Shown here piece after piece: positions 1 to 21,812 of a stretch of 21,812 bases of DNA; within the stretch, counting starts at the first letter, position 1, and each line of letters begins with the position of its first letter. The DNA is from an uncultured Aquificales bacterium. GTDB lineage: Bacteria > Thermosulfidibacterota > Thermosulfidibacteria > Thermosulfidibacterales > Thermosulfidibacteraceae. The stretch is from the NCBI GenBank assembly GCA_964453345.1, contig CAYVOC010000024.1:1-21812 (forward strand). The letters are read 5' to 3'. The notes under the pieces are model-generated. The model had not been told where the DNA came from. It saw nothing but the letters and a program-made list of their open reading frames with translations, and did no database searches. Made by a program: the position numbers and the translations under genes.

Positions 1-2
1 AA

Positions 3-1847
3 GCGCATTTTGAGTATGTGGTGAGGGAAATTTATGCCAGGATTTTGGATTTTGCCGCCGATTTCAGGTTGGGGCTTGAGTTTAACGGGTGGACCCTTGA
101 GAGGATAGCGGATATATGGCCGGAGTATGTGGATAGGCTGCGCCGGTTGGTGGAGGAGGGGAGGGTTGAGGTTGTTGCCTCCTCCTACACCCAGTCCATC
201 TTTCCTCTGGTTCCCTATGAGGTGAACAGGAGGAATGTGGAGCTGGGCTTGAAGGTGTTTGAAGAGATTCTTGGGATCAGGCCGAGGGTGTTTCTTCTTA
301 ATGAGATGGCTTATTCAATGGGAACGGTGAGGATTCTGAAGGAGTTCGGTTTTGATGCTTTCGTTTTTGACTGGGTCAATGCGGTGAAGGGGAATGACTG
401 GGGGAAGAGCGTTCCTCTGTGGTCAGTGGTTGAGAATGAGGGTTTGAAGGTTTTGTGGGCGGATACATATATGACCCAGAGGTTTCAGAGGTTTGTGTGG
501 GGCGATATAGATGAGGAGGATTATCTTTCCTTTGTGAAAGACAGGCTGAATAAAGGTCCGTTCTGTCTTCCCGTGTATGTTGGGGATGCCGAGGTCTTCG
601 AGTATATTCCCGGAAGCCTTGTTTACAGCAAGGGGGGATCCGATCTTGCGGGGATTCGCCGCGCCTTTGAGCTTCTTGAGGGCTTGGGAGCCGAATTCGT
701 AAGGCCCTCTGATGTGCTGGAGGGTGATTCCTGTGTGTCGGAGGTTGGTATAGCCACTCCGGATTATCCGGTCAGGGTGAAGAAGCAGGATAAATACAAT
801 GTGACCCGCTGGGCTGTCACAGGAAGGGATGCGGTTAAGATGAATACCCAGTGCTACAGGTTAGCTTCTGCCCTTGGTGATGAGGCTGGAGAGGAGCTGT
901 GGAAGAACCTGTGCGTTTTGTGGGGGAGTGATTTCAGGACGAATACCACGGATGATAAGTATCTTTTTTTCAGGAACCTTATGGGTGAGACCCTGGGCAG
1001 GGTTTCCTGCAGGAGTTGTGAGGGTGCTTTCTTTTCGGGCTGTGGTTCGGGAAGGGTTGAGGAGAAGGGCAGGTATGTTGTGGTGGATACGCCCTATCAC
1101 AGGGCGGTTTTTATAAAGAACAAGGGGCTTGCGGTTAAGGAGCTTGTTTTTAAGGAGGCCGGTGAGCTTCCTCTGGTGGGCACGGTTGAGCATGGTTTCT
1201 ATGATGATGTCTCCTATGGCGCGGATTTTTTCTCCTTTCACGTTGTTTTTGCTACAAGGGATGGCAGGCAGATCACCGATGTTTCCTGTGATGTTGAGGT
1301 GGAGGCTTTCTGGGATGGGGATGTGCTGAAGGTGAGAAACGCTGTCCCCATGGAGTTGCCCCATCTTTCTCTTATTAAGGAGTTCTGGTTCGGCAGAGAT
1401 TTCAGGGTTTTTTACAGGCTTTACTTCAGGGATCTTTATCCCATGTCCTTCAGGCTGGGGATGGTTACGGCTATCCCTTCTTCCTTTGACAGGGAAAGCC
1501 TCTTTTACGCCACCCACAACGGGGGGAAGAGTATGGAGGTCTTTCGCCTTTCCGGAAAAAGGGTGCTTATGGATGCGCCGGTCAATTATGTGGTTACCAC
1601 CAAGGGGTGCCTCGGTGCAACGGAGGGGATCTTTGTCTTTGGCGATGCGGATAAGCATGTTGTGATAGAGACCGATAAGTCCCTTTTCTGTGCGGTTCCT
1701 CTGGTGAGATACGAGGAGCTGGGGGACAGCTTTTTCTTGAGGGTTTCCCACAGCATTTGCGAAAGGGACGATGTGGCGCATCAGTTTTTTAAGGGGTATG
1801 GTGAGGTGTTCTTTGATGTGAAGGCTGGTTCGGGAGGGATAAGGTGA
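3..1847 (+). CDS. Glycoside hydrolase family 57-like protein (5'-partial), glycan-locus associated
   Basis: The frame is open to the window edge (GCG CAT TTT GAG TAT GTG...), so the true start is probably upstream. It has GH57 N-terminal-domain motifs: NGWTLE, VEVVASSYTQSIFPL (cf. GGY-H-P-I-L-PL), PRVFLLNEMAYS (nucleophile Glu region, cf. WLPE) and YVGDAEVF (acid/base Asp region), followed by a beta-rich C-terminal half. The stop overlaps the next start (GTGA). Confidence 0.7.
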   Translation, partial: AHFEYVVREIYARILDFAADFRLGLEFNGWTLERIADIWPEYVDRLRRLVEEGRVEVVASSYTQSIFPLVPYEVNRRNVELGLKVFEEILGIRPRVFLLNEMAYSMGTVRILKEFGFDAFVFDWVNAVKGNDWGKSVPLWSVVENEGLKVLWADTYMTQRFQRFVWGDIDEEDYLSFVKDRLNKGPFCLPVYVGDAEVFEYIPGSLVYSKGGSDLAGIRRAFELLEGLGAEFVRPSDVLEGDSCVSEVGIATPDYPVRVKKQDKYNVTRWAVTGRDAVKMNTQCYRLASALGDEAGEELWKNLCVLWGSDFRTNTTDDKYLFFRNLMGETLGRVSCRSCEGAFFSGCGSGRVEEKGRYVVVDTPYHRAVFIKNKGLAVKELVFKEAGELPLVGTVEHGFYDDVSYGADFFSFHVVFATRDGRQITDVSCDVEVEAFWDGDVLKVRNAVPMELPHLSLIKEFWFGRDFRVFYRLYFRDLYPMSFRLGMVTAIPSSFDRESLFYATHNGGKSMEVFRLSGKRVLMDAPVNYVVTTKGCLGATEGIFVFGDADKHVVIETDKSLFCAVPLVRYEELGDSFFLRVSHSICERDDVAHQFFKGYGEVFFDVKAGSGGIR

Positions 1848-2803
1848 TTGTAATCGCGGAGGTTGGCAGCAATTTTGCCGGTTCCCTTGAGAAGGCTAAA
1901 GAATATGTGAGGGCATGTAAAGAGGCCGGGGCCGATGTGGTCAAGTTTCAGTGCTGGAGGGCGGAGGATCTTCTGTCCGTGCATCATCCGGCCTATGGGG
2001 CGGTTAAGAATGAGGTGCTGGGGCTTCCCCTTGAGTGGCATCCCGAGGTTAAGAGAGTGGCGGATGAGGAGGGAATAGCCTTCTGCACCACCGTAACCCA
2101 GCCCTATCAGATTGAGAAGCTGGAGGAGATGGGGGTAGAGCTTTACAAGGTGGCAAGCGGGGATCTCACCTTTTTTGCCCTTCTGGATGAGCTGAACGGG
2201 ACCGAAAAGAAGGTGATACTTTCTACAGGGATGGCGAATTTGAGCGAGATAGAGGCTGCCTTGGAGAGGCTCATTGATTGCGAGGTTGTTCTTATGCACT
2301 GTGTCTCTCTGTATCCTCCGGATTTTTCGGAGGTGAATTTGAGGGCGCTGGAGACGCTGATGGAGTTTTTCCCGGAGTGTGAGGTGGGCATTTCCGATCA
2401 CACCCCCGGCTTTGAGGTGGCCGTTGCTGCGCTTGCCATGGGAGCGGGTTGGGTGGAGAAGCATGTCACCTTCAGCAGGGGCATGGGCACCCCCGATGCC
2501 CCCTTCGCCTTGGAGATGGAGGAGCTGAAGGCGATGGTGGATGTTCTGCGAAGGGTGGAAAGGGCCCTGGGAGATGGTGTCAAGGCACCTTCCATGAGGG
2601 AGTTGCCCGAAAGGTTCTGGGCGAGAAGGGGCATGTATGCTGCAAGGGATATGGAAAGGGGAGAGGTGCTCAGCCTTTCCGATGTGGTGTTTCTGAGGCC
2701 CTGCAAGGGTGTGCCGGCGGAGGCCTTTGAGGCGGCTATAGGTAGGAGATTGAAGAGGGATGTTTCTGAAGGGGAGCCTATAGGCTTTGAGGATTTGGAG
2801 TAA
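1844..2803 (+). CDS. N-acetylneuraminate/nonulosonate synthase family protein (NeuB/PseI/SpsE) with C-terminal SAF domain
   Basis: Motifs IAEVGSN, GADVVKFQ, KVASGD, ILSTGMA, MHCVSLYP, GISDHT, EKHVT and PD, plus a C-terminal SAF/antifreeze-like domain (ARRGMYAARDMERGEVLS...LRP). GTG start with upstream GGAGGG. Confidence 0.9.
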   Translation: MIVIAEVGSNFAGSLEKAKEYVRACKEAGADVVKFQCWRAEDLLSVHHPAYGAVKNEVLGLPLEWHPEVKRVADEEGIAFCTTVTQPYQIEKLEEMGVELYKVASGDLTFFALLDELNGTEKKVILSTGMANLSEIEAALERLIDCEVVLMHCVSLYPPDFSEVNLRALETLMEFFPECEVGISDHTPGFEVAVAALAMGAGWVEKHVTFSRGMGTPDAPFALEMEELKAMVDVLRRVERALGDGVKAPSMRELPERFWARRGMYAARDMERGEVLSLSDVVFLRPCKGVPAEAFEAAIGRRLKRDVSEGEPIGFEDLE

Positions 2804-3446
2804 GTCCTAATTTTTTTGCCCTTTTTATGAGGGCTTCCCTTTGATCCGGGGATAGGATGCAGGTTATCCTGTAGATTTTTAAGGTTTTTTTGATGGTTAT
2901 CTTCTGGGTGACGGGGTTTATCCTCAGCTTTTTCAAAGTTTGTATGGTCTCTTTTATGTTTTGGGGATCGCTGTAGGAGCCTGCCACCACCTGGTAGAGC
3001 CTTCCCTTTTTCATTATCCACGGATCGAGATGGGGGTTGGTTCTTTTTATTACTTCCTTTAGCCTTTCTGCGTTGGTTTTGTTTCTGAATATTCCCGCTA
3101 TGATGCGGGTTATTGTGATGTTTTTGGTTGTGTGGGTGGCTGTTGTGCTTATGCTTTTGCACATGGGAAGGTCGCTGCTTTTGGGTATGAAGTTTCCCCA
3201 CAGGGTATAGGTTATGGTTTGGGGTTTGGGCTTTGGGGGCGGTGGCGGTTTTGGTGGAGGGGGCGCCTTTACCTCTTCAAGTTCGGCAAGCTTGTATATC
3301 TGTATCTGGCGCTGCTGTGGGGCGGGCTTCTTTTTGGGCTTTTTTAGGATTGCTATGCCGGCTGCGGCTGTGGCGGATATGGCTATTGCAGCAACTGTTG
3401 AGGCAAGGAGCGGCTTGTTCAACCGCTCCCTGCCGATCTTTTCCAA
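2778..3446 (-). CDS. Membrane-anchored SPOR-domain (peptidoglycan-binding) protein with Pro-rich linker
   Basis: N-terminal hydrophobic helix (LLASTVAAIAISATAAAGIAIL), a PPPPKPPPPPKPKP linker, and a SPOR-like segment (IIAGIFRNKTNAERLKE...LYQVVAGSYSDPQNIKETIQTLKK). The start codon is uncertain (TTG at 3446 or a later TTG). Confidence 0.7.
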   Translation of the reverse strand: MEKIGRERLNKPLLASTVAAIAISATAAAGIAILKKPKKKPAPQQRQIQIYKLAELEEVKAPPPPKPPPPPKPKPQTITYTLWGNFIPKSSDLPMCKSISTTATHTTKNITITRIIAGIFRNKTNAERLKEVIKRTNPHLDPWIMKKGRLYQVVAGSYSDPQNIKETIQTLKKLRINPVTQKITIKKTLKIYRITCILSPDQREALIKRAKKLGLTPNPQSL

Positions 3447-3486
3447 GTATACGTGCCGATTCTCCTCTCTTATGTCGAAGGGGATT

Positions 3487-5559
3487 TTATTCAGCCTGGG
3501 CCTCCCTGGCCTTCTCTATTATCTCTTTGGCTATCTGGGCGGGCACCTCCTCGTAATGGGAGAACTCCATGCTGTAGGTGCCCCTGCCGCCGGTTAGTGA
3601 TCTGAGTTCAGGTGCATAGGTTAACACCTCGGCTAAGGGGACAAGGGCCTTTATTACCTGGTTTTTGCCCTTGGCCTCAACTCCCATGATCTTGCCCCTT
3701 CTTGCGTTCAGGTCTCCTATCACATCCCCCACGCACTCATCGGGGACGATCACCTCCATCTTCATGATGGGTTCAAGTAGCACCGGCTTTGCCTTTGCCG
3801 CTCCCTCTTTGAAGGCCATGGATGCGGCTATCTGGAAGGCAAGGTCCGATGAGTCAACGGGGTGGTGTTTTCCGTCGTAGAGGGTGACCTTCACGTCAAC
3901 CACAGGGTATCCGGCAAGAACGCCCTCTTCCATGGCCTTTCTGACTCCCTTTTCCACCGAGGGGATGTATTGCCTTGGCACAACGCCGCCGACGATCTGA
4001 TCAACGAACTCAAAGCCGGCTCCCCTGGGCAGAGGCTCTATTCTCAGCCAGACGACTCCATACTGGCCCCTTCCGCCGCTCTGTTTGACGTATTTGCCCT
4101 GGACTTCTGCCTTGCCCTTGATGGTCTCTTTGTAGGGGACCTTGGGTTTTTGCAGCTCAACATCCACCCCGTAGCGCTTCTTCATCTTGCTGACAACGGT
4201 TTCTATGTGCATCTGGCCGAGACCGGATATGAGCAATTCTTTGGTCTGGGGATCCCTTCTCACCTCTAAGGACATGTCCTCTTCAAGGGCTCTTTGCAGA
4301 GCCGTTGAGATCTTGTCCTCGTCGGCGCGGCTCTTGGCCTTTATGGCATAGGATAGGATGGGCTGCGGGAACTCTATTTCGGGCAGTTTTATGGGGTTGG
4401 CGGGATCGCACAGGGTGTCTCCTGTTCGGGTTTCTTTGAGTTTTGGTATGGCCACTATGTCTCCTGCCACAAGTTCCGGTGCGGGTTTCTGTTCTTTGCC
4501 CACCATGAAGAAGGGCTTTGAGAGCTTTTCCTTGGTCTCCCTGTTGGGGTTGAGAACCGTTGTGTCGGGGCTTGCCTTGCCGGAGAAGATCCTTGCAAGG
4601 GAGATTTTGCCTGCGTAGGGATCGGAGAGGGTTTTGAATACGAGGGCGCAGAAGGGTTCATCAATGCTCGGTTTTCTCTCCTCCTCTTCTCCGGTTTCCG
4701 GATTTATTCCTTTGACCGGGGGCCTTTCGTAGGGGGAGGGCAGAAGCTCAACGATCTTGTCCAGAAGCAGGCTAACTCCCTTGTTTTCTACGGCTGAACC
4801 CACCATGGCGGGAAAGAGCTTGCCCTCAAGTATGGCTTCCTTGAAGGCCGGGATCAGCTCGTCCCTTGTAAGCTCTTCACCTTCAAGGTATTTCTCCAGT
4901 AGCTCGTCCTTGGTTTCGGCGATGTTTTCAATGAGGGCTTCCCTTGCCTTTTCTATGGTCTCTTTGAGGGCTTCAGGGGCGTCTCCTTCTTTCAGGTTCC
5001 CATTTTCAAAGTAGAAGGCCTTTCTTGCAAGAAGGTTGTATATGCCCACAAACTTTTCCCCTTCCATTATGGGAAGCTGGATGGGGGTGGGTTTTACGCC
5101 AAGGCTTTCCTTTATGTCCTCGAGGGTCTTTTCAAAGTTTGCGTTGGGCTTGTCCATCTCGTTTACGAAGATGATCCTGGGCAGGTTGTATTTGTTCATT
5201 ATGCCCCAGAGTTTTTCTGTCTGAACCTTCACCCCGTCAACGGCGGATACAAGAACCACGGCTCCGTCCACAACCCTCAGGGCGCCGTAGGTGTCTGATA
5301 TGAAGTTTGCCTGTCCGGGGGTGTCAACCAGGTTTATCTTGCAGTCCTTCCAGTTGAACTGGGCTATGGCCAGTTGCAGCGAGCAGCCCCTTTCCTTCTC
5401 TTCTTCGTCGTAGTCCATGACTGTGTTGCCGTCGGCCACGCTTCCCATGCGGGATATGACCCCCGCCGTGTATAGCATGGCCTCGGCTAAAGTCGTCTTT
5501 CCTGTTCCTCCATCGGCGAATAGACCAACATTTCTGATCTTAGCCTCCCTTTGCCCCAT
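3487..5559 (-). CDS. fusA: Elongation factor G paralog (EF-G2/FusA2-like)
   Basis: Full 690-aa EF-G architecture: IRNVGL..GKTT, DTPG, domain IV KQSGGRGQYG and HPVDSS, domain V LLEPIM...GDVIGDLNARRG. It is not flanked by rpsL/rpsG/tuf and has divergent G motifs, so it is probably a secondary copy. RBS AGGGGGA upstream. Confidence 0.9.
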   Translation of the reverse strand: MGQREAKIRNVGLFADGGTGKTTLAEAMLYTAGVISRMGSVADGNTVMDYDEEEKERGCSLQLAIAQFNWKDCKINLVDTPGQANFISDTYGALRVVDGAVVLVSAVDGVKVQTEKLWGIMNKYNLPRIIFVNEMDKPNANFEKTLEDIKESLGVKPTPIQLPIMEGEKFVGIYNLLARKAFYFENGNLKEGDAPEALKETIEKAREALIENIAETKDELLEKYLEGEELTRDELIPAFKEAILEGKLFPAMVGSAVENKGVSLLLDKIVELLPSPYERPPVKGINPETGEEEERKPSIDEPFCALVFKTLSDPYAGKISLARIFSGKASPDTTVLNPNRETKEKLSKPFFMVGKEQKPAPELVAGDIVAIPKLKETRTGDTLCDPANPIKLPEIEFPQPILSYAIKAKSRADEDKISTALQRALEEDMSLEVRRDPQTKELLISGLGQMHIETVVSKMKKRYGVDVELQKPKVPYKETIKGKAEVQGKYVKQSGGRGQYGVVWLRIEPLPRGAGFEFVDQIVGGVVPRQYIPSVEKGVRKAMEEGVLAGYPVVDVKVTLYDGKHHPVDSSDLAFQIAASMAFKEGAAKAKPVLLEPIMKMEVIVPDECVGDVIGDLNARRGKIMGVEAKGKNQVIKALVPLAEVLTYAPELRSLTGGRGTYSMEFSHYEEVPAQIAKEIIEKAREAQAE

Positions 5560-5597
5560 GACGCATCCCCCTTGAGAGTTTCTGAAAAGCTATTCTG

Positions 5598-5627
5598 AAA
5601 ATACCACAAAGCTGTTTTTAGGGTCAA
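5598..5627 (-). promoter_or_regulatory. Putative sigma-70 promoter for the fusA paralog
   Basis: Minus strand TTGACC (5627-5622), 18-nt spacer, TATTTT (5603-5598) with extended -10 TGn, about 40 nt upstream of the ATG in the kinase-fusA intergenic gap. Confidence 0.55.
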
Positions 5628-5636
5628 CTTTGTGTT

Positions 5637-7652
5637 CTACTGGGTCAGATTCCTTATCGCTTTCCCGAGTTCAAAGATTGTGAACGGCTTTATGAGAACT
5701 CCTGTTCCCTTTTCAGAGCTTCTCGATAGAAGCTGACTGAGCCTGTCGGTGTATCCGGTCATGTAGATAACCTTCAGGGAGGGGTTTATGCTTCTCATTT
5801 TGTCGGCCAGTTCAAAGCCTCCCATGTTTGGCATGACCAGATCCGTTATGAGGAGTTCGTATTCGGCCGGCTTCTTCTCAAACTCGGCGAGGGCCTGCAC
5901 GGGATCGCTGAATCCCTCTGAGACTATATTTAAATTTTTCAGCATCTCCATCACCGCTGTGAGCAGCGGCTGGTTGTCCTCCACCACAATCACCTTGCCC
6001 TTCAGCTTGAGTTTGGGGTAGCTGGTGGGTTCTGCGTCCGGGGCGGGGGAGGATGCTTCCGGGGGTTCGCAGCGAGGAAGATAGATTTTGAAGGTGGTTC
6101 CCTTGCCGGGGGTGCTTTCAACGTCTATGATGCCGTTTAGCCCCTTGATGACGTTGAATGTGTAATACAATCCGAATCCCGTTCCCTTGTCGCCTTTGGT
6201 TGTGAAGAAGGGATCGAAAATCTTTTCTATATGCTCTTCCGGTATTCCGCATCCTGTGTCCTTCACCTCTATGACCACCGCATCCTCGGGATAGGGGGAT
6301 TCCGGGCTGAAGCGCTTGGTGTATAGTCGAATCTTGAGTGTGCCGCCTTCCGGCATGGCGTCCTGGGCGTTGGTGGTAAGGTTCATAAGTATGGAGTGGA
6401 TCTCTTCTGGGCTGGCTTCAACGGTGAGCGGTCTTTCGTCGTTTATCTCCAGCTCCACCCTTATGTTTTCGGGGAGGGTGTGGCTGATCAGTTTAACAAA
6501 TTCTTTCACCATGGGCTTGAGATCCACTATCTGCTTTTCGGATGTGGACTCCCTTGAGAAGAGAAGCAGGCTTGAGGTCAGGTTTGACGCCTTCTGGCAT
6601 TCCTTGAATATTATGTTCAGATATTCGAGAAGCTCTGGATCATTCCGGGCCCTTTCGATGCATAGCTGGGTAAAGCCCATTATCACATTGAGCAGATTGT
6701 TGAAGTCGTGGGCTATGCCCCCTGCGAGTATTCCGAGGGATTCCAGCTTCTGGGCCCTCAGCTTGATTCTGTCAAAGGCCTCCTTCTCCCGCAGGTATTC
6801 GTAGAAGGAGAAGGTGAAGTTCAGAAGGTGTTGAAAGTTTTCAAGGATATTGAGGTCTGCCAGGGTGAATCTCGGTTGATCCATGGTTCTGCAGAAGGAG
6901 ATGGTGCCGTATAGTTCCCCGTTGACCGTTATTGGGATTGCGATGGCGCTTGCGATGATCCCCTTTTTGTTCATGCAGGCCGAGGGCAGAAGGTCCGGAG
7001 GGTATTCCTCAAGTATGCAGGGTCGCTTGGTTGCAGCTGCTCTGCCCATGGCGCCCTTTCCCCATTCCACCTGCCGGGTCAGGGGCTTTATCCCTATCCA
7101 GTCCACTATTTCGATAAGCTGTCTTTTCTCATCCACTCTGCTCAGCATTACGGTGCTTGCGTCAAATAGGTTCTTGGTCTTTTCCAGAAGCTTTTTCGTG
7201 AAGATTTCGAAGGATATCTTTTCCTGGAACAGCTTCATGATTTCTGTGAATGTTTGGATGAGTGCGTTCTGCTTTTTTGTGATCTGTCTGAGGATGTCGC
7301 TTTCTATGATCCAGGAGATCTCTTCAAGTATTTCCTTTATTTCAGATTCGTTCCATGTTGCCGATTGATCTTCGGGTTCTATCATGATGAGTCCGTGAAA
7401 GTTGTTCAATTCAAATTTTAGCTTTGCACACAGATGATTCTCCATGTTTATGCATTTGTGCAGTATAAAGGGATCGTGGGGGCAGCTTTTCACCTTTTCT
7501 ATTTTTATTCTGAGCCGATCCTCATCGTCTAAGTAGTTTTTGCTGGAACTCGATGTTTCGTCGTAGACAAATACCCTTACTCTTCTGCAGGGCAGGATGC
7601 TTTTTAGCCTATGGAGCGCTCTTTCCGCGTATTTGTTTACCTTTCCTTCCAA
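5637..7652 (-). CDS. Cytoplasmic hybrid sensor histidine kinase/response regulator (GAF-HisKA-HATPase-REC)
   Basis: GAF segment ([15 protein letters not shown]...[17 protein letters not shown]...[11 protein letters not shown]), H-box [11 protein letters not shown]-box [13 protein letters not shown]1 DTGCGI, F-box FDPFFTTK, G2 GTGFGL, and receiver motifs VVEDN / [11 protein letters not shown] / MTGY / KPF. No transmembrane helix is evident. The TTG start overlaps the upstream stop and is uncertain. Confidence 0.9.
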
Positions 7653-8407
7653 ACCGGTTCCCTCTTTTCAAGAAAGGACATGATCCCCTCTTTGGCGTCT
7701 TCCATTCTTGCGTTCACCACAATGGCATTGGTGGCGTATTCGAGGGCTTCCAGATCGTTCATCTGGTATTGGCTGTGATAGACCCTCTTGCCCAGGGCGA
7801 TAACATTGAGGCTGAATCTTGTTATCAGGGAGGCAAGCTCTAAAGCTGTTTCCATCAGCCTGCCCTTGGGGGCTATCCTGTTTATAAGTCCGAAATGTAA
7901 GGCCTTTTCTGCGTCAATGGGTTCCCCTGTGAAGAGCATTTCCGCCATGATCTTTCTGGGTAGGTTTCTGCTCACCAGGGTGCTTGGGGTTGAGCAGAAG
8001 AAGCCGAATTTGATTCCGGGGGTCATGAAAAGGGCGCCTTCTTCCGCAACTGCAAGCTCGCAGGCGGCTGCAAGCTGGCAGCCCGCACCGGCCGCGACAC
8101 CGTGAACGGCTGCAATGCTCACCTGGGGGATCTCCCTCAGGGTTCTGAACATCTTCTGGCACTCAAGGAAGACGTCCAGAACATCCTTTACGCCTTCCTG
8201 GAGCACATCTCCGTAGAAGTGCCCGGAGCAAAAGGCCTTTCCTTCGCCTCTAAATATGACAACCTTTACCCTTTTCTCTTCGCCGATTCTTTCCAGAAGT
8301 TTTCTGATTTCTTTTAGCATATCAATTGTTAGGGCGTTTCTTTTGTCCGGATTGTTCAGTGTGATTATTCCCACCTGATCCCTTTCCGAATACAGGACAA
8401 GGTCCAT
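7637..8407 (-). CDS. Enoyl-CoA hydratase/isomerase (crotonase) family protein, ECHDC3-like
   Basis: Motifs [95 protein letters not shown]. Confidence 0.9.
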   Translation of the reverse strand: MDLVLYSERDQVGIITLNNPDKRNALTIDMLKEIRKLLERIGEEKRVKVVIFRGEGKAFCSGHFYGDVLQEGVKDVLDVFLECQKMFRTLREIPQVSIAAVHGVAAGAGCQLAAACELAVAEEGALFMTPGIKFGFFCSTPSTLVSRNLPRKIMAEMLFTGEPIDAEKALHFGLINRIAPKGRLMETALELASLITRFSLNVIALGKRVYHSQYQMNDLEALEYATNAIVVNARMEDAKEGIMSFLEKREPVWKER

Positions 8408-8416
8408 CTTCTCTCC

Positions 8417-8827
8417 CTATATCTTTATCTGAAGCGCTTTAAATGGGCACACCGGCACGCACAGCTCGCATCCCACGCATTTCTCTTTGTCAAAGTTCAC
8501 CTTCATGGTTTTTTTGTCTATGCTCAGTGCACCTGTGGGGCATATGGCCGTGCATGCGCCGCAGTGGGTGCAGAGATCCTCGTTCTTCTCTATGTCCGAG
8601 GCAAGGAACCTTACCCCGACCCCCACCTCCTTCAGGAATTCAATGCCCTTTTTGAAGTCGTCCTCTTCTCCTATCAGCTCTAACACCATCAGCCCCTGCT
8701 CGTTGGGCGTGATTTTGGCCTTTAGAATGTTGAACATAAGCCGGTGCCTTGAGTGCAACGTGTAAATTATGGGTTTGTCCCAGGTGTGTTTCGGAAACGT
8801 CAGGACCACCTTTTTGGCTACCTTCAA
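8417..8827 (-). CDS. NIL-domain / 2x[4Fe-4S] ferredoxin fusion protein
   Basis: N-terminal NIL (ACT-like) domain (VVLTFP...KPIIYTL...FNILKAKITPNEQGLMVLEL) and two CxxCxxCxxxCP motifs (CTHCGACTAICP, CVGCELCVPVCP). TTG start 7 nt after GGAGG. Confidence 0.88.
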   Translation of the reverse strand: MKVAKKVVLTFPKHTWDKPIIYTLHSRHRLMFNILKAKITPNEQGLMVLELIGEEDDFKKGIEFLKEVGVGVRFLASDIEKNEDLCTHCGACTAICPTGALSIDKKTMKVNFDKEKCVGCELCVPVCPFKALQIKI

Positions 8828-9696
8828 CCTTCATCCTCCCATGTGCTCAGTTTCTCTATCACCTTCGGGATAAGCCAGGTGGCTGTTTCTCTTAAAGAGC
8901 CTCCTGCCAGAACCACCTGGAGCCTGTTGTTTGTGTGTTCACGGGCGAACTCCTTGACCATGTCTTCTATTTTTAAGAAGCACTCCCTTGAAAGGCCCAG
9001 GCTCCCGTAATCCCCCCTGCAGGTATCGAATCCCATATACCAGAAAAAGAGATCGTGCTTGAAGCTCGATGCTATCTCGAGGGCTTTCTCAACAAGCTTG
9101 AGATACTCCGCATCGGGATCGCCTCCGTAGGTTACCCATGTTGCGTCGAAGTCGTGTCTCAATCCGTCTTCGCTGTGCCATTCCCTGTCGCAGAGGCAGA
9201 TGTGCAGGGTATTGGGGTCCCCTGTCAGTTCGAGCAGCTGTCGGGTGCCGTCCCCGTGGTGGGCGTCCGTGTCAAGGATGATGAATCTTAAGCTGGGATC
9301 TATTTTCTCCCTTGCGTTGGTTATGGCGAGTATCACATCGTTGAAGCAGCAGGCCCCCCAGAAGTAGTTTCTCCCTGCATGGTGCCCGCCGCAGCCTATG
9401 AAGCAGAAGGCGTTGGTGATTTCCCCCTTAAGGATCTTTTCCGTTGCCTCAACAACCCCTCCTGCGCTTTCATAAGCTGTTGAGCACAGGGGCATCTTTT
9501 CCACCTCGCTCACCATCTGCGGGGTGTGGATTTTCAGAACCAGATCCTTGCTTACAGGGGGGGATGTGAATAGCTGGATGTTTTTTCTTTCGAGGAGGTG
9601 AACCATTGCGTCGGGAAAATCTGCAAGCCTGTTGCCTCCCGTAAGGTAACTTTTTCTGCTGAAGGATGGATGGTAGAAGACACCGGTTGTCTTCAC
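8824..9696 (-). CDS. Zn-dependent histone deacetylase (HDAC/AcuC) family hydrolase
   Basis: GGHHAG (His pair), WGACCFND, LDTDAHHGDGT (Zn ligands D,H), GFDT (third Zn ligand) and C-terminal VLAGGS. GTG start after GGAGG. Confidence 0.85.
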   Translation of the reverse strand: MKTTGVFYHPSFSRKSYLTGGNRLADFPDAMVHLLERKNIQLFTSPPVSKDLVLKIHTPQMVSEVEKMPLCSTAYESAGGVVEATEKILKGEITNAFCFIGCGGHHAGRNYFWGACCFNDVILAITNAREKIDPSLRFIILDTDAHHGDGTRQLLELTGDPNTLHICLCDREWHSEDGLRHDFDATWVTYGGDPDAEYLKLVEKALEIASSFKHDLFFWYMGFDTCRGDYGSLGLSRECFLKIEDMVKEFAREHTNNRLQVVLAGGSLRETATWLIPKVIEKLSTWEDEG

Positions 9697-9697
9697 T

Positions 9698-10090
9698 TCA
9701 TCCTCCCAGGACTTTCTTGAGGCTTTCCGGTAGTTCCCTTTTTCTCCATTCCCTGTCTATGCAGACGAAAACAAGTTCGACCTCTGCCACCTTAAGGTTA
9801 TTGTTCAAAAAATCTATCCTGAAGGTTACGGATGTTCTTCCGATTTTTTCCACCCTTACAACGGGTATGATGAAGGCAGGGTATCTGACGGGAGATGTGA
9901 ATCTGCCCCTTGATGCCACAACGGGCATTCCGTAGCCTTCATCTGTGTTTCTAAAAAAACTATCCGGATCCAGGCCTCTCTCCCTCAAAAAGTCCTCAAC
10001 CGCCTGGTGGGCATACCTGTGATAGGTGGAGTAATACACAACCCCGTAGGGATCGGTGTCTCCGAACCTTATCCAGAAGCCGCCAGCCAT
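9698..10090 (-). CDS. Acyl-CoA thioesterase, 4-hydroxybenzoyl-CoA thioesterase (4HBT)/YbgC hot-dog family
   Basis: IRFGDTDPYGVVYYSTY matches the 4HBT-I signature (RFGDxDPxGxV) with the catalytic Asp. Also has PVVASRGRFTSPVRY, KIGRTSVTF and a C-terminal ELPESLK. Confidence 0.88.
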   Translation of the reverse strand: MAGGFWIRFGDTDPYGVVYYSTYHRYAHQAVEDFLRERGLDPDSFFRNTDEGYGMPVVASRGRFTSPVRYPAFIIPVVRVEKIGRTSVTFRIDFLNNNLKVAEVELVFVCIDREWRKRELPESLKKVLGG

Positions 10091-10098
10091 TAAGAATC

Positions 10099-11058
10099 TT
10101 ATACCGCAATGGGGGCTTCCTCTTCAACCTCTTTTAGGACGGTGCAGGTTCTTCTGTTCCTCTCGGCGTCCCTGACCTTGGATATCTCTTCGAGCCTTTT
10201 TCTATATGTGTCCTTGTTGGGAAGGTAACCTTTTTCAACTATGGTATCTATCACCTCTCTGTAGAAGGAGACTATCTTCGAGATGAGCCCAGGGTTGTAT
10301 TCCCTGCCCTGTATCTTCAGGCAGTCCACGCCTGCGGCTATCCACTCCTCCAGGTTTTCGAAGGCCAGAAACATATCGTTTCTGAGTATCACCTTCTTCC
10401 CTTCCCACTTCCAGTTTGCCTTGCAGATTCTGTGGCAGTATCCTCCCCTGTTGGGGCTTCCGTGGAAGTGGTTTTTGCCAGATTCATCGTATACCCACTG
10501 ATGCTTTACGTAGCTGCTGAAGAGGCACTTGCCTAAGTAGGTGAAGCAGGTGTTCGAGTGCAGAAACACCTCTATCCCCACCGGCACCTGCTCCTTTATC
10601 TGTCTGGCCTCCTCTGGCGTGAGGTTGCAGGGGAGGACCACCATGTCCGCTCCCAGCTCCCTGTAAAACCACATGTCTTCTGTGTTTACAGCGTTCATCC
10701 CGGCGCTAACATGCACCTCCATTTCGGGGGCTATCTCTTTTATTACCGGGATGGCTCCCACATCGTTTATTATCACCCCATGAACTCCCATACGGGAAAG
10801 CCTTGAGATGCACTCCTTGAACATGGGATACTCGAAGCTTGAGAAGGCGCTGTTTATGGCAACCCTCACCTGCTTGTTCCTTCTTTGGGCCTCACCGGCT
10901 ATTTCCTCTATCTGTTCCAACTTCAGCTCGTATTCCTTGGTGCGCCTGCTCCAGCCGTAAAGCCCCACATACACCGCATCGGCTCCCGCATCAAAGCAGG
11001 CCCTCGCCATCTCTATGCTTCCGCCTGGTCCTAAAAGGGAGACCCTATTTTGCCTCAT
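10099..11058 (-). CDS. Peptidase U32 family Fe-S protein, UbiU/TrhP/RlhA-like (copy 2)
   Basis: Motifs LLGPGGS, AGADAVYVG, IINDVG, VHVS, IEVFLHSNTC, Cys cluster CX6CX29CX3C (CFTYLGKC...GYCHRIC) and GVDCLKIQGR. The start was moved to the ATG at 11058 because GGAGGGAGG lies directly upstream. Confidence 0.88.
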   Translation of the reverse strand: MRQNRVSLLGPGGSIEMARACFDAGADAVYVGLYGWSRRTKEYELKLEQIEEIAGEAQRRNKQVRVAINSAFSSFEYPMFKECISRLSRMGVHGVIINDVGAIPVIKEIAPEMEVHVSAGMNAVNTEDMWFYRELGADMVVLPCNLTPEEARQIKEQVPVGIEVFLHSNTCFTYLGKCLFSSYVKHQWVYDESGKNHFHGSPNRGGYCHRICKANWKWEGKKVILRNDMFLAFENLEEWIAAGVDCLKIQGREYNPGLISKIVSFYREVIDTIVEKGYLPNKDTYRKRLEEISKVRDAERNRRTCTVLKEVEEEAPIAV

Positions 11059-11998
11059 GTCCCTCCCTCCTTTCCGTTTCGTGAACACACTCTCCTCCGA
11101 ACAGCTTGCCTATGTATCTGTGCCCCGATCTTCTGAAGAGATAGCCGTTGCACACACCGTTCGGGCAGAGGCCTGCAATTGTCCCTATCCAGTCGGGATC
11201 TATGTAGCTGTCTTCGCCCTCCTCTATTTTTATTAATGCCTCCCGGTATATTCTCGCCATGGTGTTTATGTAGTCCGGGGATTCCCTGAGTCCCTGTATG
11301 TGAAAGATTCTAAATCCTCTGTAGTGCAGCGTTCCGAGATACTCTAAGGTTACCCAGTCCTTGCCCGATAGCGTTGCAAAGCCAATGTTTTTAAGTTTCC
11401 ACTTGCCCGATGTTAGCCAGATGCCATCACATATGGTTTCGCATTCCCTCGGAGAATACTCTTTGATGAAACAGTTTTCGGATATTCCCAGGGGCAGCTT
11501 GCCCTGGGCGAAAAAGGAGATCTCTGCCGGTGAGTTTTCCTTTATGAACTGTATCTCTTCCAAGGAGAGTTCCGGGTTTAGAAACACCCTTTTTACCCCA
11601 AAATTGCTCAGGACCCTTACGGTCTCGTGGGTGTAGATGTTTGAGAAGAACCCCATGTGAATCTCTTTGAACAGCTTATTTTTGCTAACTATCCTGAGGA
11701 GACCCAGGTTGTGAACCTCTATCCCGTCGAGGGGCAGCTCCGATGCCCTTTCGATGAAGGGAACGATCCTTTTAAGATGCGCATTTCTGGGAACGGCGAA
11801 GGTTGAAAGATAAGCCTTTTTTCCGAACTCTTTGACCATGGAGACCGCTTCCTTGAGCCTGTCGAGGTTTCTGCTCAGGGCTTCGGGATACTCCATGCAG
11901 GTGGGATCGCCCAGATATATCCCGTCTATCATATTGAGATCCAGCCTTTTTAGCTTATCAAGGGTTTCAGCGTGGGTTGTTATTTCAAAGCTTTTCAT
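11045..11998 (-). CDS. Peptidase U32 family Fe-S protein, UbiV-like
   Basis: UbiV-type signatures: IYLGDPTC (cf. YLGEAVC), GKKAYLST, NIYTHET, GVKRVFLNPELS, GKLPLGISENCF...ECETIC (cf. GHLPLAYSARCF...ECETCC) and C-terminal CNGY. The start was set at ATG 11998 (RBS GGAG). Confidence 0.88.
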   Translation of the reverse strand: MKSFEITTHAETLDKLKRLDLNMIDGIYLGDPTCMEYPEALSRNLDRLKEAVSMVKEFGKKAYLSTFAVPRNAHLKRIVPFIERASELPLDGIEVHNLGLLRIVSKNKLFKEIHMGFFSNIYTHETVRVLSNFGVKRVFLNPELSLEEIQFIKENSPAEISFFAQGKLPLGISENCFIKEYSPRECETICDGIWLTSGKWKLKNIGFATLSGKDWVTLEYLGTLHYRGFRIFHIQGLRESPDYINTMARIYREALIKIEEGEDSYIDPDWIGTIAGLCPNGVCNGYLFRRSGHRYIGKLFGGECVHETERREGHEAK

Positions 11999-12821
11999 AC
12001 TCTTTCTCCAGATCAAAAATGATGCCTTCAACAATTCTCTTTAAAAGTTCAAAGGGCATTCCCCGACCTCCAATCTTTAGGTGCCTTATCCCCAGTGTTG
12101 CAAGCTCTAAGGGTGAATATAATTTGTGATTGGTGAGGGGCGCAAGGGAGAAGAAGCTTTCTGAATCCGTAAACCACTCCTGAGCGCACGGCCTGAAGCA
12201 TATGCCGCTTCTTTTGGCGCTGCCCTCCCATATGAGGGATCTCACTCCGCAGTTGGTTATTATCATATCAAAGAAGGAGCTGAGCCTGCATATGCCGAGG
12301 TAGGTGGCTATGCACTTGATACCGTGAACCATTATTTCAAGCTCCGCTCCGGCGTTAACGGCGGCTCTGTTTATCTCGTCTATCTCCTGCAGGGAAAGGT
12401 TGGGGGACAGAACCATCCTTTTGGCGCCAAGCTCTGCGTAGAAGACGACATCCTGGGCGTTCAGTAGAGATGTTCCCAAGCTCGCATGAACTTCGCAACC
12501 CCACTCACTCAAGCGTTTTATGATAGATACATCTGATGCTATTACGGCATCTATGCCGCATTCCAGGGCCTTTTCTAAGGTTTTCAGGGCCATTTTGGTT
12601 TCAAAGGGGGAGGGCATAAGGTTGAAGGAAAGGTATATTCTTTTCCCGAGGCTGTGGGTTGTGTCGGTGGCGATTCTCAGCTCCTTAAGGTTGAATTCGT
12701 TTCCCCTGTTGGCCCTGGACCATCCGGCTATTCCCACATAAATCGCATCTATGGGCAGTCCGAGGACTTTATCAAGATCTCTTATGGATGCGCACGGAGC
12801 TATGAGTTCCACGCCGAACAT
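11985..12821 (-). CDS. Peptidase U32 family Fe-S protein, UbiU/TrhP/RlhA-like (copy 1)
   Basis: Motifs ELIAP, DAIYVGIAGWSRA, IDAVIASD, EVHAS, GAKRMVLS..LSLQEI, LEIMVHG.KC, Cys cluster CX7CX29CX3C and LKIGGR. The start was set at ATG 12821 (RBS GAGG); the longer ORF start lies in the AT-rich promoter gap. Confidence 0.85.
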   Translation of the reverse strand: MFGVELIAPCASIRDLDKVLGLPIDAIYVGIAGWSRANRGNEFNLKELRIATDTTHSLGKRIYLSFNLMPSPFETKMALKTLEKALECGIDAVIASDVSIIKRLSEWGCEVHASLGTSLLNAQDVVFYAELGAKRMVLSPNLSLQEIDEINRAAVNAGAELEIMVHGIKCIATYLGICRLSSFFDMIITNCGVRSLIWEGSAKRSGICFRPCAQEWFTDSESFFSLAPLTNHKLYSPLELATLGIRHLKIGGRGMPFELLKRIVEGIIFDLEKEYEKL

Positions 12822-12840
12822 TTTGAACCTCGGTTTTATA

Positions 12841-12925
12841 CAAATATGTGAATCGGAAATAAAAGTCAAGCTGAAATTATTGACTAAGGGCAATTTTTAT
12901 GGCTTTAATCTAAACTTGAGGTTTA
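12841..12925. promoter_or_regulatory. Divergent promoter region between the U32 operon and the CoA ligase
   Basis: AT-rich 127-bp gap. Plus strand: TTGACT (12880-12885), 18 nt, TTTAAT (12904-12909). Minus strand: TTGACT (12869-12864) with a weaker -10 (TATTTG at 17 nt). Palindrome TAAAC-N5-GTTTA at 12911-12925. Confidence 0.55.
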
Positions 12926-12948
12926 AAAATTATCACAGGAGGGCAGCT

Positions 12949-14634
12949 ATGGCAAAGATACCTGAGAATTATCTGCCTCCAAGGGAGCTGTGGCCCACTT
13001 ATTCTTATCCTGATGAGTTGAAACCCTTTTTAAAAGAACCCACCAATCTTGCGGATGTTCTACTCGATAGGCACATAAGGGCCGGTCTTGAAAATCAGCC
13101 CGCCATCTACTGCGGCGGTAAGATGGTCACCTACGGCGAAGTCTATGAGATGGCGAATAGACTTGCCAATGCCCTTATCGATCTGGGGGTTGAGAAGCAG
13201 GACAGGGTGACTCTGAGGATGGTGAATTCCATTGAGGCGATAGTGGCGAACTTTGCCCTTCAGAAGATAGGTGCTATCCCCGTTCCCACAAGCCCCCTCT
13301 GGTCCAAGGATGAAATCGCCTATGTCTTTAACAACGCAGAGGCCAAGTTTGCCTTTGTGAGCTATCCTCTCTTGGAGGAGGCTGCCAAGGCCAAGGATAA
13401 GCTACAGCACACCAAGAACTTCATCGTGATAGGCGGTCCGGCCGATGAGGTCAGGAGTGCCGGATTCATCTATTTCCAGGATCTTCTTGAGAAGGGCAGC
13501 AACTCCAGGGTGTGTGAGGATGTTTCTCTGGATGACATAGGTGTCATCCTTTACACCTCTGGAACCACAGGTTTTCCCAAGGGCGTTGCTCACTTCGTTA
13601 GAGAGGTGATCTCCTCCGCATATCTGGTGAATAAATACGTGTGGAGACTGGTGGTGGGCGATGTTCTGGGAGGCTCTGCTCCTGTCAGCTTTGCCGCTGG
13701 ATACGGGACCTTTGCCATAATCCCCTGGTTTGGCGGAGCCACCATCTCCATGATGGGCAGGTTCACTCCCGAAGGGCTGATGGAGATGATAGAGAAGACA
13801 AGGGTTACGGTTCTCACGGGTCTTCCCACCGCTTACAGAAGGCTGCTTCAATTCGAGAACTTCGATAAATACGATATAAGTTCCCTCAGGATGTGCACAA
13901 GCGGTGGAGACGCCCTTGGCGTTGAGACCTACAAGGCCTGGATGGAGAAGACGGGGCTTCCCATTTACGAGGGGCTTGGTGCCACCGAAATGGTGCATCT
14001 TATCACTTCCAATGCAGTCAACATGAGGCCCAAGCCCGGATCCATAGGAATTCCCATCCCCGGCTACGATATCAAGGTCATTGATGACAACGGCAATGAG
14101 TGCAAGCCCGGTGAGGTTGGAAAGTTGACCGTCGTAGGGCCGACAGGACCCCTCTACTGGAAGCCCTATGAAGACAACAACAGACTCTATGAGGAGCAGA
14201 AGAAGGCGGTTCAGAATGGAAGGATCAGGCTCGGTGATGCCGTTTACATGGACGAGGATGGCTACATCTTCTTCGTTTCAAGAGAGTCTGACATGATCAA
14301 GAGCTCCGGATACAGGATCGGTCCGGGTGAGGTTGAGGAGGCACTCAAGAAGCATCCCGCCGTTAAGGACGCCGGCGTTATTGGCTCTCCCGATCCCGTG
14401 CGCGGTGAGATAACCAAGGCCTACATAATCCTCGAAGAGGGCTATGAGCCTTCCGAGGAGCTGGCAAGGGAGATCGTCGAGTCCTGTAAGGAATACATCG
14501 CTGTTTACAAGCTGCCCAGAGCCGTTTGCTTCTGTGACCAGCTGCCTGTGACGCCTACCGGTAAGCTTCTCAGAAGAGTGCTCAAACAGTGGGATAAGGA
14601 AGATAAATATCCCACAATTAGAATATCTCAGTAG
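12949..14634 (+). CDS. Aromatic acid-CoA ligase (benzoate / 2-aminobenzoate-CoA ligase-like, ANL superfamily)
   Basis: A3 ILYTSGTTGFPKG, A5 IYEGLGATEM, PGSIGIPIPGY, A8 RESDMIKSSGYRIGPGEVE, A10 LPVTPTGKLLR. The N-terminal LPPRELWP..YP...NLA..LLDRH is typical of the 2-aminobenzoate-CoA ligase subfamily. Start ATG 12949 follows AGGAGG. The substrate is inferred, not shown. Confidence 0.85.
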   Translation: MAKIPENYLPPRELWPTYSYPDELKPFLKEPTNLADVLLDRHIRAGLENQPAIYCGGKMVTYGEVYEMANRLANALIDLGVEKQDRVTLRMVNSIEAIVANFALQKIGAIPVPTSPLWSKDEIAYVFNNAEAKFAFVSYPLLEEAAKAKDKLQHTKNFIVIGGPADEVRSAGFIYFQDLLEKGSNSRVCEDVSLDDIGVILYTSGTTGFPKGVAHFVREVISSAYLVNKYVWRLVVGDVLGGSAPVSFAAGYGTFAIIPWFGGATISMMGRFTPEGLMEMIEKTRVTVLTGLPTAYRRLLQFENFDKYDISSLRMCTSGGDALGVETYKAWMEKTGLPIYEGLGATEMVHLITSNAVNMRPKPGSIGIPIPGYDIKVIDDNGNECKPGEVGKLTVVGPTGPLYWKPYEDNNRLYEEQKKAVQNGRIRLGDAVYMDEDGYIFFVSRESDMIKSSGYRIGPGEVEEALKKHPAVKDAGVIGSPDPVRGEITKAYIILEEGYEPSEELAREIVESCKEYIAVYKLPRAVCFCDQLPVTPTGKLLRRVLKQWDKEDKYPTIRISQ

Positions 14635-14650
14635 TCCTTCAAAGGCTGTT

Positions 14651-14693
14651 AGGGGGGCCTCAACCCGGGGCCCCCTTTGAATTGTTTTTTGTC
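14651..14693 (+). terminator. Rho-independent terminator after the CoA ligase
   Basis: Hairpin AGGGGGGCCTC-AACCC-GGGGCCCCCTT (11-bp stem with two G-U pairs, 14651-14677) followed by a T-rich tract (TGAATTGTTTTTTGT), 16 nt after the stop. Confidence 0.7.
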
Positions 14694-14733
14694 TGTTGCT
14701 TTTTCCCCTCCGGTGTGGCATCTCGTCCTTGGA

Positions 14734-15603
14734 ATGCGCAAGGTTGTAAAATACAAACAGACTTTTGAAAGCGGAGAGGTTCGCTGCAGGGTATGTTACT
14801 TTAAGTGCAGGTTATCCCCCGGGGATGTGGGCAGGTGTCTTGTGCGCACAAACATAGGCGGAGAGCTATACAATGTGGCCTATGGTCTTCTAAGCAGAAT
14901 GGATGTTGTTCATGCCCGTGATCTGCCCATGGCGGAGGGGAAAGGGCTGTGGCTCAAGGTGGGGTCGGTGGGGTGCAATCTCAGGTGTCCGGGATGTGCC
15001 TTCTGGGACCTTGCCTGGAACCGCCCTGTAGGGGGAGAGGGGACAAGGAGAGTGGAGCCTGCTCAGCTTGTTGAGGAGGCTGTTTCAAATGGATGTGTGG
15101 GGCTGTGTTTCGGCTACACTGAACCTTTGGCTGTTTTAGAGTATGTTCAGGAGGCCTTTGCCATCGCCAAAAAAAGGGGCATGAACACGGCCCTATACAC
15201 CAACGGGACCTTTACTTCTGAGGTGGCTCAGGATATTGTGAAGGTGTGTGATGCCTTTATTGTAGATCTCAAGGCCTATTCAAGGGAGGCTTTTAGGAGG
15301 GTTTCCGGTAACGCTTATATGTCCGTTGAGGTAATGGAGACGGTGGAGGAGCTTTTCAGGCTTGGGAGCAGGGTGGAGCTTATAACGAGGCTGATTCCGG
15401 GCTATAACGATTCGGTCTTTGAAATCCGCTCAATTGCCCGGTGGATTGCCATGAAACTTTCCCCCGATGTGGTGTGGCATCTGGTCCCCTTCAGGCCCGT
15501 TCCCAACCTATACCATGTTCCCGCCACCGGTGCGGATAGGCTTATAGAGGCCTCCCGTATAGCTGAGGAAGAGGGAGTAAAAAGGGTAATTCTGCATCAA
15601 TGA
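14734..15603 (+). CDS. Radical SAM protein, AmmeMemoRadiSam (AmrS)/PflA-like
   Basis: N-terminal CxxCxxxC...GxxGxCxVRxN motif ([23 protein letters not shown]), radical SAM CxxxCxxC (GCNLRCPGC), [31 protein letters not shown]. The start was placed at ATG 14734 because the ORF-track start overlaps the terminator. Confidence 0.82.
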
Positions 15604-15620
15604 ATCTGCTGGAGGTTCTT

Positions 15621-16652
15621 ATGGAGAAGGAGAGGGAAAAGGCGCTTGAGGCCGCTATATCGCAGATAGAGAAGCAGTTTGGCAAGGGTTCAATAATGAA
15701 GCTTGGAGAAAAACAGGCCCTTCTTGATGTCAGGGTGATTCCCACGGGGGCCTTGAGCCTTGATATAGCCCTTGGCATAGGGGGTATCCCCAGGGGCAGA
15801 ATAACGGAGATCTTTGGTCTTGAGGCAAGCGGAAAAACGACGCTTGCTCTCTCAATTGTGGCGCAGGCCCAGAAGGAGGGTGGAGTTGCGGCCTTCATAG
15901 ATGCGGAGCATGCCCTTGATCCCGTCTACGCCAGAAAGATAGGGGTTGACACCGAAAATCTGCTCATTTCTCAACCGGACACGGGAGAACAGGCCCTCGA
16001 GGTGGCGGAAACCTTGGTGAGAAGCGGTGCGGTTGATGTGATAGTTATAGATTCGGTTGCTGCCCTTGTCCCCAAGGCGGAGCTTGAGGGGGATATGGGG
16101 GACACCCATGTTGGGCTTCAGGCAAGGCTCATGTCCCAGGCTTTGAGAAAGCTTACAGGGGTGGTGAGCAAATCCAACACGGCCCTCATATTCATAAATC
16201 AGGTAAGGAAAACCATAGGTCCTTCCTTCTTCGGCGGGGGAGGGGAAACCACCACAGGTGGCATGGCCCTCAAGTTTTACGCATCCGTCAGGCTTGACAT
16301 TAAGAAAGTGGGCACCATGAGGGACAAAAGCGGGCAGATCCTCGGTATAAGGTCCCGGGTAAAGGTGGTCAAAAATAAACTCGCTCCCCCCTTTAAGGAG
16401 GCGGAGTTTGATATAATCTATGGGGAGGGGATCTCCCACGAGGGATGCCTTGTTGATCTTGGCCTTAATTACGGTTTCGTGACCAAGAGCGGTTCCTGGT
16501 TCTCCTACGGTGATATAAGGCTCGGTCAGGGCAGGGAGAACGCCATCCAGTATCTCAGGGAGAATCCGGAGGTGGCGGCGGAGCTGGAAAGAAAAATAAA
16601 GAAGGCCGCCGGATTGTTGAAGGAGGAGGAGGGTGTATCCGAAGGAGCTTGA
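15621..16652 (+). CDS. recA: Recombinase RecA
   Basis: Motifs [26 protein letters not shown], Walker [20 protein letters not shown], Walker [47 protein letters not shown] precedes ATG 15621. Confidence 0.98.
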
Positions 16653-17760
16653 GGCTATAGCCGAGAGGGCCGTTGAGTGCAGGGCCTCTGACATCCACTT
16701 GAGGGTTGGTTCAAAGCCCCTCTTCAGGATAGATGGTGAACTCGTCCGCCAGGAGGAGTTCGAGGTTGTTGATGTTGAGCTTATGAAAACCATAGTTGAT
16801 GGCATTCTGCCCGAAAGAAAAAAGAAGGACATCGAGATACAGGGATCGGCCGACTTCGCCATAGGCATATCCGGCGTTGGAAGGTTCAGGGTCAACCTCT
16901 TTCTCCAGAGGGGAACCTACGCCATAGTTATGAGGATCGTCCCCTTTGATGTGCCCGACTTTGAAGAGCTGAATCTGCCAGAGGTCATAAGAAGAATAGC
17001 GGATCAGGAAAGAAGAGGCTTGATCCTGGTTACCGGCATAACGGGTTCGGGTAAGTCCACCACCCTTGCTGCCATGATAAAATACATAGCGAAGAACAGG
17101 CCCGTGAACATTATCACCATTGAAGACCCCATAGAGTATCTCATATCCGATGCCAAGGGCATAGTTTCCCAGAGGGAGCTTGGCACCGATTTTCACGATT
17201 TCGCTCAAGCCCTAAGGGCCGCTCTGAGACAGGATCCGGATGTGATAATGGTGGGTGAAATGAGGGATCTTGAGACCATCAGAACCGCCCTTCTTGCAGC
17301 GGAGACCGGTCACTTAGTTTTGTCCACTCTGCACACCCTTGATGCTCCCGAGACCGTAAACAGGATCATCGGCGCCTATCCTCCCCATGAGCAGGAGAGC
17401 GTCAGATTACAGCTTGCATCTGTTCTGAGGGCCACCATATCCCAGAGGCTCATTCCCAAGGTGGGTGGGGGCAGGGTGCCTGCCTGTGAGGTGATGATAA
17501 ACACTCCTGCCATAAAGGAGTGCATTCTCAATCCTGAGAAGTTTGACGAGATAAGGGTGCTTATAGAGAAGGGGAAGGAGGCCTACGGAACCCAGACCTT
17601 TGATCAGTCCCTATACGATCTATACAAAAGAGGGCTTATAACCTACGAGGACGCCTTGGCAAACGCCACAAACAGGGACGACTTTGAGCTTAGGGTTAAG
17701 GGAATAATGAGCACCGCCGAAATGATGGGCGGTGCCGATTCAAATATAACAAAGTTTTGA
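16633..17760 (+). CDS. pilT: PilT/PilU family type IV pilus retraction ATPase
   Basis: Motifs [74 protein letters not shown]. The AIRNLIRE box is degenerate (AIKECILN), suggesting a PilT paralog. The GTG start overlaps the recA end by 20 nt. Confidence 0.9.
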
Positions 17761-17775
17761 GTAAAGGGGGGATAG

Positions 17776-20427
17776 ATGGAGTCCCGCCAGGTCAGGGAAA
17801 CCTTTCTGCAGTTCTTTGAAAAGAAGGGGCACACGAGGGTTAAAAGCTCGTCTCTTATTCCCCACGGTGATCCCACGCTGCTTTTCACAAACGCCGGTAT
17901 GGTTCAGTTCAAAAACGTCTTTCTCGGTCTTGAGAAGCGCCCCTATACCAGGGCCACCTCCTGTCAGAAGTGCGTCAGGGCCGGTGGAAAGCACAACGAC
18001 CTTGAGAACGTTGGCAAAACCGCAAGGCACCACACCTTCTTTGAAATGCTGGGCAACTTCTCCTTCGGGGATTACTTCAAGAGGGAGGCCATACTCTACG
18101 CCTGGGAGCTTTTGACGGAGGTTTACAAGCTTCCCAAGGATAAGCTCTGGGTGACCATATACAAGGATGACGACGAGGCCTTTGAGATATGGACAAAGGA
18201 GGTGGGATTCCCCGCAGAGAGGATCGTTCGCATGGGGGAGAAGGACAATTTCTGGGCCATGGGGGATACGGGTCCCTGCGGGCCATGCTCTGAGATCATC
18301 ATAGATCAGGGTGAGGATATGGCCTGCGGGCCCAACTGCGGAATAGACTCCTGCGATTGCGACAGGTTCCTTGAGCTGTGGAATCTGGTTTTTATGCAGT
18401 ATAACAGGGATGAGAAGGGCAACCTCACCCCCCTGCCCAAGCCCAGCATAGACACGGGGATGGGACTTGAAAGGATAACTGCAGTTCTTCAGGGGGTGAA
18501 AAGCAACTTTGACACCGATCTTTTCAGGCCCCTCATAGAGTTTGTGTGCAACGAAACAGGCAAAAACTACGGGGAGAACGAGCGCTGGGATGTTTCCATA
18601 AGGGTCCTTGCAGATCATGCGAGGGCCACGGCCTTTCTGCTTGCGGATGGGCTTCTGCCGTCCAACGAGGGAAGGGGGTATGTTCTGAGGCGCATAATAA
18701 GAAGGGCCTCAAGGTATGCAAGGCTTCTGGGCTACGAGAAGCCCCTTCTTTATAAAGTGTGCGGTGTGGTTGTTGACAAGATGAAGGACGTCTATCCCGA
18801 GCTTGAGGATGCTAAGGATTTCATAGCCCAGGTCGCCAAGGCTGAGGAGGAGAGATTCGCCCACACCCTCGAGCAGGGAATGAAGGTTCTTGATGAGATA
18901 ATAGAGGATCTTAAGGCGAAGGGAGAGAGGGTTATCCCGGGGGATCAGCTCTTCAGGCTGTATGACACCTACGGTTTCCCCCTTGATCTGGTGCAGGATG
19001 CGGCGAATGAGGAGGGCCTTGAGCTGGACATGGAGGGCTTTGAAAGGTGCATGCAGCAGCAGAGGGAGAAGGCGCGTGCAGCCTGGGTCGGGACGGGAGA
19101 TGATGCAGCCCAGCCCGTTTACAAAAAGGCCCTTGAGAAGTGCGGCCCCACCACCTTTGTGGGGTATGAAGTGGATGAAGCCGATACCCAGGTTGTGGGC
19201 ATAATAAAGGATGGAGAGCTGGTGGATGAGCTGAAGGAGGGGGAGGAGGGAGAGCTGATACTGAAAGAAACCCCCTTCTACGGCGAGGCTGGAGGACAGG
19301 TTGGAGATGTGGGAGTTATAAAATCTGACGATGCCCTTTTTGAGGTTGCCGATACAAAGAGGCCTCTCAGGGAGCTTTTTGTCCACAGGGGCAGACTTAA
19401 GAGGGGTGTTTTAAGGGTAGGGGACAGGGTTGAGGCCAAGATTGACTCCGCCAGAAGAAGATCCACGGAAGCCCATCACACGGCCACCCATCTCCTCCAC
19501 TGGGCGCTGAGAGAGGTGCTCGGCCCCCATGTGAAGCAGGCTGGATCCCTTGTGGCTCCTGACAGACTCAGATTTGACTTCACCCACTTCAAGGCCCTGA
19601 CCGACGAGGAGATTGAGAGAATAGAGAGATTGATAAACGACAGAATCTGGCAGGACTTTGAGGTTTACAAGTTTGAGACCTCCCTTGATGACGCCCTGAA
19701 GATGGGGGCCATGGCCCTGTTCGGGGAGAAATACGGCGAAAGGGTCAGGGTGGTGAAGGTGGGTGATTTCAGCATAGAGCTGTGCGGCGGAACCCATGTG
19801 GCGAGAACCGGAAACATTGGCATGTTCAAGGTGGTTTCTGAAAGCGCAGTTTCTGCCGGAGTCAGAAGGATTGAGGCGGTCTGCAGGGATGCCGCCTACG
19901 AGTATCTGCTCAAAAAAGAGAGGATACTCAAGCAGGTTGATGAGTTGCTCAAGGCGAGAGAGGGTGAGGAGGCGGATAGAATAGAGAAGCTGCACAGAAG
20001 AATAAAAGAGCTGGAGAAGGAGCTTGAGAAGGCCAAGAGCTTTTCCGTCTCCGATGTCATAGATGATATAGTTAAGAAGGCGGTTGAGGTTGAGGATTAC
20101 AGGGTTGCCTGGGCGGTTCTTGACGATGTTGATATGGGGACCCTGAGGGACATGGTGGATCAGCTCAAGAAGAAGCTCAAAAGGGCCGTTATACTTCTGG
20201 TTTCCAGAACGGAGAAGGGCGTTTCCATGGTGGCCGGAGTCACCGCTGATCTGATAGACAGGTTCCACGCCGGTTTCATAGTCAGGGAGGTTGCTAAGGA
20301 AGTAGGCGGTGGCGGCGGTGGCAGGCCTGATATGGCTCAGGCCGGTGGCCGCGATGCCTCAAAGATAGATGCGGCCATTGAAAGGTTCAAAAAGATTGTT
20401 GGGGTTGCCGGGGGAGGTGAATCATGA
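17776..20427 (+). CDS. alaS: Alanine--tRNA ligase
   Basis: Motifs DPTLLFTNAGMVQFK, RHHTFFEMLGNFSFGDYFK, GPCGPCSEI, IDTGMGLER, editing domain HTATHLLH and ELCGGTHV, and C-terminal GGGGGRPDMAQAGG. Confidence 0.98.
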   Translation: MESRQVRETFLQFFEKKGHTRVKSSSLIPHGDPTLLFTNAGMVQFKNVFLGLEKRPYTRATSCQKCVRAGGKHNDLENVGKTARHHTFFEMLGNFSFGDYFKREAILYAWELLTEVYKLPKDKLWVTIYKDDDEAFEIWTKEVGFPAERIVRMGEKDNFWAMGDTGPCGPCSEIIIDQGEDMACGPNCGIDSCDCDRFLELWNLVFMQYNRDEKGNLTPLPKPSIDTGMGLERITAVLQGVKSNFDTDLFRPLIEFVCNETGKNYGENERWDVSIRVLADHARATAFLLADGLLPSNEGRGYVLRRIIRRASRYARLLGYEKPLLYKVCGVVVDKMKDVYPELEDAKDFIAQVAKAEEERFAHTLEQGMKVLDEIIEDLKAKGERVIPGDQLFRLYDTYGFPLDLVQDAANEEGLELDMEGFERCMQQQREKARAAWVGTGDDAAQPVYKKALEKCGPTTFVGYEVDEADTQVVGIIKDGELVDELKEGEEGELILKETPFYGEAGGQVGDVGVIKSDDALFEVADTKRPLRELFVHRGRLKRGVLRVGDRVEAKIDSARRRSTEAHHTATHLLHWALREVLGPHVKQAGSLVAPDRLRFDFTHFKALTDEEIERIERLINDRIWQDFEVYKFETSLDDALKMGAMALFGEKYGERVRVVKVGDFSIELCGGTHVARTGNIGMFKVVSESAVSAGVRRIEAVCRDAAYEYLLKKERILKQVDELLKAREGEEADRIEKLHRRIKELEKELEKAKSFSVSDVIDDIVKKAVEVEDYRVAWAVLDDVDMGTLRDMVDQLKKKLKRAVILLVSRTEKGVSMVAGVTADLIDRFHAGFIVREVAKEVGGGGGGRPDMAQAGGRDASKIDAAIERFKKIVGVAGGGES

Positions 20428-21716
20428 AGGTTCTGGTTGTTGGACAGGGCGGTAGAGAGCACGCCCTTGTCTGGAAGATAGCCAAAAGTCCTATGGTTGA
20501 GAAGGTTTTCGCTGCTCCGGGAAATGCGGGAATAGCCGAGGAGCCGAAGACCGAGTGCGTGGATATACCGGCGAACGATCTTGAGGCCCTGAGGGACTTC
20601 GCCCTGAAGGAGAAGATAGATCTCACGGTTGTGGGACCCGAAGAACCCCTTGTCAAGGGCATAGTTGATATCTTTGAGGAGGCGGGACTCACCATATTTG
20701 GTCCCAAGAAGAATGCAGCCATCCTTGAGGGAAGCAAGGCCTTTGCCAAAAACTTCATGAAGGAGATGGGCATTCCCACAGCAGAGTTTGAAGTCTTTGA
20801 TGATCCCGACAGCGCCAAGGCTTACATAAAACAGAAGGGTGCTCCCATAGTGGTCAAGGCGGACGGTCTTGCTGCGGGCAAGGGAAGCATCGTCTGCAAA
20901 ACCGTGGAGGAGGCCCTTGATGCGGTTGACAAAATAATGGTTGAGAGAATCTTCGGGGATGCGGGAAACAAGGTGGTTGTGGAAGAGTTCATGAGGGGGG
21001 AGGAGGCATCTTTCATAGTGATAACAGATGGCGAAAACATAGTTCCCTTGGCCTCATCTCAGGATCACAAGCCCGTTTACGACAACGATGAGGGGCCCAA
21101 CACCGGCGGAATGGGGGCCTACTCCCCGGCTCCCGTGGTGACAGAAAAGATATATGAAAAGACCATGAAGGAGATAGTTATCCCCACCATAAGGGGAATG
21201 AAGGAAAGGGGAGTTCCCTTCAAAGGCGTTCTCTATGTGGGGCTTATGATAATAGACGATGAGCAGCCCAAGGTTCTTGAATACAACGTAAGATTCGGTG
21301 ATCCTGAGGCCCAGCCTATTCTAATGAGAATGAAATCCGACATAGTGGACGCCCTCATGGCTTCAATAGAGGGAAGGCTCAACGAGTGTAAAATAGAATA
21401 CACCCCTGAGGCGGCTGTCTGTGTGGTGATGGCTTCCGGCGGTTATCCCGGAAAGTATGAGAAGGGCAAAGTTATACACGGACTTGAGGAAGTGGCGAAG
21501 ATGGAAAAGGTTAAAGTCTTTCACGCCGGAACCAAAAAGGTTGACGGAAGGTTTGTCACCAACGGCGGAAGGGTCCTGGGAGTCACGGCCCTTGGAGCAG
21601 ATATAAAAGAAGCCATAGAGAGAGCCTACAGCGCCGTATCAAAGATAACCTGGGAGAACGTCCACTACAGAAAAGACATAGGCGCCAAGGCCCTGCGCAG
21701 GCTGGGGTTGATGTAG
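20424..21716 (+). CDS. purD: Phosphoribosylamine--glycine ligase
   Basis: Motifs MKVLVVGQGGREHAL, APGNAG, VVGPE, LEGSKAFAK, KADGLAAGKG, QDHK, GPNTGGMGAYSP, EYNVRFGDPE, FHAGT, TNGGRVL. ATGA overlap with alaS. Confidence 0.98.
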   Translation: MKVLVVGQGGREHALVWKIAKSPMVEKVFAAPGNAGIAEEPKTECVDIPANDLEALRDFALKEKIDLTVVGPEEPLVKGIVDIFEEAGLTIFGPKKNAAILEGSKAFAKNFMKEMGIPTAEFEVFDDPDSAKAYIKQKGAPIVVKADGLAAGKGSIVCKTVEEALDAVDKIMVERIFGDAGNKVVVEEFMRGEEASFIVITDGENIVPLASSQDHKPVYDNDEGPNTGGMGAYSPAPVVTEKIYEKTMKEIVIPTIRGMKERGVPFKGVLYVGLMIIDDEQPKVLEYNVRFGDPEAQPILMRMKSDIVDALMASIEGRLNECKIEYTPEAAVCVVMASGGYPGKYEKGKVIHGLEEVAKMEKVKVFHAGTKKVDGRFVTNGGRVLGVTALGADIKEAIERAYSAVSKITWENVHYRKDIGAKALRRLGLM

Positions 21717-21717
21717 G

Positions 21718-21733
21718 TGGTATGCGCTTTGCT
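21718..21733 (+). promoter_or_regulatory. Sigma-54 (-24/-12) promoter upstream of the prepilin-like gene
   Basis: TGGTAT-GCGCT-TTGCT with exact GG-N10-GC spacing (GG 21719-21720, GC 21731-21732), matching TGGCAC-N5-TTGCW. It lies 41 nt upstream of the ATG. Confidence 0.7.
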
Positions 21734-21774
21734 AAAATAAAAGACTGAGAGAAAAACTTTTGGGAGGTGCGGCG

Positions 21775-21812
21775 ATGAGATTTGGTAGGTCTGAGGGTGG
21801 TTTTACTTTGAT
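21775..21812 (+). CDS. Prepilin-type N-terminal cleavage/methylation domain protein (type IV pilin-like), 3'-partial
   Basis: ATG after the strong RBS GGGAGGTG. It translates MRFGRSEGG-FTL(I/M)..., a short leader followed by the class III signal G|FTL. Only 12 full codons are visible, so it is absent from the ORF track. Confidence 0.7.
   Translation, partial: MRFGRSEGGFTL

Follow-up and report, generated by a model that had tools for sequence, protein, structure and literature searches.

Gene content and layout of the locus

We analysed a 21,812-nt stretch of DNA from an uncultured Aquificales bacterium, here called the window, in which an AMP-forming acyl/aryl-CoA ligase faces a run of minus-strand genes headed by three members of the U32 family. 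An ORF list and a Pfam search of the window recovered every gene named in the original prediction at the position given for it, and the tightly coupled minus-strand operon that it had described was borne out in both gene order and junctions. The run opens with the first U32 gene, U32a (11985-12821; 278 aa; PF01136, 80 bits), followed by the middle gene, U32b (11045-11998/12034; 317 aa from its ATG; PF01136, 106 bits), and the third, U32c (10099-11058/11088; 319 aa from its ATG; PF01136, 150 bits). Consecutive U32 genes overlap by 14 nt at both junctions, counted from the ATG of U32b and of U32c, respectively. An 8-nt gap then leads to a hotdog-fold acyl-CoA thioesterase (9698-10090; 130 aa; 4HBT_2, 56 bits), and a 1-nt gap to a short, divergent HDAC-family protein (8824-9696; 290 aa; PF00850, 112 bits over model positions 78-288). 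The latter overlaps by 4 nt a NIL-domain ferredoxin (8417-8827; 136 aa; NIL, 53 bits; two Fer4 domains, that is, two [4Fe-4S] motifs), which is separated by 9 nt from a crotonase-family enzyme (7637-8407; 256 aa; ECH_1, 169 bits). This in turn overlaps by 16 nt a hybrid kinase (5637-7652; 671 aa; GAF, HisKA, HATPase_c and Response_reg domains).

The ligase (12949-14634, plus strand; 561 aa; AMP-binding and AMP-binding_C) is divided from U32a by a divergent intergenic region of 127 nt (12822-12948), read directly. Its start was placed at the ATG at 12949, with AGGAGG upstream, and an alternative start at 12751 was dropped in favour of it. A strong terminator-like hairpin (14651-14677; 11 pairs, 8 of them G-C) follows the gene, and the ligase was therefore taken to be a stand-alone transcription unit. 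Promoter scanning of the gap between U32a and the ligase returned 12 sites against a shuffled mean of 8.4, which is not above controls.

The ligase had been predicted to be of the benzoate/2-aminobenzoate type, and its pocket agrees with this: its motif GLGATEMVHLITSN is similar to the one in benzoate-CoA and anthranilate-CoA ligases and lacks the Trp-Trp found in the pocket of acetyl-CoA synthetase. The benzoate-CoA ligase model scored 291, missing its cut-off of 375, and the solved structure that best matches the ligase overall carries the name of an acetyl-CoA synthetase.

Conservation of the block among relatives

A core consisting of the divergent ligase, U32a-U32b-U32c, a hotdog thioesterase that is not always present, the HDAC-like gene and the NIL-ferredoxin was found in 17 of the 18 species genomes of the window's phylum. 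The order U32a-U32b-U32c was kept in all 13 relatives' loci, with the HDAC-like gene after the trio wherever the locus extended far enough (10/10) and the NIL-ferredoxin next in order (9/9). The divergent ligase adjoins the block in 11 of the 13 loci; in one family of the phylum, ligase and trio lie on different contigs in all three genomes. The thioesterase was present in 10 of 12 loci and is absent from the cluster in one genus. The arrangement is not due to chance, because it is conserved among relatives rather than seen in the window alone.

The crotonase and the hybrid kinase, which had been counted as members of the system, did not hold up as conserved neighbours. Their tight junctions are real, yet specific to the window's genome: neither gene lies beside the block in any of the seven relatives' loci with more than 1 kb of sequence past the ferredoxin, and no kinase match adjoins it in any of the 13 loci. 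The crotonase ortholog of one relative (G004) is encoded on another contig, and only crotonase paralogs (31-33% identical) turned up in two others (G002 and G010).

Relationships of the U32 proteins

The genome, which is 99.9% complete, has no U32 genes besides these three. All three proteins had their top NCBIfam match to the TrhP model, at 79-134 bits against a cut-off of 534 (U32c scoring the 134 bits); U32a fell under every NCBIfam cut-off, and U32b reached 66 bits against the UbiV model, whose cut-off is 275. The Pfam search reported no Peptidase_U32_C or DUF3656 domain in any of them. In an IQ-TREE phylogeny of 61 rows, the U32b clade (support 99) and the UbiV clade (100) join as sisters (99), and U32a and U32c share a clade (99) distinct from UbiU (99), from the TrhP-like group (88) and from RlhA. 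The trio thus stands outside the TrhP, RlhA, UbiU and UbiV groups, by model scores and tree alike. Of the UbiU-like and UbiV-like labels given to the proteins beforehand, that of U32b stands, as a sister of UbiV, and those of U32a and U32c do not, since these are not UbiU-like and appear from the tree to form a U32 clade without earlier description, outside all clades of known function. Beyond their own type, the nearest relatives of U32b are two-domain proteins of ~830 aa.

Cysteine motifs, the presumed ligands of an iron-sulfur cluster, are conserved within each type. U32b-type proteins have five invariant cysteines (76/76 sequences). Cys178, Cys208 and Cys212 are invariant in the 36 relatives of the U32a type, and Cys178 and Cys212 in all 91 of the U32c type, where further cysteines occur in 73/91 and in 45/91. 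The first cysteine of a CX6C pair was seen in 17/36 U32a-type and 45/91 U32c-type sequences, although misalignment may explain part of this. In the alignment, a GSxxRxG insert ahead of CxxxC (GSPNRGG in U32c) is conserved in U32a and U32c, whereas E. coli U32 proteins lack it. UbiT had been noted as missing from the locus, and no UbiT/SCP2 match was found in any of five genomes.

Linkage to CoA enzymes in other lineages

Among 401 sampled genomes, the U32b type (at least 320 bits) occurred in 18, namely 17 genomes of the window's phylum and one genome of a second phylum (G103), the next best match elsewhere having an E-value of 1e-35. Orthologs of the ligase (at least 55% identity) and of a family-III CoA-transferase are confined to the same two lineages (17 genomes and G103 in each case); one further genome had a ligase match at 40%, and no CoA-transferase ortholog was found elsewhere. 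In G103, the order U32a-U32b-U32c is kept, and the ligase ortholog (55% identical) shares a contig with the trio. Its operon comprises two CoA_transf_3 genes, then three small ORFs, then the ligase itself and a hydrolase. An HDAC-like ortholog (52% identical) stays next to the trio, 7-10 kb from the ligase, and a hotdog protein of PF03061 occupies the slot after U32c. That slot is therefore filled by hotdog proteins of two Pfam families in two phyla, which upholds the proposed linkage of a thioesterase to the U32 genes. The CoA-transferase part of the system sits on another contig and was missed in the original prediction: the family-III pair is encoded on contig C23, and in genome G000 the CoA-transferases are on a contig other than that of the trio.

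Metagenome data gave a broader view of the trio. Among 80 loci, another U32 gene flanked U32b on both sides in 43, downstream only in 10 and upstream only in 1, the flank being too short to judge neighbours in the remaining 26. On three contigs (L148, L149 and L184), a ligase ortholog 48-49% identical to that of the window, and with the same N-terminal motif, directly adjoins an IclR gene and the trio; U32b there is only ~38% identical. A further group of contigs (group C) has the CoA_transf_3 pair, small ORFs, ligase and hydrolase in the same order as G103. Most metagenome contexts of the trio lack a CoA enzyme (72 and 62 ORFs scanned), the commonest neighbours being a PEP-utilising enzyme (8 ORFs), an aminotransferase (7) and parts of a Liv-type ABC transporter (Peripla_BP_6 in 6 ORFs, ABC_tran in 8); 3 ORFs matched CoA_transf_3 and 2 matched AMP-binding. 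The link between ligase and trio is thus conserved beyond the window, with co-occurrence based on two independent genome lineages and a single set of metagenome contigs that are related to one another, kin not being independent.

A proposed U32 enzyme in a CoA-thioester pathway

From the gene order, cysteine motifs and tree position of the trio and its physical and phyletic link to the ligase and CoA-transferases, we infer, tentatively, that U32a, U32b and U32c form a heteromeric Fe-S enzyme of a CoA-thioester pathway, with an aromatic or heteroaromatic acid as the most probable substrate and O2-independent hydroxylation as the likeliest reaction. The three proteins would be subunits of one UbiU-UbiV-like iron-sulfur enzyme, U32b being the UbiV-like subunit. 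An acyl-CoA would be made by the divergent ligase and the C23 CoA-transferase pair and then modified, while still a thioester, by the U32 enzyme, probably through prephenate-using hydroxylation of a ring carbon, and the hotdog thioesterase would free the product. The HDAC-like protein may be an accessory that either takes part in the pathway as an amidohydrolase or, as a deacylase, regulates the ligase. By analogy, hydroxylation is the likely reaction of the trio: known U32 members add oxygen without O2, and prephenate-dependent hydroxylation is proposed as common to U32 proteins in the part of PMC10990095 drawn on here. A prephenate dehydratase gene was present in 5/5 genomes, and therefore the shikimate branch runs.

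It is conceivable, though unlikely, that the CoA-linked acid is indeed the substrate of the trio but is not hydroxylated, the reaction being another step such as dehydration/hydration, reduction or ring opening, and the hydroxylase reputation of the family not extending to this separate clade. Operons of CoA-transferase and ligase typify 2-hydroxyacyl-CoA dehydratase pathways, which counts in favour of this reading, as do the placement of U32a and U32c outside every clade of known function and their GSxxRxG insert. However, the genome already has HGD-D-type dehydratase-like genes beside another ligase, U32b is sister to UbiV, and it keeps a four-cysteine pattern like that of UbiV. According to the relevant parts of PMC10990095 and PMC11574389, direct hydroxylase activity in vitro has yet to be demonstrated for any U32 protein, which also favours this reading; all genetically supported U32 functions, in those parts and in that of PMC5727448, are hydroxylations, which speaks against it.

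We consider it quite improbable that the operon, in a compact genome, simply combines functionally separate units, with the ligase and HDAC-like protein as a regulated pair, the ferredoxin in COG1900 homocysteine synthesis and the trio unrelated to CoA. In Bacillus subtilis, the deacetylase AcuC reactivates the ligase AcsA, and acsA and acuABC are arranged divergently. The ligase retains the C-terminal TPTGK lysine. GNAT acetyltransferase genes adjoin the HDAC-like gene in G103, another divergently adjoins the CoA-transferases in G000, and in one metagenome locus the trio is preceded, ~3.2 kb upstream, by a Pat-like GNAT/ADP-forming synthetase fusion. On the other hand, the HDAC-like protein, which retains GGHHA, DTDAHHGDG and GFD, has GGS in place of GGGY and so lacks the tyrosine, and in G103 it adjoins the trio, not the distant ligase. 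Nor does this reading, which fits the HDAC-like protein and the ferredoxin, account for the distribution and the contigs that the trio has in common with the ligase and the CoA-transferases in three lineages. The ferredoxin is another matter. NIL-ferredoxins work with COG1900 (HcyBio), and this protein carries the sole NIL domain in the genome, which has one COG1900/HcyBio gene elsewhere with no ferredoxin of its own adjoining; G103 had no HcyBio, and no NIL-ferredoxin was seen in its trio cluster. The proposed role of the ferredoxin as electron carrier of the hydroxylase is weakened by this pattern; its membership of the U32 system is uncertain, and it may serve homocysteine synthesis.

Modification of an isoprenoid quinone (to a hydroxylated menaquinone) or of a protein-bound aromatic residue (to an O2-free quinone cofactor) is very unlikely. 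The genome encodes futalosine-route menaquinone synthesis, with two MqnA/MqnD-family genes and one UbiA-family gene, but that route requires no ring hydroxylase, no SCP2/UbiT was found in the five genomes noted above, and the loci examined in relatives and metagenomes had neither quinone genes near the trio nor a conserved candidate target protein beside it. The substrate of UbiU-UbiV is a prenylated ring according to the section of PMC10990095 used here, which speaks for a quinone. Least probable of all is that the trio hydroxylates RNA in place of TrhP and/or RlhA: RNA hydroxylation is the commonest known U32 job, these are the genome's only U32 genes, TrhP is their top model, and the portion of PMC5727448 consulted ascribes the two-domain form of the ~830-aa proteins to RlhA homologs, but the TrhP scores are far under the cut-off with neither accessory domain reported, the tree places the trio outside the TrhP-like and RlhA branches, CmoA/CmoB exceeded the cut-off in 0/5 genomes, and the rare U32b type tracks the CoA enzymes in its distribution.

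We found no description of such a three-gene U32/CoA system in the literature. A conserved, undescribed module of three U32 genes together with CoA-attaching enzymes suggests that the U32 family has a substrate of a new kind.

Gene content and conservation of the U32 locus

The window is one entire contig (C24); the genome it belongs to measures 1.51 Mb and has a completeness rating of 99.9%. On its minus strand, the ORF list and Pfam scan identify a GAF hybrid histidine kinase (5637-7652), a crotonase (7637-8407), an NIL-domain ferredoxin with two [4Fe-4S] motifs (8417-8827; Pfam NIL 53.4 bits, two Fer4 matches), a short HDAC-family protein (8824-9696; PF00850, 112.2 bits), a hotdog thioesterase (9698-10090; 4HBT_2, 55.8 bits), and three genes of the iron-sulfur U32 family (PF01136): U32c (10099-11058), U32b (11045-11998) and U32a (11985-12821). 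The three U32 genes, hereafter the trio, encode about 280-330 aa each by the ORF list, adjoin one another and are translationally coupled. An AMP-forming acyl/aryl-CoA ligase, found by the same ORF list and Pfam scan, is divergent from U32a on the plus strand. It starts at the ATG at 12949, with AGGAGG ahead of it, and a strong terminator-like hairpin lies downstream (14651-14677). The genes named in the original prediction are all present, and its range of junctions, with 16 nt of overlap at one extreme and a 9-nt gap at the other, agrees with the ORF coordinates. A promoter scan returned 12 sites versus 8.4 expected from shuffled controls, a number not above those controls.

Housekeeping genes flank the locus within the window (EF-G-like, RecA, PilT-like, AlaS, PurD, a GH57 enzyme and NeuB). 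The EF-G-type GTPase (3487-5559) is full length (690 aa) with all five domains, and adjoins a SPOR-domain gene. Between the ligase terminator and recA lies a radical SAM gene (14677-15603), whose best match is an AmmeMemoRadiSam system enzyme (154 bits, cut-off 220); the same-genus relative G002 has merely a 40% identical gene at this position.

We assessed conservation across the window's phylum, which is represented in the genome collection by 18 species genomes, all of one order and spread over three families. U32b had an ortholog in 17 of the 18, the sole miss being a genome 71% complete. Synteny was compared over 13 loci from relatives, with denominators counting the loci that reach far enough. 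The order U32a-U32b-U32c was kept in all 13, the HDAC-like gene came next in 10 of 10 and the NIL-ferredoxin after that in 9 of 9. The thioesterase was present in 10 of 12 loci and absent in one genus (g2), and the ligase was divergent and adjoining in 11 of 13. Both loci without an adjoining ligase belong to a single family (f2), in which the ligase ortholog is on another contig. Neither crotonase nor kinase stood beside the block in any of the seven relatives' loci with more than 1 kb past the ferredoxin; the crotonase ortholog of G004, another genome of the phylum, is on a separate contig, and G002 and G010 have just paralogs at 31-33% identity. Because of these synteny counts, and because the crotonase ortholog of G004 lies elsewhere, the conserved block is limited to the divergent ligase, U32a-U32b-U32c, the thioesterase (in most loci), the HDAC-like gene and the NIL-ferredoxin. 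The crotonase and hybrid kinase, which the original prediction had counted as members of the system, fall outside it.

Phylogenetic placement of the three U32 proteins

The trio proteins are the sole U32 matches in the window's genome. TrhP was the top NCBIfam model for all three, matching in the N-terminal half (133.8, 115.9 and 79.1 bits; cut-off 534). Scores against the UbiU model (NF047963, cut-off 440) were 122.9 bits for U32c, 76.1 for U32a and 57.4 for U32b, and those against the UbiV model (NF047965, cut-off 275) were 66.1 for U32b, 32.4 for U32c and 30.9 for U32a, so that none of the three proteins reached the curated UbiU, UbiV or TrhP cut-offs. The Pfam scan reported PF01136 alone in each, with Peptidase_U32_C and DUF3656 absent from all three. 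RlhA is defined by co-occurrence of the U32 motif and DUF3656, according to PMC5727448.

Trees were built from 223 U32 sequences (FastTree) and 61 sequences (IQ-TREE), including those of the present loci, four E. coli references, three more UbiU/UbiV pairs and TrhP-like proteins from seven other genomes (12 in the larger tree); the UbiU and UbiV clades each rest on 4 references. In the IQ-TREE analysis, the U32b clade (support 99) was sister to the UbiV clade (100) and not inside it, with a joint support of 99. UbiU (99), the TrhP-like group (88) and E. coli RlhA fell on the same side of the tree as U32b and UbiV. U32a and U32c formed their own clade (99), separated from UbiU and UbiV by a branch with support 99 and divided into a U32a-type (84) and a U32c-type (82) branch. 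This clade is set apart from UbiU, UbiV, TrhP and RlhA, and may equal one of the unnamed subfamilies among the twelve reportedly listed by Kimura et al. 2017. U32 is a large family, and according to PMC10990095 its twelve subfamilies are mostly uncharacterised. Since tree and sub-cut-off scores both place the trio outside the canonical UbiU, UbiV, TrhP and RlhA clades, the distinctness expected in the original prediction holds, and its label 'UbiU-like' for U32a and U32c is not apt for a separate clade with support 99.

The U32b type has five cysteines invariant in 76 of 76 sequences, four of which are C34, C176, C186 and C190. The first four are spaced in what we take to be the manner of the UbiV cluster ligands, the cysteines reportedly described by Pelosi and colleagues in 2019. 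U32b has, in sequence, the four cysteines expected of a [4Fe-4S] site. U32a and U32c have such a set in part, because some of their cysteines are not invariant: in the U32a type, C178, C208 and C212 occur in 36 of 36 sequences and C170 in 17 of 36, and in the U32c type, C178 and C212 occur in 91 of 91, C208 in 73 and C171 in 45. Both types have a conserved GSxxRxG loop ahead of CxxxC. A search of solved structures with U32c alone gave no match at an E-value of 0.001 or better, and the U32b profile found two weak IMP dehydrogenase chains and nothing else.

The ligase and its link to CoA-transferases

The best solved relative of the window's ligase is 9g79, named an acetyl-CoA synthetase (287 bits), followed by the anthranilate-CoA ligase 4wv3 (269 bits). 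Its pocket-lining motif, GLGATEMVHLITSN, resembles GIGSTEMLHIFLSN of the benzoate-CoA ligase 2v7b and GIGCTENFHIFISN of 4wv3, and is unlike WWMTETG of 9g79 or GFGQTETV of 3etc. We read this as predicting an aryl-type pocket. The ligase scored 291.2 bits against the benzoate-CoA ligase family TIGR02262 (cut-off 375.25), and is a non-member by this curated score.

Outside the window's phylum, the trio and CoA enzymes were linked in other ways. On three metagenome contigs (L148, L149 and L184), two CoA_transf_3 genes, small ORFs, a ligase and an IclR regulator precede the trio. This ligase is 48-49% identical to that of the window along its whole length and has the N-terminal motif in common with it; the accompanying U32b is ~38% identical. 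In G103, a genome of a second phylum, the genes downstream of the trio encode a PF03061-type hotdog protein, CoaE, a MoxR-type ATPase, an HDAC-like ortholog at 52% identity, a GNAT and an AAA/VWA protein. Some 7-10 kb further along the same contig, two CoA_transf_3 genes share an operon with three small ORFs, a ligase (55% identity to that of the window) and an alpha/beta hydrolase; the parts of this operon are 44-59% identical to their L149 counterparts. The same CoA-transferase pair occurs in the window's genome, together with the zinc-ribbon small protein (contig C23, 1158-4454; 46-49% identical). We count this operon as a predicted part of the same system as the trio, because it is orthologous to the ligase-bearing operon of G103 and the metagenome contigs. 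With a facing GNAT gene, the operon spans C23:1158-5403 (L202), outside the window; C23 and C24 both have 21812 bases with different sequences, a coincidence of assembly.

Among 401 sampled genomes, the U32b profile gave matches at E 1e-15 or better in 119, and matches of at least 320 bits were confined to 17 genomes of the window's phylum and G103. The next-best match (E 1e-35) was either TrhP-like (~400 aa) or a two-domain protein (~830 aa). Ligase orthologs (at least 55% identity) were found in 17 phylum genomes and G103, with a 40% relative in one further genome and a 39-47% paralog in each phylum genome, and the CoA-transferase ortholog in 17 phylum genomes and G103, nowhere else among the 401. 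The trio, ligase and CoA-transferase therefore have one common distribution, the statistical weight of which is modest because it comes from two independent lineages and one metagenome contig group. This co-distribution is reinforced by physical linkage, which takes three forms. The U32-ligase-thioesterase linkage put forward in the original prediction holds in other genomes, and extends to the CoA-transferase operon in G103 and on L148, L149 and L184. Against solved structures, the CoA-transferase matched formyl-CoA transferase (109 bits) and a benzylsuccinate CoA-transferase subunit (81 bits), generic family-III matches that gave no hint of a substrate.

By its gene content, the acyl-CoA metabolism of the window's genome is predicted to be unusually rich for a 1.5-Mb genome. 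By tblastn it has about nine family-III CoA-transferase genes (C2:72.3-77.8 kb, C34:0.2-2.8 kb, C23 and C4), four of them in tandem on C2, and it has eight AMP-binding genes; several crotonase paralogs are seen in relatives. The idea that the ligase is the sole acyl-CoA synthetase of the genome is ruled out by these eight AMP-binding matches, and a paralogous ligase on C17 has housekeeping neighbours. On C61 (135-4088), a different AMP-binding ligase has directly behind it two genes of the HGD-D family (2-hydroxyacyl-CoA dehydratase/benzoyl-CoA reductase type), a pair that was found in G002 and G010 as well, and not in G004 or G103.

Thioesterase, ferredoxin and HDAC-like protein

The thioesterase exceeds the 4HBT_2 cut-off (55.8 versus 25.5 bits), scores 46.2 bits against the YbgC/FadM subfamily TIGR00051 (cut-off 68.7), and has an N-terminal GDTD motif.

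In homocysteine synthesis, NIL-ferredoxins act together with COG1900. The window's NIL-ferredoxin is the sole NIL-domain gene in the genome, and HcyBio (COG1900) lies on contig C42, where no ferredoxin gene adjoins it; one NIL and one HcyBio gene were found in each of the four phylum genomes covered by both searches. The NIL domain, two [4Fe-4S] motifs and co-occurrence with HcyBio are those of a COG1900 partner, and adjacency to HcyBio is missing. At the G103 trio locus no NIL-ferredoxin was found, and HcyBio was absent from that genome. Judged by these patterns, the ferredoxin may serve homocysteine synthesis, the U32 enzyme, or both.

HDAC-type enzymes have a His-His pair, Asp/His/Asp zinc ligands and a catalytic tyrosine in GGGY. 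The window's HDAC-like protein (PF00850 cut-off 27.9 bits) covers model positions 78-288 only. GGHHA, DTDAHHGDG and GFD are unchanged across all 7 aligned sequences. Because the six short-form proteins (the window's and five orthologs) have GGS or GGA where a full-length relative has GGGGY, the usual catalytic tyrosine is missing, and the protein may be a weak or altered amidohydrolase. Conserved cysteine pairs (ACCFND, LCLCD) occur in this protein and its orthologs.

In the AcsA/AcuA-AcuC system of Bacillus subtilis, an AMP-forming ligase is under lysine-acetylation control, with a divergent gene order. The window resembles this system in that its ligase is divergent from an operon with an HDAC-family gene, and in that GNAT genes occur close by in G103 and next to the CoA-transferase pair in the window's genome. 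It differs in having the trio and thioesterase between the ligase and HDAC-like gene, in the short length (290 aa) and lack of the GGGY tyrosine that set the HDAC-like protein apart from AcuC, and in a ligase motif that is of the benzoate type rather than the acetyl-CoA synthetase type of AcsA. By analogy, conservation of the HDAC-like gene next to the trio across two phyla, together with the nearby GNATs, would fit either a role in the pathway or regulation of the ligase through acyl-lysine modification. On another metagenome locus, a 920-aa protein of Pat-like protein acetyltransferase architecture (L172:1898-4657) joins a GNAT domain to an ADP-forming acyl-CoA synthetase; its gene lies ~3.2 kb upstream of a U32 trio.

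Reach of the trio beyond the phylum

A scan of the genome collection with U32b-alignment patterns, which are too specific for other phyla, recovered 16 loci, all from the window's phylum. The second phylum, that of G103, comprises three genomes, two with a U32b gene. An exhaustive profile search with U32b returned 8013 proteins with an E-value no higher than 0.001, 362 of them no higher than 1e-30, and ~27 cluster representatives scored above 220 bits, higher than the point where two-domain proteins begin.

A metagenome scan yielded 206 U32b relatives, and the best 80 of these 206 loci were analysed. Their U32b proteins were 35-66% identical to the window's, with the exception of L107, a 100% copy. 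Among these best 80, a U32 gene stood on both sides of U32b in 43, downstream only in 10 and upstream only in 1; flanks were too short to judge in 26. One locus group had four U32 genes, the extra copies all of the U32c type. This four-U32 cluster (L123-L145, e.g., L140:4331-15652) has the order aminotransferase, U32, U32b, U32, NMT1/THI5-like protein, U32, an 888-aa PPDK_N/PEP-utiliser, short-chain dehydrogenase and MFS_3 exporter. Its gene content resembles that of a biosynthetic or export cluster in which this module operates with no CoA enzymes.

Neighbours of metagenome trios outside the window's phylum were surveyed as 134 (72 + 62) of the 152 ORFs that had at least 170 aa and lay within 4.5 kb. 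The families seen most often were PPDK_N and PEP-utilisers (8 and 5 ORFs), ABC_tran (8), class I/II aminotransferases (7), Peripla_BP_6 (6), CoA_transf_3, short-chain dehydrogenases and IclR (3 each), and AMP-binding and MFS_3 (2 each). This range of families suggests that the trio module serves several small-molecule pathways, with CoA enzymes within contig reach in some only. Long ORFs without Pfam matches beside metagenome trios are, in several cases, probably antisense artefacts in G+C-rich DNA; one cluster of them (c1) was discarded, as it overlaps U32 genes on the opposite strand.

Possible function of the trio

The original prediction was of O2-independent hydroxylation of a CoA-tethered aromatic acid, and of this pathway the U32-ligase-thioesterase link stands, and the crotonase and kinase drop out. 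In such a pathway, the ligase would activate the acid to a CoA thioester, the ring of the thioester would then be hydroxylated in an anaerobic-capable step, and hydrolysis would follow. We tentatively suggest, as a possibility rather than a probability, that the trio is the first U32-built O2-independent aryl-/heteroaryl-CoA hydroxylase, a heterotrimer with one UbiV-like subunit, two new-clade subunits and oxygen from prephenate, and that the module is reused in several other anaerobic pathways on metagenome contigs, with a PEP-utilising enzyme, aminotransferase and exporter, or with Liv-type uptake. We infer both the hydroxylation and its substrate. Prephenate should be available in these organisms because prephenate dehydratase genes are present in five of five genomes, a count by which we rejected the idea that U32 proteins replace an absent prephenate dehydratase.

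Molybdenum hydroxylases such as 2-furoyl-CoA dehydrogenase act on aryl- or heteroaryl-CoA thioesters with oxygen from water. The proposed trio pathway would follow the same logic; unlike these molybdopterin enzymes, the trio consists of Fe-S TIM-barrel U32 proteins, and the expected donor is prephenate rather than water. Molybdenum hydroxylase genes were not seen in the loci examined. To our knowledge, the established U32 substrates are of three kinds only: prenylated ubiquinone precursors, tRNA U34 and 23S rRNA C2501. In full text, with subscription journals mostly outside the search, we found no published link between U32 proteins and a CoA ligase, benzoyl-CoA or a thioesterase, and the literature on prephenate-dependent hydroxylation concerned, by titles and the first lines of abstracts, ubiquinone, RNA or DNA bases only.

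The trio may instead perform some other chemistry on the same CoA-linked substrate, which we consider less likely; in favour of this reading, PMC10990095 and PMC11574389 indicate that direct in vitro hydroxylase activity has been shown for no U32 protein. A role in RNA hydroxylation is unlikely. The trio shares its Pfam family with TrhP and RlhA, but its scores, domains and tree position all speak against such a role, as do the absence of CmoA and CmoB above cut-off from all five genomes and a narrow distribution that, unlike that of TrhP and RlhA, tracks CoA enzymes. Ubiquinone synthesis is likewise unlikely. UbiU-UbiV, which with UbiT carries out O2-independent, prephenate-dependent ubiquinone hydroxylation in E. 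coli and other Pseudomonadota, resembles the trio in its adjoining, coupled U32 genes without C-terminal RNA-type domains and in the sister relationship of UbiV and U32b; however, the trio has three proteins rather than two, its non-UbiV members are a separate clade and not UbiU, and it is accompanied by a CoA ligase, CoA-transferases and a thioesterase in place of prenyl-quinone enzymes. The lack of UbiT that had been claimed at the locus extends to whole genomes, as SCP2 (PF02036; UbiT type) was found in none of the five, and the window's genome has futalosine-route menaquinone genes and a single UbiA-family gene.

The presence of the gene set in every adequately complete genome of this small, thermophile-associated phylum suggests a function that these organisms do not dispense with. 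If aryl-CoA hydroxylation by the trio is true, it would represent a third route to hydroxylated small aromatic acids, beside O2-dependent oxygenases and water-dependent molybdenum enzymes. The compact set of three small proteins, a ligase and possibly a ferredoxin would offer a testbed for prephenate-dependent hydroxylation in vitro, and a three-subunit U32 enzyme tied to CoA enzymes would widen the substrate range of the family to soluble metabolites bound to CoA.
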